Source of the DNA: a virus
Virus genome (UHGV): UHGV-2031204
Strand: one strand, 5' to 3'
Length of the DNA: 64,000 nt
Below the pieces are notes generated by a model. It saw only the letters and a list, made by a program, of their open reading frames with translations, searched no databases and was not told the DNA's origin. Each line of letters opens with the position of its first letter. Positions within the stretch are counted from its first letter, which is position 1. The position numbers were made by a program, and so were the translations under genes. Below are positions 1 to 64,000 of this stretch, piece after piece.

Positions 1-4
1 TCTC

Positions 5-523
5 GTGATGTCTGGAGAAACGCCAGAGTTTATCCTGGAAAGTATCTGCCGTTACGTATACGGTGATGACAATATCCATTTTGAAGATTTGGTCATTCGT
101 GTTTCACCCCGTGTAATGACGGTGATGCGCAACTATCTTTCAGCTATGGTTGTGGATGAACAGCTTGCTGTAGGTAACGATGCGCGTCTGACGCGTATTG
201 CAGAATACTTGCGTCTTTATCCGCAAAACCCTTCTGCGTTCGTATTCCTAAACCTACCTGAAGATCCCGATTTGACGGTTGTCCAACAATCGTTAGTGTT
301 TGACGTCGAAGATTACAGCGAAACAGAATTACTCGAGATGTATACGGTAGGGCTTTCGATTATCGATAACGATGACTTCGATGACGCGTATGCCGATCTT
401 TCGACGAACTTAGAGAAACTTAATAATGATGGGTTACAACCCATTACTGTTTTACAACCTGCATTAAAAAGCCTACGGCTGATTTATCAGGTTGAGGAGG
501 CAGAGCACGATGACGAGGTTTGA
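5..523 (+). CDS. hypothetical protein (possibly 5-prime truncated at window edge)
   Basis: ORF open from window start (GTG 5 / ATG 8); overlaps next gene by 14 nt; no motif recognised. Confidence 0.45.
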   Translation: MMSGETPEFILESICRYVYGDDNIHFEDLVIRVSPRVMTVMRNYLSAMVVDEQLAVGNDARLTRIAEYLRLYPQNPSAFVFLNLPEDPDLTVVQQSLVFDVEDYSETELLEMYTVGLSIIDNDDFDDAYADLSTNLEKLNNDGLQPITVLQPALKSLRLIYQVEEAEHDDEV

Positions 524-1811
524 GTTCTTAGTAGCGGCATGTAAAGCAGAGGCATGGCGACGTCTGGTCTGGCGCATTGCTATTTTTAACATGTCGGTAT
601 TTCCAACAGGGCGCGAAGAACCCGAAGCGTTTGATATAACGTATATCGACGGCTTACCGCATTATTACGCTGTAGAAGACGGCAAGGGCAGTTGGGAACC
701 GATTACTGACGGCGTAAAGGACCAGGAGCTGTTTGTCCCTGAAGAACAGTTCGAGCTACGCCCTGACGATTATCCCGGTTTAGACGGTCCTATTCCCACG
801 ACAGTAGGACGATACGTTTTTAACTGGATTGTTATCTGGTATGCATTTGGTACACGCTTACCCTATCTGGCGATTTCACAAAACCCGTTGGAATATCGCA
901 AAGAGATGCATCGGCGTTGTTTAGACCATGAAACCGATGAGCCAGAAAACGAAGGTGCAATTCGACCGAGTATGATTGAGCGCTTTGTAAGCGGTTTACA
1001 CGAACTCGCGCCACTTACGTCAGGGATTGCACCAACCGGTACGTTACGAAGTCTCACAGTGCATCCTGATGCGTATAAAATCCGCGATGCGTTACTGTTG
1101 AAGCACAAAGACGAGTTAGACGATCCTGCCGTTATCGTTAAGATTGAAAAAGCGTTGGATGAGTTAGACAAAGAATGGTTGTCGGGTGACCAATCTATTG
1201 AGTTTTATAACTCGCCGAAATCGCGGATGCGTCGACGTAAATTAATGCTGATGTACGGTATCGAATCGTCTTTTCAGGAAGGGGGTCATTACACGCTCAT
1301 TCCGAACGCGTTAGTTGAAGTTGATAAGGCGGGGATGGAAAACCTGGTTGCGAAATTCAACTCTATCCGTGAAGGTTCATTCTCTCGTGGTGCGGAAACA
1401 GCGAAAGGGGGTGAGCAGGTACGTATTATCCAGATGATTTTCCAGAACCACCGAATCGTCCCTGGTGACTGCGGAACGAAACTAACGTACCCGGTTGTGA
1501 TTACCGAAGATAACGTAAAACGTTACGTTGGGATGAATGCGATGGTTAATGGTAAACTGACACCATTGACTGAGGAATATTTAAAACAACAGTTAGGTAA
1601 GGTGGTGCGGTTACGCCGACCCATCTTATGTCAGTATGGCCACATCGACACCTGCACAGCGTGTTCGTCTGCGAATAAAGGGGAAGAACCTCGCGCAATC
1701 GCTGCGGATATATCCTCGGCGTTCTCTAACGTTATGTCCGTGGCAATGGCCGCGATGCATGGTAAAGAGACAGTGGTACACGAATTTAATCCATCGATCC
1801 ACATTACGTAA
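510..1811 (+). CDS. hypothetical protein
   Basis: ATG 510 preceded by AGGAGG at 495-500; 433 aa; function not recognisable by eye. Confidence 0.55.
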   Translation: MTRFEFLVAACKAEAWRRLVWRIAIFNMSVFPTGREEPEAFDITYIDGLPHYYAVEDGKGSWEPITDGVKDQELFVPEEQFELRPDDYPGLDGPIPTTVGRYVFNWIVIWYAFGTRLPYLAISQNPLEYRKEMHRRCLDHETDEPENEGAIRPSMIERFVSGLHELAPLTSGIAPTGTLRSLTVHPDAYKIRDALLLKHKDELDDPAVIVKIEKALDELDKEWLSGDQSIEFYNSPKSRMRRRKLMLMYGIESSFQEGGHYTLIPNALVEVDKAGMENLVAKFNSIREGSFSRGAETAKGGEQVRIIQMIFQNHRIVPGDCGTKLTYPVVITEDNVKRYVGMNAMVNGKLTPLTEEYLKQQLGKVVRLRRPILCQYGHIDTCTACSSANKGEEPRAIAADISSAFSNVMSVAMAAMHGKETVVHEFNPSIHIT

Positions 1812-1824
1812 GGATTATTAGCCA

Positions 1825-2334
1825 ATGGCAACTAAAGATATTTCGACACAAGATGAGCGCCCGGCAGCTGTAAGACGCGCTGAGGAAAATGCGGTAAATT
1901 ACAGCCAAGATGACGCGTACCAGGTGCGACTTATTGCTACTCAGCTCGATGAGGCTGGCGGGGCAATTAGCCAAAATAAACCGAAAGATACCCCAGAAGC
2001 TGACGACGCTTTCCGTAAGTTACATCAATCGTTCCGTACGTTGTTTGAACTTCGTGGTCAGGCATTCATTGATGCGTTCAATGTGTTCGTTGAGGCTGCA
2101 ATTAAACACAAGCGTGGTATCTTCTACTATCCTAATGTGAACTACCATTTAGATTGGTTTTACGATTCTGCTGAACGTGAAACATATGTCGTGTTTATCA
2201 ACATGTTAGTACGCTTCGCAAATTCTCAGGATAAAGCAAACTTTGCTCAGCGTGACAACGTTGGACGTTTGGTACAACGTGTGACCGATCCAGAGCTGCA
2301 ACACTTGCTGGCTTACTGCTTCAACGCGGCATAA
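1825..2334 (+). CDS. hypothetical protein
   Basis: 169 aa ORF ending just before bidirectional terminator at 2341-2380. Confidence 0.55.
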   Translation: MATKDISTQDERPAAVRRAEENAVNYSQDDAYQVRLIATQLDEAGGAISQNKPKDTPEADDAFRKLHQSFRTLFELRGQAFIDAFNVFVEAAIKHKRGIFYYPNVNYHLDWFYDSAERETYVVFINMLVRFANSQDKANFAQRDNVGRLVQRVTDPELQHLLAYCFNAA

Positions 2335-2340
2335 AAGTAT

Positions 2341-2380
2341 TACCCTACTCCCGAAGGAGTAGGGTAACGTTTATTTTTTT
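2341..2380. terminator. bidirectional rho-independent terminator between convergent genes
   Basis: Hairpin TACCCTACTCC-CGAAG-GAGTAGGGTA followed by T-run; near-identical copy at 7699-7726. Confidence 0.7.
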
Positions 2381-4160
2381 ACCGTGCAGCTTTGATGTAT
2401 TCAAAAGGATCGGTAATCGTTTCTCCTTGTCTACGTAGAAAAGCTTCTAAGACGACATTTTTATCGGGCAATAGGAAGAAATCTGTCGCGATTTCCATTG
2501 CATTGACGCGCCCCGCAGTAAGGTTAATACCGACACGACGCCGTACCTCTTCAGGAACACCGTGAATGCTCAGTAGCTCGATTAACGTTGTTTCACGAGA
2601 CTGGTTCATCATGTTCGTTGCAGATGGGTATGCCTGGGTTAAGTCAGCATCCGCAGTTTGCCCACGGAAAGCCGTGTAGAAATCATCAACTTCTTTGATG
2701 ATGTTTCGTAGCCCATTCTCTGCGTTCATACACGCAGTCAATGTAACAATCCAACCATCCGTCCCAATGACTTCATTGTCGAAATCGTTACGCATCGCGC
2801 TACCCACACAACCGATAACCAGGCCCTGTTCATAGAGGTAATACGTGTATGCAATACAGATTCGCTTCGGCAGAGAAGGGAAAATATCATACATCGAATA
2901 ACCCGCCAAAACTGAAATAGCAGAAGACAGATCGTTCGTCTTTTTATCGAGCAGAACAATCATCAAGTTATCGAAGATGTTATAAACGCAGTATTCTAAC
3001 GGGAAATCTTTCTGCGCCTTTAAGTGCCATTCCAACTTCTCCTCGTAGGGCAGTTCCGGTAAGTCCAACTTGTTTAAACCCAACTCGGTTTCCAGTATCG
3101 CGTTAAGTTTGTAAGAGGGGCGTTGTCCCTCGTGTACACGCAATGAACGGAATAGACACATTGCATCTACACAGTAGAATGACGCCGTACAATAAAGAAT
3201 GTGCCACTGTTGCGAAGGCGCTTTTGTTAATGACTTTGATTCCGTTTTCTTCGATGCTTCGTCTTTCTTAAAGTAGACACGACGGTACTGTTTTGGCACG
3301 TCAGGATGACAGAAGACGTCTTCCGGTGGAATCCCCGCAGCTTCTAAAGCTTCCAACATACGTGAAATATCGAACTCGTGGTTCCATGCGACGAGTAAGT
3401 CAGGAAGCCGAGGATGGATTTCCTCAAACATCCGTTGAATGCAACAACCTGAATTGAGGCATTCGTAAACGAAGATTTTGTAACCATCGATAACGTTTTT
3501 GTATTTAACGATAGGATTGTCGTTCTCGTCTTTTCCACGAAAAGCGATTTTAGAAAGCAATTCCTGAGCACGTTTGACGAGTCGCGCTTCAAAGTTTTCA
3601 CGCCCACAACGGGTGACGTAGTCTTTCGTAGCAAAGAAATGAATTTCGTCGTCTAAAACAAAACTCATAATCCAGGGGTCTCGAGACTTGTCTTCTTCTC
3701 GAGTTTCCACGTCGTATACACAGATGCGGTTAGGTGAAACAGCATTAGGCCATTTACGTATGTACTTTTCTTTAATCCAGCTAGTAATGGGCAAATCAGC
3801 CCAGTAAACATACGGTGAAGTACAAACCTGACGGAGTGGTTTCTTTTTATCGGGAAAACGAATCCCCAGACCCATCTGTATGGTTGAGGACATCATTACG
3901 TCCGTTGTTAAATATTCCTGGCACTTACTACGTTCTTCGTATTCTTTCTTTTCCTTGTGATTACGATGTTGTGGTAAAGTAATGTAGATGGGCCGTTTCA
4001 GATTTTCACGCATGACAATTCGTGGGATATATCTGCCATCTTTAGTATGGACGACCTCCTTTATGAGCACGAAGTCGTTTTCTTTCTGCTGATCGGTTGC
4101 GTAAGAAACAAACTTGCACTCCTTGGCAATAACGTCTTCCGGTGCGTAATAGTTATTCAT
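2379..4160 (-). CDS. DEDDy-type 3'-5' exonuclease domain protein (family B DNA polymerase-like proofreading domain; possible fragment of a split polymerase)
   Basis: Ordered motifs YDVETRE (Exo I), WNHEFD (Exo II), YCVDAM (Exo III, YCxxDA signature); no polymerase A/B/C motifs; start 4160 (MNNYY, GAGAG RBS) preferred over longest-ORF start 4274. Confidence 0.6.
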   Translation of the reverse strand: MNNYYAPEDVIAKECKFVSYATDQQKENDFVLIKEVVHTKDGRYIPRIVMRENLKRPIYITLPQHRNHKEKKEYEERSKCQEYLTTDVMMSSTIQMGLGIRFPDKKKPLRQVCTSPYVYWADLPITSWIKEKYIRKWPNAVSPNRICVYDVETREEDKSRDPWIMSFVLDDEIHFFATKDYVTRCGRENFEARLVKRAQELLSKIAFRGKDENDNPIVKYKNVIDGYKIFVYECLNSGCCIQRMFEEIHPRLPDLLVAWNHEFDISRMLEALEAAGIPPEDVFCHPDVPKQYRRVYFKKDEASKKTESKSLTKAPSQQWHILYCTASFYCVDAMCLFRSLRVHEGQRPSYKLNAILETELGLNKLDLPELPYEEKLEWHLKAQKDFPLEYCVYNIFDNLMIVLLDKKTNDLSSAISVLAGYSMYDIFPSLPKRICIAYTYYLYEQGLVIGCVGSAMRNDFDNEVIGTDGWIVTLTACMNAENGLRNIIKEVDDFYTAFRGQTADADLTQAYPSATNMMNQSRETTLIELLSIHGVPEEVRRRVGINLTAGRVNAMEIATDFFLLPDKNVVLEAFLRRQGETITDPFEYIKAAR

Positions 4161-4231
4161 GATTTCACTCTCAAATCTAGCGGCTGCTATACTGATTTGT
4201 GGGTAATGTAATTTCTCAAAAGGAAACACAA

Positions 4232-5566
4232 ATGGGATATTGGCAAAATCACATTGCATCAGTTGCGGATGCAAAGGTTGTAGCCGCAGAATCGATTAAA
4301 TTCCAAGACAAAAAGAAGCTGGCAGAATTGGCTGATATTATTGCTAAGTTTCGTGGAGCAGGCGATTTCAGTCCTGCTGGCTACGAAAGTGCCGGGGTTT
4401 CGGATTGGGTATTTAAGAATATCGGCATTACGATTCACTTTAAGAACGGTGGTGAACTGGGTCTTGCTGACGTTGCTTTTGCAGGTGTGGAACCACCGAA
4501 ATTGGATGCAAACAGTCCAATCATCGCATCGATGACTCGTGCGCTGTACGCAGGTAACAAAGACCTGGATATGTACAGTAAGTTCATCAAAGAAAACGAG
4601 CTAAACTCAACAATCGATGACAGCAGTGCAAAAATCAGTGGCGATCTGAGCAAAGTGGGTTCTCCGCTTTATCTTACCCCGGTGCTGTTGGAAAAATTAA
4701 ATTTGACCGATCTGGAAATCGCCTCGGTGATTCTTCACGAAGTCGGGCACATCTACTATTATTTCCGCACTCTGATGCGCACTGTGGTGACTGATTTGCT
4801 GGCGGATGCTGCGGCTAACCGCATCATGGAAACGGAAGACCAGAATGTCCGCTTGCGTATCGTTAAAGACGTAGAGAAGATGCTGAACACGAAAGTGAAT
4901 CAGCCAGAAACGATTTGTACTGAGTACAAAAAAGAAAACGTCTACATGCACTTGGTCACACAGCTGTTATTAGATCGTCCGTTTATTAGTGGCAGTCAAG
5001 GCTTTGCTAACAGAACGTGGGAACGTGCTGCGGACGATTTTGCTTCCCGTTTCGGAGGCGCTCCTTATCTGGCTTCCGCACTGTATAAAATGGAAACCAG
5101 TTCGTTCTATTTGCTGCGGAACTCAGCGTATATGAACATGGGTGTCCATTTGACAGTAGAACTTTTCCGCGTGACTGCGCTGATAGTCTCTTCTACGATT
5201 CCAATCATTCCGGTGATCTCCGTGACGTTCGGAATGATCTTAAATGACCCGGATAACACCATTTACGATCCGCCACAGCAGCGTTTTGAGGCAATGCGAC
5301 GTACACTCGTTGAAGAACTCAATACGATTAAAGACAAAAATACGAAAGCTGCTAACGAGCAACGTAAACGTATTTTAGATGGTATTGCGGTTATCGACAA
5401 GTTATTAGAAACCGTAAAAGATAAAGATAACTTGTACCAGTTTATCTGGAATACTTTAACGCCGAAGGGTCGTCGCTCACGTGCTGCAGTTGATTACCAG
5501 CGCGCGATTGGGAAGTATATGTCGAACGATCTTCGTATTGCTTCAGCCATGTTTAATGTCGAATAA
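4232..5566 (+). CDS. putative Zn-dependent metallopeptidase (HExxH, M48-like)
   Basis: HEVGH motif followed downstream by ERAADDFA motif; start 4232 with AAGGA RBS (longest ORF starts 4199). Confidence 0.55.
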   Translation: MGYWQNHIASVADAKVVAAESIKFQDKKKLAELADIIAKFRGAGDFSPAGYESAGVSDWVFKNIGITIHFKNGGELGLADVAFAGVEPPKLDANSPIIASMTRALYAGNKDLDMYSKFIKENELNSTIDDSSAKISGDLSKVGSPLYLTPVLLEKLNLTDLEIASVILHEVGHIYYYFRTLMRTVVTDLLADAAANRIMETEDQNVRLRIVKDVEKMLNTKVNQPETICTEYKKENVYMHLVTQLLLDRPFISGSQGFANRTWERAADDFASRFGGAPYLASALYKMETSSFYLLRNSAYMNMGVHLTVELFRVTALIVSSTIPIIPVISVTFGMILNDPDNTIYDPPQQRFEAMRRTLVEELNTIKDKNTKAANEQRKRILDGIAVIDKLLETVKDKDNLYQFIWNTLTPKGRRSRAAVDYQRAIGKYMSNDLRIASAMFNVE

Positions 5567-5580
5567 GTAAAGGTAAAATC

Positions 5581-6024
5581 ATGACGCATAAAGTTTCTTT
5601 AAATTCCCTGGTTCTGGACTTTAAACGTACGAACGAGGGTAAAGGTGTACAGGCACAACGCGCACTGACTGGCCTGGTCGCATTCGCATTGGCTTATAAT
5701 ACCGATATGCCCGATAATGGTCCGTTTGGGTCGAATGAAGTGTCGCAGCTAAAGCTTCGCCCGCTGATGAAAAATGTTGTTTCGGACGTAAACGAGCTTT
5801 ATTGTGTCGATCTGGGCAGTATTGAAGATTTGACAGTGGCACTGTTTTGTAACCGCTACGATAGCGCTTGGGGTGGTCGTCGCGCTATTGAAAACTTCTC
5901 TGTCCGTGAGATTTTCAATGAAGCCTTGGGCGACGATGTATGGGATACCGTTAATCTGTGGCTGGAACGTTTCATGGAAACGGTGAAATTCTATATGGAA
6001 GAAACGCGAGGCGAGCTGGTATGA
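5581..6024 (+). CDS. hypothetical protein
   Basis: 147 aa ORF, AAAGG RBS; stop overlaps next start (ATGA). Confidence 0.55.
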   Translation: MTHKVSLNSLVLDFKRTNEGKGVQAQRALTGLVAFALAYNTDMPDNGPFGSNEVSQLKLRPLMKNVVSDVNELYCVDLGSIEDLTVALFCNRYDSAWGGRRAIENFSVREIFNEALGDDVWDTVNLWLERFMETVKFYMEETRGELV

Positions 6025-7691
6025 GTATGGAGATGACAGCAAACATTGCGCAACCGCAGTGGAAACTCGATGAACTTCCTGCACTGTTAGAACAGCGTAT
6101 GGAAGAACGCATCGATTCTGTTAGCCAACTCAATCTCTACATGCAACGTAATGAAGCAGACCTGATTTACGGTTCTCGCCTTATCGCGCAAATTGAAGCG
6201 ATCTTACGGGAAATACGTAATGCAGGGTTGAACCGTGATGTTGCTGTGGCGACTGAATCGTTGCGTCCTGGCACAATCCCGAAGGCGGTACAAAGTGTTC
6301 TGACGTCGAATTATTCCAAAACACACCAGAAAGAAACGGTGGTGGCATTAGAGTCTTACGCTAATTTTGGTAAGATTAGCCTTATCGTGATGGTGATGAT
6401 GGGGATAATGAAAATCCTCAGTTGGATTATCAGCAACGCCGTTCCTTTTGCAGGTGCTGCGAATATTGACGGGAACGACTATCGTGAGAAACTGGAAGAG
6501 AAGTTGGCCGATGTTCCTTTCACAGAGCGCCTGAAAACAACCGTACTGAAAGAAGTTTATCTGGTACTGTCAAAAGGTTTGAAAGACAGCGAGTTAAGCA
6601 ACCTGGAGTTATCTCTTTCGCTGGCCGACGACGTTTTCGTGAACATGGAAGCTGAAGAGTTTCTAAATAAACTCGCCGCTGCGTTAGGTAAATCACCGTT
6701 TATCGATACGTTTAAGAACCATCTTAAACGTCGGCAGAATGAGTTGCAGGTTATTCAGGATCTGCTCGATACGCTGCTTCGGACGAATATCGGTTACGGT
6801 GTATTTGACTTCGGGGTTGCTGAGGAAGTCTATAACGGTTTGCCGCCTGATGTGAAACGTGCTGGAGTGAACATTCCGTCAGATATTCAGTTCAACTTAA
6901 TGAGCACGCTTCTTGACAGTTTTGCCGGTGCGCTTCAGGACTTAGACCAGTCGCTGAAAGACATCAAAACGTATTACCTGTCGAATAATCCGAAGGTAGG
7001 CACATCGCAAGAGAACCAAGTCGCCGCTGTGCATCTGGTTCGTGCGTTAGGCGAGATCAATGGCCGAATTGAATATACTGCCACGGAATTTGGACGACAG
7101 AAAGGTAGCCCGGGTCCAATTTTGCGTGTAAAAGACAAGGTTGAGCTTCTCGGCTATACCACACGTGAATTAGACAACGGTTGGATGATTGCGTCGATCG
7201 GTGCTAACTCTTTCTTTGGCTCCACAACAAATCTGGAGATGATGCGCCAGGAGTTGAGCTTAAGTAACGGGGATTACCGTGAGCTGTTGGCATGTCTGAT
7301 TACACTGGCACGTAGTGGTATCTCGGATGGTGTGGCGAACACCGCACTAGACAAGTATAAGGTGTTGGAGAAACGTGTCGATCAGGTTGTAAAAACCTTG
7401 AAAGATATGGCGCGCCAATCACGTTCTGGCGTCGACAGTCAGAAATGGCAGGCGATGGAACAGGCGTTTAAAGACCAGGTGACGCGAGGGGAGAACTTTA
7501 ACCTTCATGGTCGTGAGCTGACCACGATGATGGTGTTAAACCCTGACCGTAATGTCTGGGATTCTGTTGCGCACAGTGCAAACATGATTAACATGTGGTG
7601 CAAGGCCGCAGGGTCTATGGCAACGGTGTTGAAGCGTGCCAAGTCCAACCCACTTGTGAAAGGCGGGAAGTTCAATAAATTGATTGATTAA
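6021..7691 (+). CDS. hypothetical protein
   Basis: Start 6021 coupled to upstream stop; 556 aa; ends before bidirectional terminator. Confidence 0.55.
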   Translation: MSMEMTANIAQPQWKLDELPALLEQRMEERIDSVSQLNLYMQRNEADLIYGSRLIAQIEAILREIRNAGLNRDVAVATESLRPGTIPKAVQSVLTSNYSKTHQKETVVALESYANFGKISLIVMVMMGIMKILSWIISNAVPFAGAANIDGNDYREKLEEKLADVPFTERLKTTVLKEVYLVLSKGLKDSELSNLELSLSLADDVFVNMEAEEFLNKLAAALGKSPFIDTFKNHLKRRQNELQVIQDLLDTLLRTNIGYGVFDFGVAEEVYNGLPPDVKRAGVNIPSDIQFNLMSTLLDSFAGALQDLDQSLKDIKTYYLSNNPKVGTSQENQVAAVHLVRALGEINGRIEYTATEFGRQKGSPGPILRVKDKVELLGYTTRELDNGWMIASIGANSFFGSTTNLEMMRQELSLSNGDYRELLACLITLARSGISDGVANTALDKYKVLEKRVDQVVKTLKDMARQSRSGVDSQKWQAMEQAFKDQVTRGENFNLHGRELTTMMVLNPDRNVWDSVAHSANMINMWCKAAGSMATVLKRAKSNPLVKGGKFNKLID

Positions 7692-7742
7692 AAAAGATTA
7701 CCCTACTCCCGGAGGAGTAGGGTAACTTTTATTATTTTTTCT
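7691..7742. terminator. bidirectional rho-independent terminator between convergent genes
   Basis: Hairpin TTACCCTACTCC-CGGAG-GAGTAGGGTAA flanked by A-run upstream and T-run downstream. Confidence 0.7.
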
Positions 7743-10696
7743 TAATCGGCGGTAGTATCGTGACGGTTATAGACAATAACGATATCGTCTTTAAGTCCGA
7801 TGTCACCGCTGGCCTCAATGTCCAGCTTTTTACCTATAGTTGCTCTTGATGCTTCCGAAACAACGGTAAAGAGACGCATGTCTTTATCTGGTCCCATAGC
7901 ATCGAGTTCAACACCGATAATAGACGCATCGAGGGTTTCACTCAACGCATTACCGATTTCTGTTGCAGAGATTGTTAGATGACTACCCAAGTAATCATTG
8001 ATAACCTGAGACGTTTTCTTACGAATCTGCGTTAAGAGCTCGGTGTTATTACGGTTAGCAGCTGTTAGGTAATAACGCACGGTGAACTGGTTTTCCGCAG
8101 GGACAGGCGTCACTACCCCGTCCTCGGTACGGGCGTCGATATACCCCATTGTTGTAATCGGCACAAAGTAACCTTCGGTACGTTCTAACAACATAGGCTT
8201 CAAAGTTGGCAATATTACCGTAACGTAGTTAACGATGTTTTCGATAACTTCATTCAGATACGATTTTGCAGAAGGTGTCGTCGCGAATTTATATCGCGCA
8301 TCGAATACCGCCATCTCACTACGGAATTTGATAGAACGCGATTTCGCAATCTTCGGATTGCCGAATTCGTCTTTAACTAAGTCTCCTTCACGATGTAGGA
8401 CGATCTGTTGTCCAGCCTCGTCGAGTTTTGGATCACCTTTACGATGCTCGTACGTAATCTGAAGTGGTGGCGTGCGACCTGCGTCGTAGGTGTAGATTGG
8501 TACACCGTTCTCATCGCGTTTAACCACATCGATTTCCCACGTTGCCATCACGTCTTTTTCGTAATACTGGTAGTTAATGCTGTCAGTAACAGCACGCGCT
8601 TTACGCCAGTAGTACGTCATTGCTTTACCCAATTCGATTTTGAAAATCTCGTGAGTAATACCAATCGCATCGCGTGACGGGGCAGTGATTAACGCATCCA
8701 TTTCCGCACGTTCGTAATTACCAGGATAATAACCGGTGCAGCCGTAGAACAGGTTGAAGTCCGTCATCAACGGTACAGGCGTTTCCGTGGGTGTGCTACT
8801 ACTAATGCGTGTATTCGTTAGCATTAATTCGTCGTTACGGTCAACGTCTAGGTTGGTTTCCAGCAGGAATTCCCATACGCGCTCACTACCCTGTTTACCG
8901 ACTAACGTACCGTTGATATACGCTAAAGTGTTGTCTGCGTTACGTGGACGGAACGATAGCTGTGCAAAAACTTGATCGTCAGTCAGTGCTTGATAAGGTG
9001 CCTCTGACTTCGTTACGGTACGCAATACATAACCGGCCTCGGTCTTTTCGATAGTGTAGTCGGCTGTTACCACACTGAGTTCCGTGCTTACGTTAGTGGC
9101 AATAAAGCGTTTGGAGTTTAACGTCGGTTTATCTAATTGATAAATACGAACGTCAATGGCTTTATTGTTGATATCCACAACGTAATGGAATGGTGTAAAG
9201 AGATAACGATTAGCGTTGGCCGCGTTAATCAAATCTTCTTTACGCATGGTTTTTGCCAAGACCGTCATCTCCGCATCAACCGTCAGGCTGGTGTCGGTGA
9301 ACCGATAAAGTGTGTCAGGAAGAATCGTCAGGCGATTACCGTTAACCTTTACCGTCGGTAGATTAACCAATTCATTCCAGGAGAAATAGAACGGTGCCGT
9401 GATCGTCCCGATGGGAGAACTGACATTGGGAATTGTCGATTCGAGCATCGGTGCCGTTAAGAAGTATGTACGGCTAGTAACATAGTCGTTTGGCTTCGAC
9501 AACGTTAGACCGTAATCAGAAACCGTTGCTTCTAATTGTTTCTCCGTTACAGGGAGTTTTCGTGCACCTACAGCGTTATTGACTACACGTGTACGCAAAT
9601 CTTCGAACGTGAGCTGGCTACGACCACCTGACAACATTTTACCTGCTTTTGCAGCCATCTGTTTGATGGAAAAACTCTTAATCGGGTTAACGTAGTTTTC
9701 GTCGTATTCACCGTTTAAATCACGCAATGTAAACGTGTATTCGTCAGACGGATAAGCCGAGATATCGACACTTAAAGGTCCTAAGGTCGTGTAGATATCC
9801 ATACGAATTTCACCACTGACCAAATTCTTCGCCATGTAGATCGAGGGGATAGTACACCGTATAACACCGTCACCGACCTGGATTAACGCGGTTGGGGTGT
9901 TGGGGTCGTAAACGTCACGACTGTGCGTATGCTGAATTTCAACCCACTTGTTATCGTTGGTTGATTTCATCCACACCCTTACGTAGAAAAATTTGTTAGT
10001 GTAATGGCGGGTCATGACAAAGGTATTTTTCCCTGCAACGGTGTCACTTTCGTTCTTCACCGCATACTGCATGACCGGGATATGGATTGCCAGTAGTTGC
10101 GAGGCCGTGGTGTTAGACGACGTCAACTCCCAATCCAGCGCATTCGTCGACACAGGAGAAATCGGTGACTGTGTTTCGGTAATCCAAAGAACTTGAAACG
10201 CTGGGTTTTCATTGGTACCGTAAGGAAGTACCCTGATTTCAATCGGGTACTGGATGGCAAAGGTGTAACCTGACACCGTGAAAACTGTGTCACGTGGGAT
10301 AACAACCTTACGCACACCCGCAATCTGTAAAGGGTACGCCTTGGAGATTAAACTATCAACATCGATTAATAACAACAACTCGGTGGTTGAAGGTTGGGCG
10401 AACACATCAACGTAGTCCACATCGGACATATGTCGGAACAGGTCATCGTACGTTTGCGCCATCGATGGAAATGTCTTTGGCACTGATTCTTGCAACCCCA
10501 TAAGCGTTGCATGGCCCAACATTGTCCCCATTTCCGCCAAATAAACAACAGGGTCTGTTGGGTCACGTAACACTATTTGGCCTTCGGCGTCTTCTACATC
10601 CAGAAGCTGATTCAAGAGCAGTGTTTGCATCGCTGCCGGATGGTGGGCAAACAACAATATGTTCTTTGCCAAAGTATCGTAAGTCGTAGAACTCAT
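7742..10696 (-). CDS. hypothetical large protein (984 aa), possible virion structural protein
   Basis: Long uninterrupted ORF; start overlaps upstream gene stop; no enzymatic motif seen. Confidence 0.55.
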   Translation of the reverse strand: MSSTTYDTLAKNILLFAHHPAAMQTLLLNQLLDVEDAEGQIVLRDPTDPVVYLAEMGTMLGHATLMGLQESVPKTFPSMAQTYDDLFRHMSDVDYVDVFAQPSTTELLLLIDVDSLISKAYPLQIAGVRKVVIPRDTVFTVSGYTFAIQYPIEIRVLPYGTNENPAFQVLWITETQSPISPVSTNALDWELTSSNTTASQLLAIHIPVMQYAVKNESDTVAGKNTFVMTRHYTNKFFYVRVWMKSTNDNKWVEIQHTHSRDVYDPNTPTALIQVGDGVIRCTIPSIYMAKNLVSGEIRMDIYTTLGPLSVDISAYPSDEYTFTLRDLNGEYDENYVNPIKSFSIKQMAAKAGKMLSGGRSQLTFEDLRTRVVNNAVGARKLPVTEKQLEATVSDYGLTLSKPNDYVTSRTYFLTAPMLESTIPNVSSPIGTITAPFYFSWNELVNLPTVKVNGNRLTILPDTLYRFTDTSLTVDAEMTVLAKTMRKEDLINAANANRYLFTPFHYVVDINNKAIDVRIYQLDKPTLNSKRFIATNVSTELSVVTADYTIEKTEAGYVLRTVTKSEAPYQALTDDQVFAQLSFRPRNADNTLAYINGTLVGKQGSERVWEFLLETNLDVDRNDELMLTNTRISSSTPTETPVPLMTDFNLFYGCTGYYPGNYERAEMDALITAPSRDAIGITHEIFKIELGKAMTYYWRKARAVTDSINYQYYEKDVMATWEIDVVKRDENGVPIYTYDAGRTPPLQITYEHRKGDPKLDEAGQQIVLHREGDLVKDEFGNPKIAKSRSIKFRSEMAVFDARYKFATTPSAKSYLNEVIENIVNYVTVILPTLKPMLLERTEGYFVPITTMGYIDARTEDGVVTPVPAENQFTVRYYLTAANRNNTELLTQIRKKTSQVINDYLGSHLTISATEIGNALSETLDASIIGVELDAMGPDKDMRLFTVVSEASRATIGKKLDIEASGDIGLKDDIVIVYNRHDTTAD

Positions 10697-11994
10697 CAGT
10701 TATTACCTGTCGGTAGTGAAGCGGCATTAGCGTTATCCAGTAATCCCGCTTTCTTGAGAATATGTTGGTAGTCTGCCTGGTAAACATACCAGGTAAGTTT
10801 GCGTCGTACGGAATCGATGTGTGGATAACCGTAATAGTTAAACAACGGTAGCAATTGTGGCGCGATGGGTACTAATTGGTCACTAGCAATCGGGATGAAG
10901 TTGCCCGATTGAATAGAGCCTGGTTGCGGGAGCATATCGGGATTAAAAATGGAAACGGTGCGGTTAAACATTTCCATGTATAATGGATCGTTAAACCGCG
11001 CACCGATAGCTTGCCAGTTAATAGTAATCGTAACATCGTCGTTTAACTGCGGTTTGGAGTTATCAACGTTCGCCATTTGTCCCGCGTTATCGTTCATCGG
11101 CCATGCGACACAAATCGTCCAGAAACGGGTGATGTTCCCTAAGGCATCGTAACGCATCCCGTAGATTCGCGATTGATAATCGATTCTGCGTTGAATGGAG
11201 TTACGCATTTTCGGACGGAACTTACCCATCTTCACACCAGACATATACTCCAGCCACACCCCCATCATTTTCATTAATGGGTCGCCATAGGGGTTGTTTA
11301 ATGACATGCTGATGGAAAAGCTGTTGTTAACTTCATGGGTAGAGTCAACCATCCCCCACTGTTCACGCATTAAACCTTCACTTGCCATCCAGTTATCAAT
11401 AGATTGATCGGGTGCACCACTAAGGCTAATCAGCTGCGTACTGAGTATTGGTATGAACGCTTGTAGATTATCGAATTTTACTTGAGGCATAAACGGCGTA
11501 CCTAAGCGATTCTTCCGCCTACCGTTTTCCATAGGTGCGTCTGTAAACCCGAGTTCAAAATCAGGGTCAAGCGCAGCTAAAATCGAATAATCTATAGAGT
11601 CCTTTGGCTGCATTGCCATGTTCGACATTTTACGAGACTTAGCAATGTTGTCGTAACACAGGTTAAAATCGGGCCGGGTAATAAAAGTTAGTCCACCGTA
11701 TTCTCGGTTGATTGGCGTGGGGTTAGACGCCATCATATGGTTGAACCCCATGTAGGGGTTGGTCAAACGCTGCGCAGCAAGACCCAAACCTACAGTAAGA
11801 CGGATACGATCGTTCCATGCCGTAAGTTCAGTATTAGCGTCGTAAGGTGTCGGGGGGTTAGCATTACTAATCCGTCCGTCGAAATACCCTGCGACCGAAG
11901 GCACTGCGTCCGCATTATTCGGATTGTGGAGAGAATCGTCGTAATCAGTATTCGGGTCATACCCCGGATCGTTCTTATCTGTCTCGTCACTCAT
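10696..11994 (-). CDS. hypothetical protein (432 aa)
   Basis: GGAG RBS upstream of ATG at 11994; co-oriented and coupled with 7742-10696. Confidence 0.55.
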   Translation of the reverse strand: MSDETDKNDPGYDPNTDYDDSLHNPNNADAVPSVAGYFDGRISNANPPTPYDANTELTAWNDRIRLTVGLGLAAQRLTNPYMGFNHMMASNPTPINREYGGLTFITRPDFNLCYDNIAKSRKMSNMAMQPKDSIDYSILAALDPDFELGFTDAPMENGRRKNRLGTPFMPQVKFDNLQAFIPILSTQLISLSGAPDQSIDNWMASEGLMREQWGMVDSTHEVNNSFSISMSLNNPYGDPLMKMMGVWLEYMSGVKMGKFRPKMRNSIQRRIDYQSRIYGMRYDALGNITRFWTICVAWPMNDNAGQMANVDNSKPQLNDDVTITINWQAIGARFNDPLYMEMFNRTVSIFNPDMLPQPGSIQSGNFIPIASDQLVPIAPQLLPLFNYYGYPHIDSVRRKLTWYVYQADYQHILKKAGLLDNANAASLPTGNN

Positions 11995-12020
11995 CTTTAA
12001 CTCCGGAGTTCATTAGGAAA

Positions 12021-13127
12021 ATGTTAGAAAAAACGTTTGAGACAAGCGTTGTCTCTTTCCTCTCCAGACTTCCCATGCTGTTTCGTTCGCGTGCGGAGTC
12101 GATGGAGGAATTTAACTCAGTGCTCTATAACGAGCACATTACCTTAGTCGAACAAAGCCTGCTGGGTTTAGATTACCTTCCGGGAATTCTGGAGAAAATC
12201 CAAATTTTGCTGGCAGGAAACCAATTAACGGCTATCTCACTGTTAACCGGTGTACCGGATGTTGACATTATCGGTACCCTGGATCAGGTCAGCACACGTC
12301 GTAGTGCGCTTGATAACGCAGTCCGCACCGGTTCCCGCTTAGCAGCGCTTGCAGTCGGCGAATCTGCCCGTTATGGTTTACCATCATACGATAAAATCGG
12401 CATTGCAGTCGGCGAATCTGCCCGACGGGTCGCCCAGGAATCAAAAGGTTCGGTCAGTGGCGGGAAAGGTGATCCGATTAAACAGCTTTTCGATCAAGAA
12501 GGGTTGTCCAACGGGAAAATGTTCTCAGTAACATTCGAACGTGACGGTAATAAAGTCGAACTCCCAATGCGTTTACGTTTGGATGTGAAATCCTTACCGA
12601 CCGAACAAATTGAAACACTGATTGCGTTCAGTGACCAGACGAAAACATTCTGGGAACGTTGGCTGCGTGCACGCGTTGGCGCGTTGAGTTACGTAAAAGA
12701 CATTGCGTTCTGTAACGACCTGGTAGAAGAATATCGTAAGAACCGTTATCGCGATAAGTCCGGTTATTACCGTAAGATGATGGAGAAGAAGAACGGTAAC
12801 TGGTTGTCTGGCCTGCTGTCTTTGGCACCGTCTATCAATAACGCCTCTTCCGTTATGGTGGTTTCTCAAGACACCATTGACGGCTTGACCGCACAACTAG
12901 GTGGTGAATTTGACGATTTCAATATCCGTCAGCGTGTGTTCAAAGACACCTTGACTGTCTACTATGTTGTTGTGGACACCACCTGGAATCGTGTCACTAT
13001 TTATACCCGTGGTCAGAACGGCTCTCAGGAACTCGATAAATCTGACTTTAGTAAATCGAAGTCTGGTAGCGCCGATGTAAATAAAATCATCGAAGCGTAT
13101 CGCTCTGGCGCTCAGCCAGTTCTTTAA
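12021..13127 (+). CDS. hypothetical protein
   Basis: 368 aa ORF; contains a perfect 20 nt internal direct repeat (12351-12370 and 12405-12424). Confidence 0.55.
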   Translation: MLEKTFETSVVSFLSRLPMLFRSRAESMEEFNSVLYNEHITLVEQSLLGLDYLPGILEKIQILLAGNQLTAISLLTGVPDVDIIGTLDQVSTRRSALDNAVRTGSRLAALAVGESARYGLPSYDKIGIAVGESARRVAQESKGSVSGGKGDPIKQLFDQEGLSNGKMFSVTFERDGNKVELPMRLRLDVKSLPTEQIETLIAFSDQTKTFWERWLRARVGALSYVKDIAFCNDLVEEYRKNRYRDKSGYYRKMMEKKNGNWLSGLLSLAPSINNASSVMVVSQDTIDGLTAQLGGEFDDFNIRQRVFKDTLTVYYVVVDTTWNRVTIYTRGQNGSQELDKSDFSKSKSGSADVNKIIEAYRSGAQPVL

Positions 13128-13137
13128 GGGGTAAGGC

Positions 13138-14073
13138 ATGGCAATCCCGAATATGCTCGCTATGTTGTTGCCGAGCTTTGAAGCAACAAACTTGAAAAAC
13201 CAACTCTCATCAAACTGCGATGCGATTGGTGAACAACTTTTACCGCGTTTCCAGTCTCTGCAAGAGCTGGTAGCGTCGAAAGAAGGCAAGCCGTTTAAAT
13301 CGAAAACGGTGCAGGACATGTCGGATGATTTGGTTAAATACCTGCGGAATTCCGGTCTGGAAGCCAAAGGTCTCCGTAATCCTTCGATGCTGGAATACAT
13401 CGTTGCCTCGATGGAAAACACGCTACAATTGCGTTCTTTCTTAGACCAATGTATTACGCGTGACATTGGTAAAGCGTTAGTCACGTCTTCAATGACGTTT
13501 AATAAATTAACGGTGCTCAGACTGCTTGACCTGATTGACTTCTTTACAGGTTACAGTGCCACCTTACTTAACTACGTAACCGCAGAAGAAATAGCCGCCG
13601 TAGAAGGCTCGAATATTGAAGTAAAAGGCGTCGGTCCGAATGACCTTCAATACCTCAATACTCGTTCTATTTCTTACTGCATTGCTGTCCGTGTGCTGGC
13701 AACGCCGCTGAATAAACTGAAAGCGGATTATGCGGAAATTCCTGAAGCGATCTTTAACGACGAAACTTACGGTGAGTTGGCGCAACAGTTCGGTTCGAGC
13801 TCCGTTGACCCACTGGGAATGAGCAGTGTACCGTTCCCAATCTCACTGATATTGCGCGTACGTTTGAATATCGCTGAACGGCAGATGGATAAGTACGACG
13901 AGTGTGTAGAAGCGGCGAAAGCGGCGGAACTGCGTATCTTACTTTACAAAAAGCAAGTCGCAGAAGGTAAGGGTGATGCCCACATTGAGAAACTGATTGA
14001 AATCAGTGAAAAGCATCTGATGGAACTCAAGCACAAGCGTGAGCGTCTTGAAAAGAAATACGGTTTAGCGTAA
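13138..14073 (+). CDS. hypothetical protein
   Basis: 311 aa ORF; short intergenic spacing within co-oriented gene chain. Confidence 0.55.
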   Translation: MAIPNMLAMLLPSFEATNLKNQLSSNCDAIGEQLLPRFQSLQELVASKEGKPFKSKTVQDMSDDLVKYLRNSGLEAKGLRNPSMLEYIVASMENTLQLRSFLDQCITRDIGKALVTSSMTFNKLTVLRLLDLIDFFTGYSATLLNYVTAEEIAAVEGSNIEVKGVGPNDLQYLNTRSISYCIAVRVLATPLNKLKADYAEIPEAIFNDETYGELAQQFGSSSVDPLGMSSVPFPISLILRVRLNIAERQMDKYDECVEAAKAAELRILLYKKQVAEGKGDAHIEKLIEISEKHLMELKHKRERLEKKYGLA

Positions 14074-14090
14074 ACCGTTAGGAGAGGCGA

Positions 14091-14651
14091 ATGTTTGAGC
14101 ACGATAGTCCTGAATTTAATGTTGCTGTAGAGCGCATTAAATCCTACATGTCGATTTTATCGAAAAACCCAATCGACACACACGATGACGAGGTTATTCA
14201 CAAAACACTGGAAGCCGCCGCCGTTATTTTACCGTACTTTCGTCTGATGGCTGCGGATTCTTTGCAGCAAGTATTATATGACGAATATCCGCAGGTCGGA
14301 TTTACCTTTAATACGTTTTATAACGAAAGTGTAGATTTCTTGCTGGATGGTAAGCGACGTAATGTGACGTTAGGGCAGTGGTCGACTTTGCTGTCGTCGT
14401 ATATGAACGATGTTCGTAACACGAAGAATGTTGAACAGACGGGTGCATTAGGCTCGCGTCTATTAGCTGCTGCGTTTGGTCGCCGAGGTACTGTACGTAA
14501 TATGGGCTCTGCTCACCAATCCGTTGAGTGTAGCAAACGTCTTTTATCTTATGCAGACCATGAACTGCTGGCACGCTGGATGACGCGCCCGAACGGGTTG
14601 TCCGACATGATCTCGTCGTTAGCAGTGTTTTTGAAAATCGCACGTCCCTAA
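14091..14651 (+). CDS. hypothetical protein
   Basis: 186 aa ORF with GGAG RBS. Confidence 0.55.
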   Translation: MFEHDSPEFNVAVERIKSYMSILSKNPIDTHDDEVIHKTLEAAAVILPYFRLMAADSLQQVLYDEYPQVGFTFNTFYNESVDFLLDGKRRNVTLGQWSTLLSSYMNDVRNTKNVEQTGALGSRLLAAAFGRRGTVRNMGSAHQSVECSKRLLSYADHELLARWMTRPNGLSDMISSLAVFLKIARP

Positions 14652-14710
14652 GGGGGCCCCTCATTCTAGGGGCGTGTAATTGGGTTATATAACCAAAGGA
14701 AATAAACGAA

Positions 14711-15982
14711 ATGGCAAATTTCGCAAAAACTCGCGCCGCTCGTGAATCGATGGAAGCGGCCGATGAAGTAATCGACGGTATCAGCAACGTTGAACCGGCA
14801 GAAGAGAACCTGGACGTCCAACTTGCGGACGTAGCATCTATCGACGGTCAGCTCGATCAGCTGGAAACCGACGGTGAAACCCTGGCTGCCGATACCGAGC
14901 GTACTGAAGACGCTATCGAACAGGCGGAAGAAGCCGTTGCTAACGGTGAAGAAATGCCGGAAGAAGCGGTTGCCCTGCACGAAGTGGCACAGGAATCCAT
15001 CGCACGTCGTTGGTGCCTGGAACGTACTAAACTGGCACGCGAATCCTATCGCCGTGGTCGTGGTATGACTGCTGCTGCCCAGGAAGGTTGGAAAGAAACC
15101 CTGAAAGATCTTTACGATCGTTTCATTCAGTTCTGTAAAGAAGTGATTGCGAAGATCAAAGACCTGAAACTGAAATATTTCAACGTCGGTAAGACCGCAC
15201 AGAAACGTGCGAAGAAATATCAGGAAATGCTGCGTAAGCTGGGCAAACAGAAGAAAGATGAGATCTCTGGTGGCTTTATCACCAAGCTGTCTATCGAAGG
15301 TAAATTCGATGCCGCTGGCTCTATCGCTATTGCGAAAGAAGTTACCGCAGGTAAAGCTAAAGGTTCCATCGCTGTTCTGGAAAAACAAGCTGGTGAAGCT
15401 GTGACTGCCGTTACCAAAGGTGACGATGACGCATTCAAAGCAATGCGTGGCGATCAGCCGGTAGAACTGTTTGGTAAAGCTGCTTCTAAACTGCACACTC
15501 TGCCGAACTTTGAAAAAGGTGATGCGTCTAAACTCCTGGCTCTGCCGGGCAACGCTTACGTTCAGGCTGGTACTAAAGAACTGGCTGGCGGCCACAAGTT
15601 CACCGCAATTGCTTTCATGAGCACCGGTGACGCTTCTGACGATAAAGACGTGAAAACTCCGTCTGTTTCTGAAATGGCTGGTGCTGCTTCTGCTCTGGAA
15701 GCGATCGGTAAAGGTTTCGAAGCCGTACTGAAAGATTTCCGTGCTTACGATTCTGAAATCGTGAAGCTGCAACAGGCTGCTGAGAATGCTGCTAAGGCGC
15801 TGAACAACGAAAAAGACGATAGCAAGTGGGATGGCCTGCGTAACGCACGTCAAGCTGCCGATTGGTCTGTTAAGAACTACCAGACCCTGAACCGCGCAGT
15901 TAGCTATGTTGCTAACACCGTTATTAGCGGTCTGAATGGCTACCTGGGTGCTGGTATCGGTGCTTACGAAAAATCTAAATAA
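14711..15982 (+). CDS. abundant acidic protein, paralog A (candidate virion inner-body or scaffold-like protein)
   Basis: Strong high-expression codon bias; acidic N-terminal third; shares N-terminus MANF..ARESME, internal RKLGKQKKDEISGGFI and C-terminus GAGIGAYEKSK with 16065-17330. Confidence 0.6.
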   Translation: MANFAKTRAARESMEAADEVIDGISNVEPAEENLDVQLADVASIDGQLDQLETDGETLAADTERTEDAIEQAEEAVANGEEMPEEAVALHEVAQESIARRWCLERTKLARESYRRGRGMTAAAQEGWKETLKDLYDRFIQFCKEVIAKIKDLKLKYFNVGKTAQKRAKKYQEMLRKLGKQKKDEISGGFITKLSIEGKFDAAGSIAIAKEVTAGKAKGSIAVLEKQAGEAVTAVTKGDDDAFKAMRGDQPVELFGKAASKLHTLPNFEKGDASKLLALPGNAYVQAGTKELAGGHKFTAIAFMSTGDASDDKDVKTPSVSEMAGAASALEAIGKGFEAVLKDFRAYDSEIVKLQQAAENAAKALNNEKDDSKWDGLRNARQAADWSVKNYQTLNRAVSYVANTVISGLNGYLGAGIGAYEKSK

Positions 15983-16025
15983 TCATTTAGATTCGTAGTT
16001 CCGTACAGTTCTTGAAATAAATCAT

Positions 16026-16047
16026 CAGGGGAACAATACGTTCCCCT
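16026..16047 (+). promoter_or_regulatory. intergenic hairpin without T-tract between paralogs (possible RNA processing or attenuation site)
   Basis: AGGGGAAC-loop-GTTCCCCT between 15982 stop and 16065 start. Confidence 0.35.
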
Positions 16048-16064
16048 TAGAGGAAAAGCTTAAA

Positions 16065-17330
16065 ATGGCGAATTTCTACAAAAACAAAATTGCTCGTGAG
16101 TCTATGGAGTCTACTTCTACTGTAGTTCCAGACGGCATCGAACTGCCAGCAGAATCCGTAGAAGGCACTCTGGCCGATATCGAGCATGACACCAAACCGA
16201 TCGAAGCTCTGGACGCTGACGCTGAACTGCTGGCAGAAGACGGCGACGAAACTGACGCTCAGCTGGATGTTCTGGATGAAGCTCAGGCTGCTGCTGACGG
16301 TGAAGGTGCAGGCGAAGACGGTGAAGAACCGATGGATGCCGAAGAAGATATGCCGGACGACGCTGCGACTGCGCTGGACGTTGCTCAGGAATCTATCCGT
16401 TCTCGTTGGAACTTCGAACACCGTTCTTCTGTTGCACACGAATCCTACGGTTCTCGTAACCGTCGTCAGGTTGCTCGTGAATCCCTGTGGGAAGACATCA
16501 AAGCCTTCCTGGGCCGTATTCTCGATTGGCTGAAAGAACAAGGCCGCAAACTGAAAGATCGCTGGCTGAAATTCCACAACCAGGGTAAATCTATTCAGGC
16601 ACGTGCTAAGAAATACGATGAAGTTATTCGTAAGCTTGGCAAACAGAAGAAAGATGAGATCTCTGGTGGCTTTATCAAGTCTCTGTCTATCGACGGCAAG
16701 TTCGTCGGTGATAATATTCCGAAACTGAAAGGTATCCTTAACCAGGTCTCCTCGTTCTATAGCGCTAAGATGCCTGCCATGGCCGCTAAAGCTGCTGAAG
16801 TGGTTTCCGATGTTACCAAAGGTAATGGCGTTAAAGTTGAAAAACTGAAAGCCGACTTTACCGAACTGTCCAAACAAGACAGTCTCCAAAACTTCAAGCT
16901 CGGTAACATGGCGGTGAAAACCGAGTATGACAACGAAGGCGGCTTCAGCTCCACCTTTGTTGAAGCTGAAAACAGCGTTGAAACTAGCGTGAAAACTCCG
17001 TCTGTTGGCGAACTGGCCAAAATCAATGCTCTCTTCAACGAAGTGGGTAAACAGATTGAGAAGAACGTTCAGGATTATCGTAAAGTCGAAAGCGCGCGGA
17101 AAACCTTTGAAGATAATATCGATAAGCTCCTGAAAGAAGTCGATAAAGTTAAGATCGACGAAAAACCGGAACTGACCGAAGGTGTACGTGCTGCCCGTCG
17201 TTTCATCACCAGCGTTAACCAGGGTCTGTCTCTGGGTGAGAAGGTTATTGCTTCTACTCAGAAACACCTGGCCGGTGGTCTGAACGGTTACCTGAGTGCC
17301 GGTATCGGCGCTTACGAAAAATCTAAATAA
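16065..17330 (+). CDS. abundant acidic protein, paralog B (candidate virion inner-body or scaffold-like protein)
   Basis: Paralog of 14711-15982 with same codon bias and conserved blocks; followed by strong terminator. Confidence 0.6.
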   Translation: MANFYKNKIARESMESTSTVVPDGIELPAESVEGTLADIEHDTKPIEALDADAELLAEDGDETDAQLDVLDEAQAAADGEGAGEDGEEPMDAEEDMPDDAATALDVAQESIRSRWNFEHRSSVAHESYGSRNRRQVARESLWEDIKAFLGRILDWLKEQGRKLKDRWLKFHNQGKSIQARAKKYDEVIRKLGKQKKDEISGGFIKSLSIDGKFVGDNIPKLKGILNQVSSFYSAKMPAMAAKAAEVVSDVTKGNGVKVEKLKADFTELSKQDSLQNFKLGNMAVKTEYDNEGGFSSTFVEAENSVETSVKTPSVGELAKINALFNEVGKQIEKNVQDYRKVESARKTFEDNIDKLLKEVDKVKIDEKPELTEGVRAARRFITSVNQGLSLGEKVIASTQKHLAGGLNGYLSAGIGAYEKSK

Positions 17331-17347
17331 TCCCTGATTGTTTAGTA

Positions 17348-17394
17348 AGAGAACCACCCTGTAATGGGGTGGTTCTCTCTTTTCTTTTTTTTTC
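17348..17394 (+). terminator. rho-independent terminator
   Basis: 12 bp stem AGAGAACCACCC/GGGTGGTTCTCT then 16 nt T-rich run. Confidence 0.75.
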
Positions 17395-17409
17395 GATTAA
17401 AATAATTTT

Positions 17410-17448
17410 CAGATATATATTACCTAGGTGAGATTACACAGTAATCTC
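17410..17448 (+). promoter_or_regulatory. conserved promoter-like motif plus dyad (copy 1)
   Basis: CAGATATATATTACCTAGGTGAGA followed by palindrome GAGATTAC-ACA-GTAATCTC; immediately after terminator, before gene 17484. Confidence 0.5.
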
Positions 17449-17483
17449 TTTACGACTTGTTTATTACGTTTAGGAGAAATATC

Positions 17484-18125
17484 ATGAGCCGCATTAATTT
17501 AACTGATTTTGTTGATGGTGTTGTGTCTACGGATAAAGGTGTTGTTACGATGGTGGCACCGAATAGTAAAGTTGTTACTTTAAATCCGGTAGAACTGATT
17601 TCTATTTCTACCTGGTTGCGCTTACTTTCTGGTAAGAAACCTAAAGACCAAGCGAAGGGTGGCCTATTAGTTGGTACACGTGAGTTTGTTTTCAAAGACA
17701 TAACCCAAGATAAACTGGACAGCATTGCTAAAGAACTGAACGGCAAGCATAAAACTCGCGACATCGGGTGTGCCGAATATGACGGAGTAACGTACCATGC
17801 GTTTCTTGATAGTCACGTAGCATTGCGTGAAAAAGAAAATGGGATGTACGATTCAGTTTGTTTCTTTCACTTAATCGCACCAACAGAAAACGAAGCTGTG
17901 TATGAAACCGTTGAAAAATCGGCGGAAGCTGTTATGGAAACGGTGTCAGAACTTATAGAAGGGATGAAAAGAATCCCACGTGTGTTGAAAGTTACTGATG
18001 GGGCTTTCGATTGTTTTAAATTATTACCCCTAATAGCTAGTAAAGAATACGAAGATGAGAACACCTTCGGACTATTCGAAATTAGTCTTTCGGAAGCAGT
18101 TGTTACTTTCTTTGAAGATTTATGA
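17484..18125 (+). CDS. hypothetical protein (first gene after conserved promoter motif)
   Basis: ATG 17484 with AGGAGA RBS, downstream of motif at 17410-17448. Confidence 0.55.
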   Translation: MSRINLTDFVDGVVSTDKGVVTMVAPNSKVVTLNPVELISISTWLRLLSGKKPKDQAKGGLLVGTREFVFKDITQDKLDSIAKELNGKHKTRDIGCAEYDGVTYHAFLDSHVALREKENGMYDSVCFFHLIAPTENEAVYETVEKSAEAVMETVSELIEGMKRIPRVLKVTDGAFDCFKLLPLIASKEYEDENTFGLFEISLSEAVVTFFEDL

Positions 18126-18130
18126 GATAA

Positions 18131-18159
18131 AAAACCCTCTACGGAGGGTTTTATTTTTT
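18131..18159 (+). terminator. rho-independent terminator
   Basis: AAAACCCTC-TACG-GAGGGTTTT then TATTTTTT. Confidence 0.65.
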
Positions 18160-18179
18160 CGACCTTTAGGAGAATAGAA

Positions 18180-18731
18180 ATGAATAAATTTAATATCTTA
18201 GACGCTGAAGTCGTATCTGAAACCAGTTTACAGCAGGAAATCTTTCGTATTCAGTTTGGCGATAAAACCATTATCGTCCCACGTCCGGTAATGATTGGAC
18301 TGGCTATTTTTATTAACTGTGCGCATTGTAATGGTTCTCAACTCTCCACGCTCACTTACAACAATTACGAATTCTATATTCCAGAACACCTGGAATACGA
18401 TCGCTTCATTGCTTCACGTCCGTTCTACAAGTTTATGTTAGACGCAGGTTATTCTACGCTGACGAAAACGTACATTCGTGATTATTCGAAGCTGGAAACC
18501 TTTTACCGTCGTCGTGGTTATCGCGTTCCTGAGCCTATTGACGGTTTTCAAACCCGCGTTGTATTACTTAAACCGCTAGAAAAAGAACTGGCTTGTTATA
18601 AACTTGATATCGAGCAGAAGTTACTGCGTGAAGATTTGTTGAATTTATACAACCAGCTTTCAGTTGTACCGAAAAACACAGTAGAAAACATTCTACCTGA
18701 TTACGGAATTAGACAATACCAGGAAGGTTAA
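18180..18731 (+). CDS. hypothetical protein
   Basis: 183 aa ORF with AGGAGA RBS. Confidence 0.55.
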   Translation: MNKFNILDAEVVSETSLQQEIFRIQFGDKTIIVPRPVMIGLAIFINCAHCNGSQLSTLTYNNYEFYIPEHLEYDRFIASRPFYKFMLDAGYSTLTKTYIRDYSKLETFYRRRGYRVPEPIDGFQTRVVLLKPLEKELACYKLDIEQKLLREDLLNLYNQLSVVPKNTVENILPDYGIRQYQEG

Positions 18732-18733
18732 AA

Positions 18734-19039
18734 ATGAAACTCAAAGCCGATGCGATATGTGTTGTTAAGTTGCCGGAAAGTAATGTGGTGTACTGCGTAA
18801 AACGGCTAGACATTCGATTACTGATACCGAGACTTAATGAACCTGGTTGGAATGGGGATTTGATGATTCCTCTGATCAGACCACTCCCTACGAACGATGG
18901 CAATATAACGCATTTGCATATGGAAGCCAAAGGGCGGTACGTTACCGTTTACCATTTAGCCGATCAGTACAAAACGAGTCGGTATACCCGAAAAGATTTT
19001 ATACGCCATTTAAGAGGCTCACTGGAGATAAAGAAATGA
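18734..19039 (+). CDS. hypothetical protein
   Basis: 101 aa ORF; stop overlaps DHFR start (ATGA). Confidence 0.5.
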   Translation: MKLKADAICVVKLPESNVVYCVKRLDIRLLIPRLNEPGWNGDLMIPLIRPLPTNDGNITHLHMEAKGRYVTVYHLADQYKTSRYTRKDFIRHLRGSLEIKK

Positions 19040-19572
19040 CAATTACAGTTTCGATGATAGCTGCTGCTGGGTTGAATAACGAAATTGGGAAAGACAATAA
19101 ACTACCGTGGCGTATTCCTGATGACTTAAAGAATTTTAAGGCACTTACATCAGGTAAGGTTATCGTGATGGGAAGCAAGACATGGGAATCGTTAGGGTAT
19201 AAACCCCTGCCTAATCGTCACCATGTCGTGTTGACGAGAAGACCTGGCGGTGTGCCCGAAATCGATGGGGTGCTTAACCTTAAGGGTGAAATGGGGTCGA
19301 TTATTGAGTTCCTCAAAACTGAGGTTGAGAAAAAGGGTTATCCTAAAGAAATCTTTATTATCGGTGGTGCAGAAATTTACCATCAGGCGTTACCTTACGT
19401 GGATAAGATTTACTTGTCACGCGTAGAAGTTAAAGTCGATGGTGCAGATGCGTTCTTTCCTGAAATCGATCGTAACAAGTTTAGACTGGTTTATAACTTA
19501 ACGCACGCTTCCAAACCGGATAGTGATGTTCCACGTTGGCATTATCAAATTTGGAAAAGAGATGGGCACTGA
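19036..19572 (+). CDS. folA: dihydrofolate reductase
   Basis: N-terminus ITVSMIAAAGLNNEIGKDNKLPWRIPDDLKNFK...VIVMGSKTWESLG matches the DHFR fold signature of E. coli FolA; about 179 aa. Confidence 0.8.
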   Translation: MTITVSMIAAAGLNNEIGKDNKLPWRIPDDLKNFKALTSGKVIVMGSKTWESLGYKPLPNRHHVVLTRRPGGVPEIDGVLNLKGEMGSIIEFLKTEVEKKGYPKEIFIIGGAEIYHQALPYVDKIYLSRVEVKVDGADAFFPEIDRNKFRLVYNLTHASKPDSDVPRWHYQIWKRDGH

Positions 19573-19858
19573 GTTTGTAACCTTAGAAAAGCTCTTTTTA
19601 GGTAGAGTTGCGAAAGGGAAAATAGCGCGCTTCACCTGGTGTCCTTCCCCTGTAAAGCACGCGTTTATACGCCGTTTACATCAAGAGAAAAGCGTCAGGT
19701 TGGTCTTGATAGTGTTGTTCGAAAACGACCGTGGGCTGTTGATTAACAATCAGCGTTTTGCGGCAGAGATTTGGGCAACCACATCTGGGGGTGAGGAAGC
19801 GTCTGTTGGCTTCGCTAACGATGAGATTATCTTTGAAGGTATACCTTATCTGTTATAG
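19562..19858 (+). CDS. hypothetical small protein
   Basis: ATG overlaps DHFR end; followed by terminator; no motif. Confidence 0.4.
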   Translation: MGTEFVTLEKLFLGRVAKGKIARFTWCPSPVKHAFIRRLHQEKSVRLVLIVLFENDRGLLINNQRFAAEIWATTSGGEEASVGFANDEIIFEGIPYLL

Positions 19859-19872
19859 GTAGGTTAAACGTA

Positions 19873-19905
19873 AAAGGGGACTTCGGTTCCCTTTTATTTT
19901 TTTTT
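19873..19905 (+). terminator. rho-independent terminator
   Basis: GGGGAC-TTCG-GTTCCC (UUCG tetraloop) then T-run; same stem as 54328-54345. Confidence 0.7.
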
Positions 19906-19947
19906 CATTTCGCGCCTGTGATATGACTATAACGAAGGAACAAGCCA

Positions 19948-21456
19948 ATGCAACAGTATTTTGAAATTCCGTCGTTAGACGCGACCATTCGCAAACCAAT
20001 AATCGATGGCGTTATACAACGTGTACTTAATGAGTCCGGTATTGATACAGCAGCGGTTGTTTTCCTCGATGAATTCAATAGCGCCCATCAACCGGATTCT
20101 ACTCTAGGTGACGGTACTGAAGTAGAGTACAGTTCACCTGAAAAGGTTTACGTTGAAGTAGAAGAAGAACGTGATGAGTGGGCAAGAATCAACCGTCAGG
20201 TTGGTCAGCAGGCTGAACCGTACTTCTTTGAAAACTCCGTCGATCAGGTACGCGCCTGGCCCGTTAGAACGATGTATAACGTAACAGTAACGTTACGACG
20301 TACCAGTGCCTCACGTGATGAGTTATTGCGCTGGACGAACCGTTTAGACTCATTAGTGGACATGGGCCGTTATTCGACCATGACAGAGTCAGAAGCGTTC
20401 TATTATATCCCTAAACCCGCGTTAAAGTTGTTGAATGCCTGCTACGTTGCTGCAGGAACACGAGTACCAACGTTTGACGATTTTAAAGCCTATTTGAAAG
20501 CGTATTTTACGCCCGACGTATTTCGTGCAGCCAATGTTGCCGGGGGGCAGGAAACCATTGCGGTACGTTACGCACCTACGCGTTTAGAAACGGTATATGA
20601 CGTTCAAACACCGGCCTGGGATAAAGATGAAAACCACTGGGAGGCAACGTTCGTTATCCGTTTCTCTTATCAGCGCCCTGAAGAGATTGTGGTTTCGTAT
20701 CCGTATATCATCAATCAGACACCACTGCCTGATGAATATTGGCCGGAGATAGACCCACCGTGGGTATCTAACGAGGAGTTAGTTTACCGCCACCCACAAC
20801 AGAAGAATCTCGATTCAACCTGGTGGATTAACGAAACTCGTCAGTATATTCGTCTCCCGTATTTGTTATCTCCCACGGAACAGTTCCATCGTACGCACTC
20901 CCCGCTTAAAGATAAGCTCTTACCGATTTTCGGTACAGATGTTGTTTTTGAACCGGACAACATGTTATCGCCGAAGGTGATGTCTACGGAAGATTTACCT
21001 TACGAATGGAACGAAGCGTTGCTACCGTATATCGAACATTGTCGTGCGATTGACCCGACAGGACAGACGGGTGTTTTCCGTATCGAGTTGTTCGAAGAGG
21101 GACAGATTATCGAACCGCGTTTCTACCATTGGGAAGGAAATACGTTTTCGCTTAAAGGTCGTGACCTGAAAGTAAATAAGGGTTATTACTTAACCGAATC
21201 GGTCATGTTTGACTGGCGTGGAATGAACCTCTGGCCATTACAGTTATATCCACAGGCAGCGAAAGTATTAATTGAGTGGTTGTTCCCGAAATGGGACGTT
21301 CCTGATTGGTGGTGGGATAAGCCGGTGTTACCGCCGAGTGTTATCGATGACATTAATAAACTGATTCCGAACGTAGAAGCCCGTGTGTTATTGACGGTGC
21401 TGAACTCGACCATTATTACCATGCGAGGAACAGAGAATGCTCAAAGCGAAGCGTGA
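19948..21456 (+). CDS. hypothetical protein
   Basis: 502 aa ORF, GAAGGA RBS 8 nt upstream. Confidence 0.55.
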   Translation: MQQYFEIPSLDATIRKPIIDGVIQRVLNESGIDTAAVVFLDEFNSAHQPDSTLGDGTEVEYSSPEKVYVEVEEERDEWARINRQVGQQAEPYFFENSVDQVRAWPVRTMYNVTVTLRRTSASRDELLRWTNRLDSLVDMGRYSTMTESEAFYYIPKPALKLLNACYVAAGTRVPTFDDFKAYLKAYFTPDVFRAANVAGGQETIAVRYAPTRLETVYDVQTPAWDKDENHWEATFVIRFSYQRPEEIVVSYPYIINQTPLPDEYWPEIDPPWVSNEELVYRHPQQKNLDSTWWINETRQYIRLPYLLSPTEQFHRTHSPLKDKLLPIFGTDVVFEPDNMLSPKVMSTEDLPYEWNEALLPYIEHCRAIDPTGQTGVFRIELFEEGQIIEPRFYHWEGNTFSLKGRDLKVNKGYYLTESVMFDWRGMNLWPLQLYPQAAKVLIEWLFPKWDVPDWWWDKPVLPPSVIDDINKLIPNVEARVLLTVLNSTIITMRGTENAQSEA

Positions 21457-22807
21457 TAAACCGTCTTCTTTCGAACCGGTGGAACGCCCGATACCTGAGT
21501 TGAATAAACCGCAAGACGGTGTGAAGGAAACCACGAACGTGGTGACACAACCGACACGTACAACGGTGACGGATTTAGAACGTATACCGAAACAGTACCT
21601 GATGAAATACCTGGAAGGGTCTTCCTGGACAGTGGATTTCTTTAATTTCCTGAAAGGGCGTAACGACGCGAAGAAATTCTTCGATTCGAAGGTACTTACG
21701 CCTGACCAGCAAGTAGAGAAAATCATCGGGTTAGAATTGCGGGTTACCACACCGCTAGATCGTTCTCAGGATACAACGAACAAAACATTCACCATGTCCG
21801 GTGCCGCAACAATGGCGAACTCGGTGATTCCCAACGAAGGGTGTTTTTTCGTTGCCCCGATTGGAGACGGACGGTTCGCGTTGTTCAATGTCACGAACGT
21901 CGTACGGATGTCCAATAACAAAATTGCAACGTATAACATTGAATATACGCTGTTGTTTGAAGTTGATCCAGAAGTTGCAGAAACCATTCGCCGGTGTACG
22001 GTCCGTGAGTATTATTACGTTTCTGAACGTGCCTGGACGGGCGGTGATACGTTACTGACACCGAAAGAATACCGTGCGTTTTTGAAGGTTGTTGATGCGA
22101 TTGCCGACATTGAACAGACTTACGTAAAACGGTTTTACGATGGGGAAACGGCAACGTTGCTTTTCCCGCACGATCGGCACAGCGATGGGCTGCGTAGTCG
22201 CGCGTACTACGACGTGTTCTTAGCACAGTTCGTACGCTCTGTAGGCTTACGGACCGTCGGCAAAGATATTCAAATCTATCCGCACCCACCAACGCGTGTG
22301 GAAGATATTGAAACGGTCTGGACAGCGTTGTTAAATCAATCGCCAACGTTCTTAGCGGATTACAAACGCGATTCCAGTGTCTGGCAGGTAAAAACCTTCC
22401 GTACGATGCAGCATCGGAATTCTGTGACCTGGTCATTAATTTCGGATACCCGTTTCTTTACCGATGAATTAAAACCGGGCTATGGGATGGCGCAACGTTT
22501 CCCTGGACAGTGGCCGAAGTGGACGGAGTTTGAACCGGTTGAAGTGGAGAACTATCGGGGTAATGAAGGTGAATCTATCCCTGCATTTCTACCACTGACC
22601 TACGAACCGTATTTGTTAAGCCCAACGTTCTACGAGGGCTCGTACAGTTCGTTATTAGAATACGGTTTATATCTCTATCTGAATAAACGCCCACTGTCAA
22701 CGGTAATTGCATTACGGTTGTTTGAAGAAGTTTACCGTTTACCGAAGGATGCGCAATTCTATTATATTCCGATGGTGTATTTGTTGTTACGGTATGCGAG
22801 GGATTAA
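21437..22807 (+). CDS. hypothetical protein
   Basis: 456 aa ORF overlapping upstream gene by 20 nt. Confidence 0.55.
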   Translation: MLKAKRDKPSSFEPVERPIPELNKPQDGVKETTNVVTQPTRTTVTDLERIPKQYLMKYLEGSSWTVDFFNFLKGRNDAKKFFDSKVLTPDQQVEKIIGLELRVTTPLDRSQDTTNKTFTMSGAATMANSVIPNEGCFFVAPIGDGRFALFNVTNVVRMSNNKIATYNIEYTLLFEVDPEVAETIRRCTVREYYYVSERAWTGGDTLLTPKEYRAFLKVVDAIADIEQTYVKRFYDGETATLLFPHDRHSDGLRSRAYYDVFLAQFVRSVGLRTVGKDIQIYPHPPTRVEDIETVWTALLNQSPTFLADYKRDSSVWQVKTFRTMQHRNSVTWSLISDTRFFTDELKPGYGMAQRFPGQWPKWTEFEPVEVENYRGNEGESIPAFLPLTYEPYLLSPTFYEGSYSSLLEYGLYLYLNKRPLSTVIALRLFEEVYRLPKDAQFYYIPMVYLLLRYARD

Positions 22808-22808
22808 C

Positions 22809-23348
22809 GTGGCTGAAAAACGTAGCGCAGCATTTATGCTGTTTCACAAGTGGGTGGGATGGCGTGTTCCTGAATGGACGACGATTTCAACGTACATGTC
22901 CCAGGAACATGGGCTGTTCTTACCGGAAGACGAGAAAAAAGCACGCGCGATACTACTCAATAAAAAGACTGTATACATGCGACCTTTCGAAGTTGCGGTT
23001 TATGCAGAATCGGGCGCGGCGTTAGACGTCCACGACCCACATGACGGGATCATTGTGTACGGGTATATCATGGAACACTTAGCTGATTGGCTAAATTACA
23101 TGCAGACCCCACACCTGACAACACGTAAAGTCCCTATGGAGGGCTTGCGTCAGTTTAATGCGTTAGCGCGTAAACTGTTCCCGGTAGCGAACCGTTACGG
23201 TTACTTTAAGAAACCCGAAGTAACAATGGCGGTTTCCGTACAAGCGTTATTTGGCGAAGTTCGATTGGAAACAGAACGGCATCAGTTCAACGATACGATT
23301 ATGCACCGTATTGAACAGATATACCGTAGACGTGGAGGAATTCTGTAA
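22809..23348 (+). CDS. hypothetical protein
   Basis: GTG 22809 with GAGGGA RBS preferred; longest ORF from 22707 overlaps upstream gene by 100 nt. Confidence 0.45.
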   Translation: MAEKRSAAFMLFHKWVGWRVPEWTTISTYMSQEHGLFLPEDEKKARAILLNKKTVYMRPFEVAVYAESGAALDVHDPHDGIIVYGYIMEHLADWLNYMQTPHLTTRKVPMEGLRQFNALARKLFPVANRYGYFKKPEVTMAVSVQALFGEVRLETERHQFNDTIMHRIEQIYRRRGGIL

Positions 23349-24667
23349 TGTCGTTTGGTCGGTTACAGAACATAGCAAACGTGCACATTGCACAGGCGGC
23401 GGGATTACCGGCCATCGACTACGTACCCCTTATCACGGTTCGTGGGGTGACGATTGACGTTTACAAAACCATGTCGATAATCCATGCCAGTAATTTCGCT
23501 CAGGATTTAACGACCATCACGCACCTCAGTGTGGTGATTCCACTGAGCCAGCAACGTATTCTTACGTCGTCGGCAGAAGGGGATTTATCAGTTAAAATCC
23601 TGATGCGGACAATGAACAAGAAAACCATTGCGCAACTGAACTACCGAGGAATTGTGGTTAACAACCACGATCCTGATATGGAATCACCTACAATGTTTTT
23701 GGGTGAATCTGACCAAAAAGGGTTGGGTGTGGTAACGTTGGAACTGATGGACGAATCGATGTGGTTCCTTCGTTGTCGCCAGGTAGGCGGGATTTACCAC
23801 GAAACTGACGGGTTAAGTGTCGTTCGTGCATTACTTGCTGACACATTACCTACCGGGGATGCACCAGAAGGTCAGTTGGTTGGTGTTGAATACGAGGAAG
23901 AGGAACAACAACCTTATCGCGACATTTTGATTCCCGATTCGCAAAGTTTTCTTTCGGTTTTCGATTTCATTCAGAACCGCTACGGTGTGTATAGCCAAGG
24001 ATTAGGTGTCTTCTTGTATAAACACCGTTGGCATATCTTTCAACCGTGGGATTCTAAGAAATTCTCTACGGCAAAAAAGAAACTGGTGGTAATTAACCTT
24101 CCAAGAGAGAAAGTTGCCTATTTAGATAAAACGTGTCACATTGCAGGTGACGTCATTTATCTGATTTGTGGTGGCGATGTTCACACCTTCGAAGACAAAG
24201 ACGCTCTTGCGCTAAATCAGGGAACGGGTTACCGCGTGGGTTCAATCCGTGCCTTAGATGGACGTGCAAGTTCTTTCTCTCCAGGCGACGTTTCAGCAAC
24301 GACGTCAGATTCGTTTGTTTCGGCAGCAGACCCTACACAGTACCCCGGCGGTGTTGTTAATGCACCTATTGATCCAAACGAGCACTTCAGCGACACGGAT
24401 AAGCCTCGTCGTTCTAAGTTGGCTGCCGCCAGAGGGACACTGACCGCAACGACCTGGAACCGTTCAGCGTACGGTTTATTGCAGCCGGGTATGGCAGTAA
24501 AATATCTGTATGCGAATAATTACGGTGTATACACTCGTTATGGGACGTTGGTTGGTGAAGTTTTCCAAGCTGCCGTTGACGGTGGTTCGATGGCGTCCCC
24601 ACAATTTAATACCATTAGTCAATTGACGTTGTGGTTGACTAATGAAAAATTTACAACCGCTACGTAA
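23348..24667 (+). CDS. hypothetical protein
   Basis: 439 aa ORF; start overlaps upstream stop. Confidence 0.55.
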   Translation: MSFGRLQNIANVHIAQAAGLPAIDYVPLITVRGVTIDVYKTMSIIHASNFAQDLTTITHLSVVIPLSQQRILTSSAEGDLSVKILMRTMNKKTIAQLNYRGIVVNNHDPDMESPTMFLGESDQKGLGVVTLELMDESMWFLRCRQVGGIYHETDGLSVVRALLADTLPTGDAPEGQLVGVEYEEEEQQPYRDILIPDSQSFLSVFDFIQNRYGVYSQGLGVFLYKHRWHIFQPWDSKKFSTAKKKLVVINLPREKVAYLDKTCHIAGDVIYLICGGDVHTFEDKDALALNQGTGYRVGSIRALDGRASSFSPGDVSATTSDSFVSAADPTQYPGGVVNAPIDPNEHFSDTDKPRRSKLAAARGTLTATTWNRSAYGLLQPGMAVKYLYANNYGVYTRYGTLVGEVFQAAVDGGSMASPQFNTISQLTLWLTNEKFTTAT

Positions 24668-24699
24668 ATTATGTCGTCCGTAACCTAAAGGATTTGTTA

Positions 24700-25500
24700 A
24701 TGAGTAATCTACTTACTTTCAGAATGTCTGGTCAAACGTTAATCCAAATCGACAAGTTCGAAGAAGAGAATTTTTCGAAACCGTCGAAGTTGTTAGAACG
24801 TTGCCTTAATGTTATTCCTGGTGGCGAACAACGCCAGTTGGACTACATCATGGCGTCCAGTGCTGACAAAACGATTTCTGTTATCTATACCGTAGACGGT
24901 GTACAGAATTGTCGCTTATTACCAATCGAAGAAAAAGGGACGTTAGGTCATTTGTTGTTCCTGCACGCGATCACAACCGCCGTGGTGTCTGGTGCTTTAG
25001 AAGCGCAATACGGCTTTGCTTATTGTTACTTCTATGCTCAGAAATTAGCTGCAGCGGTTGTTCCAGGGCAACAAGAAACCTATCCTCAGTATATTGAACG
25101 TATTCTCCCTTCACACTTTAGTGAGTCGGAAGACTACGACTTCAATGCGTTTCGTTTTACCGTGGTGGGTGAAGCCCGCGATCCTGAATACACAACAGCG
25201 GTTCGTGCGGTGGTGCGCTATTCTGTTATTTCTACAGACAGCGGTACATCAAATAACTTTAATGAAGTGTATCCGGTCTTGCAGTTAGGTCCTTATGTGA
25301 CTTTCAACAGCTATGTGCCATTCAGTTGCCAGCTTGTGGGTCCGCAGGATAACGATTCTATTCTCCCTGTTGCGGAAGAAAAGTCATTGTTTATTCGCGA
25401 ATCTGTAGAAGCTATTAGCGATAAGCGCTTTATGATTTCTTCGAAGACGGGCATTAACGATCCTGAAATCGCTGTAATGGATAAGATGCAAGGTCTGTAA
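24700..25500 (+). CDS. hypothetical protein
   Basis: ATG 24700 with AAAGGA RBS; ends at terminator 25507-25545. Confidence 0.55.
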   Translation: MSNLLTFRMSGQTLIQIDKFEEENFSKPSKLLERCLNVIPGGEQRQLDYIMASSADKTISVIYTVDGVQNCRLLPIEEKGTLGHLLFLHAITTAVVSGALEAQYGFAYCYFYAQKLAAAVVPGQQETYPQYIERILPSHFSESEDYDFNAFRFTVVGEARDPEYTTAVRAVVRYSVISTDSGTSNNFNEVYPVLQLGPYVTFNSYVPFSCQLVGPQDNDSILPVAEEKSLFIRESVEAISDKRFMISSKTGINDPEIAVMDKMQGL

Positions 25501-25506
25501 AAACTT

Positions 25507-25545
25507 CCCGTTACCTCTATGGGTAACGGGAATACCTTTTATTTA
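25507..25545 (+). terminator. probable rho-independent terminator
   Basis: CCCGTTACC/GGTAACGGG stem, interrupted T-rich tail. Confidence 0.5.
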
Positions 25546-25665
25546 TTCCTAAACGACACGCAGAAGTCATTTAACCGTTAAGACGACTAATTACCCTTTA
25601 AAAAGAAAATTGCGTCAGAATGCGTTTTAGAGCGTTCTAGAGGGTATATGGATTCAAAAAGATTT

Positions 25666-25704
25666 CAGATATATATTACCTAGGTGAGAGTTTACGTAAT
25701 ACTC
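25666..25704 (+). promoter_or_regulatory. conserved promoter-like motif plus dyad (copy 2)
   Basis: 24/24 identical core CAGATATATATTACCTAGGTGAGA, then near-palindrome GAGTTTACGTAATACTC; upstream of small membrane protein gene. Confidence 0.5.
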
Positions 25705-25735
25705 ATTTATCGAATACCTAATTAGGAGTTATATC

Positions 25736-25879
25736 ATGATTTCTGTAAAACACAAAAAAGCTATCTTCGCTGTTGTTATCGCTGTTGTTCTGGGTTGCCT
25801 GTATCTGGACATCGACAAAGGCTACGACACTTGCATCGACAACGGTAATTCCGTTGCACAGTGCACTGGTCGTGGTTAA
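25736..25879 (+). CDS. small single-pass membrane protein (47 aa), strongly codon-optimised
   Basis: AGGAG RBS, ATG 25736; hydrophobic helix AIFAVVIAVVLGCLYL; sits between conserved promoter motif and terminator; shares LYLD..K.Y motif with 62281-62478. Confidence 0.5.
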   Translation: MISVKHKKAIFAVVIAVVLGCLYLDIDKGYDTCIDNGNSVAQCTGRG

Positions 25880-25884
25880 TGTAT

Positions 25885-25917
25885 AAGGCACCTTCGGGTG
25901 CCCTTAATTTTTTTATT
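25885..25917 (+). terminator. rho-independent terminator
   Basis: GGCACC-TTCG-GGTGCC then TTAATTTTTTTATT. Confidence 0.7.
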
Positions 25918-25933
25918 AATTGGAGCATAAAAG

Positions 25934-26749
25934 ATGATTACCATTAAAGATTATTTTCCGCGTGGACTGAGCAATGAAAACTTCGTTCCAACTGAAGACA
26001 TTGCCATCGTAACAGAGTCTAGTGATAAGTCTTTTAAACTCTACTTGAGTACGGCAGCAGGAAAATCCACTCTTATCCTTCGCGAACCTGAAGTGATAAG
26101 CATCTGCTCGTTTGGGGGTGGTGTAGAAGGAACGATTAATTGGTTGAAATCCAGAATGCATCGTTTGCTTATCGTGAACACCGATCCTGTGATTCGTTTA
26201 CAGCAATTGAAATCGTTGAATGAAGTTATCGTCGGATTATTGGAACATGAAACGTTCGGTAATGCAGCGATTGCGGAAGAGATTAAATCTGTAGAACTAA
26301 TCGAGTGGAGTGATATCGAATACGAACGTGCTGCGTTATTCGCAATGTACGGTGACGATAATCCTGTTGTGTTTGCACAAACATTAGATAACGTTACAGT
26401 AACAGCGCGCGTATTGTTTGGCTTACAGCGTGTTGAGTTTGAACTGAAACACGTTTATGTAAGTAATACTCCAGAGATGGTGGAAACGTTGACTCGTGCG
26501 TTCGCTTACCCGTTAGACGGAGAATGGGAACAGCAGATTAATGAAGCGTTAGGCGCGATGCTGTTCTTAGCAGGCACACTAAGGAAAGAAGAGAAATTAG
26601 AAGGTCGTGTTTATCCAGAATACGATTTTGTTTGTGAAGAATGTGGAGCACAGTATCAAATACGTGTTCCTTTAACCGGCCTGACAATCCCGAAAGCCAA
26701 CGTGCAATGTAAGGAATGTGGCCATGTTCAATACGTAGCGACTAAATAA
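25934..26749 (+). CDS. hypothetical protein with C-terminal zinc-ribbon (CxxC...CxxC)
   Basis: CEECG...CKECG pair at C-terminus; GGAG RBS. Confidence 0.55.
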   Translation: MITIKDYFPRGLSNENFVPTEDIAIVTESSDKSFKLYLSTAAGKSTLILREPEVISICSFGGGVEGTINWLKSRMHRLLIVNTDPVIRLQQLKSLNEVIVGLLEHETFGNAAIAEEIKSVELIEWSDIEYERAALFAMYGDDNPVVFAQTLDNVTVTARVLFGLQRVEFELKHVYVSNTPEMVETLTRAFAYPLDGEWEQQINEALGAMLFLAGTLRKEEKLEGRVYPEYDFVCEECGAQYQIRVPLTGLTIPKANVQCKECGHVQYVATK

Positions 26750-26755
26750 AAGCAA

Positions 26756-26798
26756 CCCCTAATCCCGAAAAGGATTAGGGGTACACTTTATTTATTTT
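26756..26798 (+). terminator. rho-independent terminator
   Basis: CCCCTAATCC/GGATTAGGGG stem then T-rich run. Confidence 0.65.
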
Positions 26799-26800
26799 CG

Positions 26801-26890
26801 CAAATTCAACAACTTGGATTAAATAAAAGGCTTAAAGCCACTAACAATCATCGAGTACAGATCTTCACCGAAAGGAGAAGTAACTACTAA
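26801..26890 (+). pseudogene. degenerate remnant of small-protein module (no start codon)
   Basis: Translates to ...QLGLNKRLKATNNHRVQIFTERRSNY, similar to C-terminus of 27047-27220 product, but no in-frame ATG/GTG. Confidence 0.3.
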
Positions 26891-27046
26891 ATAAAATAAA
26901 GGGGTGTGACAGCACCCCTTATCAAAGCTTTAACTTTTCGAAAAGAGAAGTTAAAGCAGGGTACGCTGTAGCACCAGCGTACCCTTTACAGCACCACCAC
27001 GTTTCCGTAGTGGATTTCTTTAATCACCCTACAAAGAGGGCTTACC

Positions 27047-27220
27047 ATGAACAATGGTTACTACTTTACTGACAAAATGCTTGCAGAACAGAGTGCAGCA
27101 AAGACCAATTTACAGCAACGTATCTACAAGTATAGTCAGCTCGGCATGGATAAACGGTTAAAACCGTCTACCAACCGTTTCACGCAGATATTCACCGAAA
27201 AGAGGAGTGAACACTACTAA
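27047..27220 (+). CDS. small protein (57 aa), member of tandem paralog module
   Basis: AGAGGG RBS; C-terminus ...TNRFTQIFTEKRSEHY parallels remnant at 26801-26890; below ORF-track size cutoff. Confidence 0.4.
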   Translation: MNNGYYFTDKMLAEQSAAKTNLQQRIYKYSQLGMDKRLKPSTNRFTQIFTEKRSEHY

Positions 27221-27445
27221 CAAATAAAGAGGAGGCGTGTCAGCGCCTCCCCTCCTCGTACAGTAACCTGCCGAGATGGTGGTCGTAGGTATAATAAAAA
27301 GGGGTGCACCACCACCCCTTTTCTTAGCTTTAACTTTTCCGAAGAGAAGTTAAAGCAGTAGAGACTGTTCCATCAGTCTCTACTGTACGGTGACAACGCA
27401 TAAAGTTGTTGACGTTTTTACAACATTACAAAAGGTAATGAAAAA

Positions 27446-27607
27446 TGAACGAATATCAAATACAGATGTTCAATACCGCGATGCGAAATCGTGAAAAACA
27501 AATTCAGTTTAACCAACGCATGGACGAATATGTTCGTCTCGGCCTCGTTGCGGCACCGAAAACGGTTAACAATCACAATGTTCACCAACCACCTGTAAGG
27601 AGATAAG
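27446..27607 (+). CDS. small protein (53 aa), diverged member of tandem paralog module
   Basis: AAAGG RBS; shares (Q/R)LG(L/M)...TxNNH block with neighbours; followed by hairpin. Confidence 0.35.
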
Positions 27608-27749
27608 TTACTAACTAATAAAGGGGGTGGCAGCAACACCCCCTACTTAGTTCAGTAGTTGTTTCCCGTTCATAATTAATAGCCTTCTGTTTTTTTTTGT
27701 TTTTCGAGACGCATAAGGGGTCATAAGGGGGAGCCGAAGCTCCCCAGAC

Positions 27750-29312
27750 TCAAAAGAGTTCGTCACCCATGCCGCCGGTAAATACGTTAATCGACGAGGC
27801 TGTTACAGTTTCTTCTTTATCACAATCCCATGGCAAAATGCCAACATCACGGAAAGGTATTACAGTATAATGATAAGCTTCTTTGGTATCAATAATGGTA
27901 CGGTGTTTACCGCGTTGTACTTCTAAATAGCTGTGTCCGCTGACGACACGTTTGTTAAAATACATCTCACCGTCAGCTTCGTTGTCTAAGCTAGAGCAGT
28001 TGTCGTAAAGACCACGACCAGGTAAGCTCTTACAGAAACTTGCTGGGTCGAGTGCTTTTAATTTTTTGCCTTCTGGTGAGATTTGGTGTGGTGCTAAGAG
28101 GAAACCACGATTACGTACCACTTGGATGTTTCGCGCGATACGATAAATTTCTTTAATGTCACTACCCGCAATACCGTTACCGTGCCCTGCTTTGCTGATA
28201 GTACCGAAATAGTCTCCGCGTATTCCAGCTACATGATAACCTCGACGTTTTAGATCTAAAATCAAATCATTCAAATAGTGAATTTTAAAATCGGAGTTTG
28301 TGTGTTTTTGGAAAATATACTCCCAACCGTTTGCCCGCATTTTACTACAGAGGTAATCTGACATTTGTGCATTGTGTAGCGCTTTTTCTTCGTCAGTTGC
28401 CGTTTCAGGTGCAACCATTACCGGAGCTGTACCTTCAAAGTGTCCGTAAAGTGCTTGATACGCGTAAGCCAAGTTAACATCTAATTCGTTTTCTAAACTT
28501 AAATCCAGAATAACCGGTTGTAAGTCACCTTTAACATTTGCCATCACCTTTTCTGGGGTGTTGAATACAGGAATGCTAATAGAGAGCAATAAACTGAATA
28601 ATGACTTACAGTTAAAGGGTAGTGCGGGCATTAGCCAGAGTTCTTCGGTGATCCCTTTGTTACAGCCAAGCATTTGGTTAATTGCTTTCCACCCCGTACG
28701 TAACCCATTACCTGCCGCTTTCTTACTGATAGAGTCGAATACATGTACGAAGGGTGCTTTATTGTCAGTAATCAATTCCCCTACCAGAGAAGGAATCTTA
28801 TTATGAGAGCGTTCACTGAACGTGGATAAGGTATCCTTAAGGTCGTTGAGCGCCGTTTGTAAATCAACACGCGTTTCAGTGCCGTTCAGTGCGCCTAACG
28901 TACGACCCAATTTTTGTTTCAGTTGTACGCCTTGAATAGCTTGACGTAACTGAAAGTAGTATTGTGCTACTTGGCGATTAAGATGCTCGATGCGTGCTTC
29001 TGGTTCTTCTGGAATATCATCTTCCAGGAATTTGGTAATCGTATCGTATAGAGGACGTATTTGCGTAGTGGCCAGTTTCAAACGTTTCATGACGTTTGTG
29101 TGGTCGTAAGGCATACCGCCGTCTATGATGGATGTGATGATATCCTTGATTTCGACGAGGGCGGCACGTTCGTCACCTTCTTCTGCGTAATCAGGAAGCT
29201 TAGCCTCTAACAGCACTTTTCTTATGATGTCGTGGTCCTTTTCAGGATCGGTCAGAAGACTTTCAGCGTATAATGTGGCTAAGGCGGTTATCAACATCAT
29301 TTTGTTATTCAT
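27750..29312 (-). CDS. hypothetical protein (520 aa) with hydrophobic N-terminus
   Basis: Long minus-strand ORF; N-terminal MNNKMMLITALATLYA; divergent from 29326 gene with 13 bp spacing. Confidence 0.55.
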   Translation of the reverse strand: MNNKMMLITALATLYAESLLTDPEKDHDIIRKVLLEAKLPDYAEEGDERAALVEIKDIITSIIDGGMPYDHTNVMKRLKLATTQIRPLYDTITKFLEDDIPEEPEARIEHLNRQVAQYYFQLRQAIQGVQLKQKLGRTLGALNGTETRVDLQTALNDLKDTLSTFSERSHNKIPSLVGELITDNKAPFVHVFDSISKKAAGNGLRTGWKAINQMLGCNKGITEELWLMPALPFNCKSLFSLLLSISIPVFNTPEKVMANVKGDLQPVILDLSLENELDVNLAYAYQALYGHFEGTAPVMVAPETATDEEKALHNAQMSDYLCSKMRANGWEYIFQKHTNSDFKIHYLNDLILDLKRRGYHVAGIRGDYFGTISKAGHGNGIAGSDIKEIYRIARNIQVVRNRGFLLAPHQISPEGKKLKALDPASFCKSLPGRGLYDNCSSLDNEADGEMYFNKRVVSGHSYLEVQRGKHRTIIDTKEAYHYTVIPFRDVGILPWDCDKEETVTASSINVFTGGMGDELF

Positions 29313-29325
29313 GGAGCATCCTTAA

Positions 29326-29850
29326 ATGCAAATTCGTTTTAGTCCACCGTGGGAAGTTCAACCTAACATAGATAAAGGCGCTGCCGTTAAAAGTATAGAA
29401 TTGCTCCAGGCAGGGTTCTTTAACTGGTTATATGACTGTCCGAATGGTTTCAGTTCTATTATCTTACCTGAAGTAAGTCGTTCTGCTATTTATAAAGCGT
29501 TAATGGCTCCGCCTGTGCTTCCAGGTAAATATTATGATCAGGTGTTACGTCTGGTCGAATCAGGCGAAAAGGTTTCCCTTGACGATTTATATGGGGAAAC
29601 AATTCCTTGTCGCGTACGTTGGGTGTTTACTCAACGTGGTGATACGATTGTGGCGTCATTTGCAGAAGCGAAGTCCGGTTCGGGTTTTTCTTCGGGTGAA
29701 GACCACGCTGCGAAAAAGATGTTCTGCGCAGAACTTTTTAAATATATGCGTACCAAGACTCGCGTCGTGGATGACTGCTTCAGTACCTCAACGCAGTTTG
29801 CCGCTAACGAAGTGCTGACGCAATTATACGCATGTCATTTATCTCATTAA
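29326..29850 (+). CDS. hypothetical protein
   Basis: 174 aa ORF with GGAG RBS. Confidence 0.55.
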   Translation: MQIRFSPPWEVQPNIDKGAAVKSIELLQAGFFNWLYDCPNGFSSIILPEVSRSAIYKALMAPPVLPGKYYDQVLRLVESGEKVSLDDLYGETIPCRVRWVFTQRGDTIVASFAEAKSGSGFSSGEDHAAKKMFCAELFKYMRTKTRVVDDCFSTSTQFAANEVLTQLYACHLSH

Positions 29851-29862
29851 GGTATTAAACAA

Positions 29863-32157
29863 ATGAAAGATACCCGAATCTCTAATCTGGAGAAACTCGT
29901 ACAAGCTGGTAACTCGCTGGTACAAAGCGTCATTAGTAACAACAGTGCTGGCGAAATGTGGAACACCATCGTTGCTGGTGAGTCTGTACGTAGCAACACG
30001 AAAGTTTTTGGTACCCTGCGTGACGATGCTGCACAGCACTACGCAAACGCGTTTGCTGGCGGTAAGAAAATGTCCCACGCTGCGGAAGTTGCTTCTGCAA
30101 TGATTCTGGGTGCTGCTGGTCACGGTATGGACCTGCAAGAAAAAGTAGCGCAAGAATACGCTAAGCCAGAATTCCATAGCCGTTTTAACCTGGACGTTGC
30201 GATTCCTGGTTCCCAAGCTGGTAACGGCGACTGGGGCAAAGAGCGTATGGTTGTTGCTCAGGAATACTACACCAACAAAGATTACGACAAAAACCTGGGT
30301 CTGACCTGGACGCTGAACGTACGTGCTCTGGAAACTCAGTCTCGTTTTGCTGAGACTCTGTTCCCGACCATCACCGTTGACACCAACGATGTTGGTATTA
30401 CCGTACGTACCAAAGTGACCACCGTTTCTCGTGGTGTCATGCACGCGTTACTGACCAAAGACGTTGTTGAAGATCATCGTCGTAACCTGCACGAAGCGCT
30501 GACTGACCACACCGTTCTTCAGGACGAAGCGATCAACATCGTTCCTTACGTAATGGAAACCGGTGAAAACGCTGAATACTTCGTAAGCGAAGATCTGGTA
30601 CCGAACGAATCTGTTCGTCTGGGCCGCGTACCTCCGTACCCGACTAACTACCTGAGCTTTGCTAAAGACACTCTGAACCTGTTCCAGCTGTCTGCGCATC
30701 CGGGTATCGTTCAGGAAGGTTACGACGAAACTGATGAAATCGCACCGGGTTGTGCTCTGGGCAGCCTGCTGATTTCCGTACGTAAACCGACCGAAGAAGC
30801 GAAAGCAGGTAAATTCATCAAACTGCACGTTCGTGACATGCAGTTCGCAACCTTCCAGCGTCCTGCTGAAGGTGATGGTCGTGAGCTGGTACTGCAATTC
30901 CGTCGTACTGCGTTCTCTCTGAATGCGAAAACTACCGACTGGAAAGGCGAAGCTATTCCGGCACTGAAATCACTGGAACAGAACTCCTACACCCTGCGTT
31001 ATGTGATCACCATCAACATGTCTCTGTTCACTACCGGTCAGTTCGGTGGCAAAGTTGACATCGCTGGTCACAAACTGGAAATCGAAGGTCTGTACGACGC
31101 TACCGGTAACAAAGTTGATACCAAATCTGGTACCGGCAAAGTTATCCTGGACGGTCTGAAACTTGAACTGATGGGCTGGCGCTTCGATGGTACTCGTACC
31201 AACGAAAACCGTCGTACCCAGGGTCTGCTGCTCGACCCAATCTGGGAACAAGAAAACTACAAGCTGCAATACGGTTCTCCGATTCTGACCAAGTCTCCGG
31301 TTGGCGTTGAATACGACGATACCGAACGTCTGGACGACCTGATTTCCGCAGTTAACATCCGTAACGAACAGCTGGCTATCACTCAGACGCTGTCTTACAC
31401 CGAAGCGGTACGTAACGCTGCTGCAAGCATGATCACTCCGTGGGACAAACCGGCCATTCGTGGTCTGGGCCGTCACTGGGTTGCTCCGTGGTTCAAAGAG
31501 TCTGACTACAACGTTGATGAAGTTGTACAGTCCCTGGATACCAAAGATGCACTGATCAACGCTCGTCAGGGCCTGGTACAGCGTATCGGTAATCAGGTAA
31601 CTCAGGCTATCCAGGAATCTCGCTTCATTCCTGCGCTGCGTCTGTACACTGCCGATCCGGACATTCTGCCGAAAGTTGTTATTGCAACTGACGAACCGAC
31701 TGCATCTATGCTGCTGCTGGTACAGGGCGACCAACGTCTGCTGGGCGATCGCTACGAATACGAAGTGATCACCACCAACGATGACCGCTGGCGTATCTAC
31801 AACGCAGCTGACGGTTCCTGGACTCGTCGTCTGCAATGGTTCCTGAAAGTTCCGACTGCGGACGATGGTTCCTACAACGTGCTGAACTGGGGTAACCACT
31901 TCTGGTCTCCGATCATGGTTACCAACATCAACATTCAGCGTAACGGTTCTACCTCTAAAGAGCTGGCCGTACAGCCGCGTAACGCGCACATCTGCCACTG
32001 CCCGATCACTGGTCTGATCTGGGTTAAAGGCATCACCAAACTGGTTGAAGAAAAACTGGCTTACAATGTTTCTGTTGAACAGAACGGTCAGAAACAAACC
32101 GAAGGTGGTGTAGCAGGTAACGTTGCTGGCGAAGGCAAAGCTGCTGCTGGTAAGTAA
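29863..32157 (+). CDS. candidate major capsid protein (jumbo-phage type, 764 aa)
   Basis: Strongest codon bias in window, producing a large antisense shadow ORF; size like phiKZ-type capsid proteins; followed by strong terminator; no direct homology check possible. Confidence 0.45.
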   Translation: MKDTRISNLEKLVQAGNSLVQSVISNNSAGEMWNTIVAGESVRSNTKVFGTLRDDAAQHYANAFAGGKKMSHAAEVASAMILGAAGHGMDLQEKVAQEYAKPEFHSRFNLDVAIPGSQAGNGDWGKERMVVAQEYYTNKDYDKNLGLTWTLNVRALETQSRFAETLFPTITVDTNDVGITVRTKVTTVSRGVMHALLTKDVVEDHRRNLHEALTDHTVLQDEAINIVPYVMETGENAEYFVSEDLVPNESVRLGRVPPYPTNYLSFAKDTLNLFQLSAHPGIVQEGYDETDEIAPGCALGSLLISVRKPTEEAKAGKFIKLHVRDMQFATFQRPAEGDGRELVLQFRRTAFSLNAKTTDWKGEAIPALKSLEQNSYTLRYVITINMSLFTTGQFGGKVDIAGHKLEIEGLYDATGNKVDTKSGTGKVILDGLKLELMGWRFDGTRTNENRRTQGLLLDPIWEQENYKLQYGSPILTKSPVGVEYDDTERLDDLISAVNIRNEQLAITQTLSYTEAVRNAAASMITPWDKPAIRGLGRHWVAPWFKESDYNVDEVVQSLDTKDALINARQGLVQRIGNQVTQAIQESRFIPALRLYTADPDILPKVVIATDEPTASMLLLVQGDQRLLGDRYEYEVITTNDDRWRIYNAADGSWTRRLQWFLKVPTADDGSYNVLNWGNHFWSPIMVTNINIQRNGSTSKELAVQPRNAHICHCPITGLIWVKGITKLVEEKLAYNVSVEQNGQKQTEGGVAGNVAGEGKAAAGK

Positions 32158-32172
32158 TCTTGCTTAAAAAGA

Positions 32173-32215
32173 GTCTAAGCCCTTCGGGGCTTAGACCTTT
32201 TATTTTTTTTTCTTT
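32173..32215 (+). terminator. rho-independent terminator after candidate capsid gene
   Basis: GTCTAAGCCC-TTCG-GGGCTTAGAC then long T-run. Confidence 0.75.
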
Positions 32216-32227
32216 CTATTATTTTTT

Positions 32228-32250
32228 GGATAGATATTATTAAAGGGAGA
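32228..32250 (+). promoter_or_regulatory. possible diverged copy of promoter-like motif
   Basis: GATAGATATTATTAAAGGGAGA after terminator 32173-32215. Confidence 0.3.
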
Positions 32251-32339
32251 CGGCCAGTTGGTTTTAAAGGAGTATGTATGGAAAAAATACAGTTTAAACT
32301 AAAGATATGTGTCATCATTAAAATTTAGCTTGGGTTCCC

Positions 32340-33350
32340 ATGAAACGTCTTGATATTGATGTGGTGCCCAGTATCTCTGAACGCTCGTTATGTCAAACGT
32401 CTGGATTGAGGAAACTTGTTACGTTTGAAAATAACACTGGCGTGCCTATCCACGTCACTGAAACCAGTGGCGGTAGCTTTATTTTAAATGCTTCGAAAAA
32501 CCCCGCTGATGAGCATGGGGTTATCGTTTACGTGACGTATCAATCATACGGAAGATGCGCGAATCTCAATGGGTTTGCTGAACTGATGCCGGGAAAACAG
32601 TTTTCTCGCTTTTGCGACCAATTGAAAGAAAAAGGGGAGGTAACGTTAGAGTATGCAGTAAACGACGTTGGTGCGTTGCTGCGAGGAGATTTGGTTGTAC
32701 TAAAGCAGTTAGGCTTTGCTTTCTCAACAACACCGATACGCTTAGATAGTAAACCCCCAACTATGCGCCCTGGAGGTGAGCGCACTGAATTTACATTGGG
32801 TGTTGTTGTTGTGCAACGCTACGACGAGCCCGACAATTATCGGTGGCTACGTTTCTACGGTACGAAAATGAAAATCGAACCAATAACGTCACGCTATTAT
32901 GAACCGGGCGTTTACATGATAATAGGAGGTGGAACGAGGGTGGAAGGGAGTCGAATGATTCATTTTGAATTTGACGACATTACTTCACCGTTTAGATTAT
33001 TTAAGGATGAGGCAGCGGCGGACGCGTTTCGATGGCAAGAAGCAGTTCCCGGTCTCTTTGAGATTAAGCAGCGTTTAGAAGAGCAGTACAAAGAAAAATT
33101 AGAAAGCTTGGATTCGGCAAAAGACAAGTTAGAATTGGAACACAAGAAACAACTACAGAGCATGGCTTTAGAAAAGGAGCGATTGACTTTAGCATTCAAG
33201 CAACAGGAATTGGAAGCGAAGTCACGGGCTGAGGCGCGTAAAGAATTCTACGAGACGCGTTCTTACATTCGTAAGGACGGCTCAGACCTATTTAAATCTG
33301 TCCCTGCGTATTTGGCGGCGGGTGTCGCATTTATAGGGATGCTAACGTAA
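32340..33350 (+). CDS. hypothetical protein with coiled-coil region and C-terminal hydrophobic segment
   Basis: E/K/L-rich heptad-like stretch near residues 240-300; C-terminal VPAYLAAGVAFIGML; weak RBS. Confidence 0.5.
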   Translation: MKRLDIDVVPSISERSLCQTSGLRKLVTFENNTGVPIHVTETSGGSFILNASKNPADEHGVIVYVTYQSYGRCANLNGFAELMPGKQFSRFCDQLKEKGEVTLEYAVNDVGALLRGDLVVLKQLGFAFSTTPIRLDSKPPTMRPGGERTEFTLGVVVVQRYDEPDNYRWLRFYGTKMKIEPITSRYYEPGVYMIIGGGTRVEGSRMIHFEFDDITSPFRLFKDEAAADAFRWQEAVPGLFEIKQRLEEQYKEKLESLDSAKDKLELEHKKQLQSMALEKERLTLAFKQQELEAKSRAEARKEFYETRSYIRKDGSDLFKSVPAYLAAGVAFIGMLT

Positions 33351-33360
33351 GGAGCATGGC

Positions 33361-35136
33361 GTGTTTAAAGATGCAATCAAAAAGCTTAAAGAGAATGGTA
33401 AAATAGTACCCTTTAACCGTGCGATTGCGGAAGGAGTCGGTTATACACAAGCCAAAGATGGTATTCACGATCGTGTACATCGTATCTTGAAACGTGAGCT
33501 AGATTACCATCCTGTAGAGAACCCTCGTGTTCCTGAAGGTTTGGCCGTGTTGGGTGTTCGTTTAATGTCGCCGTTCGAAACTTTTATCTATAAGCTGTCT
33601 CGTTCAGAGAGCAGCAGGATGGATAAGCGTCGTGGGGTGATGTCAATCGCGAATACAGATGCGTATATGGTCATGTCGTCGTTCCGTATTCCTGGAGACT
33701 CAAGACCAATCTCAAGACCGATTAACTTGCCATTCATTCGTCGTGGTGGGTTGATGAACTATTACGGAACAACGTATCATGTTGCACCTGTTATTCATCA
33801 GCCGGGTATCTGTCGTGAGCACGGCGGGGTGTTTGTTAATTTTGACTTTAAACGTAAAGCGTCATTAAAATTCTGTAAGCACCCGGTACGGATTTTAGTG
33901 AATGGGAAGAAAGAAGAGTTGTTCTTACCCGGAACAAACAATTTGTTTAAAGCCAAAAACGCCACACATCCTGATACGGACGAAAAGCCGTTAATGTACT
34001 GGCTATTCGGACGTTATGGATTTAAGGAAGCCATCAAACGTTATACCGGCGTGGATGTAGAGATATATCCTGCATTCAAAGTACCTGAAATCGATCTCGA
34101 TAAAAAAGTAGTAATCAGTTCAGGTGAGCCTAAACATAATCGGTCGATTATGTACGTAGTGACGGTTCCTGCAGAGGCTTTACCAAATCTCGATAAAGCG
34201 GGATGGGATCAAAACGAGCACTTATTACTCGTGGCGATTTCTGCATTCTTTAAAGCAGCGCACTATTATTGCGGAAAGCAAGCGATTAAAAACGGCAACG
34301 TTGTTCCTTTACCGCCGTTGTTTACCGCGATTAACGAACTTGCAATGGAGGACGATGTTGTAAACCTGAATTCCTCCGCAATTTGGCGGGAGATTTTGGG
34401 GAGAAGTATTGTTGGACTTAAACCGTCCGATATTGAACTGGCGCACAGCATGACGAAACACTATACGGAGTGTGAACGCTACGTTAACTCAACATTCCGT
34501 GGTGAGTTAATGATGTCAGATCCCGATATCCCGGACGATATGGATATGTTTGATTTCTTCTGGTACGCGACGAAGTTGATGGTGAGAACGCGCCTTACGA
34601 AACAAGGTGATATTCCGTCAATGTATGGAAAACGTCTGACCGTAACAGATTACCTGTTATTGGGTGAACGTGGCTTTACACCTACCATCGCTGCGATTCG
34701 TTTCCACTTGGGACAAACGGAAAATCGAACACCGGAGTCTTGTGCGAACATGATACGCAGTGCGTTGAATAAAGACATTGTAACCAGCCTGGTATTACGC
34801 AACATTACCGGCAATGGCGGTGTAAGTTATTTCAACGCTTCTACTGAGTCTATGGTGCTGGGGGTTTCAACCCATGCTATCAGCCAGACAGAAACAGAAT
34901 CAAAACGTAACAGCAAGGGCGGTAAGACGGTTAACCTTAATGACCGGACAAAACATGCCTCTGCATCTCATCTGGAATGTGGTAACGTGTATTACATTCC
35001 GAAGTCATCACCGTTCAAATCGGGTATTCTCAATCCGTATATGAAGACGAACACCCAACTGGTGATGGTACGTAATCCAAAACTCAACGAGTTGATCCAA
35101 GCAACCGAAGAAGACATTGCGAAGATTGGCCGTTAA
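33361..35136 (+). CDS. hypothetical protein
   Basis: 591 aa ORF, GTG start with AGGAG RBS. Confidence 0.5.
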   Translation: MFKDAIKKLKENGKIVPFNRAIAEGVGYTQAKDGIHDRVHRILKRELDYHPVENPRVPEGLAVLGVRLMSPFETFIYKLSRSESSRMDKRRGVMSIANTDAYMVMSSFRIPGDSRPISRPINLPFIRRGGLMNYYGTTYHVAPVIHQPGICREHGGVFVNFDFKRKASLKFCKHPVRILVNGKKEELFLPGTNNLFKAKNATHPDTDEKPLMYWLFGRYGFKEAIKRYTGVDVEIYPAFKVPEIDLDKKVVISSGEPKHNRSIMYVVTVPAEALPNLDKAGWDQNEHLLLVAISAFFKAAHYYCGKQAIKNGNVVPLPPLFTAINELAMEDDVVNLNSSAIWREILGRSIVGLKPSDIELAHSMTKHYTECERYVNSTFRGELMMSDPDIPDDMDMFDFFWYATKLMVRTRLTKQGDIPSMYGKRLTVTDYLLLGERGFTPTIAAIRFHLGQTENRTPESCANMIRSALNKDIVTSLVLRNITGNGGVSYFNASTESMVLGVSTHAISQTETESKRNSKGGKTVNLNDRTKHASASHLECGNVYYIPKSSPFKSGILNPYMKTNTQLVMVRNPKLNELIQATEEDIAKIGR

Positions 35137-35175
35137 CGAATTAAATTATAGAAAAGACGTAACAGGAGTATAATA

Positions 35176-36828
35176 ATGGCAACTGTCAATAAAGACGTAA
35201 TTCGTAACCACATCTATAGCACGATCTCCAGTGGTCGTGATGAACTTTTATCGTATCTTTGTAATCAAGCACGTGCTGCTGGATTGAATGACGACAAATA
35301 CATGGATAATGCCGTTACCGTCGCCACGTGGTTTGTATACAACCGTCGTCCAGATAACGAAACTGCATCGGCGATTCTGGCAACTTTTAAATCGACGCTG
35401 TATAGTGACTTACTGGGGCGTGGTATGCAGCCATTGGACCCGCGTATTCACAGCCAGCTGGAACAGGAATTCCGTACGGCAAATCAGTATGCGGTACAAG
35501 CTAAACAGCTTATGGCGCAATCGAGCACTTTTGGTGGCCCAGCAATGGGTGGGTCTCCGAGCTTAGCGATGCCTGCGTCTGGCTTCCCAGGCAACGGCTA
35601 TGGTAGTCCACAACCAGCACCAGCGGTACAAGGGGGTTCTATCCCAATGTCAACTTACGATCCGCGCACAGCGGCACAGAAGCAAACAGCGCAACCGCAA
35701 GGTAACTTCGGCCAGCCAGCACAACAACCAGCACAACAACCCGTGCAACAGGTACAGCCTAAACCGACTGTTTCGCAGTCTATGGTGGAAGCTAACAAGC
35801 CGCGTGAGCTCGACGAGAAAACTATCGAAGAACTTGTCGAACGTTACAATAAACCTATCATCGATCATTTCCGGGTGGAAATTGTGGAAGACTATTTAGA
35901 TCACGAACTTAGAGAACAGATTAAGAAAAATATTCTTACGCCGAAAGAACTCAATGAACGCATCAAAAATTCACCGTATTCTAGCCATCACAATTGGTCA
36001 GAAAAGGTTGACGAAATCATCGATAATGAAGACGTCGATTATTGCGTTTATGATGAAGCGGATGTGATGGTGAAAACCGAAAGCGAGTATAAATTGTTCC
36101 CGATGGTGAGTACGGATTCGAGCAAAACTTACCTTCAAGAATTTTATACTGCCGCCCGCCAGGCAATCGACGGTATCGAAGATATTCGCGATATTGACGA
36201 TCCGGAAGAAATGCTGAAGCGTACGATCGATGAGGTGTTCCGCATCCGTAAAATGTCTGAACGCCTACTGCAATATTTCAATACTCAGGCAGAAGAGCCG
36301 GATACATTGAAACAAAGCTGTGTGGAGTTTTGTCAGCAGTTTAACGCAACGCTCACTGTTTTGGTTCATAACGCGATTTCTGTTGCGACAAACTACGGTA
36401 AAGGAATCCCAGGTACGAAATTTGTACAATTCGATTGTAACTTAAGCGATCTCGAATACTTCCGTGACACGCTGTTCCCGCGCACTATCGGTGAAAATGG
36501 TGTAACCACGGCTGCGGATTTCTTCCGCGAACTGTGCTTGCTGGTTGCACGTTCTGTTCGTAAGCTGCATTTCCGTCTGAAATCTAACGATCGTGCTATT
36601 GAAATTTGCCGCGTAACTTACACTATCCAACTACCTGCGGATTACCCGTCTGCAAAAGGTCGCAATATCGTAGAGATTTCCTCCTTCGGTAATGCGTTTG
36701 AACCTATTGTCGGTATCTATGAAGCAATTAACCAACGCGCACCTGAAGCTATTGTGAAGCTGGCTACCCCGTCGGCATCCTATACACTGCTTAGCAATGG
36801 TGAAATTACCGCACCGGTGCGTTACTAA
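35176..36828 (+). CDS. hypothetical protein with Q/P/A-rich low-complexity linker
   Basis: 550 aa; linker ...GSPQPAPAVQGG...QPAQQPAQQPVQQVQPKP around residues 130-200. Confidence 0.55.
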   Translation: MATVNKDVIRNHIYSTISSGRDELLSYLCNQARAAGLNDDKYMDNAVTVATWFVYNRRPDNETASAILATFKSTLYSDLLGRGMQPLDPRIHSQLEQEFRTANQYAVQAKQLMAQSSTFGGPAMGGSPSLAMPASGFPGNGYGSPQPAPAVQGGSIPMSTYDPRTAAQKQTAQPQGNFGQPAQQPAQQPVQQVQPKPTVSQSMVEANKPRELDEKTIEELVERYNKPIIDHFRVEIVEDYLDHELREQIKKNILTPKELNERIKNSPYSSHHNWSEKVDEIIDNEDVDYCVYDEADVMVKTESEYKLFPMVSTDSSKTYLQEFYTAARQAIDGIEDIRDIDDPEEMLKRTIDEVFRIRKMSERLLQYFNTQAEEPDTLKQSCVEFCQQFNATLTVLVHNAISVATNYGKGIPGTKFVQFDCNLSDLEYFRDTLFPRTIGENGVTTAADFFRELCLLVARSVRKLHFRLKSNDRAIEICRVTYTIQLPADYPSAKGRNIVEISSFGNAFEPIVGIYEAINQRAPEAIVKLATPSASYTLLSNGEITAPVRY

Positions 36829-36872
36829 GGGGCTTCGTGCCCCCTAATCTATAGACACCACAGGACAGTATC

Positions 36873-37121
36873 ATGGCAGCCTATGTTGATTACAGTAATA
36901 CAAAAATTGAGTTAAAGGAGATTGATACCGCCGCTCGTTTAAAGCAACAGCTTAATCTGGAGTTATACCAACTCCAAGTTCGGATGCACGAACGCGAACA
37001 GTTCATTGAAAAACGCCCAATTTTCATTGACGATCGCCAAGTGAAACTGATCACTGCGGAACTGGAGGTAATGGCCGCAGAGAAGTTGTTGTTAGAAGAA
37101 CGTATTGCCGCTATTGTCTAA
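36873..37121 (+). CDS. hypothetical small coiled-coil protein
   Basis: 82 aa; followed by terminator 37131-37164. Confidence 0.5.
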   Translation: MAAYVDYSNTKIELKEIDTAARLKQQLNLELYQLQVRMHEREQFIEKRPIFIDDRQVKLITAELEVMAAEKLLLEERIAAIV

Positions 37122-37130
37122 TCGCCCCAC

Positions 37131-37164
37131 AGGAGAGCTTCGGCTCTCCTCCTTTATTTTTATT
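37131..37164 (+). terminator. rho-independent terminator
   Basis: AGGAGAGC-TTCG-GCTCTCCT then T-run. Confidence 0.7.
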
Positions 37165-37208
37165 CCCCAATTTATTATAGCCGCCCACTATAGTGAGGGA
37201 ATGAGGAA

Positions 37209-37508
37209 ATGATTAAATATGTCGTTATTAATGTAGACTACGAACGTAGCCCACGTTTTCGTTTTGAGTTACCTGAAACCAAAGCAACCATGGAGTTTAA
37301 TCGCTACTTATTAGAGCATTCAAACACCAAAATCAATCACGGTAGATACTGGCTTATCTACTATAATGCCCGCAATGAGCTACTGAAAGCCGTCAAGAAA
37401 TCAGGTCAGTCGGAACTGTTAGCGAAACTGACGGCGTTTGATAACGATCCCTTAGCAATAGGAGTGATGCTAGACCTTGCTATTAAGAAAGACGAGATAG
37501 CGTGGTGA
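37209..37508 (+). CDS. hypothetical protein
   Basis: 99 aa ORF with GAGGGA RBS. Confidence 0.5.
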   Translation: MIKYVVINVDYERSPRFRFELPETKATMEFNRYLLEHSNTKINHGRYWLIYYNARNELLKAVKKSGQSELLAKLTAFDNDPLAIGVMLDLAIKKDEIAW

Positions 37509-37568
37509 AAAAAAGAAAAGCCACTCCGACCCCAGAAGGGTCGGAGTAAGCTCGAATTATTTTTTTTT
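37508..37568. terminator. bidirectional terminator between convergent genes (best fit for minus strand)
   Basis: CTCCGACCC/GGGTCGGAG stem with A-run upstream (T-run on minus strand) and T-run downstream. Confidence 0.6.
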
Positions 37569-37573
37569 GCTAT

Positions 37574-40291
37574 TTAGAGAGTTTCGTCGGCGTTGTCGTC
37601 TGTACCGGTATCCGTCTCGTCTGTGTCTTCAGCAGAAACGTCTTCTTCCGTTGTCGTATCGGTTTCCGTCGTTTCATCATCAGACATGTCCAAGTCTTCA
37701 TCACCGCCCATATCGTCACCACCTAAGTCCTCATCGCCCCCTAAGCCACCGTCGTCTTCAGAGCCGCCATCGAAGACGCTGCCCCCGCCGAAGTTATTGG
37801 CGTCTTCAGGATTCAAATCAGCCGCTTTTGCTAAGGTTTCAACTTTACCTGTTGTGCGTTTAGCTAACTGAATCAGCGTCTTCGATGCTGCTGCGATTTC
37901 ATCAGAAATCATCTTGACGTTTTCACCACGTTTATCTTCGTCGTAGATCAAATCAAACAGATCGGTTTCGATGCCTTGATTGCGTAGCCAGTTACGCGTA
38001 TAGAACGATTTAATCATCGTCTTGAGATCATCAGGCTGCATTTCGATACCTTCATTCTGAAGCATATTCGAAATATCGTCGGTAACAACCAGATCCGCCA
38101 GTTTCTCAATGAACTCATAGCGTTTATCAAACAGATCCGCTTGTGAAGAAGAAGCTGATGTGTCTGGTGGTGGTAAGGTGACTTTCATGCCATTGATGAA
38201 CTTCGCCAGATACTCCGACGTTTGTTTGGTCAAGTCTTCGCCTGTTACATTAGGATTCTGATTGCGAATATATTCAACGATAACACGAATCAGCTCTGCT
38301 TGTAACTTAGGAGAGGCTTGCAAACTGTTTGTCACGTAGCGTGTTAACGGCGTAGACAGAATTTCTTGTTTCTTCACGATTTGCTGAGTGACCAGCAGTG
38401 ACTTGGAATAAATCTGCGAAGCAAATTCCAGGTTTTCCGGCGTCAAAACAAGATCCGGGTCTACACACGCGATGTGACAAGTACGACGGAGTAAGTTTTC
38501 ATCGATTTGTTGATCAGGCACTTTATACTCAGGCGTTGTGTCCGAAACTGACACTTTATGACTGGCGTAGTATTCATTACCTGTCACGTTAAATGCAATC
38601 CCGGCATTAGCCCCCATTGACCAAGCGTCATTGATATCACCCCACATCGGTAAACGACGGTTATAGGAGTTAAGGATATCTGATTTAACTTGGTCAACCG
38701 TTTTCTGACCGTTCATGTCATCTGGCGATAACTCGATGTCGTATTGCATGTGACGTGCTGAGTTCAACACTGAAGAGTTCATCGTTGCGAACAACAGCGC
38801 CATCCTGACCGTAGAGATGATAAAGGAACGTTCAGTGATAGACACCCCAATACCATCTTCGTTAAAGTCCGTTGCAAAGTAGCACAAGTTATTAGCCGGG
38901 ATATAGACAACCTGTGTGTGACGTTTTGCGAGGTGACGTGCCAGCAGAATACGACCGAAAGTTTCGGTAATTTTCATGCTGATTTCAGCTCCACCCAATG
39001 CCTGGCTTAACGCACGGGTAAATTCGTTCTCAGCAATCTCGCTACAACGGGCACTTAAACGATTGGCGATTTCCGGCGTTATACGAGAGGTATTACCCAA
39101 ACCCAAATTAGAGCGGTTGATAATACTGTCTGTCATGCCATCGTTGTTAAGGTAGTTCATAAAGTTCGCGTCCCCGTAAAGTGAAGAACGTGAGTTGATG
39201 AAGTTACCCATATCGTCAATAATGGTCAGAAACCCAATAGGGTTGCGAACGTCGTCGCCGATAACCAACGGTGCGGTAGACTCAGCAGGGAGTAAACATT
39301 CGAAATATTCGATTTGGTTGTTTTCATTCATCGAAATAATCGGAATATCACCATAAGTCTGAGTTTTTGGTGTACCTTTGTACGCTTCGTTCAGATCGCC
39401 TAAGTTAATGAAGCCTTTTTCAGCCGCGTCACGCTGACGATCGTTAAACTGTTGATTAACTTCATACGGCGTAGCACCTGTCGGTGTGGCAGGCTTTTCA
39501 TATGCGGCTTGCTCTAATTGGCCGTAGAGACCAGTACGTGCGTTCTCATGAGCGATTCGACGATAAGCATGGGGTAGTAACGTGATACGTGGGTTGTCAG
39601 TGATCGAGATGTCCATTTCGAACTTATCTGAGAACATCTTATCGTGGTTACTGAAATTGATTTTCAGCGACTGCGGTCCTTTAACAGGCCCACGGACACG
39701 ACTCAGAATAGATTCCACACCCACCCGTTGCCCGTCTTCTTGCCCGTTGATTGGACCGAGAATACCGAGCTGGTCTTCGAAAAAGGCAGCTTGAGAACGA
39801 CGTACGGATTCGGTAGCGACTTTGGCGTCTAAACCGAACAGCTGGTCAAATCCGTTGTCCGAGATTATCATCACTGGACTTGCGCCTTTTGTTTTTAACG
39901 CGTCGTAAATCCACTGATATAATTTCTTAGGTAATTGACGTACGTTATCATGATAATCACGCGTTGGTGCCAGTAGGTCATTACGTAAGTCAATTGGAAT
40001 GTCTGCGATGTTGTCGTAAATCAACGTGGTGTTGATTAAGTCTTTTGTCGACAGCAAGCTCGAAGTTGCAATGGTAACAATCGTTTCGAGTTCAGGTAAC
40101 GCATCAAAGATACGTTCCGCATTTTTGATAGTACGAATACGCGAACTTACAATTCCTGCAAGTTCCTGACGTGTTGGCGTAGAACCACCCTCGCTACGCG
40201 TACCGCGTTGTTGCTGGGGTGCTGGGCCCGTAGTTTTACGAAGAATTGCAGCTACGGCGGGGTCGCCCGTTAATTTACTAATATCGTCCAT
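37574..40291 (-). CDS. hypothetical large protein (905 aa) with poly-acidic C-terminal tail; candidate virion protein
   Basis: Long ORF; C-terminal about 70 residues almost entirely D/E/G/T; own terminator downstream. Confidence 0.55.
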   Translation of the reverse strand: MDDISKLTGDPAVAAILRKTTGPAPQQQRGTRSEGGSTPTRQELAGIVSSRIRTIKNAERIFDALPELETIVTIATSSLLSTKDLINTTLIYDNIADIPIDLRNDLLAPTRDYHDNVRQLPKKLYQWIYDALKTKGASPVMIISDNGFDQLFGLDAKVATESVRRSQAAFFEDQLGILGPINGQEDGQRVGVESILSRVRGPVKGPQSLKINFSNHDKMFSDKFEMDISITDNPRITLLPHAYRRIAHENARTGLYGQLEQAAYEKPATPTGATPYEVNQQFNDRQRDAAEKGFINLGDLNEAYKGTPKTQTYGDIPIISMNENNQIEYFECLLPAESTAPLVIGDDVRNPIGFLTIIDDMGNFINSRSSLYGDANFMNYLNNDGMTDSIINRSNLGLGNTSRITPEIANRLSARCSEIAENEFTRALSQALGGAEISMKITETFGRILLARHLAKRHTQVVYIPANNLCYFATDFNEDGIGVSITERSFIISTVRMALLFATMNSSVLNSARHMQYDIELSPDDMNGQKTVDQVKSDILNSYNRRLPMWGDINDAWSMGANAGIAFNVTGNEYYASHKVSVSDTTPEYKVPDQQIDENLLRRTCHIACVDPDLVLTPENLEFASQIYSKSLLVTQQIVKKQEILSTPLTRYVTNSLQASPKLQAELIRVIVEYIRNQNPNVTGEDLTKQTSEYLAKFINGMKVTLPPPDTSASSSQADLFDKRYEFIEKLADLVVTDDISNMLQNEGIEMQPDDLKTMIKSFYTRNWLRNQGIETDLFDLIYDEDKRGENVKMISDEIAAASKTLIQLAKRTTGKVETLAKAADLNPEDANNFGGGSVFDGGSEDDGGLGGDEDLGGDDMGGDEDLDMSDDETTETDTTTEEDVSAEDTDETDTGTDDNADETL

Positions 40292-40302
40292 TGGGGTCTC
40301 CG

Positions 40303-42486
40303 ATGCAGAGATTTAACATATTTCGTGATCAGAACATCGCGTTGGCGAAATCGCTGATTATTAAATCAGAATCAATCGCACAACAGATGAATCTGGCAAT
40401 AACCGAGAACGGCGGTTTCGTTTCCGATAACCGTAGTACGTGGCGATACTACCTGCATTTAGCAGGACAACGTCACGAAATGGATAAACCCATTTACATC
40501 ACGTCGCTCGACACGCAAGAGCAGATAGAATTAACGACAGCCAACCTGTCCCGTCATAAAAAGACCTCTAACGTTTTTCGTTCGAATGTCGAGTATATCG
40601 AGGCGTTGATCGCAACTTATCCCGAATACGCGGTTTATATTCGCGGCGTCTTTACGCCAATCGATTTAAATTACGCGTTACGTGTAGACGATTGTTCTAT
40701 TTTGTACTACGACAGCTCGTTAGTAGAATCACAAGAGACGTCATTGATTAGCCGACTGGAAGCGAGAATTCGTGCAGCCCACGTCCGGTATATGGCTGAG
40801 GGTTGGAAGGTCCACAACGATGCGTTTGTGTTAGCTTTCTATTGCATGTTGTTTCCGCAGCTACCGGGTATAATTGGTTATATTCGTTCTTCTTTACAGC
40901 ATACGACAGAAACACACTCTTTCTTCGTTACCGAGTTTTTAGCTTCGCATCAGGAACTGCATGAGTTTATGCCGTATCTGACTCAGAAACAAAAATTCAT
41001 TCTTTATCGAAATATTCGATACTGGGAACGTAATTCAGGGAAAGAGGAGATCTTCGATTGGCAAATCGATGCGTTACTGACAGGCTGGGGAATGCCTGCG
41101 GTTGGGTATAATGTTGCGCAGCAGATTCACGAGCCGAAAGATGATGACGATTCAACCTTAACACCGTTGCCTATCGGTTATCAGCAATCTTTAAACTACA
41201 CAGAGAAAGACTCTGGACGCGATTTGGATATTGTTACCACTACGGACATAATCCAAAAAGAGGTGGGGTTAGCGTATAACAACCCGGCGTACGAACCAGA
41301 GTACCAAGAAGACTTAGACACACGACTGAGGCTGACACAATACCCCAACTTAACGACGAAACTCGTAGAAGTAACCGCCGTTGACCCAGAAGCTATTGAG
41401 CGTTTTGAATACACACATAACCTCTTTAATGAATGGGTACATTTGGTAGCGAAAGGAAAGTATAACATCTATCACGAGATTCTTAACCCAACGAACGGCG
41501 ATACATTAAAGTTAAGTTCGAAAGAACTGTTGGCACTGTTTTTGTACGCGGCGTATAAAGGTTACTCCGATGTTGCCCTTGAAGAAATCCCCGTATTTAA
41601 CGTTTTTGATGTCTTGATTAAACGTTGGGTGCCCTTCGATGAGATGGAACAACATCTTATCCCGAGTTGGGAGCACCGTTTCGACGCGCTGATTAACTAC
41701 TATACCGACACCCACACCGAGGTAGTCGGGACCATTCTCAGTGCCGACGAACTTTACGATACGATTAATGAAATTATCTTACAGAAGCGACGCCGTTGGC
41801 GTTACAGCCAAAACCGCCGTAAGATTCCCGATCGTGCTGCGGGCTTAATGCTGTTCGATTACCATTATCGTGATTATCGCTGTGATTTAAAGTTAAAGTA
41901 TCGTAACTACGACGAGTTCTTTAAGACCTTTGGGTTAGACTATACGTTGGTCTCTGCAGAGACGTGGCAAGATATTGCAGTCGATGCATTGAACACCGCA
42001 ACAAACCTTGAAACGCGTGCAACCATTTCGCAATCTGAAATACAGCGCGCGATGGTTCGATTAATGACCACACTTTCGTCGTATACCGTACATTTTGCTG
42101 CGCGAATGGGGTCAGATTCTTACGACGTTATGGACCCGCTTTGTCCAATCTTAGGGGATATCCCTATGAGTGGGGAGGGTACAGTTACCATCATTGAACC
42201 TCTCTTAGGCGTACAGTCAGTTACGCGACACCAATACATGACGACGGACAAAGTGCTCCCCGCAGCGCCGGTGATTAAAGAGCTGTCCATGCCGCAACAC
42301 ATCAAACTACGGATGAACATTTACATGGGTATCCGTGTGAGAGTGAATCGGCAAGTCGTGGTGGATATTAATGAACCGACCACCGGGGTTGTTAAGGTCA
42401 AGTCTTCACTTGACGACTGGGCGTTAAACGAACAGGTGAAAATTAACGATCTCGAAGGGTTTACGTTAGACCAGCTACCTAAGTGA
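40303..42486 (+). CDS. hypothetical protein
   Basis: ATG 40303 (longest ORF from TTG 40291); divergent from minus gene with about 11 bp spacing; no Walker motif seen. Confidence 0.55.
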   Translation: MQRFNIFRDQNIALAKSLIIKSESIAQQMNLAITENGGFVSDNRSTWRYYLHLAGQRHEMDKPIYITSLDTQEQIELTTANLSRHKKTSNVFRSNVEYIEALIATYPEYAVYIRGVFTPIDLNYALRVDDCSILYYDSSLVESQETSLISRLEARIRAAHVRYMAEGWKVHNDAFVLAFYCMLFPQLPGIIGYIRSSLQHTTETHSFFVTEFLASHQELHEFMPYLTQKQKFILYRNIRYWERNSGKEEIFDWQIDALLTGWGMPAVGYNVAQQIHEPKDDDDSTLTPLPIGYQQSLNYTEKDSGRDLDIVTTTDIIQKEVGLAYNNPAYEPEYQEDLDTRLRLTQYPNLTTKLVEVTAVDPEAIERFEYTHNLFNEWVHLVAKGKYNIYHEILNPTNGDTLKLSSKELLALFLYAAYKGYSDVALEEIPVFNVFDVLIKRWVPFDEMEQHLIPSWEHRFDALINYYTDTHTEVVGTILSADELYDTINEIILQKRRRWRYSQNRRKIPDRAAGLMLFDYHYRDYRCDLKLKYRNYDEFFKTFGLDYTLVSAETWQDIAVDALNTATNLETRATISQSEIQRAMVRLMTTLSSYTVHFAARMGSDSYDVMDPLCPILGDIPMSGEGTVTIIEPLLGVQSVTRHQYMTTDKVLPAAPVIKELSMPQHIKLRMNIYMGIRVRVNRQVVVDINEPTTGVVKVKSSLDDWALNEQVKINDLEGFTLDQLPK

Positions 42487-42493
42487 GAGAATC

Positions 42494-43021
42494 ATGGCAT
42501 ATCGTGTCGATTTAACGAAAGCACCTAAACAAATTTTAGTAGACCGGATTAACTACGTATTTAGTCTATCCTATACTGCTGATAACATCGAGTTTAACGC
42601 AAACGGCGTTCAACCACTAACTTTAGCAGAACGTCAACGTTACGGACTAGAATCAAAGGTTGCTGCCGTCTTCCGTAACGGCGTTGTCGGAAACCAGGAA
42701 TTCATTTTAACTCGCGTTGATTTGGCAACGTTCCTGGCCGATGAACCGGTGAGTGTACCGAAAGGCGCAGTAACGTCCAGCGAAGAGTTGGCTGATTATA
42801 TCGTTGCACAAACAGGGATTGACCTGCGTGCTGACGACATTATGATTGAGCCGATTTCAGAGGAGCTGGATTCTTATGATGTTCGTCTCGTCCCGAATCA
42901 TTTGTCTTTTAAAGGAACGATTCCGGTCGTATTTACTGATTCCACCCCACGCAAATTGGCGTCTCTTGTGACGAAATTAGCGTTGGATGGGTTCCGCCCA
43001 GGAGAATTAATCAATGTCTAA
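42494..43021 (+). CDS. hypothetical protein
   Basis: 175 aa ORF with GAGAG RBS. Confidence 0.55.
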   Translation: MAYRVDLTKAPKQILVDRINYVFSLSYTADNIEFNANGVQPLTLAERQRYGLESKVAAVFRNGVVGNQEFILTRVDLATFLADEPVSVPKGAVTSSEELADYIVAQTGIDLRADDIMIEPISEELDSYDVRLVPNHLSFKGTIPVVFTDSTPRKLASLVTKLALDGFRPGELINV

Positions 43022-43901
43022 TGTCAAAGTTTACGACGGTAAACTCTCGACGGTAACGCTTAATGCGATGCGCTTGGCTACCGCATTAATTACCGGTGCT
43101 GACGTGCAATACCCGCAAAAATCCACACTGAATGAGTTCTATAAACTCATGCAAACACCAGTGCCGGACGGTAAAGCGCGTCCTCATTTGCAGTACATGG
43201 CAATTGGTAACCGTGGCCATATGGTCGACACCTCTGATGTGGTGGCTGACGTTGTGCCTGTAGGTAAAGAACCTATTGCTTCCGGGATGTTTTCCCGCGT
43301 TCCGTTTGTCCTGCGTACAAAAGACAATGATCTGTCTGACGAACAACGTAAGAACTACGCTTTTCGTACTTTGGAAACGTTTAACAAACGCGAATACTGG
43401 GCGTATTATTTAAAACGCATCGACATGCGCGCTGTAAAAACGACGGATTACGATATCAGGCGTGAGAACGGTGTTGAGACCGTCGAAGACTTTGTGTACA
43501 CAGACACGGAATTAAACCCCGTACCGAAAGTATTGCCGGACTACGATTACGACGACGATGGCACCGTTGCAATCCCAGATGGCCGTTATGTGGAGTCAGG
43601 TGCTGACCTGGTTATTCCGTGGACAGACTTTGATGTTCAGGAATATATGAACGTAACGAGCATTATGCGCGGTAGCCCGCGTAGTTCAATTATCTCTGAA
43701 CTGGCACTCTGCTCAGGGTTAGACCAGGTCGCGTCCGGGGACTCTGCAACTGGGTCTAAATTCAGCTATAACGAGGCGATCGGTGTTCAGGCGTTGTACT
43801 ATATTTCGATGTTTACCAACCTGGCACAGACGAATGACAAACTGTCTTTGACCATTCGTATCGGACAGCCTGCACCGTTCTTCCTGGGGACAGCTAACTG
43901 A
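43014..43901 (+). CDS. hypothetical protein
   Basis: 295 aa ORF overlapping upstream gene by 8 nt. Confidence 0.55.
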   Translation: MSNVKVYDGKLSTVTLNAMRLATALITGADVQYPQKSTLNEFYKLMQTPVPDGKARPHLQYMAIGNRGHMVDTSDVVADVVPVGKEPIASGMFSRVPFVLRTKDNDLSDEQRKNYAFRTLETFNKREYWAYYLKRIDMRAVKTTDYDIRRENGVETVEDFVYTDTELNPVPKVLPDYDYDDDGTVAIPDGRYVESGADLVIPWTDFDVQEYMNVTSIMRGSPRSSIISELALCSGLDQVASGDSATGSKFSYNEAIGVQALYYISMFTNLAQTNDKLSLTIRIGQPAPFFLGTAN

Positions 43902-44545
43902 TGTTGATACCCGAGCCGAGACTTCCAGATAAGATGGTAAGAATCGCGGCAATAGACCCCGGTACGAGCCATCTTGGTATGGCTGTATTGGATTGGGAAT
44001 ACGGCAGCGATCAAGCCGAAGTGGTTTGGGCTGATACCATGCATGTATTAGACCCAACGCATCCAAATGCGTTTGCAGAGTGTGTCGGTAAGCGTGACGA
44101 TCGTTTAGTTAAGCTCGAAGCTTGTTACCGTGAATTTCTTCGGATTGCCTGCCCAACTTTCGTTGCAACAGAGACACCGTTTATGCGGAGAGCAAAACTC
44201 TCCGCTTATGAATCTGGTGTCGAACTACAATTAATGTTGCGACGTACTTTGTGGGACGTTTACCCGGAGAAAATTTTACACGGCTTCAATCCTATCATTG
44301 TAAAATCATTCGTTGGGGTGGAAGCGAAGGGGACGGATAAAACCGATATGTTTCGGGCCGTGACCAAGCTCTATCGTGAACATGCTTTGTTTGATATTAC
44401 GACGTTAGATGAGCACAGTATTGATGCTGTGGCGGTGGGAAATATTTTCGTCAGGGTAAATCTGTTAAACTTAAACAGCCTGCTACCGCCTAAACAAAAG
44501 TCGACTAAGACCTCCAGGCGGAGAAGGCGTCGGAGAAAACGATAA
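43901..44545 (+). CDS. RuvC-like Holliday junction resolvase with poly-Arg C-terminal tail
   Basis: VRIAAIDPGTSHLGMAV (RuvC IDPG motif), FVATETPFM (catalytic Glu), DEHSIDAVAVG (C-terminal acidic pair); tail SRRRRRRRKR. Confidence 0.55.
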   Translation: MLIPEPRLPDKMVRIAAIDPGTSHLGMAVLDWEYGSDQAEVVWADTMHVLDPTHPNAFAECVGKRDDRLVKLEACYREFLRIACPTFVATETPFMRRAKLSAYESGVELQLMLRRTLWDVYPEKILHGFNPIIVKSFVGVEAKGTDKTDMFRAVTKLYREHALFDITTLDEHSIDAVAVGNIFVRVNLLNLNSLLPPKQKSTKTSRRRRRRRKR

Positions 44546-45123
44546 TGGAACCGAGCACACAAGCACTACCCACTGAAATACTTGACTTATTGATCCAAGC
44601 TGGAAACAGAAAGTTAAGTAAAGAACAGTCTGAACAGTTAACGAAACTCTTGAAAGCGGCGTATGGGGATGACGTCGACGTTGACGTTACCCGTTCGGGA
44701 ACAAAGATTCTTTCCGACTTACGCCCGACGCTAATCGATAACTTAGGCAAACTGTCAGAACAATTCCATCAGCAGGCAACTGACGCTGTGGAATCTCTAG
44801 GGGATGAGATTAGCAAAGAAACCATGCTAACCTTATGGCCGAAATTATCTGCTCCCCAGAAGTTCATTATTGCCCTTCTGACGTTAGCGACGGTTGTTGT
44901 AACCGGTTTCCTGGGTTACGACACGCATCAACATTTTCCAGAAGACAGTTTAGATGTTCTGATTGTGACGTTGGTACCGTTCTTTGCGTTGGTTGTTTTT
45001 GCGACTTGGCCGATTAAAACGTTGGCTTATAAGTCTCTTGAGATAGCCACAAAAGTTGTTGAGAAGAAGCTTGAGAAATCAGGCCAGCTTAAGTCGAAGA
45101 CAGAAAGCCCGACAACGAAATAA
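44545..45123 (+). CDS. hypothetical membrane protein (two hydrophobic helices)
   Basis: Segments FIIALLTLATVVVTGFLGY and VLIVTLVPFFALVVFATWPI; followed by terminator. Confidence 0.55.
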   Translation: MEPSTQALPTEILDLLIQAGNRKLSKEQSEQLTKLLKAAYGDDVDVDVTRSGTKILSDLRPTLIDNLGKLSEQFHQQATDAVESLGDEISKETMLTLWPKLSAPQKFIIALLTLATVVVTGFLGYDTHQHFPEDSLDVLIVTLVPFFALVVFATWPIKTLAYKSLEIATKVVEKKLEKSGQLKSKTESPTTK

Positions 45124-45127
45124 CATT

Positions 45128-45167
45128 AACCTCTACCTTCGGGTAGAGGTTACTTCTTTTTATTTTT
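45128..45167 (+). terminator. rho-independent terminator
   Basis: AACCTCTACC-TTCG-GGTAGAGGTT then T-run. Confidence 0.75.
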
Positions 45168-45212
45168 ACAATTTTTAAACATACTGTGAGACTTAAAAGA
45201 AGGAGTGCTATT

Positions 45213-45866
45213 GTGGAACCATTACGCTTAATGACCAGAACGTTACTGATACCTATTCAGGACCTGAAGGTTGGACCGTTGGTCACCTCCAATGGGGAAA
45301 TTGTTGATTTCGTTAAAGAGGAAAAAATTGTTACGGCGGCTTTTCAAGAGACGCTCCATCGCCATTATCGTGCAGTACCTTTATCTGGCAGTCTAGATTG
45401 TCCGGGTGTAGAGGGGAGTACGTCTGCGTTAATAGCGGAGCATTTAGAAAAGAAAGGGTTTGGGGTCGGGAAAGGACAGGTTTTTGTAGACACTGCCACA
45501 CTGAACAAATACCAAAACGACCTAATGTTACAGATAAGGAGATTACTTGCCCGTTATGGTCTTTTCTCGATTAATTGTAAGTTTGACGACGTTCGGATGT
45601 TAGACCACGGTTTTACTACCAGCCTTAAAATCTGTCGTGGTAAAAGATTCATACAGTTTACCTGGTGGGTGCCATCCCTACGAGGTGAGAGAAAAACGGT
45701 GGAAGGGCTGTATGGTTGGGCTTTATGGGCCGAAGTTCCAGTAACGAAACTCGATGCGATTATTCCACAGCATCGAAACGTTCCACTTAGCAGTTTATTT
45801 ACTTCTGGTGGGAACACCACGTGGGATGAATTTGTTAAAAACGTTTTATCGATAGGGGAACAATAA
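45213..45866 (+). CDS. hypothetical protein
   Basis: GTG 45213 seven nt after AAGGAG (longest ORF from 45186). Confidence 0.5.
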   Translation: MEPLRLMTRTLLIPIQDLKVGPLVTSNGEIVDFVKEEKIVTAAFQETLHRHYRAVPLSGSLDCPGVEGSTSALIAEHLEKKGFGVGKGQVFVDTATLNKYQNDLMLQIRRLLARYGLFSINCKFDDVRMLDHGFTTSLKICRGKRFIQFTWWVPSLRGERKTVEGLYGWALWAEVPVTKLDAIIPQHRNVPLSSLFTSGGNTTWDEFVKNVLSIGEQ

Positions 45867-46342
45867 TGCAGCAGTTAGATATTACCGAAGACAAAATTTC
45901 CGCTAAATTTCCTGAATTACGTGAATACGTCAAAGACTTAAATTCGATTCGGGAAACGCCAGTTAGAATCACGTTGGCTGTTGAAGACGATATTACACAT
46001 GGGGTTGCAATCTGGGAGCCGGGGAATCTTATCTATCTGGTAGTGGCCGAAGGTTCTCGTCGTAGCGGTGTAGGTTCCTTTTTACTGAAATACGTTCAAC
46101 TTAATTCAGATCGTCAAATGGTGATGTGTCGTGTCCATCCCTCAAACATAGACGGGCTGTGTTTCTTTTCCAAAAAAGGCTTCCAAATAGACCGATGGTT
46201 TATTGCCAGTGACTCCCGTCGGTATTTTCGTATGACGAACAGTAACGTTGATTCGTCATACGCCCCGCCGGAAGAAGGATATTTGGTGGATTTTATTGAA
46301 AACACCCCCATCTTTCTCTCTGTTGCGGATAAGATTTATTAG
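45866..46342 (+). CDS. GNAT family N-acetyltransferase
   Basis: Motif A-like RRSGVGSFLLKYV and downstream FFSKKGF. Confidence 0.6.
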   Translation: MQQLDITEDKISAKFPELREYVKDLNSIRETPVRITLAVEDDITHGVAIWEPGNLIYLVVAEGSRRSGVGSFLLKYVQLNSDRQMVMCRVHPSNIDGLCFFSKKGFQIDRWFIASDSRRYFRMTNSNVDSSYAPPEEGYLVDFIENTPIFLSVADKIY

Positions 46343-46361
46343 AAACAGTTGAGAGCCCAAA

Positions 46362-46841
46362 ATGATTCGTGTCGAATATGAGACGCGGTGCTTGGAAGGC
46401 AATAAAGCAAAAGTGTTACGTTGCGTTGAAGTTATCCCCGCACACGAGGTTGATTTACGTACAGGTCGTGTTCGGGGAGTTCCTGTAACGATACTACAAC
46501 ATAATCCTTGTTCGCAATTTAAAGGGAAGGCAACTCCAGCAGTACGTTCTCGTCGTCGAGAGGACTTTTCTGATCTCCGCAAATCTTTTACACGGCACTA
46601 CCGACGCAGTAAATGGAAAGTGTTGGTATTAATTTTAGTGGATGATTTTATTAAAGACTTGGTTTGGGAGGAGGTGCTAAAAGAGCGCGGTTTTACACCC
46701 AAACCTTTCTCGTATCACTGGGAACGTTTCAAAAAGAAATATCGTGAAGCGCTATGGTTTTCGCCGAACACACGGAATATGATTCCGCGCTTAGAGTCGA
46801 TGCCATGGCTACGCGATCATCTTGATGAGGTAGACCGATGA
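46362..46841 (+). CDS. hypothetical basic protein
   Basis: 159 aa, R/K-rich; stop overlaps next start. Confidence 0.5.
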   Translation: MIRVEYETRCLEGNKAKVLRCVEVIPAHEVDLRTGRVRGVPVTILQHNPCSQFKGKATPAVRSRRREDFSDLRKSFTRHYRRSKWKVLVLILVDDFIKDLVWEEVLKERGFTPKPFSYHWERFKKKYREALWFSPNTRNMIPRLESMPWLRDHLDEVDR

Positions 46842-47230
46842 AACGAACTGTCATTACCCTATTTCTAACGTTACTTTCATTTTCCGCGTTCGCGGAATTT
46901 AAACCGCACGATATTAGTCGTTTTGAACCTACAGTGCCGGGCGATAAACCCGTCGTTTTTAAATCTACCGACCAGCCAGTTGTTGCAGTTCAAAACGATG
47001 AGTTCGCCACGGTAAATTACGGTAAAACCGAATTGTGCCCGGCAGGTGGCTACTATTTGGTAAACATCAAACGGCGTACATATCAGTTTGTTGATCCGGG
47101 TAGTTGTTCTGCCAGTGTAAAGGTAACGTTAGAAACTGTACCCTACGCAAATAAAAGTATTAATATCCAACGTTTAACTTTCTATGTTGGTGATGAGATC
47201 ACCGCACGGTACCCATTATACGGGTATTAG
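46838..47230 (+). CDS. hypothetical secreted protein (signal peptide)
   Basis: N-terminus MKRTVITLFLTLLSFSAFA with AFA-E cleavage-like site; two Cys. Confidence 0.55.
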   Translation: MKRTVITLFLTLLSFSAFAEFKPHDISRFEPTVPGDKPVVFKSTDQPVVAVQNDEFATVNYGKTELCPAGGYYLVNIKRRTYQFVDPGSCSASVKVTLETVPYANKSINIQRLTFYVGDEITARYPLYGY

Positions 47231-47253
47231 TGATTAACCCCCGCGGAGTTTGT

Positions 47254-47892
47254 ATGTCTTTTGTAATTGATTTTGAAGTTGGTCATAGACAGAACTTACT
47301 CAACCTCGTTAGTTACTGTAATAGCGGCAGTGTACGTAAAAAGCTTTCGGCTGAGAAAGTGGATGTTTCTTTAATAGGCGCACCCACACCGGAAGGTCGG
47401 TATCGGGTAAAGTTAACTAATCGCAACGATATTAACGACGCGGTGATGATATCTTACACGAAACTTCAATTGAATGACTTTCTTGATATTCCCGGTAAGT
47501 ATCTGGATTGGTTCGATTTCGAAAACGGCCAACCTAAAAATTACGATAAATGGGCAGAGTCCGCGAAAGTGTCGGTGGAGAAGATGTGTCAAGACCGTGG
47601 TATGGTTTTGTCGCGTGCATGGGACACGGGCTCGCAGTGTCATGTTGAGTATGATGAGGATCTCGAGCGCTATGTGGTAATTTACGAATGTGATTCGTTT
47701 ATTTATAGCGCACGAAATCGATTTATTCTACCGCTTCATATCGGGCAAATTATTACGAATAAAACCCTTGACGGACTTAATTACAACAACGAACTGAATA
47801 AACGTCCTTTAGGGGGCTTAGATGGTGAGTTGGACGTCTGGATGGGCAAAGCGTTACTCGAGACCGTCGTTTTAAGTGGTTTAGAAGCGTGA
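47254..47892 (+). CDS. hypothetical protein
   Basis: ATG 47254 with GGAG RBS (alternative GTG 47230); terminator follows. Confidence 0.5.
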   Translation: MSFVIDFEVGHRQNLLNLVSYCNSGSVRKKLSAEKVDVSLIGAPTPEGRYRVKLTNRNDINDAVMISYTKLQLNDFLDIPGKYLDWFDFENGQPKNYDKWAESAKVSVEKMCQDRGMVLSRAWDTGSQCHVEYDEDLERYVVIYECDSFIYSARNRFILPLHIGQIITNKTLDGLNYNNELNKRPLGGLDGELDVWMGKALLETVVLSGLEA

Positions 47893-47906
47893 TAACATCA
47901 CCGATA

Positions 47907-47950
47907 GGAGAGAACCCTGAAAAGGTTCTCTCCTGCTTTCTTTTTTTTTC
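47907..47950 (+). terminator. rho-independent terminator
   Basis: GGAGAGAACC/GGTTCTCTCC stem then T-run. Confidence 0.75.
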
Positions 47951-47979
47951 ACTTCACAACTTCAGTATGGAGGTGACAA

Positions 47980-48528
47980 ATGTATAAAATTGCTATTATT
48001 GGTTCTCGAGAAACGCCCGAAGACACGATGCAAGAAATGTTGGATGTGTTGCAACGTGGGTTCAAAATTCTTCGTAATAAACAGCACAGTATCGAAACCC
48101 GATCAGGGGGTTGTTATAAAGGACCAGACCAACTACAGTTTATGTTAGCACGTACTGAACCAGGTCTACATATTTGCTATTTGCCCGACGATCGTAAGTT
48201 GTGGTTACGTAAGTTACATCCGAATGTGGATTTTCGCGTTATTCCACAAGACGTCCGTTATCGTGGGATTGTGGCATCGCTTCACCCTAATCCTGATAAG
48301 CTATCGGAAATAGCTTGGGCGTTGCATGGACGAAACTTAAATATTGTATCCGGTGATTCTTTGGACGATCATGTAGACGCCGTCTATTATTACGCCGAGC
48401 ATGATAAAAAGGGAAATCCAAAAGGGGGTACGGCGATGGGTGTCCGCTACGCACAGTCACTGAACATCCCTTGCTATTATCATGTTACGGATGCATCTAA
48501 GTGGTTAGAAGACCTACGCTTATTATGA
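47980..48528 (+). CDS. DprA/SLOG-like Rossmann-fold protein (DUF2493/DprA-like GSR motif)
   Basis: N-terminal YKIAIIGSRE resembles the DprA VAIVGSR motif; followed by SGG..G.D; assignment tentative. Confidence 0.4.
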   Translation: MYKIAIIGSRETPEDTMQEMLDVLQRGFKILRNKQHSIETRSGGCYKGPDQLQFMLARTEPGLHICYLPDDRKLWLRKLHPNVDFRVIPQDVRYRGIVASLHPNPDKLSEIAWALHGRNLNIVSGDSLDDHVDAVYYYAEHDKKGNPKGGTAMGVRYAQSLNIPCYYHVTDASKWLEDLRLL

Positions 48529-48578
48529 AGTTAGTCAGGGCGGGCTTCTCCCCGCTTTAGCTTAAAATGGGGTAAAGG

Positions 48579-49712
48579 ATGTCAACATTAGATTCCGATT
48601 TAGAAGTCCTTTGCGATGACTACGATCGATTGGTCGCGTTAGAATCGCTTAATGTTAAAGACAACTATCCGGCGGTTGTCGCTATCCGAAAACGGTGGGC
48701 TTTAGATGATGTCCACGTTGCGTTGGAGTCCGCAGCGATGATGGAACGCGCGCAATTTGTTGCGGACACCGAGCCTTACGCAGGGGTAGGTAAAGCGGTC
48801 GCACGCGCGACCGGCAGAGCGGTTAAGGGAGTTGGACGCGTTGCTGGAAAAGCAGCAGTGGCAGGAGCCAAAGCGTCTGGAAAATTCGCAGGTAAACATT
48901 CTAAGCAACTGGCCTTACGTTTTATCGACTTCGCGGAAGCCGCTGGTAAAGAAGTTATTAATGAACTGAAAGAAGCGACGTCCAAAGCATCGTCGTTAGA
49001 GCGGAAGCTACAGAAGTTAGAAGCACGTTTAAGTTTACTCGGTATCAAGGACACCTTAAAACCGGTTGACTGTGACACAGGAAGTTGGACAACCAAAGTT
49101 TGTTTAGAAGACAAGCCTAACGTAAAAGCATGTATTGAGTTCAGTAAGAACCTGAGCGCAATGGATGCGATGGTCAACGAGTATACTGTTAAAACACGTA
49201 CGTTAATCGGTAAGAGCAAGAAAGTTACCGAGAGCGGTTTGGAGAAAGTGGGCCGGTCAACGAACTGGGCGATTAAACGAAGCGCAGGACTGTTCGGTAT
49301 TATCGATCCGTTTAAAACGGTGAAAGCATATCCGTGGCCAGGTAACGTGGTGGTCGTTGAACACGACAGCGGTAAGATTGAGTGGGCGATTGCCCGCGAT
49401 GGTGATTTTGGCCACACAATTAAATCTCTGAACTTGCACGAAATCGGTTCAGCATTCGACGCCGTTAGAAACATTATCCGAGCGTTACGTCAGCGTGGTG
49501 CGAAACGACGTAGTGTTGGGTATACAGGAATTTATGATGAAATTCAACGTATGCGTAAGGAACTTAAGTCGCTTGAAGGGCGGGAGTTACGCGACGCTAC
49601 CGTACGTTATAAAAACGCACTGCGTTTAGAAGATGCGTTTACTACCTCGTTAGTGCGCGTTGCGGAAGGGTTACTGGAATGGTGCAGGTTGTCGCTGATT
49701 GAGGTTAAATAA
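48579..49712 (+). CDS. hypothetical protein with G/A/K-rich repeat region
   Basis: 377 aa; GKAVARATGRAVKGVGRVAGKAAVAGAKASGKFAGK low-complexity block. Confidence 0.55.
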   Translation: MSTLDSDLEVLCDDYDRLVALESLNVKDNYPAVVAIRKRWALDDVHVALESAAMMERAQFVADTEPYAGVGKAVARATGRAVKGVGRVAGKAAVAGAKASGKFAGKHSKQLALRFIDFAEAAGKEVINELKEATSKASSLERKLQKLEARLSLLGIKDTLKPVDCDTGSWTTKVCLEDKPNVKACIEFSKNLSAMDAMVNEYTVKTRTLIGKSKKVTESGLEKVGRSTNWAIKRSAGLFGIIDPFKTVKAYPWPGNVVVVEHDSGKIEWAIARDGDFGHTIKSLNLHEIGSAFDAVRNIIRALRQRGAKRRSVGYTGIYDEIQRMRKELKSLEGRELRDATVRYKNALRLEDAFTTSLVRVAEGLLEWCRLSLIEVK

Positions 49713-50179
49713 TGCGTATTACTATTATTCTCAAACCCGACAGTAAATACGGAAAGTTATACGGCGACCAGGTACTCAAACTGCACAACATGCTGTTCGC
49801 AGAAGAGAAAGTGCGTATTAGTCAGTTAACCGGTCGCGACACGTTCAACCCAATTGAACACTTAGAAGAGATTTGGCCCCAAGATTATCTCTGTGCGTGT
49901 GCCGTGGATGTCAACGAACAACTTCTGGGTTTCATGACGTTCTCAATAGGTTCTTGCTCGAAGGACACATTTGTTTATATTGGGAACTACTATGTGATTC
50001 CCGAAGCGCGTTCTCAGGGGGTAGGGCGTGCGCTTATGGACAAAGTCCGTGAATACGGAAAGTCCAAAGGTTGCGGTTGGATGAGTTTGGATGTGCTGGA
50101 CAACAACGTTAAAGCTATCTCCTTGTATGAGAAAATGGGATTCCGTACTGAATGCAGGGAAATGATAAAGGAAATCTAA
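49712..50179 (+). CDS. GNAT family N-acetyltransferase
   Basis: YYVIPEARSQGVGRALMDKV (motif A Q/R-x-x-G-x-G) and LYEKMGF. Confidence 0.65.
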   Translation: MRITIILKPDSKYGKLYGDQVLKLHNMLFAEEKVRISQLTGRDTFNPIEHLEEIWPQDYLCACAVDVNEQLLGFMTFSIGSCSKDTFVYIGNYYVIPEARSQGVGRALMDKVREYGKSKGCGWMSLDVLDNNVKAISLYEKMGFRTECREMIKEI

Positions 50180-50180
50180 A

Positions 50181-50813
50181 ATGGCTGCAAGATTAGTACC
50201 GTTTCATGACGGGTCTAGATATACTTTTGGTGTAGAGCGTTACGCTGTGGGTTTTCGTCCTGGTTGGAGAGTGGTACGAATCGATAAAGCGTGTTGGTGT
50301 TTACCGACCGGCATTTTTGATTACTTTACACCTGAAGCTTTAACGCGGTTTGTTTCTCTGGGTTCACCCACTCAACGTGCGGCGTGGGAAAAGAATATCC
50401 GTTGCCGTTATTTGGGTAAAACACGAAACGCGACAGTCCGTGGCGTTTATCACGTAAGAAGTCGTTGGTTACACGTCGAGCCGACACACCCACGATGTGC
50501 AGTCACACCCTTTAATGGGGAGTATAAAGGTCAGGTATACACAGGATTGCATTTTGCTTTTCCAGACAACCCCGATCTTAATTACTTTTTAGCCACCCAG
50601 AAAAACGTTACGTTGTCTACGTTCTATAAATACCTTTTGTTCTATCCTGCGTATGTCGTTGCAGAATTTGAACACAAAGCATTTCCTCTGCCATACGGTA
50701 GAGACAGGAGATTAGCAGGATGTTCTATCGAGAACTTCAGCAATACACCGACGCTCTCCGAAAAGCGACCATCGATGCAGACAACAACCTCAGAGATGTC
50801 GTTAGCACTATAG
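50181..50813 (+). CDS. hypothetical protein
   Basis: 210 aa; 3-prime end overlaps next gene by 94 nt. Confidence 0.5.
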   Translation: MAARLVPFHDGSRYTFGVERYAVGFRPGWRVVRIDKACWCLPTGIFDYFTPEALTRFVSLGSPTQRAAWEKNIRCRYLGKTRNATVRGVYHVRSRWLHVEPTHPRCAVTPFNGEYKGQVYTGLHFAFPDNPDLNYFLATQKNVTLSTFYKYLLFYPAYVVAEFEHKAFPLPYGRDRRLAGCSIENFSNTPTLSEKRPSMQTTTSEMSLAL

Positions 50814-51091
50814 AACAGTGTTCGGATGTATTGTATGCGGAAACGATTGAATCACCAACTCACGACGGTGTGAAATCGCTCCAGCTACACGTTTGTAGTA
50901 AACACGGGAGTCTGTCGTTAAACTTCCGTGTAGGTTTAGATTATTACATGGTTCGTAAGAGCTATTTAAGTTGCGACGGCGACCTCTATCCGGTTGTCTG
51001 GAACAACGACTATTCTAAGTTTGTTTATCCGCTTGAAGAACACCGACGCACGGTTTACGAATTTGTGAAAGCTGTTCTTGAGGGGTTCTAA
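50720..51091 (+). CDS. hypothetical protein
   Basis: AGGAGA RBS before ATG 50720, located inside the 3-prime end of the upstream gene. Confidence 0.5.
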   Translation: MFYRELQQYTDALRKATIDADNNLRDVVSTIEQCSDVLYAETIESPTHDGVKSLQLHVCSKHGSLSLNFRVGLDYYMVRKSYLSCDGDLYPVVWNNDYSKFVYPLEEHRRTVYEFVKAVLEGF

Positions 51092-51105
51092 GAGAGGGCC
51101 TTGTA

Positions 51106-51711
51106 ATGTCAGAGATGATTCTCGATTCATTACTATTGATTACAGTATCGTATATCAACAAAACGGGCAAGTTGCCTAAGCGTGGCGTTACTATCGAACG
51201 CGACGGGTTTAAACATCGCTATCCCTTAACGAAAATTTTGGATTTAGCTGCACGTTTAGCCAAGATGCGTCGTCCGAATAGCGAAGCGGCACCGAAATAC
51301 GTTTTACTAGTTTTACAACGCGCGATTTCTGAGGTGCGTCGTAAACGCCGTCGTGCCGCGTTTCGATTTTATCCCAATTCGACGCAACAAGTGGTGGGGG
51401 AATACAACGATATGGTTGTCGATCTTCGTGCAGGTCGGAGTAATGTAACCGGGCTGGCGTATAACCGCCTTAAACGCATTCTGGACGACAGTGATGCTTT
51501 AACCACGCCACAGGAGGGACAAGCGGCTCTAACGCTTCTACGTGGCGCTGAGCTCGTTATTGTGGACACTGCCGTGCAGGCAGCAAGAATGCAACACTAT
51601 CTTGCTAAACAAGGGTTAGTCTTGCTGTGCGTAACGTCTGCACAGGCTGCTAATCTCACCGCACCACAAACGTCAGAAGTGTGGAGTGATCCGATTGTTG
51701 ATCACCAATAA
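51106..51711 (+). CDS. hypothetical protein
   Basis: 201 aa, AGAGGG RBS; followed by terminator. Confidence 0.55.
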   Translation: MSEMILDSLLLITVSYINKTGKLPKRGVTIERDGFKHRYPLTKILDLAARLAKMRRPNSEAAPKYVLLVLQRAISEVRRKRRRAAFRFYPNSTQQVVGEYNDMVVDLRAGRSNVTGLAYNRLKRILDDSDALTTPQEGQAALTLLRGAELVIVDTAVQAARMQHYLAKQGLVLLCVTSAQAANLTAPQTSEVWSDPIVDHQ

Positions 51712-51718
51712 AACCTTA

Positions 51719-51756
51719 CCCCTACTTAACGGTAGGGGCGGGTTTCTTTTTTTACC
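51719..51756 (+). terminator. rho-independent terminator
   Basis: CCCCTAC/GTAGGGG stem then GGGTTTCTTTTTTT. Confidence 0.65.
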
Positions 51757-51769
51757 CTAAATTTTATTA

Positions 51770-51816
51770 CAGATTGATATTATCAATGTGACAACCGTAG
51801 TGAGTCGGTAACTCAC
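51770..51816 (+). promoter_or_regulatory. possible regulatory region with two palindromes
   Basis: TTGATATTATCAA palindrome and GTGAGTCGGTAACTCAC dyad after terminator, before gene 51842. Confidence 0.3.
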
Positions 51817-51841
51817 CAATTTAAAAAAAGAGAGATAAATT

Positions 51842-52456
51842 ATGGAAATTAAGCGCTTTGAACTCCCTAACAACTACACTTTAGTTGAAGTTGCTGAAAA
51901 TGAAATTGGCGAAAATAGAAAGAATGCGGGCTTTGTCTCGAAAAATTCGCTTTTGATTTATGAAGGTGAGAAATTAAAGTATACCGTCGGTCATCTCTTC
52001 ACTGAAAATGGAAAACTCTGGGAATCGCAGTACGAAAGACTGTTGTCGAAATTCCGTTCCCAATTATTGCTGAGATACCTTCGCGATGAGGAAGACTATA
52101 AACTCTTTGTAACAAAAGAACAACTATTGGCTGATAAATATCCCGCTTATACTGCATGTTTAGCAGCTCTTAAATTGGTCGGCGGTTATGAGGAGTTCGT
52201 GGCGGGCAGTAGCAATTTTGCTATCTCACGACACAGAGATCGCGTCATCATCAAAGATTTTGAGGTGACCCATATACGTACTGTCACGCTCAGCCTCAAG
52301 CATCCTGAAAAGGTGAGTATCGATGACCGGTACGTCATTGCAAACAAGGCCATTTCTTTTACAGCGAAATACCATACCGTCGGTTACCCTACGAGTAAGG
52401 AAGTGTACGAAGAACGTAACCTTGAGAGCTTAATTTCCACATATTTTGAATTGTAA
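51842..52456 (+). CDS. hypothetical protein
   Basis: 204 aa, AGAGAG RBS; preceded by two palindromes (51770-51816). Confidence 0.55.
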   Translation: MEIKRFELPNNYTLVEVAENEIGENRKNAGFVSKNSLLIYEGEKLKYTVGHLFTENGKLWESQYERLLSKFRSQLLLRYLRDEEDYKLFVTKEQLLADKYPAYTACLAALKLVGGYEEFVAGSSNFAISRHRDRVIIKDFEVTHIRTVTLSLKHPEKVSIDDRYVIANKAISFTAKYHTVGYPTSKEVYEERNLESLISTYFEL

Positions 52457-52464
52457 GTAAAACT

Positions 52465-52490
52465 AAGGGGTGTTTTTTACACCCCTTTTA
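52465..52490 (+). terminator. possible terminator (weak T tail)
   Basis: AAGGGGTG/CACCCCTT stem with short T-run. Confidence 0.4.
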
Positions 52491-52518
52491 TCTAAAAGCG
52501 CGTAAAGGTAAAACAATA

Positions 52519-53142
52519 ATGCTTAAGACCGTGTCTATTGATGGTCCTGATTTTTCTGGGAAATCAACGTTGTGTAAAATGGTAAAAGCGATGTTGGAGT
52601 CCGCAGGATTAAAAGTGTGTATTCGGAACCATCCGACGTCTGAAACCGAGGCGGGTATTCGTGCACGTAGCTTGGTTGTACAGTCTGCTTCGAAAACAAA
52701 AATTGCTGAAGCAATGTGTGATGACTTCCTTCACACGTTAGACCATGTTGTTGACGAGTACGATGTTGTTATTTTCGATCGCTTCTGCCCTTCAACGATT
52801 GTTTATCAGGGGACAGATGGCAAGGACGTGGTTTTCCAACGTAAGCTAACTCGTCATTTCCACGCACCCGACCTTTATGTTTGGACAGATGTTGATTACC
52901 CAACAGCGTTAGCGCGATTTAAGAAACGTGTAGAAGAACAAGGTAAGAATTGGGACGATGAGGTACTTACGGTTAAGTACCTAAAGGACAACCAATCTTG
53001 GGATGGCTTACGCGACCATTATCGTTTCGCGCATCACATCTTAACAGAAGGTGGTTGTCTTCACGCATTATTACCAGTAACGCAGAATGACGATTACCGT
53101 TTGAAAGCCGCTGAGATTGTTACGCACATTTTAGCAAACTAA
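52519..53142 (+). CDS. tmk: thymidylate kinase-like nucleoside monophosphate kinase
   Basis: P-loop IDGPDFSGKST, DRF...YQG motif resembling Tmk DR...AYQG. Confidence 0.6.
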   Translation: MLKTVSIDGPDFSGKSTLCKMVKAMLESAGLKVCIRNHPTSETEAGIRARSLVVQSASKTKIAEAMCDDFLHTLDHVVDEYDVVIFDRFCPSTIVYQGTDGKDVVFQRKLTRHFHAPDLYVWTDVDYPTALARFKKRVEEQGKNWDDEVLTVKYLKDNQSWDGLRDHYRFAHHILTEGGCLHALLPVTQNDDYRLKAAEIVTHILAN

Positions 53143-53148
53143 CCGCTT

Positions 53149-53187
53149 AGGTACCACCCAACGGTGGTACCTATATTTTATTTTTTC
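53149..53187 (+). terminator. rho-independent terminator
   Basis: AGGTACCACC/GGTGGTACCT stem then T-run. Confidence 0.7.
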
Positions 53188-53188
53188 T

Positions 53189-53226
53189 CAGATATATTTT
53201 ACTTAGGTGAGAGTTATGATTAACTC
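53189..53226 (+). promoter_or_regulatory. conserved promoter-like motif plus dyad (copy 3)
   Basis: CAGATATATTTTACTTAGGTGAGA then GAGTTATGATTAACTC; between terminator and HTH gene. Confidence 0.5.
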
Positions 53227-53262
53227 TTTACACCGACTTGTTAACCTAAAGGAGTATTTACA

Positions 53263-53622
53263 ATGGCTTACAATCACAATTCCATCGTTCTGGCAAAACG
53301 TAAATTCGGTCTTCACTTGTCTTACGTAATTCGTCATTTGACCACAAAAGACATTACCCAGCGTGAACTTGCCCAGCTTGCGAAAGTTTCACAACCTGTT
53401 ATCTCGTCTATTAAGAACGATCACTCAGAACGTTTAAGTTTACCGATTATGATGAAAGTTGCTGATGCGATTCGTCTGAAATACCAGATTAGTTTTAATT
53501 CCGTTAAGGGTCGTTGCTCAGTAACCGTTCACGTAGAGTCCGCGTTAGACTACGTTGCAAACACGTCCATTAAACGCACCACGAAGAATGTGCGTTTTAT
53601 CACTAACACCGCAACACACTAA
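53263..53622 (+). CDS. XRE-family helix-turn-helix DNA-binding protein
   Basis: ITQRELAQLAKVSQPVISSIKN matches the HTH_XRE pattern; first gene after motif and dyad at 53189-53226. Confidence 0.55.
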   Translation: MAYNHNSIVLAKRKFGLHLSYVIRHLTTKDITQRELAQLAKVSQPVISSIKNDHSERLSLPIMMKVADAIRLKYQISFNSVKGRCSVTVHVESALDYVANTSIKRTTKNVRFITNTATH

Positions 53623-53643
53623 TCAACCTTAAGGAGTATTATC

Positions 53644-54315
53644 ATGCCACCGAAAATTGGTAAAACTGTAATTGAAGAAACTGTAAAGAACGAGACTAAA
53701 GCCAATGAAGTTCAACATGCTGCGAAGGTTGAACTTTTACCCTGCGTTAATGAAATACTCGGGGTGAAATTCTTAACTTTTAGCCCGCATACTGACCTGG
53801 TTTTCGATCTTTATCAAGACCAGCCTTTCAACCTATTCACACTTGTCTGTACTTATAATGGCGATGTTCTGGCAGTTGCTCCTGCTCTTAATAGAGACAA
53901 GTTACTTACAGGTACGGTTATTACTGAAATTCTTCTGCGGTTAATGCATAAGTTTGAAGGGCCTGAACTTGACAAAATCGCTGTTAAGTTAGCTGACCTA
54001 CTAGTCAATGCTGCCGTCTGGTTGAGTTTTAACCCTTCTATCTATTTCCATTTCAATACAAATATTCTTCACGCCGTAACAGACGATGGTAAAAAGTATC
54101 GCATCTTAATTAAGGGTGGGGTGCAACAACCTTTGTTCTCTAGACAAAACTGCCATATTAAGTTTTCGCCTGACTTGGTAGAAGTTTACGGCCAGCGAGT
54201 AGCGGATGGCCACTACGAGGTCCATCTCAGATTTTTCAATTACCTGTATGAAAAATTAGGGAAAGCTGGCTTGACACCCAATCTTGCTTTCACAAGTTCT
54301 GCCCCTTTTGCGTGA
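53644..54315 (+). CDS. hypothetical protein
   Basis: 223 aa, AAGGAG RBS; terminator follows. Confidence 0.55.
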   Translation: MPPKIGKTVIEETVKNETKANEVQHAAKVELLPCVNEILGVKFLTFSPHTDLVFDLYQDQPFNLFTLVCTYNGDVLAVAPALNRDKLLTGTVITEILLRLMHKFEGPELDKIAVKLADLLVNAAVWLSFNPSIYFHFNTNILHAVTDDGKKYRILIKGGVQQPLFSRQNCHIKFSPDLVEVYGQRVADGHYEVHLRFFNYLYEKLGKAGLTPNLAFTSSAPFA

Positions 54316-54327
54316 TGTTTAATAATT

Positions 54328-54362
54328 GGGGAACTTCGGTTCCCCTTTCTTTTTTTGTTTTT
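54328..54362 (+). terminator. rho-independent terminator
   Basis: GGGGAAC-TTCG-GTTCCCC then T-run. Confidence 0.75.
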
Positions 54363-54410
54363 ACAGCTTTAGCGTATTGTTTTGAGACGACCTTTTAAGG
54401 AGTAATTAAC

Positions 54411-55409
54411 ATGGCTTTTAGGATGATTATAAAACATACCGCCACAGATTTAACAGTAGGTCGGTTAGCACGTAGAGATATTCGCAACCCTCAACTTCAG
54501 GCATGTTTATCGGGCCCTAACGGTGCTGTGATTCGTGAGGCGTTGTGCAATAGTGAACTGAATACGTTCTCTTTACAAAAAGGAAAAACAATTCAAGGGT
54601 TTATCATCACAAAACACATTTACGGTGACCCAACGTTACACTGCTTGTATATGCATGAAATTGTACCGGGCTGTTTGAACAAACTGAACCTACTATTGGT
54701 ACTCGACTATACCGGTTTTACGTATCTTAATCGAATCGCCAGTGGTGTAGAAGAAATCGCCGAACTTAATGACTTAGGATTTAAACACACCCGCACTACG
54801 TACCGTTTAGGTACACGCTCGTTGTTGGATATCGCTCTACCAACAAACGTGAAGAACGTCTCCGGCGATTTTTATAAAGAGTTAACCGCCGCACAACGCG
54901 AACAGCTTATGTTGCTTTTGGGTACGAGCGTCGTTGAAAACATCAACGCTGACCCTGTGGGCCGCACACGACAAATAATGCCGCAAGTCGAAACGTTGGT
55001 GGAGCTAGTACGCCACGTCAACCACCACACTTACGTTTGGATGGACGCTAACGATGTTGTGGGTGTGGTGCAAGTTAAATTGCGTAATCTTAACGAGTGT
55101 GAATTAAAAGCCATTGCGGTAAATGAAACACATCGTGGTCGTGGTATCGGACGGACTTTGTTGTATCGTGCTCTACAGATTGCTTCGACAACAGCGGCAC
55201 CATTAGAGATAGGGTGTTTCAATAACAACGCACCGTTTAGACACTTGGCCGTCGATTTATTTAAATTTCGACCTTTCGAATACGAATTTGTTTTAGTGCG
55301 CGACGAAAACGTCGTCAGTTGGGAGCGTCAGAAAAATCATGTCAAGTTGGTGTTAGACGACGAAGTGTCATCGTTACAAGGCGGATATAATGCGGAAACC
55401 AATTATTAA
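54411..55409 (+). CDS. GNAT acetyltransferase-domain protein (C-terminal GNAT, N-terminal unknown domain)
   Basis: C-terminal LKAIAVNETHRGRGIGRTLLYRAL motif A-like block. Confidence 0.5.
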   Translation: MAFRMIIKHTATDLTVGRLARRDIRNPQLQACLSGPNGAVIREALCNSELNTFSLQKGKTIQGFIITKHIYGDPTLHCLYMHEIVPGCLNKLNLLLVLDYTGFTYLNRIASGVEEIAELNDLGFKHTRTTYRLGTRSLLDIALPTNVKNVSGDFYKELTAAQREQLMLLLGTSVVENINADPVGRTRQIMPQVETLVELVRHVNHHTYVWMDANDVVGVVQVKLRNLNECELKAIAVNETHRGRGIGRTLLYRALQIASTTAAPLEIGCFNNNAPFRHLAVDLFKFRPFEYEFVLVRDENVVSWERQKNHVKLVLDDEVSSLQGGYNAETNY

Positions 55410-56205
55410 GTGGATGGGTGGGAAAACACGCGTTTTAGGGGAATTACAAAAGGTCTTACCTAAACGTACAACCTTTGTAGAACCGTTTGTGGGTGCAGGG
55501 TCTGTTTTCCTAAATACGAATTACAGCCGGTATATTTTATCGGATTCTAACCCCGATTTGATACGCTTACTTTGTGTTGCGCGTGAACAGCCTGAAGAAC
55601 TGATCGCCGCGTCGCAGCCGTTGTTCTTAGACGGTAATACCGCCGTAAAGTATATGGAACGTCGTGAGCTCTTTAATAGCGGTAAATCGATGTCAGAAGT
55701 TGAACGGGCAGCGATGTTTTTATACTTAATGCGTCACGGCTATAACGGGATGTGTCGCTATAACAGTAGTGGTGGGTTCAATGTTCCGTTTGGTCGTTAC
55801 CCGAATGGGGTTTATTACCCATTAGAAGAAATTCGGGATTGGGCTAAACGTTGCGCAGAAGTTGATTATCTGGAAATTGTTTGTGAGGACTTTCGTTCTG
55901 TATTAGCGCGGACACCTGAGGATGCTGTGATTTATGCTGATCCTCCTTATATTCCGTTATCGGATACCGCGAAACATGCGCAATACCACCGTAAAGAATT
56001 CTCACAAACGGATCATCGAGAATTAGCCAAGTTACTACAGCAGCAGGTGGAACGTGGCAACAGCGTCGTGCTGTCAAATGCAGACACCCTGCTCACCCGA
56101 GAAATTTATTACGGTTTTGAGTGGCGCAGTATTGAGGTCGGTCGCTATATGGGTGCGTCTGGTGCCGCTCGGAAAACAGTGACTGAACTACTGGGAGTGC
56201 TCTAA
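55390..56205 (+). CDS. dam: DNA adenine methyltransferase (Dam-like, N6-adenine)
   Basis: IIKWMGGKTRVL, VEPFVGAGSVFLNT (AdoMet binding), DPPY catalytic motif, FLYLMRHGYNGMCRYN; collinear with E. coli/T4 Dam. Confidence 0.85.
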   Translation: MRKPIIKWMGGKTRVLGELQKVLPKRTTFVEPFVGAGSVFLNTNYSRYILSDSNPDLIRLLCVAREQPEELIAASQPLFLDGNTAVKYMERRELFNSGKSMSEVERAAMFLYLMRHGYNGMCRYNSSGGFNVPFGRYPNGVYYPLEEIRDWAKRCAEVDYLEIVCEDFRSVLARTPEDAVIYADPPYIPLSDTAKHAQYHRKEFSQTDHRELAKLLQQQVERGNSVVLSNADTLLTREIYYGFEWRSIEVGRYMGASGAARKTVTELLGVL

Positions 56206-56978
56206 TGCGCATAGTGGATATCCACGATTATCGTAATGACCATTTAGCAATTGGTGTGGACGGGAAAATGGTTTCACTAACCCGTGTACGGAAAGGGTTA
56301 TTGGAAAAGGACGTCATACGCGAGTCTGAAGACCCGACCTTTATCATTCTTTCGAACACGAATCAGCTACAAGGAATCTTCTCCGGTCGTGTCGATGGTA
56401 AGTTTTTCTACATGTCGGCAATCGTTGTGTTTGCGAAGAAGAAAATTAATTTCGCACAACTCAAACGTTTGTTAAAAGTGGAGATGTTTGATGTCACATA
56501 CCCTGCCAATGACCTAAAACGTCGTGACCAGTTAATGGTGTATTTGGGTATGCAGCCGACGTCCATCGACTATGACCTGACGTTTACTGAAGAACCCGAA
56601 GTTCGCACCGATTTACCTGATGTAGTTGATATTGAATCTCTAACGTTAGAAGAAACGTTTACGATCCCTAAGGTGGTTAATGTCAGTTTGGATACATACT
56701 GCCTGGGATTGTTAGCTATTGGGGCTGCTGAGGGGCTGTGCTGTCGTAAAGACGGTAAAGTTGAAGGTATCTTAGTCTATTCGAAAATCAACGAAAAGAC
56801 GTTTGCAACCGAAGGTTTCTTCTATAACGACTGTACATACGGGATTGCGCTCTTGACCACATACTACCGTATTGCGTATTTAAAGGGTGCATCCGTGCGT
56901 CTTACTTTTCCATACTCAGCACCTCCAGCAATGTCTGGTGTTGAAGTAGAAGCATTAACTGGCCATTTTATCTTTTAA
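56205..56978 (+). CDS. hypothetical protein
   Basis: 257 aa; start overlaps Dam stop. Confidence 0.55.
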   Translation: MRIVDIHDYRNDHLAIGVDGKMVSLTRVRKGLLEKDVIRESEDPTFIILSNTNQLQGIFSGRVDGKFFYMSAIVVFAKKKINFAQLKRLLKVEMFDVTYPANDLKRRDQLMVYLGMQPTSIDYDLTFTEEPEVRTDLPDVVDIESLTLEETFTIPKVVNVSLDTYCLGLLAIGAAEGLCCRKDGKVEGILVYSKINEKTFATEGFFYNDCTYGIALLTTYYRIAYLKGASVRLTFPYSAPPAMSGVEVEALTGHFIF

Positions 56979-56987
56979 GGACATTGA

Positions 56988-57215
56988 ATGGAAATCAAAC
57001 GTATTGTAACCAAAGACAAAAAGATTACTTATGTTGCAGGCGATAACGAATTCTCGGCGGTTATTAATGACGAGAACGTGCTGATTATCGGTTATCCAGG
57101 TAAAGTCATTACTCGTAGCCATCAGCGCGTGATTGACAAACTCATCGCCAAAGCAAAAGCACGCGATGGTGTTGGTTCAGTACAAACCCATACCGGGTTA
57201 ACGTTGGCACTCTAG
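56988..57215 (+). CDS. hypothetical small protein
   Basis: 75 aa ORF. Confidence 0.5.
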   Translation: MEIKRIVTKDKKITYVAGDNEFSAVINDENVLIIGYPGKVITRSHQRVIDKLIAKAKARDGVGSVQTHTGLTLAL

Positions 57216-57253
57216 CCAGCAGGTAATATGACCTCTTAACTGGAGACTTAGAG

Positions 57254-57760
57254 ATGAAAGAGACTCTGGATTTTAATCAGCTGGAGCAGCACGATTTTGA
57301 TCTCGGTGTTCGCAACTTAGAAGCTGACTACGAAACACGTTGTAAAGAATTCTTTAATCGCTACGGGCAATTGATTACCGGGGCGTCTGAAGACACCGAA
57401 TTCTCGTTAGACGATTTCGAAAAGATTCTGTCTTGCTTTATCACCGACAGCTTAGCGAAACAGGCGTTGCTGGTAGAACAGAACCTGCAAATGGTGGAGC
57501 CTACGGATGCTCACGCCGTACTAAAAGAATCCATTATTCCGAATGACGAAATTATGGATGCGGTAGCAGGTATTCGCGGTACGTTCGACACAGCTGTGGA
57601 AGACTATACCGAACAGCTTCGTGAGTCTGGGTTAACGTTGTGTGCACCTGCGGGCGAACAGTTACCTTCTGAAGAAGAAACGGAAGAAGCACGCAGTCGC
57701 TTAGCGCGCTATGTGATTACTTCTATTTTAGTAGACGATCGCGAAGAAAACGTACTGTAA
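57254..57760 (+). CDS. hypothetical highly acidic protein
   Basis: 168 aa with high D/E content throughout; terminator follows. Confidence 0.55.
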   Translation: MKETLDFNQLEQHDFDLGVRNLEADYETRCKEFFNRYGQLITGASEDTEFSLDDFEKILSCFITDSLAKQALLVEQNLQMVEPTDAHAVLKESIIPNDEIMDAVAGIRGTFDTAVEDYTEQLRESGLTLCAPAGEQLPSEEETEEARSRLARYVITSILVDDREENVL

Positions 57761-57765
57761 ACTTC

Positions 57766-57802
57766 CCCTCTCTCCGTTTGGAGAGAGGGAGTATTTATTT
57801 TT
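57766..57802 (+). terminator. rho-independent terminator
   Basis: CCCTCTCTCC-GTTT-GGAGAGAGGG then T-rich run; identical stem at 58813-58836. Confidence 0.7.
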
Positions 57803-57858
57803 ACGCTTTCGTGTCTAATTATGCACACGTAAACAAAATTAATTGAGGAACAGCTTAA

Positions 57859-58176
57859 ATGTGGTTAAGTGCGATTCACCGTGATTTACCAAAACAAGAA
57901 ATGGTATTTACCGTTGGGGAACCAGCAACTGTAGTAGGTGTTGCTAAGTTCGAAAGGGTAGAAGAAGGTCAATTCGTCGTAGTGGACGACAACGAAAACG
58001 AATTCATGCTGTTCCACCCTGAGGTCGATACCTCTGAAATCTGTGAGGGTTCTCTTTTGTTATCCTGGCAAAACCCTGAAACTAAAGAATGGAAGTGGTG
58101 CGTTGCTAAACCGACAAATGAAGCCGGAACCGCATACGTGTTTGGGGAAATTTATGTCGAGCCAGAACCACACTAA
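57859..58176 (+). CDS. hypothetical protein
   Basis: 105 aa, GAGGAA RBS. Confidence 0.5.
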   Translation: MWLSAIHRDLPKQEMVFTVGEPATVVGVAKFERVEEGQFVVVDDNENEFMLFHPEVDTSEICEGSLLLSWQNPETKEWKWCVAKPTNEAGTAYVFGEIYVEPEPH

Positions 58177-58462
58177 TGCTGATGAGACTAATTTACAGCG
58201 TTTGCAACGGGTACTAACTGCACCGCTAGGTGGTGAGATTCACGAACGTTGGGTAATTGCGAGGGTAGTAGAAATTGACTATTCTCGAGATCAGTTGCTG
58301 TTAAATAACTGCTCGACGAACGTGCCTTTCACGTTATCGCGTGCTGTATTCCGCCTTACGCCCAACGTTGATGAAATACTGACTATTGACAGGAAGCTTC
58401 TATCGATAGAGCTTCAGCATTTCCCGCTACCTGGTAAGTCGGTTAATATTGCGCTGTGTTAA
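58154..58462 (+). CDS. hypothetical protein
   Basis: ATG 58154 overlapping upstream gene end by 23 nt (longest ORF from 58043). Confidence 0.4.
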   Translation: MSSQNHTNADETNLQRLQRVLTAPLGGEIHERWVIARVVEIDYSRDQLLLNNCSTNVPFTLSRAVFRLTPNVDEILTIDRKLLSIELQHFPLPGKSVNIALC

Positions 58463-58480
58463 TGACAGTCTAAAAAACTT

Positions 58481-58512
58481 AAGATATATTTCATCTATGT
58501 GAGAATTCTCAC
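58481..58512 (+). promoter_or_regulatory. conserved promoter-like motif plus dyad (copy 4, diverged)
   Basis: AAGATATATTTCATCTATGTGAGA overlapping perfect palindrome GTGAGAATTCTCAC; upstream of gene 58536. Confidence 0.45.
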
Positions 58513-58535
58513 TTAACTAAATGGAGTAATCTAAA

Positions 58536-58805
58536 ATGGCTAAGATTTACATTGTTGAGAAACGTGCGGCTAATGTTCTTTCTTATTACGAAGAAGGTAA
58601 GCCTGAGAAAATCAAAACACTCAAACTCGACGGGTATGATGTGAAGAGTTTACGTAAGGGTGTGAAGATTACCTTTAAAGGTCTGACTCGCGTAAGTAAC
58701 TTACACATTGTTAAAGCCGATGGTACGATGGTTGCGTTAGCACCTGTCAGTGCTGCGAAAACGACAGCAGGTCGTGGCTGCTACGGTAGCAGTCGTAAGA
58801 TTTAA
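58536..58805 (+). CDS. hypothetical protein
   Basis: 89 aa with GGAG RBS, between promoter-like motif (58481-58512) and terminator. Confidence 0.55.
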   Translation: MAKIYIVEKRAANVLSYYEEGKPEKIKTLKLDGYDVKSLRKGVKITFKGLTRVSNLHIVKADGTMVALAPVSAAKTTAGRGCYGSSRKI

Positions 58806-58812
58806 GCAGTGC

Positions 58813-58852
58813 CCCTCTCTCCGTTTGGAGAGAGGGTACTTTTATTTTTATT
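58813..58852 (+). terminator. rho-independent terminator
   Basis: Identical hairpin CCCTCTCTCC-GTTT-GGAGAGAGGG then T-run. Confidence 0.7.
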
Positions 58853-58863
58853 CGAGGTGTGTG

Positions 58864-59352
58864 ATGACAACAGTTTTAGTAACAAAGGATTACATTTTAG
58901 CCGATCGGTTGGTTGACTACGGCGGTACAGTTAAAGCGGCACCTAAATTACACAAGTACAAAAACAAATTCGTTGTTTATACTGGGGAACGCATATTGGA
59001 CTCGGATCTCTGGAAAAAGACGATAATGGTCGCAGCAGAAAAATATTTGATTGAAGAAAAGCGAGCCAAGATTGAAGGGTTATTTAAAGATCTTATCGAA
59101 AAAGAACAGTTTTACGATCAGATTATTATTTTTACAGCCGAGGAAACACACTGGCTCGGGCTGCTAGAGGGTAAATTTGAATCTCGTGTACTGAATAAAA
59201 ACACGGTTTGGGCAACGGGTTCAGGTCAAGCTTTTGCTCGTGCGGCCTGGGCATCTGGTATAAGCGAAAAGAATATTATTCCTTTAGTAGGATCTATTGA
59301 TACCGCCACATCGGAGACGTATGACTTATTTTACAGGAAGCACTTACGATGA
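58864..59352 (+). CDS. hypothetical protein
   Basis: ATG 58864 with GAGGTG RBS after terminator (longest ORF from 58750 runs through the terminator). Confidence 0.5.
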   Translation: MTTVLVTKDYILADRLVDYGGTVKAAPKLHKYKNKFVVYTGERILDSDLWKKTIMVAAEKYLIEEKRAKIEGLFKDLIEKEQFYDQIIIFTAEETHWLGLLEGKFESRVLNKNTVWATGSGQAFARAAWASGISEKNIIPLVGSIDTATSETYDLFYRKHLR

Positions 59353-59870
59353 AGATAAACGCTGTCTTAATTGGCGATGAAATATTCGTTAATACAAAAA
59401 CACAACATTTGTATTACGAAGGTATTACTGTAATAGACGATTATTACGGTAAGTACGGTTGGTGGATTCCGTCCCCTAATTCTTTACGATTAGAAGAAGC
59501 ATTAACTGCTGAAGAGAACAAACTGGAAAAGGAGTGGTGCTATATCAGTTCCGTAATTGACGTCAGTGGTCGAATTAAAGATGTTTACTGGGCTAAGGAA
59601 TCAGGGTGGCGGGTTACACTTCACCAATCTGCACCAGTAAGACTGCTGTACGACCACTCGGACACATCGGAGTTAGCGTTTACCATTGAGACGCTCTCGC
59701 TACGTAAAGATTTAGATAACGTGGGTAAAGGGAAGTGGTCTATTGAACGCGTGGAGGAGATTCTCAGTCACTTTAAAGCCAACAACAAATTTAAACCTTG
59801 GTGTACATTACCTGAGTTAGTAGAAGAGTTGAAAAAGCGGGATTGCAAACCGCTACCTTTTAACCCGTAG
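59349..59870 (+). CDS. hypothetical protein
   Basis: 173 aa; start overlaps upstream stop (ATGA). Confidence 0.55.
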   Translation: MKINAVLIGDEIFVNTKTQHLYYEGITVIDDYYGKYGWWIPSPNSLRLEEALTAEENKLEKEWCYISSVIDVSGRIKDVYWAKESGWRVTLHQSAPVRLLYDHSDTSELAFTIETLSLRKDLDNVGKGKWSIERVEEILSHFKANNKFKPWCTLPELVEELKKRDCKPLPFNP

Positions 59871-59915
59871 TCTTTTTTACAACTGCGGCTATTTTAATGA
59901 TTAGGAGAAAAGAAA

Positions 59916-60380
59916 ATGAAATGTTTTGAATCTAAAGAAATTGTTGAGTTGTTTAAGCAGCGTGAGAAAACCGCTTTCCGTGACCTGTACGATTCTGATT
60001 ATCGTCCACTGTTTGCGGTATTGTTGAAACTGGATAAAGAACCCGAAGTCGCGTTAGCAGAGGTACAGCACCACCACGTCAGTTTCGTATTAACCGAAAA
60101 CATGAGCCGGTGGGTAGATGCTATGCTGATCCGTATCGGGCTCTTGGAAACGCCGCACCGTTGGGAAGTGGTTATTCAGAAATCATTATTCCCACGGGAA
60201 GACATTTTTAACAAATATCGTCCGAAACAGTATTACAACCACGACGGGTCGCCAAAACGTGCTTTTCTGGCACCACAACACTTCGTAACCTACGTAACGT
60301 TGCGTTACAAAGACACCGTGGTACCGTTTGACACCTACCTGGAAATGCGTGAGATAATTTTAGGGAAGAATCCGTCATGA
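59916..60380 (+). CDS. hypothetical protein
   Basis: 154 aa with AGGAGA RBS. Confidence 0.55.
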   Translation: MKCFESKEIVELFKQREKTAFRDLYDSDYRPLFAVLLKLDKEPEVALAEVQHHHVSFVLTENMSRWVDAMLIRIGLLETPHRWEVVIQKSLFPREDIFNKYRPKQYYNHDGSPKRAFLAPQHFVTYVTLRYKDTVVPFDTYLEMREIILGKNPS

Positions 60381-60859
60381 TTCAATTTTCTGTTGACGCA
60401 GAAAGATTGGCGTCATTTAAAGAGCGTGCTCAGTTTGCAGTTAAAAACGGCTATATTGAAAAAGGAGTTCGCGACACCTGTAAACTAATCAACGACCATC
60501 CGCACCTGGCGACAATGTGGAGTTGTGAAGGTCACGGTATGTATTCTAAGTCACCTGGAAATTTGCATATCGTTTTTGCAACAGACGCTATTGGAAGTCA
60601 GATTCCAATGCAGGTTATGACCGAACTTGCAAAATCAGATTTACCGAATTTCTGGAATCTTAGTTTGTGTCGTCTTTATATACCTGACGCATACACGGAT
60701 TTGGTATATCTTGAACCTGACTATGGATTGAATACCGACGACACTTCTTACTGGTCTTGGAAAATCGGATACATGTGCTTGATTAATCGCCCTGCGTTAG
60801 TTGAGACACGTCAAGCTCTTTATAAAGCATTTCACACCGTATTAGTTGAGAATAAATAA
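60377..60859 (+). CDS. hypothetical protein
   Basis: 160 aa; ATGA overlap with upstream gene. Confidence 0.55.
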   Translation: MIQFSVDAERLASFKERAQFAVKNGYIEKGVRDTCKLINDHPHLATMWSCEGHGMYSKSPGNLHIVFATDAIGSQIPMQVMTELAKSDLPNFWNLSLCRLYIPDAYTDLVYLEPDYGLNTDDTSYWSWKIGYMCLINRPALVETRQALYKAFHTVLVENK

Positions 60860-61551
60860 TGGCTACCAAACAAAAGAAACCTCGTAACAAAAAGTATAAC
60901 CCGAAAGCGGCTGCTAACCGTACTGCGCACACCATTGCTGAGAATGCGCTAAACCGCATTACTTTCGTCGGTAGCTCAATTCGTCCTATCGGCCCGTACG
61001 CAGGTCGTGGTTTCCAGTTTACAACGTCACCGCGTATGCGCATGGCAGCCACCGACATGTTAATCGGTGGTTTGTTTGACGAACCGCGTAACTGGAAACT
61101 TTGGGTTGCACATCTGTACGAAACAGATAACGGTGTACAAGCAGAAACCATCGTTGCAACGCTTGACGACTACACGTTAAGTGATTTCTGTCAACACGGT
61201 GACAAAATCATCAAGTCGCTACGTGAGACGGAAGAAAACTATTTCGGTTACGCTTTCGTTGCTGCACCTAACGAACGTTATGATTTCGACCAGGGAGAAG
61301 AACGCTTACTGGAAAACTTCATGCATTCGGGTCTGTTAGACAAATCCTTACACTTACCTGAAGAAGAACTGATGGTTTCGCGTAAGGATATGGTAACGTT
61401 GCTGTTAGCCGATCGTGGTCGTTTTGATGTTACCGAATCCCATGTACGTAAAGTACAGAAACTCGTGGATAAGGTAGACGAAACTGACCTGGACACTAGC
61501 GAAGCCGCAACCCGTATCCAATCGGTAGTCAATCAGGAAGAGGATTACTAA
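60859..61551 (+). CDS. hypothetical protein
   Basis: 230 aa; basic N-terminus KQKKPRNKKYNPK; coupled start. Confidence 0.55.
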   Translation: MATKQKKPRNKKYNPKAAANRTAHTIAENALNRITFVGSSIRPIGPYAGRGFQFTTSPRMRMAATDMLIGGLFDEPRNWKLWVAHLYETDNGVQAETIVATLDDYTLSDFCQHGDKIIKSLRETEENYFGYAFVAAPNERYDFDQGEERLLENFMHSGLLDKSLHLPEEELMVSRKDMVTLLLADRGRFDVTESHVRKVQKLVDKVDETDLDTSEAATRIQSVVNQEEDY

Positions 61552-61553
61552 AC

Positions 61554-62075
61554 GTGATAGCGCGACTTGCGAGTTGGTTTAAGCAACGTCGGGCAAAGGC
61601 GGTCGAATGGCCGCCTATTACGCACGATGAAAAGGTGATTGCTTTTCTGAATTATAACAAAGACTTGAAGAGATTGGGCGAAATAATGCACCTAAAGGAA
61701 ACCCAAGTCTTTGCTAAGATTTCAAGTAGTGCTTTACGTAAACAGGTAATTCCCCACCTATCCTTTTCAGGGCAGGTTTATGCAATAACCGCAGAGAAAT
61801 TTTTATCGATGGCGGGCAATGAAACCCCACACATACGGTTCTCGGTTACAGATTCATCTGATGCGGTCGGTACCGTTGATTTCGGACGATTCTATCGATG
61901 CATTAAAGACGTGGGCCATATACATGTTAAACGGGTATCAGAAACTTCTGTAGTGATTTATCACCGTACTGAGAATGATTTGTTAGGGCGTGTTATAACG
62001 TTAACAAATTTACATAGTTTTTACGTTGATTTACTCACTGAGTTTTATCCAGAACCATGGTGTTTTATACGATGA
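61554..62075 (+). CDS. hypothetical protein
   Basis: GTG start 61554 immediately after upstream stop. Confidence 0.5.
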   Translation: MIARLASWFKQRRAKAVEWPPITHDEKVIAFLNYNKDLKRLGEIMHLKETQVFAKISSSALRKQVIPHLSFSGQVYAITAEKFLSMAGNETPHIRFSVTDSSDAVGTVDFGRFYRCIKDVGHIHVKRVSETSVVIYHRTENDLLGRVITLTNLHSFYVDLLTEFYPEPWCFIR

Positions 62076-62284
62076 ACAGAGCTAATGGATATATCATCTC
62101 GGCAATTGTTTCAACCGTGCTGATTGTGACGATGTTGATGTTTTATGTCCGAGTGTCAGATGACTCACGCAAAGAAAGTCTTTATCGTGAATGTATGTCG
62201 GGAACGTCCGTGGACAATCCGCGTTACAGCGAATTAGTAATAGCGTGCACAGAACATGCTAAGCTAATGGGAGATGGTCGATGA
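62072..62284 (+). CDS. small membrane protein with Cys pair
   Basis: ATG 62072 (ATGA overlap); hydrophobic IISAIVSTVLIVTMLMFYV; LYREC...C motif related to 62281-62478. Confidence 0.45.
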   Translation: MNRANGYIISAIVSTVLIVTMLMFYVRVSDDSRKESLYRECMSGTSVDNPRYSELVIACTEHAKLMGDGR

Positions 62285-62478
62285 AAATTTGGTTACCGAT
62301 TGTAGCTTTTATTCTTATCGCAGGGGCACTAGCAAGTGCCGAGTGTGACAATCGTGTTTTAGAAAAGAAAAGCGAATTGTATCTGGATTGCATAAAGGAT
62401 TACACGCCAGGTACAGAGCTTCATGCGCAGGCTGTAAAAAGTTGTGCGTTGATGGCTGAATCGCAGACCCGTTCCTAA
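62281..62478 (+). CDS. small secreted or membrane protein with Cys motif
   Basis: N-terminal MKIWLPIVAFILIAGALASA; LYLDCIKDY motif shared with 25736-25879 product. Confidence 0.5.
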   Translation: MKIWLPIVAFILIAGALASAECDNRVLEKKSELYLDCIKDYTPGTELHAQAVKSCALMAESQTRS

Positions 62479-62852
62479 TGCGTATCTGGACGTTACAACT
62501 CGCTAAGTGGCGGTTAGCTAAGCAGAAAGGATTTCACGCAGTGGATATCACTGTGAAGTCAGGGCGAAAGGAACTCGCCCCCGACTGGGATTTCCTAATG
62601 GCGTACAAAGCCTCTGCCCAGGACGCTGTCGCTGAACGTGAGTACACGATAAAGTATTTGTACAAACTCGAACGACTGTTAGATACCGATGCCGAAGTTT
62701 TAGTGTCATTACTCAGACACGAAGACTTGGTTTTGATGTGTTATTGTCCCGCAGGTAAGTTTTGTCATCGCCACCTACTGGCAAGTAAACTTCAAGAGGT
62801 GGGAATGATGTTCGGTTTTGACGTTGAGTTATGTGGAGAATTAATCGAATGA
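62478..62852 (+). CDS. DUF488-like protein
   Basis: C-terminal LVLMCYCPAGKFCHRHLLA matches the recalled DUF488 LLC...CHR..LA signature; N-terminal IWT...AVDIT..SG fits the family N-terminal block. Confidence 0.45.
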   Translation: MRIWTLQLAKWRLAKQKGFHAVDITVKSGRKELAPDWDFLMAYKASAQDAVAEREYTIKYLYKLERLLDTDAEVLVSLLRHEDLVLMCYCPAGKFCHRHLLASKLQEVGMMFGFDVELCGELIE

Positions 62853-63283
62853 AAGTAAAAGCAGAAATAACGGTGATACCTGAAAGACAAGATATTAAAG
62901 TTAAAGGGTTATTATTGACATTACCTCGTTCAGATTTCTACGATCCTGAAAACCCCGCCGCAGCGTTTGCACGCCTACTAAGATATCACATGAGCGTTTG
63001 TGAGGCTATTAAAGATCCTACAAAATTCAATTCTGACTTTCCAAAAACTGTCAGAATTGAATTTTCTGGTGGTCATCTTACTGACATTATGGTGACAGCG
63101 GACGATAATAATGTTGAAGTTTATGGTGAGTTTTGTCCGGGTGGTGTGTACGGTGACGATGTTCGAAACTTTATTATTGAACATGGTTACGTAGATCTAA
63201 AACCACGCATAGTGTATCGCAACGATAAAATTTTAGAAATCCGATTCTTTGATATCAATCTAGCAAAGTCTGTTAAAGTGTAG
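62849..63283 (+). CDS. hypothetical protein
   Basis: ATG 62849 (ATGA overlap); terminator follows. Confidence 0.5.
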   Translation: MKVKAEITVIPERQDIKVKGLLLTLPRSDFYDPENPAAAFARLLRYHMSVCEAIKDPTKFNSDFPKTVRIEFSGGHLTDIMVTADDNNVEVYGEFCPGGVYGDDVRNFIIEHGYVDLKPRIVYRNDKILEIRFFDINLAKSVKV

Positions 63284-63317
63284 TAACTACTTCGATTTTT
63301 AGCTGTAAAACGACTGT

Positions 63318-63362
63318 CTACCGCCCGATTCTATGGGCGGTAGGTGTTTTTATTTTTTTTTT
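63318..63362 (+). terminator. rho-independent terminator
   Basis: CTACCGCCC/GGGCGGTAG stem then 16 nt T-run. Confidence 0.7.
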
Positions 63363-63378
63363 GATCTGGGAGGTTTTA

Positions 63379-63945
63379 GTGACTACTTACGTACCTGATT
63401 TAAGTCTGGCCTCAGCCGAATTAGTGGTCGCTTTAATCAACCACGATAACGGTTCACGGTTGTCTCTAAGCGAAATCCGTATTAGCAACACTATGGCAAA
63501 CCCGTCCCCGACCACGTCGCGTCGTAACACACTGACAGAGATTACAAAAATCAGGAAACCTGACGGTGCTTCTGTGGTTGTTTATTACGACCGCTTGGAT
63601 GCGGACGAAGTATTAGCGTCTGAACCTATTTTGATTTCGTTAGACGGTACTGAAGACAACGTTCGCGACATTTTAGGTGTTGTAAATGAATTCTGCGGAA
63701 CGAACTTACAACCCGAGGATTTACGTGCTTCGGATATCACCTTAGGTAAAGAACCCATTGCTGTTAACGTTGCTGACGATTCTCCCGCGTGGATGAACGC
63801 GTTTATGGTGACGTTATTCGATACAACCGAAAGGGCATTAGCAAACGAAGAAGATGCAATCTTCTGTATTGGCGATGACGCCGTTCTTACATTCGAGGTT
63901 CCAGATGACGACACAGCTGAGGAAAACCCGGCTACAAAAACTTGA
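63379..63945 (+). CDS. hypothetical protein
   Basis: GTG 63379 six nt after GGGAGG (longest ORF from TTG 63361). Confidence 0.5.
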   Translation: MTTYVPDLSLASAELVVALINHDNGSRLSLSEIRISNTMANPSPTTSRRNTLTEITKIRKPDGASVVVYYDRLDADEVLASEPILISLDGTEDNVRDILGVVNEFCGTNLQPEDLRASDITLGKEPIAVNVADDSPAWMNAFMVTLFDTTERALANEEDAIFCIGDDAVLTFEVPDDDTAEENPATKT

Positions 63946-64000
63946 CGGTTTTACCGGTAACGGAGGCCAAAACAAACTATTATCAAGACTTAACAATCCC

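Follow-up and report, generated by a model that had tools for sequence, protein, structure and literature searches.

An SPN3US-type gene neighbourhood encoding a DprA-type SLOG protein, an internal head protein and a GNAT acetyltransferase

Three neighbouring genes in virus genome UHGV-2031204 raise the question of whether they act together or merely lie side by side. The initial annotation proposed that they form one module, consisting of a DprA/SLOG-like protein, an unknown protein rich in glycine, alanine and lysine, and a GNAT, and that this module could be a countermeasure linked to nucleotide signals or ssDNA binding. We analysed these genes within the whole 64,000-nucleotide stretch, referred to here as the window, and against related phage genomes.

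Gene calls, terminators and gene order

The features of the region are as follows.

47905-47950, plus strand: intrinsic terminator, a 12-bp stem (47905-47935) and then a T-run; closes the upstream gene
47980-48528, plus strand: P1, 182 aa, SLOG (Rossmann) domain protein of the DprA type, ortholog of SPN3US gp92
48579-49712, plus strand: P2, 377 aa, phiKZ-type internal head protein, ortholog of SPN3US gp94
49712-50179, plus strand: P3, 155 aa, GNAT acetyltransferase, ortholog of SPN3US gp95
50181-50813, plus strand: gp96-like gene
50720-51091, plus strand: gp97-like gene; gp97 of SPN3US is a head protein
51106-51711, plus strand: gp98-like gene
51719-51738, plus strand: the next strong terminator-like hairpin, an 8-bp stem with 5 G-C pairs and then a T-run

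The three open reading frames are present on the plus strand as originally described. Substitutions relative to two related contigs concentrate at the third codon position of the plus frame (for P2 against L015, the counts by codon position are 36/16/131), and we therefore regard P1, P2 and P3 as real genes. An antisense open reading frame at 48776-49474 (232 aa) was considered as a gene and rejected, because the substitution pattern tracks the plus frame. The GNAT gene had been described as starting at an ATGA overlap. The sequence at the P2/P3 junction (...AAATAATGCG) corrects this: the P2 stop TAA (49710-49712) and the P3 start ATG (49712-49714) have one base in common, giving a TAATG overlap.

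The terminator reported upstream of P1 is indeed a strong one. Its fold (47905-47935) has an energy of -19.3 kcal/mol and a z-score of -4.11, with none of 200 shuffled sequences folding equally well, and the gene that it follows is an ortholog of the SPN3US tail protein gp91. On the other side, the same-strand genes continue, the first of them beginning at 50181, 2 nt beyond the GNAT stop. A terminator scan up to 51719 revealed no convincing terminator directly after the GNAT gene; the two terminator-like matches in this interval are weak (3 G-C pairs) and lie at approximately 50291-50314, inside the next gene. With a terminator before P1 and none convincing after P3, the trio is not a delimited transcription unit, and the boundary formerly placed at the GNAT gene has to be given up; the hairpin at 51719-51738 likely ends the gene run that begins at P1. 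A hairpin between P1 and P2 (48538-48557) was rejected as a terminator, as it folds like shuffled sequence (z 0.07). Phages of the phiKZ type use their own RNA polymerases, and the same is expected of this phage. For this reason, and because sigma-70-like promoter matches fall below chance expectation (8 observed versus 13.9 expected), we consider these matches uninformative.

Protein sequence comparison shows that the window belongs to a new relative of jumbo phage SPN3US (45-60% amino-acid identity). About 14 consecutive genes (open reading frames 45186-53142) are collinear, one-to-one counterparts of SPN3US gp87-gp100. P1, P2 and P3 share 58%, 59% and 47% identity with gp92, gp94 and gp95 of SPN3US (Seoulvirus), in the same order and orientation. 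This gene order also occurs in SPLA3, Asesino, phiEaH2, Caitlin and two metagenomic relatives; SPN3US is a Salmonella phage, while phiEaH2, Asesino and Caitlin are Erwinia phages. A relative at 97% identity is represented by contig SRR29133897_244. A megablast search of the region returned no DNA match of approximately 85% identity or more in the phage collection, which indicates a new lineage; relatives came only from protein searches and from a search for distant DNA similarity. The collinearity has two local differences. The small gene gp93, which in SPN3US separates the DprA-like and internal head protein genes, is absent here and likewise from the closest metagenomic relatives, and the place of gp99 is taken by an unrelated open reading frame (51842-52456). 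BLAST gave no match to a paralog of P1, P2 or P3 elsewhere in the window. The window also holds two further GNATs, which are too distant from P3 for BLASTP.

Family-level names for all three proteins already exist in RefSeq and PHROGs. We interpret the region as a slice of the conserved SPN3US-type (phiKZ-related) gene order that holds two unrelated functions, and we assign this explanation as a whole a probability of about 0.72.

The DprA-type SLOG protein

The first protein was originally singled out by an IAIIGSRE motif, which is present in its N-terminus (MYKIAIIGSRE), with G8, S9 and R10 almost invariant across 25 homologs. The conserved motifs of P1 (G8-S9-R10, S42-G-G-x-x-x-G48-x-D50, R118-N119 and G149-G150-T151) vary little or not at all, and they align to the GSR, SGLARGID, RRN and SGS motifs of E. 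coli Smf. When the P1 family was aligned to the single E. coli Smf sequence using hhalign, the motifs fell in the right register with a weak score (E 0.038), in an alignment spanning only residues 107-265 of the 374 of Smf. The AF2 model (pLDDT 94.7) has a predicted three-layer alpha/beta, Rossmann-like SLOG fold. This model identifies P1 as a SLOG Rossmann domain, and DprA proteins are its closest relatives of known structure. The SLOG/DprA guess is thereby borne out and, because P1 adopts a DprA-near SLOG fold, the fold gives no ground for discarding the original proposal.

Profile searches place P1 outside existing models. There was no Pfam match at E<=0.1, so that P1 stays below the PF02481 threshold, and likewise no NCBIfam match. 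Relatives of P1 score 12-19 bits against PF02481 (cut-off 29.6), and one of them, P0084, alone passes, at 33.4 bits. Searches of PDB sequences with P1 or with the 25-sequence profile returned chance matches only (ETV6 fusions, SEL1, OmpA). The family to which P1 belongs comprises 1648 representative clusters, is without a Pfam model, and occurs in many large virulent phages. The Rossmann domain and one helical insertion (about 50 residues, approximately 70-125) fill all 182 aa. Compared with bacterial DprA/Smf (PF02481; PDB 3maj, 4ljk, 3uqz) and with the ShosA antitoxin (8zva), P1 therefore corresponds to the Rossmann part only; the N-terminal SAM domain and the C-terminal winged-helix DML1 domain of canonical DprA are both absent.

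Some P1 relatives are fused to SF1 helicases, to AlkB-like and NADAR domains, or occur in giant proteins. The SF1 helicase and AlkB-like/NADAR fusions are only suggestive of the ssDNA binding, dimerisation and RecA loading that mark canonical DprA. The SPN3US ortholog gp92 is absent from all SPN3US virion mass-spectrometry tables. P1 would thus be a small cytoplasmic protein outside the virion that, by analogy with DprA, most likely binds ssDNA or a nucleotide ligand through its GSR/SGxxxGxD/RN/GGT pocket; such binding would serve phage DNA replication or recombination.

A different possibility is that P1, separately from P2 and P3, is a stand-alone SLOG domain with an anti-defence role: it would either bind or hydrolyse a molecule derived from nucleotides, or imitate the DprA-like antitoxin found in systems such as ShosTA and PsyrTA. 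Several observations are consistent with this. A phage protein annotated as Smf/DprA, ORF83, has been reported to evade type III Avs; PADLOC gives weak ShosA and PsyrA matches for distant relatives of P1; one relative carries the NADAR fusion; and the family is common in large virulent phages, in variable contexts. However, P1 carries K-G-G-T-A-M-G-V, without the glutamate, in place of the catalytic PGGxGTxxE of LOG phosphoribohydrolases. It also matches the ThsA SLOG domain more weakly than it does DprA, it has no PADLOC match of its own, and the SF1 helicase and AlkB-like fusions point away from a soluble signal and towards nucleic acid. We therefore consider an anti-defence role for P1 unlikely, and favour the DprA-like nucleic-acid or nucleotide-binding role given above.

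The internal head protein and the acetyltransferase beside it

The second gene does not encode an unknown protein, as first thought, but a phiKZ-type internal head protein. P2 matches PHROG 2497 over residues 1-373 (7.1e-74) and, marginally, PF12699 over residues 50-367 (28.2 bits, cut-off 27), and its best fold match is phiKZ gp86, an inner-capsid protein. The AF2 model, of moderate confidence (pLDDT 69.6), consists of a helix-rich body, with residues 45-103 below a pLDDT of 50 and thus predicted to be disordered. Three features of P2 are of particular relevance here.

48633-48647, plus strand: V-A-L-E↓S, residues 19-23, candidate prohead-protease site after E22
48717-48731, plus strand: V-A-L-E↓S, residues 47-51, candidate prohead-protease site after E50
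48774-48908, plus strand: basic K/R/G/A-rich segment, residues 66-110, predicted to be disordered (10 K/R, 0 D/E, 9 G, 12 A)

The composition of the basic segment is retained in 15 of 19 homologs, but its sequence is not. This is the stretch that had been read as a lysine/glycine/alanine repeat: the richness in these residues stands, whereas the repeat does not, as TRF found no tandem repeat in the DNA beneath it and the stretch is of low complexity.

The logo of the SPN3US gp245 protease was previously described as A-X-E, with V at P4 and S at P1', and both V-A-L-E↓S sites in P2 fit it. The E22 site is conserved in 17 of the 19 homologs and E50 is invariant in all of them; the two correspond to the candidate cleavages at ALE-22 and ARE-51 previously proposed for SPN3US gp94. 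With a pI of 4.4, the first 50 residues form an acidic N-terminus. By these predicted sites, P2 would have an N-terminal propeptide with prohead-protease sites. SPN3US gp94 has been found in heads by mass spectrometry, with an average of 48 PSM in virions and 34 in tailless heads, and in heads it is far scarcer (78 PSM) than gp53 and gp54 (about 5000). The virion location of P2 and P3 and the proposed cleavage of P2 are carried over from the SPN3US orthologs, at 47-59% identity.

The phiKZ internal head and inner-body proteins of PF12699 (gp92-95, gp97, gp162, gp163) are distant sequence kin of P2. P2 has in common with them the family match, the helix-rich body and an N-terminal propeptide with S/A-X-E-type sites. 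The phiKZ proteins form a paralog array, whose members are cleaved and packaged and of which several are injected, whereas P2 is single-copy in the window. The basic K/R/G/A segment was observed among SPN3US-type orthologs, the set examined. Together, these features suggest that P2 is synthesised as a precursor whose N-terminus is an acidic targeting peptide, which the prohead protease probably removes by cutting at V-A-L-E22↓S and/or V-A-L-E50↓S. Mature P2 would then start with a disordered, strongly basic segment suited to touch packaged DNA, followed by a helical body resembling phiKZ inner-capsid and inner-body proteins.

For the third gene, the GNAT assignment is confirmed by PF00583 (69.1 bits, cut-off 20.7, 5.3e-19), and P3 also matches PHROG 3810 (1.8e-43). 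Its acetyl-CoA motif is R100-S-Q-G103-V-G105, with R100, G103 and the surrounding RSQGVG conserved. Among PDB sequences, P3 matches human diamine acetyltransferase 2 best (SSAT2; 2bei, 3.6e-10), and the solved sequences nearest to it are acetyltransferases of diamines, polyamines and thialysine. The NCBIfam models for spermidine N-acetyltransferase score 26.6 bits against a cut-off of 250.

Experimental data from earlier work bear on two aspects of P3. First, its positional orthologs in phiEaH2 (YP_007237670, 49% identity) and Caitlin (YP_009292176, 46% identity) have spermidine N-acetyltransferase activity in vivo, in E. coli delta-speG, while the SPN3US ortholog yielded no N-acetylspermidine in the same assay. 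Second, the head of SPN3US contains gp95, whose N-terminus is intact; cellular SpeG and SSAT, by contrast, are not capsid parts. Head location and activity are thus known from different proteins. We propose that P3 would be packaged uncleaved in the head, as its SPN3US ortholog is, and is probably delivered into the cell along with the DNA; among possible activities, N-acetylating spermidine or other diamines has the best support, two orthologs being active and a third not. Together with the product of the gp97-like downstream gene, P2 and P3 would make up a small cluster of head-internal proteins. As proposed, this arrangement resembles the logic of T4, in which the prohead protease removes a capsid-targeting propeptide, basic proteins are packaged alongside the DNA, and an enzyme that modifies the host travels in with the genome. 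P2 and P3 have no sequence kinship with the T4 internal proteins IPI-III and Alt, however, and the GNAT ortholog is packaged without cleavage.

Alternatively, P3 could be a protein lysine or N-terminal acetyltransferase that acts either on host proteins after ejection, like T4 Alt and phiKMV Rac, or on the lysine-rich segment of P2. The presence of the SPN3US ortholog in the head without spermidine N-acetyltransferase activity would accord with this, as would the RimI model being the best NCBIfam match (50 bits, far under the cut-off of 86), the coupling of the P3 start to the stop of a lysine-rich head protein gene in an adjacency kept across the clade, and the Rac-like GNATs predicted in the jumbo-phage literature to modify host proteins. 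Two of the three tested orthologs acetylate spermidine in vivo, though, and the closest solved sequences are the small-amine enzymes named above, which makes protein acetylation quite improbable and leaves polyamine acetylation as the preferred activity.

It is also conceivable, albeit very doubtful, that P2 and P3 constitute a capsid-packaged "basic protein plus acetyltransferase" device, with the GNAT ejected along with the genome and acting on spermidine or on the P2 segment. Acetylation of spermidine locally at the entry site may strip DNA or host nucleases of polyamines ahead of any phage gene expression; acetylation of the lysine-rich disordered segment of P2 may detach P2 from the DNA, much as histone acetylation does.

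Gene distribution and the meaning of the neighbourhood

The distribution of the three genes differs. Homologs of P1 occur in 242 phage records, those of P2 in 62 and those of P3 in 63. In CR5 (Derbicusvirus), six genes lie between P1 and P2, and in Derbicus the matches to the two are approximately 4.9 kb apart. P1 homologs in four distant phages have neither an internal head protein nor a GNAT as neighbour, and in OBP and a Fusobacterium phage, neither an internal head protein gene nor a SLOG gene neighbours the GNAT relatives. All three genes co-occur only within a single clade, whose genomes share a collinear run of about 14 consecutive genes; adjacency of the trio does not extend beyond this generally syntenic clade. 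Only the P2-P3 pair persists clade-wide, being directly adjacent in every relative examined, CR5 included. Because the record counts differ and only this pairing persists, a three-gene countermeasure module is unsupported.

The original reading of the trio as one module against nucleotide-signal (cyclic-nucleotide or cADPR) or ssDNA-sensing defence drew on three neighbouring genes on one strand behind a terminator, and published comparative work has proposed that viral SLOG domains process ADPr-derived signals; but with unequal distribution, P2 and P3 orthologs in heads and the P1 ortholog missing from the virion tables, no PADLOC match for P1, P2 or P3, a gene run that continues past the GNAT, and nothing found that ties the trio to nucleotide-signal defence, this reading is hardly credible and already largely refuted by gene distribution.

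These data indicate that what looked like a module is simply the usual conserved gene order in SPN3US-type jumbo phages. As a member of a large family beyond Pfam models, the stand-alone SLOG protein of the DprA type may interest specialists. For the neighbouring pair, two published studies can be combined: in SPN3US the GNAT encoded beside the internal head protein belongs to the head, and orthologs of this GNAT acetylate spermidine. The head location of gp95 and the spermidine N-acetyltransferase activity of its orthologs appear not to have been linked previously in the literature. Since these two observations are now joined, the idea of an injected polyamine acetyltransferase becomes directly testable.

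Genes of the locus and their orthologs

In protein-level searches the window groups with the SPN3US-type jumbo phages (Seoulvirus, Erskinevirus, Machinavirus and Derbicusvirus), whose matched members infect Salmonella, Erwinia, Cronobacter and Proteus; no DNA match to the region of at least ~85% identity was found in the phage collection. ORFs across 45186-53142 pair one to one with SPN3US gp87-gp100 as orthologs (23-65% identity); gp93 and gp99 alone have no counterpart. The annotated gene order is identical in SPLA3, Asesino, SPN3US, phiEaH2 and Caitlin, and two metagenomic relatives also keep it. Given this collinearity, the three ORFs of interest, which are present as initially annotated, are therefore orthologs of gp92, gp94 and gp95.

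45866-46342: GNAT gene, gp88 ortholog, PHROG 7861
47230-47892: gp91 ortholog (a tail protein in SPN3US)
47980-48528, + strand: P1, ORF of 182 aa, DprA-like protein, gp92 ortholog
48579-49712, + strand: P2, ORF of 377 aa, internal head protein, gp94 ortholog
49712-50179, + strand: P3, ORF of 155 aa, GNAT, gp95 ortholog, PHROG 3810
50720-51091, + strand: gp97 ortholog (a head protein in SPN3US)
51719-51738, + strand: next strong terminator (hairpin terminator search)
54411-55409: GNAT gene, gp104 ortholog, PHROG 8663

We compared the locus with two related metagenomic contigs, L017 (97% related) and L015 (84-92% related). Substitutions concentrate at the third codon position of the + frame against both (by codon position, 36/16/131 for P2 against L015, listed with 5/3/28 for P3), indicating that P1, P2 and P3 are real genes. 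A 232-aa antisense ORF inside P2 (48776-49474, - strand) was excluded because the substitution pattern fits the + frame only; the A/G/K-rich coding composition accounts for it.

The terminator claimed upstream of P1 is genuine, and it is strong (47905-47935 followed by a T-run, -19.3 kcal/mol, z -4.1). The P2/P3 junction, previously read as an ATGA overlap, is TAATG with one shared base. Nor does the GNAT gene end the unit, since the next gene begins at 50181, 2 nt past the P3 stop, and up to 51719 the search gave just two weak terminator-like matches, both within that next gene.

Several further features were observed. The ORFs at 50181-50813 and 50720-51091 share 94 nt, read in different frames, and SPN3US gp96/gp97 are annotated with the same kind of overlap (55 nt). 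SPN3US, Asesino and Caitlin carry the 90-aa gp93 between the DprA-like and internal head protein genes; it is missing here (48529-48578) and likewise from L015 and L017, the closest relatives. An ORF at 51842-52456 (204 aa), in the place of gp99, matches nothing in PHROG, Pfam or SPN3US. At 45127-45152 a perfect 11-bp hairpin is scored as a terminator in either orientation, yet all adjoining genes run on the + strand. After several hairpin terminators a T-run leads into TTTTTAC(A/G/C) (45153-45175, 47941-47957, 51739-51760, 54350-54365 and 57795-57805); 5' of P1, the sequence reads TTTTTTTTTCACTTCAC. Placed directly 3' of terminators, this motif may be a promoter element for a phage RNA polymerase.

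A stand-alone SLOG protein of the DprA clade

P1 matched nothing in Pfam, NCBIfam or PDB sequences, and matched PHROG 768, "DprA-like DNA recombination-mediator protein", at 3.9e-44. DprA structures are among its closest in structural comparison, in agreement with the DprA/SLOG-like fold originally suggested: scores were 13.1 for DprA (3maj), 12.4 for the DprA-like antitoxin ShosA (8zva), 12.1 for H. pylori DprA (4ljk, 22% identity), 12.0 for Moco-carrier protein, 11.8 for both YpsA and TM1055, 11.3 for S. pneumoniae DprA (3uqz) and about 10 for LOG enzymes. Foldseek agreed weakly, placing P1 in the same superfamily. Invariant family motifs (G8-S9-R10, S42-G43...G48-x-D50, H116-x-R118-N119 and G149-G150-T151) pair with GSR, SGLARGID, RRN and SGS of E. 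coli Smf, albeit weakly (E 0.038). P1 has no LOG catalytic motif (PGGxGTxxE), and neither the SAM nor the winged-helix domain of full DprA is present. It is thus a SLOG domain of the DprA clade that stands alone, in a family outside Pfam's models.

Searching 1.84 billion representative proteins with a profile gave 1648 relatives. One, P0084, clearly belongs to the family (LHPAPGKL, HGRN, KGGTAMA) and exceeds the PF02481 cut-off; other relatives match PF02481 below threshold. Roughly one in four of the top-ranking 150 among the 1648 are long fusion proteins, with partners that include an SF1 (RecD/PIF1-like) helicase and DUF7831 (P0100, P0102, P0115, P0138) or, in P0111, an AlkB-like oxygenase and NADAR. 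The domain also occurs at the extreme C-terminus of 4000-5200-aa giants (P0108, P0132, P0174 and others), two of which gave zero matches when scanned with Pfam.

The comparative literature on jumbo phages describes a conserved DprA/Smf copy, suggested to be an additional ssDNA-binding protein, and gp92 is missing from all SPN3US virion mass-spectrometry tables. P1 most likely acts in the cytoplasm or phage nucleus as a DprA-like binder of ssDNA (or a nucleotide); we put the probability of an ssDNA-linked role at about one half. The SLOG domain of ThsA scored 8.8 against P1, and a role as an anti-defence ligand binder appears unlikely.

An internal head protein and its neighboring acetyltransferase

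P2, initially described as unknown, is an internal head protein, identified by PHROG 2497 (7.1e-74) and Pfam PF12699 (phiKZ_IP; 28.2 bits, cut-off 27). SPN3US mass spectrometry assigned gp94 to the head, and its authors proposed that the prohead protease gp245 cuts the protein at ALE-22, ARE-51 and/or AME-60. In the logo of gp245, A-X-E comes with a preference for V at P4 and S at P1'; two candidate sites in P2, V-A-L-E22|S and V-A-L-E50|S, fit it exactly, and both are kept across 19 homologs. The protein starts with an acidic stretch of 50 residues (pI 4.4). Within residues 66-110 there are 10 K/R, 0 D/E, 9 G and 12 A, a composition kept in 15 of 19 homologs while the sequence itself is not; the K/G/A "repeat" claimed here is a compositional bias, the DNA having no tandem repeat. 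Residues 45-103 are predicted to be disordered (pLDDT < 50, AF2 model).

P3 is a clear GNAT with an acetyl-CoA motif, as initially annotated. Among proteins of solved structure, those nearest to it in sequence are human diamine acetyltransferase 2 (3.6e-10), a polyamine acetyltransferase and thialysine acetyltransferases. In E. coli delta-speG, N-acetylspermidine was formed with two positional orthologs, YP_007237670 of phiEaH2 (49% identity) and YP_009292176 of Caitlin (46%), whereas SPN3US YP_009153389 yielded none. The SPN3US ortholog, gp95, is a head protein (mean 41 PSM in virions, 32 PSM in tailless heads) with an intact N-terminus and no protease motif. Three GNAT genes of different PHROG families lie within a 9-kb stretch; of their SPN3US orthologs gp88, gp95 and gp104, the sole virion protein is gp95, gp104 being a trace, non-virion detection.

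We infer the following sequence of events. The acidic propeptide would direct P2 to the prohead, where it would be trimmed at E22 and/or E50, so that it would come to reside in the head, the basic tail lying on DNA. P3 would be packaged along with P2, probably be delivered with the genome, and then acetylate polyamines or another amine substrate.

Association of the three genes

The three genes do not form the single module that had been proposed. P1 is far more widespread (homologs in 242 phage records, versus 62 for P2 and 63 for P3). Its carriers include Acinetobacter, Klebsiella and Aeromonas phages, some T4-like or Vequintavirinae. In four distant phages the genes around it include those for NTP pyrophosphohydrolase, PhoH, RNA ligase and MazG-like proteins; internal head protein and GNAT genes are never among them. 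P1 and P2 lie six genes (about 4.9 kb) apart in CR5, and their matches about 4.9 kb apart in Derbicus. Distant GNAT relatives in OBP and Fusobacterium phages have neither a P1-type nor a P2-type partner. Only P2 and P3 are directly adjacent throughout the clade, overlapping by 1 to 29 nt or separated by at most 51 nt. As further observations, an RNA ligase gene is adjacent or close to the DprA-like gene in several ~170-230 kb phages, including Aeromonas phage G2 (L010; also H141, H147 and H156), and the DprA-like gene adjoins PhoH in SSE121; one of the six intervening CR5 genes is PhoH-like.

P1, P2 and P3 add new, diverged members to families that RefSeq and PHROGs already name, and to that extent the finding is ordinary. 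That the spermidine-acetyltransferase-type GNAT is itself a capsid component was not found stated in the literature examined. A GNAT as capsid component makes testable both the idea of an injected polyamine acetyltransferase and acetylation of the lysine-rich head protein.

Follow-up and report, generated by a model that had tools for sequence, protein, structure and literature searches.

Small envelope proteins of phages govern when the cell lyses, whether superinfecting phages are excluded and how the host envelope is remodelled. In T4, a large virulent myovirus, superinfection exclusion at the envelope is served by a small inner-membrane protein, Imm, and by Sp (Spackle), a small periplasmic helical protein exported by means of a signal peptide. 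We know of no exclusion or lysis-inhibition system of such kind in nucleus-forming jumbo phages. Almost no proteins of these types have been identified in SPN3US-like or phiKZ-like jumbo phages, the phiKZ lysis cassette (2026) being the exception. Two-component spanins, represented by lambda Rz/Rz1 and phiKZ gp141/gp141.1, are the products of adjacent or overlapping genes, one for an inner-membrane protein with an N-terminal anchor, the other for a small protein that is exported (PMC12894885, PMC6139136); gp141/141.1 have been assayed for complementation of lambda Rz-am Rz1-am lysis (PMC12894885). Lysis genes are scattered in large myoviruses; the phiKZ holin gp142 is of class III with a single TMD, and a possible lysis-inhibition phenotype is described for that phage (PMC12894885).

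The two genes described here, ORF1 and ORF2, lie in a 64,000-nucleotide stretch of viral DNA (UHGV-2031204; hereafter the window) from an SPN3US-like jumbo phage (Salmonella/E. coli). We read them as a coupled pair encoding exported cysteine-hairpin proteins, one membrane-anchored and the other secreted, and as very divergent copies of a domain found at this locus in related jumbo phages. The probability that we attach to this overall explanation is roughly 0.55.

Two overlapping genes in a co-directional block

The conserved block that holds ORF1 and ORF2 is flanked by a phrog_6965 gene on one side and by the DUF488 / virion-structural genes on the other. The features of the region are as follows.

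58813-58836: hairpin at the upstream boundary of the block holding ORF1 and ORF2
61554..62075, + strand: upstream gene, 173 aa, overlapping ORF1 by ATGA, confined to this phage clade
62072..62284, + strand: ORF1, 70 aa, predicted to cross the inner membrane once and to end in a helix-loop-helix with Cys41 and Cys59 (ORF listing, sequence)
62090..62149, + strand: hydrophobic anchor of ORF1, residues 7-26 (YIISAIVSTVLIVTMLMFYV), predicted to remain uncleaved (hydropathy, conservation)
62192..62248, + strand: C-x17-C loop of ORF1, Cys41 at 62192-62194 and Cys59 at 62246-62248 (codons checked)
62281..62478, + strand: ORF2, 65 aa, predicted precursor of a secreted periplasmic protein (ORF listing)
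62281..62340, + strand: putative signal peptide of ORF2, residues 1-20 (MKIWLPIVAFILIAGALASA), in which the signal peptidase I sites A-L-A and A-S-A overlap (read from sequence)
62341..62475, + strand: predicted mature domain of ORF2, 45 residues, Cys37 at 62389-62391 and Cys55 at 62443-62445
62478..62852, + strand: DUF488-N3a gene on the downstream side, TAATG overlap with ORF2 (Pfam PF22751, E = 8e-12)
63315..63346, + strand: strong terminator-like hairpin, 13-bp stem followed by a T-run, at the end of the co-directional block

Both ORFs reported in a preliminary description of the window were recovered with the boundaries given above. The translational coupling that it proposed is borne out as well, except in one detail: the ATGA overlap holds for the upstream gene/ORF1 and ORF1/ORF2 junctions (the latter at 62281-62284), whereas ORF2 and the DUF488 gene share 1 nt at a TAATG. 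Related loci keep all three junction types and have Shine-Dalgarno-like GGTGG/GGAGG motifs. As read from the sequence, ORF1 and ORF2 are a co-transcribed, translationally coupled gene pair. The upstream 173-aa gene is present across all related loci; its product has no match in Pfam/PHROG, none by tblastn in 50,697 phage records, and no similarity to Asesino gp131, which occupies the equivalent position. On the downstream side, the DUF488-N3a product is a cytoplasmic-type protein whose function is probably unrelated to that of ORF1 and ORF2. A functional tie between the pair and DUF488 was considered and rejected, the coupling being mere operon packing in a dense genome.

In a genome so packed, one or both ORFs might be chance reading frames. 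ORF1 was missed by PGAP in a RefSeq relative (NZ_CP173450.1, where it is intact but left unannotated) and skipped in two gene-callings of related contigs, and both products are without database family matches. Yet the two frames are unbroken and of conserved length in 13/13 related loci (12 fetched contigs and one RefSeq record), and homologous clusters number 52 for ORF2 and 33 for ORF1, with identities of 70-97% (70-93% among the ORF1 clusters). Pairwise dN/dS ranges from 0.06 to 0.31 for ORF1 and from 0.05 to 0.27 for ORF2, with dS up to >1; that is, values of 0.05-0.3 are found despite saturated synonymous sites. The conserved start/stop overlaps and the Shine-Dalgarno-like motifs also speak against chance frames, an origin to which we give next to no credence. 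By these measures, ORF1 and ORF2 are genuine genes, and the former is a gene under purifying selection that RefSeq annotation of a related record has overlooked. A 75-aa version of ORF1 starting at 62057 can be discounted, since the ATG corresponding to position 62072 has an in-frame TAG directly 5' of it in most relatives.

A megablast search with the locus found no match in the 50,697 phage records, and tblastn with ORF1 and ORF2 against these records yielded chance matches only (E = 4). Pfam, PHROGs, NCBIfam and PADLOC returned nothing credible for either product, the best sub-credible matches being phrog_27425 ('membrane protein') for ORF1 and AmcE for ORF2, both at E = 0.033. PDB sequences gave a TNFR9 fragment (E = 0.44) and no match for ORF1. 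Foldseek searches with the ORF2 model gave best E values of 0.49 (BFVD) and 3.2 (PDB); the matches, to CnrX, DUF1311 and CHMP4B, are generic helical hairpins and uninformative. No function-giving sequence or fold match was significant in Pfam, PHROGs, NCBIfam, PADLOC or PDB, or with Foldseek in BFVD/PDB. Scanned with the ORF2 alignment, IMG/VR yielded just 3 close relatives, and exhaustive HMMER with the ORF2 profile against 1.84 billion representative proteins retrieved only its own family and P0086. The latter was dismissed as spurious: it consists of low-complexity repeats ('Y-x-x-C-I-K-x-[FY]-[ST]-P', four times), has a different cysteine arrangement and is without a signal peptide. We regard ORF1 and ORF2 as a new, uncharacterised small-protein family.

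Predicted export signals and the cysteine pair

The preliminary description viewed both products as envelope proteins with an N-terminal hydrophobic segment, and such a segment is present in each: residues 7-26 of ORF1 have a mean Kyte-Doolittle hydropathy of 2.45 and residues 1-20 of ORF2 a mean of 2.0. The two segments differ in kind, and both support envelope targeting. In ORF1, the segment is the best-conserved part of the protein (14/20 columns invariant) and ends in F-Y-V followed by Arg27, with no A-x-A type or small-residue cleavage site apparent in the sequence. These features support the idea that it stays on as a membrane anchor. In ORF2, inspection reveals an n-region M-K, a 15-residue h-region IWLPIVAFILIAGAL and then A-L-A / A-S-A. 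This fits the Sec/signal peptidase I criteria (positive n-region, h-region of 10-15 residues, small residues at -3/-1), and 33 homologues retain the pattern. The A-x-A is kept in these proteins though just 5/20 columns of the signal segment are invariant. The dN of this segment reaches 0.38-0.50, against 0.07-0.13 for the mature part, and an N-terminus that evolves faster than the mature part fits a cleaved signal. Together, the data support a model in which ORF2 would leave the cytoplasm through Sec and signal peptidase I would cleave it after A-L-A or A-S-A, freeing a periplasmic helix-loop-helix of about 45 residues.

The same description had noted that ORF2 resembles a signal-peptide protein but has no lipobox and is not a classical o-spanin. 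This is correct. Glu21 separates A-S-A from Cys22, no [LVI][ASTVI][GAS]C lipobox is found, and Cys22 is unconserved, being replaced by Tyr, Ser, Leu or Asn in most homologues; assignment of ORF2 as a lipoprotein or an o-spanin was rejected on these grounds. Processing of ORF2 by a prohead protease at an A-x-E motif was likewise discarded, since the motif is unconserved among homologues.

The shared motif LY-x-(E/D)-C...C-x-x-(H/M)-A is found in both proteins, as LYREC41...C59TEHA in ORF1 and LYLDC37...C55ALMA in ORF2. The separation of the cysteines had been put at about 21 residues; it is 17 in both proteins, and values of 21-23 occur only in SPN3US/CR5 relatives. All four cysteines (Cys41/Cys59 and Cys37/Cys55) are invariant in 33 + 33 aligned homologues, and 16/19 columns from Cys37 to Cys55 of ORF2 are invariant. 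AlphaFold2 models ORF1 with helices at 3-42 and 52-67 (pLDDT 72), the 44 residues after the anchor forming a helix-loop-helix, and ORF2 with helices at 4-38 and 46-64 (pLDDT 85). In both models a loop joins a long helix to a second one, and the cysteines are equivalently placed: the first lies at the end of helix 1, the second 7-9 residues into helix 2.

Similarity between the two proteins and to same-locus genes in other jumbo phages

That ORF1 and ORF2 are paralogues, as initially claimed, is probable but not proven. The cysteine spacing, C-x17-C, is identical in the two proteins (chance p = 0.026). Their comparison gives E = 0.012 by BLASTP, p = 0.008 by shuffling of the BLOSUM local score and p = 0.08 by shuffling of raw ungapped identities; profile-profile alignment (hhalign) gives only P = 1e-3, with a probability of 20%. 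When each window family was ranked against 274 decoy ORFs, SPN3US gp116 came first among its non-self matches and the other window ORF second. These ranks, the common AlphaFold2 fold and the existence of tandem pairs elsewhere favour the idea that the two genes are very divergent copies.

The genes for SPN3US gp116 and gp118, like their Erskinevirus and CR5 counterparts, all lie just 3' of the phrog_6965 anchor gene. The phrog_10627 members considered here, SPN3US gp118 (SPN3US_0118 / YP_009153412), Erwinia phage Asesino gp134, Stratton gp138, Cronobacter phage CR5 gp125/gp126 and Pseudomonas phage KoPa-4 gp95, are all annotated 'hypothetical protein'. They resemble ORF1 and ORF2 in being small exported proteins whose genes share this location 3' of the phrog_6965 gene, and in their plan: an export signal, a helix, phi-x-[ED]-C, a variable loop and [ED]-x-[VI]-x-x-C-x-x-x-A, a succession that the ORF1 and ORF2 alignments fit. 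In CR5 and EarlPhillipIV they form an overlapping tandem pair, as in the window; CR5_125 shares an ATGA with CR5_126, and each matches phrog_10627 (E = 1e-31 and 1e-32). They differ from ORF1/ORF2 in the cysteine spacing of 21-23 in SPN3US/CR5 relatives, as opposed to 17, the gap falling in the loop right after the first cysteine, and in a C-terminal extension of 20-45 residues that ORF1 and ORF2 do not have.

In a PHROGs scan, neither ORF matched the phrog_10627 or phrog_28359 HMM at E <= 1. Aligned by hhalign to an 8-sequence phrog_10627 alignment, ORF1 scored P = 0.0016 (16%) and ORF2 P = 0.013 (3%); bona fide members have family-profile E values of 1e-9 to 1e-32. The ORF2 family aligned with CR5_125 at P = 1e-3, both cysteines being matched across a 6-residue gap, and the ranks in a phrog_10627 superfamily profile search were 2, 4 and 9 of 391. 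SPN3US gp116 (SPN3US_0116 / YP_009153410; phrog_28359) has 69 aa, an N-terminal hydrophobic segment, C-x17-C and the same location. Its hhalign scores are P = 4e-4 with ORF1 and P = 2e-3 with ORF2 (probability 14-35%); in every case the hhalign probability linking ORF1/ORF2 to the phrog_10627/phrog_28359 families is <=35%. It differs in making up a narrow family of its own, and a protease paralogue, gp117, stands between gp116 and gp118. A search for intermediates between the families with SPN3US gp116 recovered close relatives only. In the literature, no functional data were found for gp116 or gp118; a single paper mentions gp118, and only in passing. Through synteny, architecture and the Cys-pair motif, the orphan families of ORF1, ORF2 and SPN3US gp116 can be tentatively tied to the broader phrog_10627.

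The lipoboxes of the CR5 pair (LAGC-DT and LTAC-DQ) carry Asp at +2. By the enterobacterial +2 sorting rule, a lipoprotein with Asp+2 is retained in the inner membrane. The CR5 pair thus suggests that the Cys-pair domain acts at the periplasmic face of this membrane, where it appears to have been recurrently retained as a tandem pair.

If ORF1 behaves like ORF2 and the lipoprotein relatives, its 44-residue C-terminal hairpin would also be on the periplasmic side (N-in, C-out). The positive-inside rule gives no support to a periplasmic C-domain. ORF1 has one K/R in its N-tail and four in the 15 residues past the anchor, with Arg/Lys27 directly after it, and gp116 has the same pattern; these counts favour a cytoplasmic C-flank, but the same 15 residues hold four D/E and their net charge is 0. 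Conceivably, the two proteins are unrelated, the Cys domain of ORF1 being cytoplasmic (N-out, C-in), only ORF2 being periplasmic and LYx(E/D)C...C being a coincidence. The weak pairwise statistics (the raw identities and the hhalign probability) and the absence of an ORF1-ORF2 link from HMM libraries would agree with this reading. We consider it rather unlikely in view of the equal cysteine spacing, the conserved flanking motifs, the shared AlphaFold2 architecture, the reciprocally top decoy ranks and the unambiguous export of the same-locus relatives. Moreover, a lone conserved cysteine pair, as found here, is typical of oxidised periplasmic proteins and not of cytoplasmic metal sites.

Possible roles at the inner membrane

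A small TM gene followed by an overlapping gene for a small exported protein is the arrangement expected of spanins, and conserved periplasmic cysteines occur in both partners, as in Rz and Rz1 or gp141/gp141.1. Furthermore, the CR5 relatives give sub-threshold PHROG matches to 'Rz-like spanin' (E = 0.02-0.04). ORF1 would then be the i-spanin and ORF2 the o-spanin of a bridge from inner to outer membrane that disrupts the latter at lysis. The defining features already contradict this. ORF2 has no lipobox or outer-membrane anchor, its sole candidate cysteine (Cys22) is unconserved, and the lipoprotein relatives bear the inner-membrane retention signal Asp+2. The putative periplasmic part of ORF1 is a predicted hairpin of 44 residues in place of a coiled coil of roughly 100, so the pair would be unable to span the periplasm. 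No endolysin or holin gene adjoins the locus. In SPN3US, the endolysin gene is 30 kb off, with no membrane genes or holin annotated beside it, which places the locus outside the lysis cassette. The supplementary tables on spanins do not list SPN3US-type phages. ORF1 and ORF2 are not spanins, and a spanin function is very improbable.

Under the explanation that we favour, an anchored and a secreted Cys-hairpin protein, ORF1 and ORF2 would be very divergent copies of the exported Cys-pair domain found at this locus in SPN3US (gp116/gp118), Erskinevirus (gp134/gp138) and CR5 (gp125/gp126). The domain would be brought to the inner membrane, on its periplasmic side, by interchangeable devices: a cleaved signal, a TM segment serving as anchor, or a lipid anchor with Asp+2. 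There, the C-x17-C pair of each protein may be oxidised by DsbA, so as to staple the hairpin or to cross-link subunits; a tight antiparallel hairpin would offset Cys37 relative to Cys55 by ~8 residues, and an intramolecular disulfide is therefore not guaranteed. The anchored and soluble copies might, speculatively, cooperate at the membrane surface on a conserved partner.

As for function, our best guess, made with low confidence, is an accessory role in superinfection exclusion or lysis timing. Dividing the possibilities roughly and speculatively, a module for superinfection exclusion or envelope protection in the manner of T4 Imm/Sp is a tentative possibility and one for lysis timing, comparable to T4 T/RI, a doubtful one, the remainder going to some other envelope role. 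Imm and Sp differ from ORF1 and ORF2 in having no detectable homology to them (PHROG, Pfam), in not being paralogues and in the separate location of their genes. More specifically, ORF1 and ORF2 might form a disulfide-stabilised hetero-oligomer on the inner membrane's periplasmic face, the first and an experimentally tractable case of a new jumbo-phage envelope module, that blocks or senses DNA entry by a superinfecting phage and so brings about exclusion or lysis inhibition; we rate this proposal as a long shot. If true, the module would consist of a single small Cys-pair hairpin domain, tandem-duplicated and re-targeted across genera by TM anchor, Asp+2 lipid anchor or cleaved signal. For jumbo-phage work on exclusion or on lysis the pair offers a concrete target, its practical weight being modest pending a phenotype.

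The lysis-timing possibility can be stated in terms of a single-TMD protein, ORF1, acting as a holin or modulating one, with ORF2 as a periplasmic antiholin or sensor. T4 T/RI and phiKZ gp142 present a similar picture, a single-TMD protein with a small secreted or periplasmic partner able to bind its periplasmic domain, and genes apart from that for endolysin (PMC12894885). The scattering of lysis genes in large myoviruses and the single-TMD class III holin and possible lysis inhibition of phiKZ (PMC12894885) count in favour, as does the lack of an annotated holin beside the SPN3US endolysin gene. Conservation of the ORF1 TM segment, which includes Ser/Thr, is what would be expected of a helix making specific contacts. 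A single TMD would be compatible with a holin. On the other hand, the cytoplasmic part of ORF1 amounts to ~6 residues without a charged tail, leaving it almost without a cytoplasmic domain, regulatory or charged, and the apparent homologues in CR5 and EarlPhillipIV are lipid-anchored, have no TM segment and cannot form holes. No similarity was detected to any holin/antiholin family in Pfam, PHROG or NCBIfam, nor to T4 T/RI or phiKZ gp142 in sequence or fold; T and RI are not mutual paralogues; and neither endolysin nor spanin genes are found nearby. On balance, we judge this mechanism unlikely. In its favour, a holin-sized two-TM protein (58-77 aa) is encoded at the equivalent position in Erskinevirus, Wellingtonvirus and Machinavirus, and in the two Erskinevirus phages read it adjoins the secreted Cys-pair protein.

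Two short genes and their products

ORF1 and ORF2 are genes, and sit in a co-directional block that is separate from the virion-structural genes downstream and is bounded by strong terminator-like hairpins (58813-58836 and 63315-63346).

62072-62284, + strand: ORF1, 70 aa
62281-62478, + strand: ORF2, 65 aa
63315-63346, + strand: third, stronger terminator-like hairpin, 13-bp stem

The hairpin at 58813-58836 is identical to one at 57766-57789 (both + strand, 24 nt, G+C-rich, CCCTCTCTCCGTTTGGAGAGAGGG), each followed by a T-rich tail; the three look like repeated intrinsic terminators delimiting transcription units. ATGA overlaps join a 173-aa upstream gene to ORF1 and ORF1 to ORF2. The preliminary description extended ATGA coupling to the gene that follows ORF2 (DUF488-N3a, Pfam match E = 8e-12); an overlap does exist there, and is kept in 13/13 related loci read (12 fetched contigs and the RefSeq record L023), but the junction is TAATG. 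All junction types are identical in these loci. A longer, 75-aa reading of ORF1 was excluded because in most relatives an in-frame TAG stands directly 5′ of the ATG. Pairwise dN/dS values (Nei-Gojobori) of 0.06-0.31 for ORF1 and 0-0.27 for ORF2, at synonymous divergences often >1, are similar to those of the neighbouring DUF488 gene. The ORF1 frame is intact in the RefSeq relative, yet PGAP leaves it unannotated. Comparison of 62072-62852 with the related loci L002, L012 and L013 yields a divergence mosaic: the window ORF1 has a dS >1 to all relatives read, beside a DUF488 dS of only 0.14-0.22 to these three, which indicates that a recombination boundary lies inside the small-gene cluster.

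Both products carry the shared motif that had been described, L37-Y38-x-E40-C41...C59-x-x-x-A63 in ORF1 and L33-Y34-x-[DN]36-C37...C55-x-x-x-A59 in ORF2. The four cysteines are invariant (33 sequences per family); their spacing, originally put at about 21, is 17 residues in both proteins. Cys22 of the window ORF2 is replaced by Tyr, Ser, Leu or Asn in other family sequences. The ORF2 N-terminus consists of M-K, a hydrophobic core of 15 residues and two overlapping sites, A-L-A and A-S-A. It is variable (5/20 columns invariant, dN up to 0.5), hydrophobicity and the A-x-A site being kept, while the Cys37-Cys55 stretch is nearly frozen (16/19 positions invariant). Such a pattern characterises a cleaved Sec signal peptide ahead of a constrained mature domain of approximately 45 residues, in line with the signal-peptide character first proposed. 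ORF2 has no lipobox, and so is not a classical o-spanin, as also proposed. The ORF1 hydrophobic segment (20 residues, mean hydropathy 2.45, 14/20 positions invariant) is followed by no small-residue cleavage site and, on these sequence grounds, is a membrane anchor. One K/R lies in its N-tail, and four K/R and four D/E in the 15 residues after the anchor.

AlphaFold2 models built from the family alignments give the two proteins the same architecture: one long helix extends from the hydrophobic segment as far as the first cysteine, and a loop of 7-9 residues links it to another helix, which bears the second cysteine (ORF2, pLDDT 85, helices 4-38 and 46-64; ORF1, pLDDT 72, helices 3-42 and 52-67). 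For a lone invariant cysteine pair in an exported domain, the simplest reading is a disulfide made by DsbA. Intermolecular bonds are possible as well, since the two cysteines would be out of register in a simple, tight hairpin.

Relatedness within the pair and to proteins of other jumbo phages

Direct comparison of ORF1 with ORF2 weakly supports the paralogy claimed for them (BLASTP E = 0.012; shuffle p = 0.008 for the local score and 0.08 for ungapped identity; p = 0.026 for equal cysteine spacing by chance), and their profiles align with an hhalign P of 1e-3 and an hhalign probability of 20%. Indirect support, from ranking against decoys, is better. Each family profile was scored against 274 ORFs, 45-140 aa long, drawn from the window, from 59 kb of SPN3US and from two loci of Erwinia phages; apart from self matches, SPN3US gp116 and the partner ORF in the window took the top two places both times.

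At the equivalent place in SPN3US, between the phrog_6965 anchor gene and DUF488, lie genes for two small exported proteins with a cysteine pair: gp116 (69 aa, hydrophobic N-terminus, C-x17-C, phrog_28359) and gp118 (110 aa, signal peptide ...VAHA/A, C-x21-C, phrog_10627). Between them stands gp117, described by Ali et al. 2017 (PMC5694885) as a paralogue of the prohead protease that has diverged. Its counterpart in the window is the gene at 62849-63283 (+), which matches phrog_7478 "head maturation protease" (E = 2.7e-5) and has an ATGA overlap with the DUF488 stop. Among close relatives, the gp117-like gene is present in L002-L004 and L012 and absent in L009-L011 and L013. It adjoins a small membrane protein in all genera examined apart from Derbicusvirus (CR5, EarlPhillipIV); within the stretch read there, no gp117-like gene was seen.

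Genes at the related loci
L005 2769-2945: Asesino gp133, small two-TM protein
L006 2757-2933: Stratton gp137, small two-TM protein
L019 5851-6054: Kwan gp145, small two-TM protein
L022 8626-8859: Caitlin gp130, small two-TM protein
L020 5504-6078: CR5 gp125/gp126, tandem phrog_10627 lipoproteins
L021 5315-5889: EarlPhillipIV gp126/gp127, tandem phrog_10627 lipoproteins
L001 4828-5835: SPN3US gp119, phrog_8825
L005 3231-4346, L006 3273-4385, L019 6054-7040: phrog_8825 genes

In Erwinia jumbo phages, the two-TM proteins (58-77 aa) beside the gp117-like gene are holin-sized and not annotated as holins; in Erskinevirus phages one of 58 aa precedes the gp118 homologue. The phrog_8825 protein (330-370 aa) has an N-terminal SxGxDS, PP-loop-like motif. 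Its gene lies directly upstream of and overlaps DUF488 in SPN3US, Asesino and Stratton, the phages for which this adjacency is established, and is at the equivalent position in Kwan; the window and close relatives lack it, and there DUF488 directly follows ORF2.

In Cronobacter phage CR5 and Erwinia phage EarlPhillipIV, two ATGA-overlapping lipoprotein genes directly follow the anchor gene, one product having C-x23-C and the other "...ERLYLAC..." with C-x21-C. Judged by profile comparison, these form an adjacent paralogue pair beyond doubt, because both are bona fide phrog_10627 members (E = 1e-31 and 1e-32) and match the gp118 family with hhalign probabilities of 97% and 94%. They also give sub-threshold matches to "Rz-like spanin" PHROGs (E = 0.02-0.04). 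Pseudomonas phage KoPa-4 likewise has a lipoprotein member of phrog_10627.

The window proteins are only weakly connected to this superfamily. The hhalign P is 1e-3 for ORF1 against CR5_125 and 1.6e-3 against the 8-sequence superfamily, and 2e-3 to 1.3e-2 for ORF2. The alignments always pair the cysteines, the length difference falling in the loop after the first. When the superfamily profile was run against 391 decoy ORFs, gp116, ORF1 and ORF2 ranked 2, 4 and 9, with the true member gp118 ahead. We put the probability that ORF1, ORF2 and gp116 belong to the phrog_10627 superfamily at roughly two in three. The pair represents new, uncatalogued small-protein families. Each is probably a divergent member of a family of exported Cys-pair proteins, itself uncharacterised, from jumbo phages related to SPN3US. 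Apart from the spacing and one junction type, the original interpretation was essentially right.

Probable cellular location and possible roles

By the established sorting rule for enterobacterial lipoproteins, Asp at +2 causes retention in the inner membrane, on its periplasmic side. Among the lipoprotein members, the enterobacterial ones carry Asp at this position after the lipobox Cys (LAGC/DT, LTAC/DQ), a predicted inner-membrane retention signal in CR5 and EarlPhillipIV. By analogy, this favours a C-out orientation of ORF1, ambiguous as its charges are: with a type II anchor, the ORF1 hairpin would be held at the periplasmic face of the inner membrane, as the Asp+2 lipoproteins would be, and soluble versions of the domain would be released into the same compartment.

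In every functional statement on ORF1 and ORF2 we infer. Searches of Pfam, PHROGs, NCBIfam, PADLOC and PDB sequences gave no match indicating function, Foldseek against BFVD and PDB reached E values of only 0.49 and 3.2, and no role for gp116 or gp118 was found in the literature. Exhaustive HMMER against 1.84 billion representatives returned the family itself and one spurious repeat protein, P0086 (424 aa, Asn/Lys-rich, low-complexity repeats), which the ORF2 profile matches four times via SPYEECIKSFSPST (E = 6.5e-8); we judged this a chance or compositional match rather than a sign of kinship. A spanin pair was rejected: there is no outer-membrane lipoprotein, the putative periplasmic part of ORF1 is 44 residues, and no endolysin lies near the locus. 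The Asp+2 of the relatives is an independent argument against an o-spanin role. The SPN3US endolysin stands alone, 30 kb downstream of the locus, whereas phiKZ has a lysis cassette, gp141-gp144 (PMC12894885).

The frozen loop would imply a conserved binding partner. Together with a probable periplasmic location at the inner-membrane face and the tandem anchored/soluble arrangement, it leads us to favour, tentatively and at well below even odds, superinfection exclusion or envelope protection resembling T4 Imm/Sp. Lysis timing analogous to T4 T/RI, for which the conserved ORF1 TM segment and the holin-sized genes at the same position in Erwinia phages speak, comes second and is rather unlikely; the remaining probability lies with some other envelope function. 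The importance of the pair is moderate to low until a phenotype is shown.

Relatives of the phage and other window features

Salmonella phage SPN3US and its Seoulvirus relatives are collinear with the window at approximately 70% nucleotide identity; with Erwinia jumbo phages the collinearity is more distant. The 50,697 deposited phage genomes include no near-identical match to the region and no relative at >85% identity. Close relatives are 220-230 kb contigs (80-97% protein identity) from metagenomes and from isolate assemblies of Salmonella, E. coli and Shigella (P0005, P0008, P0022, P0030, P0038 and similar records). One, L023 (NZ_CP173450.1, p98232-contig_4 of E. coli strain 98232), is recorded in a complete RefSeq genome as a "plasmid", circular and 221,873 bp long. 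Occurrence in isolate assemblies may reflect a carrier-state or pseudolysogenic phage, or culture contamination.

Other envelope-type products are encoded elsewhere in the window. In an isolated 47-aa ORF at 25736-25879 (+), MISVKHKKAIFAVVIAVVLGCLYLDIDKGYDTCIDNGNSVAQCTGRG, a signal sequence is combined with V-L-G-C, which resembles a lipobox; the product could be a tiny lipoprotein with two further cysteines, o-spanin-like or of another envelope type. The collinear position of SPN3US (65485-65628) is also occupied by a gene of 47 aa. The product of 46838-47230 (+), 130 aa long, carries a clear signal peptide (MKRTVITLFLTLLSFSAFA/E...), and that of 44545-45123 (+), 192 aa long, has two TM segments in the region of about residues 101-161.
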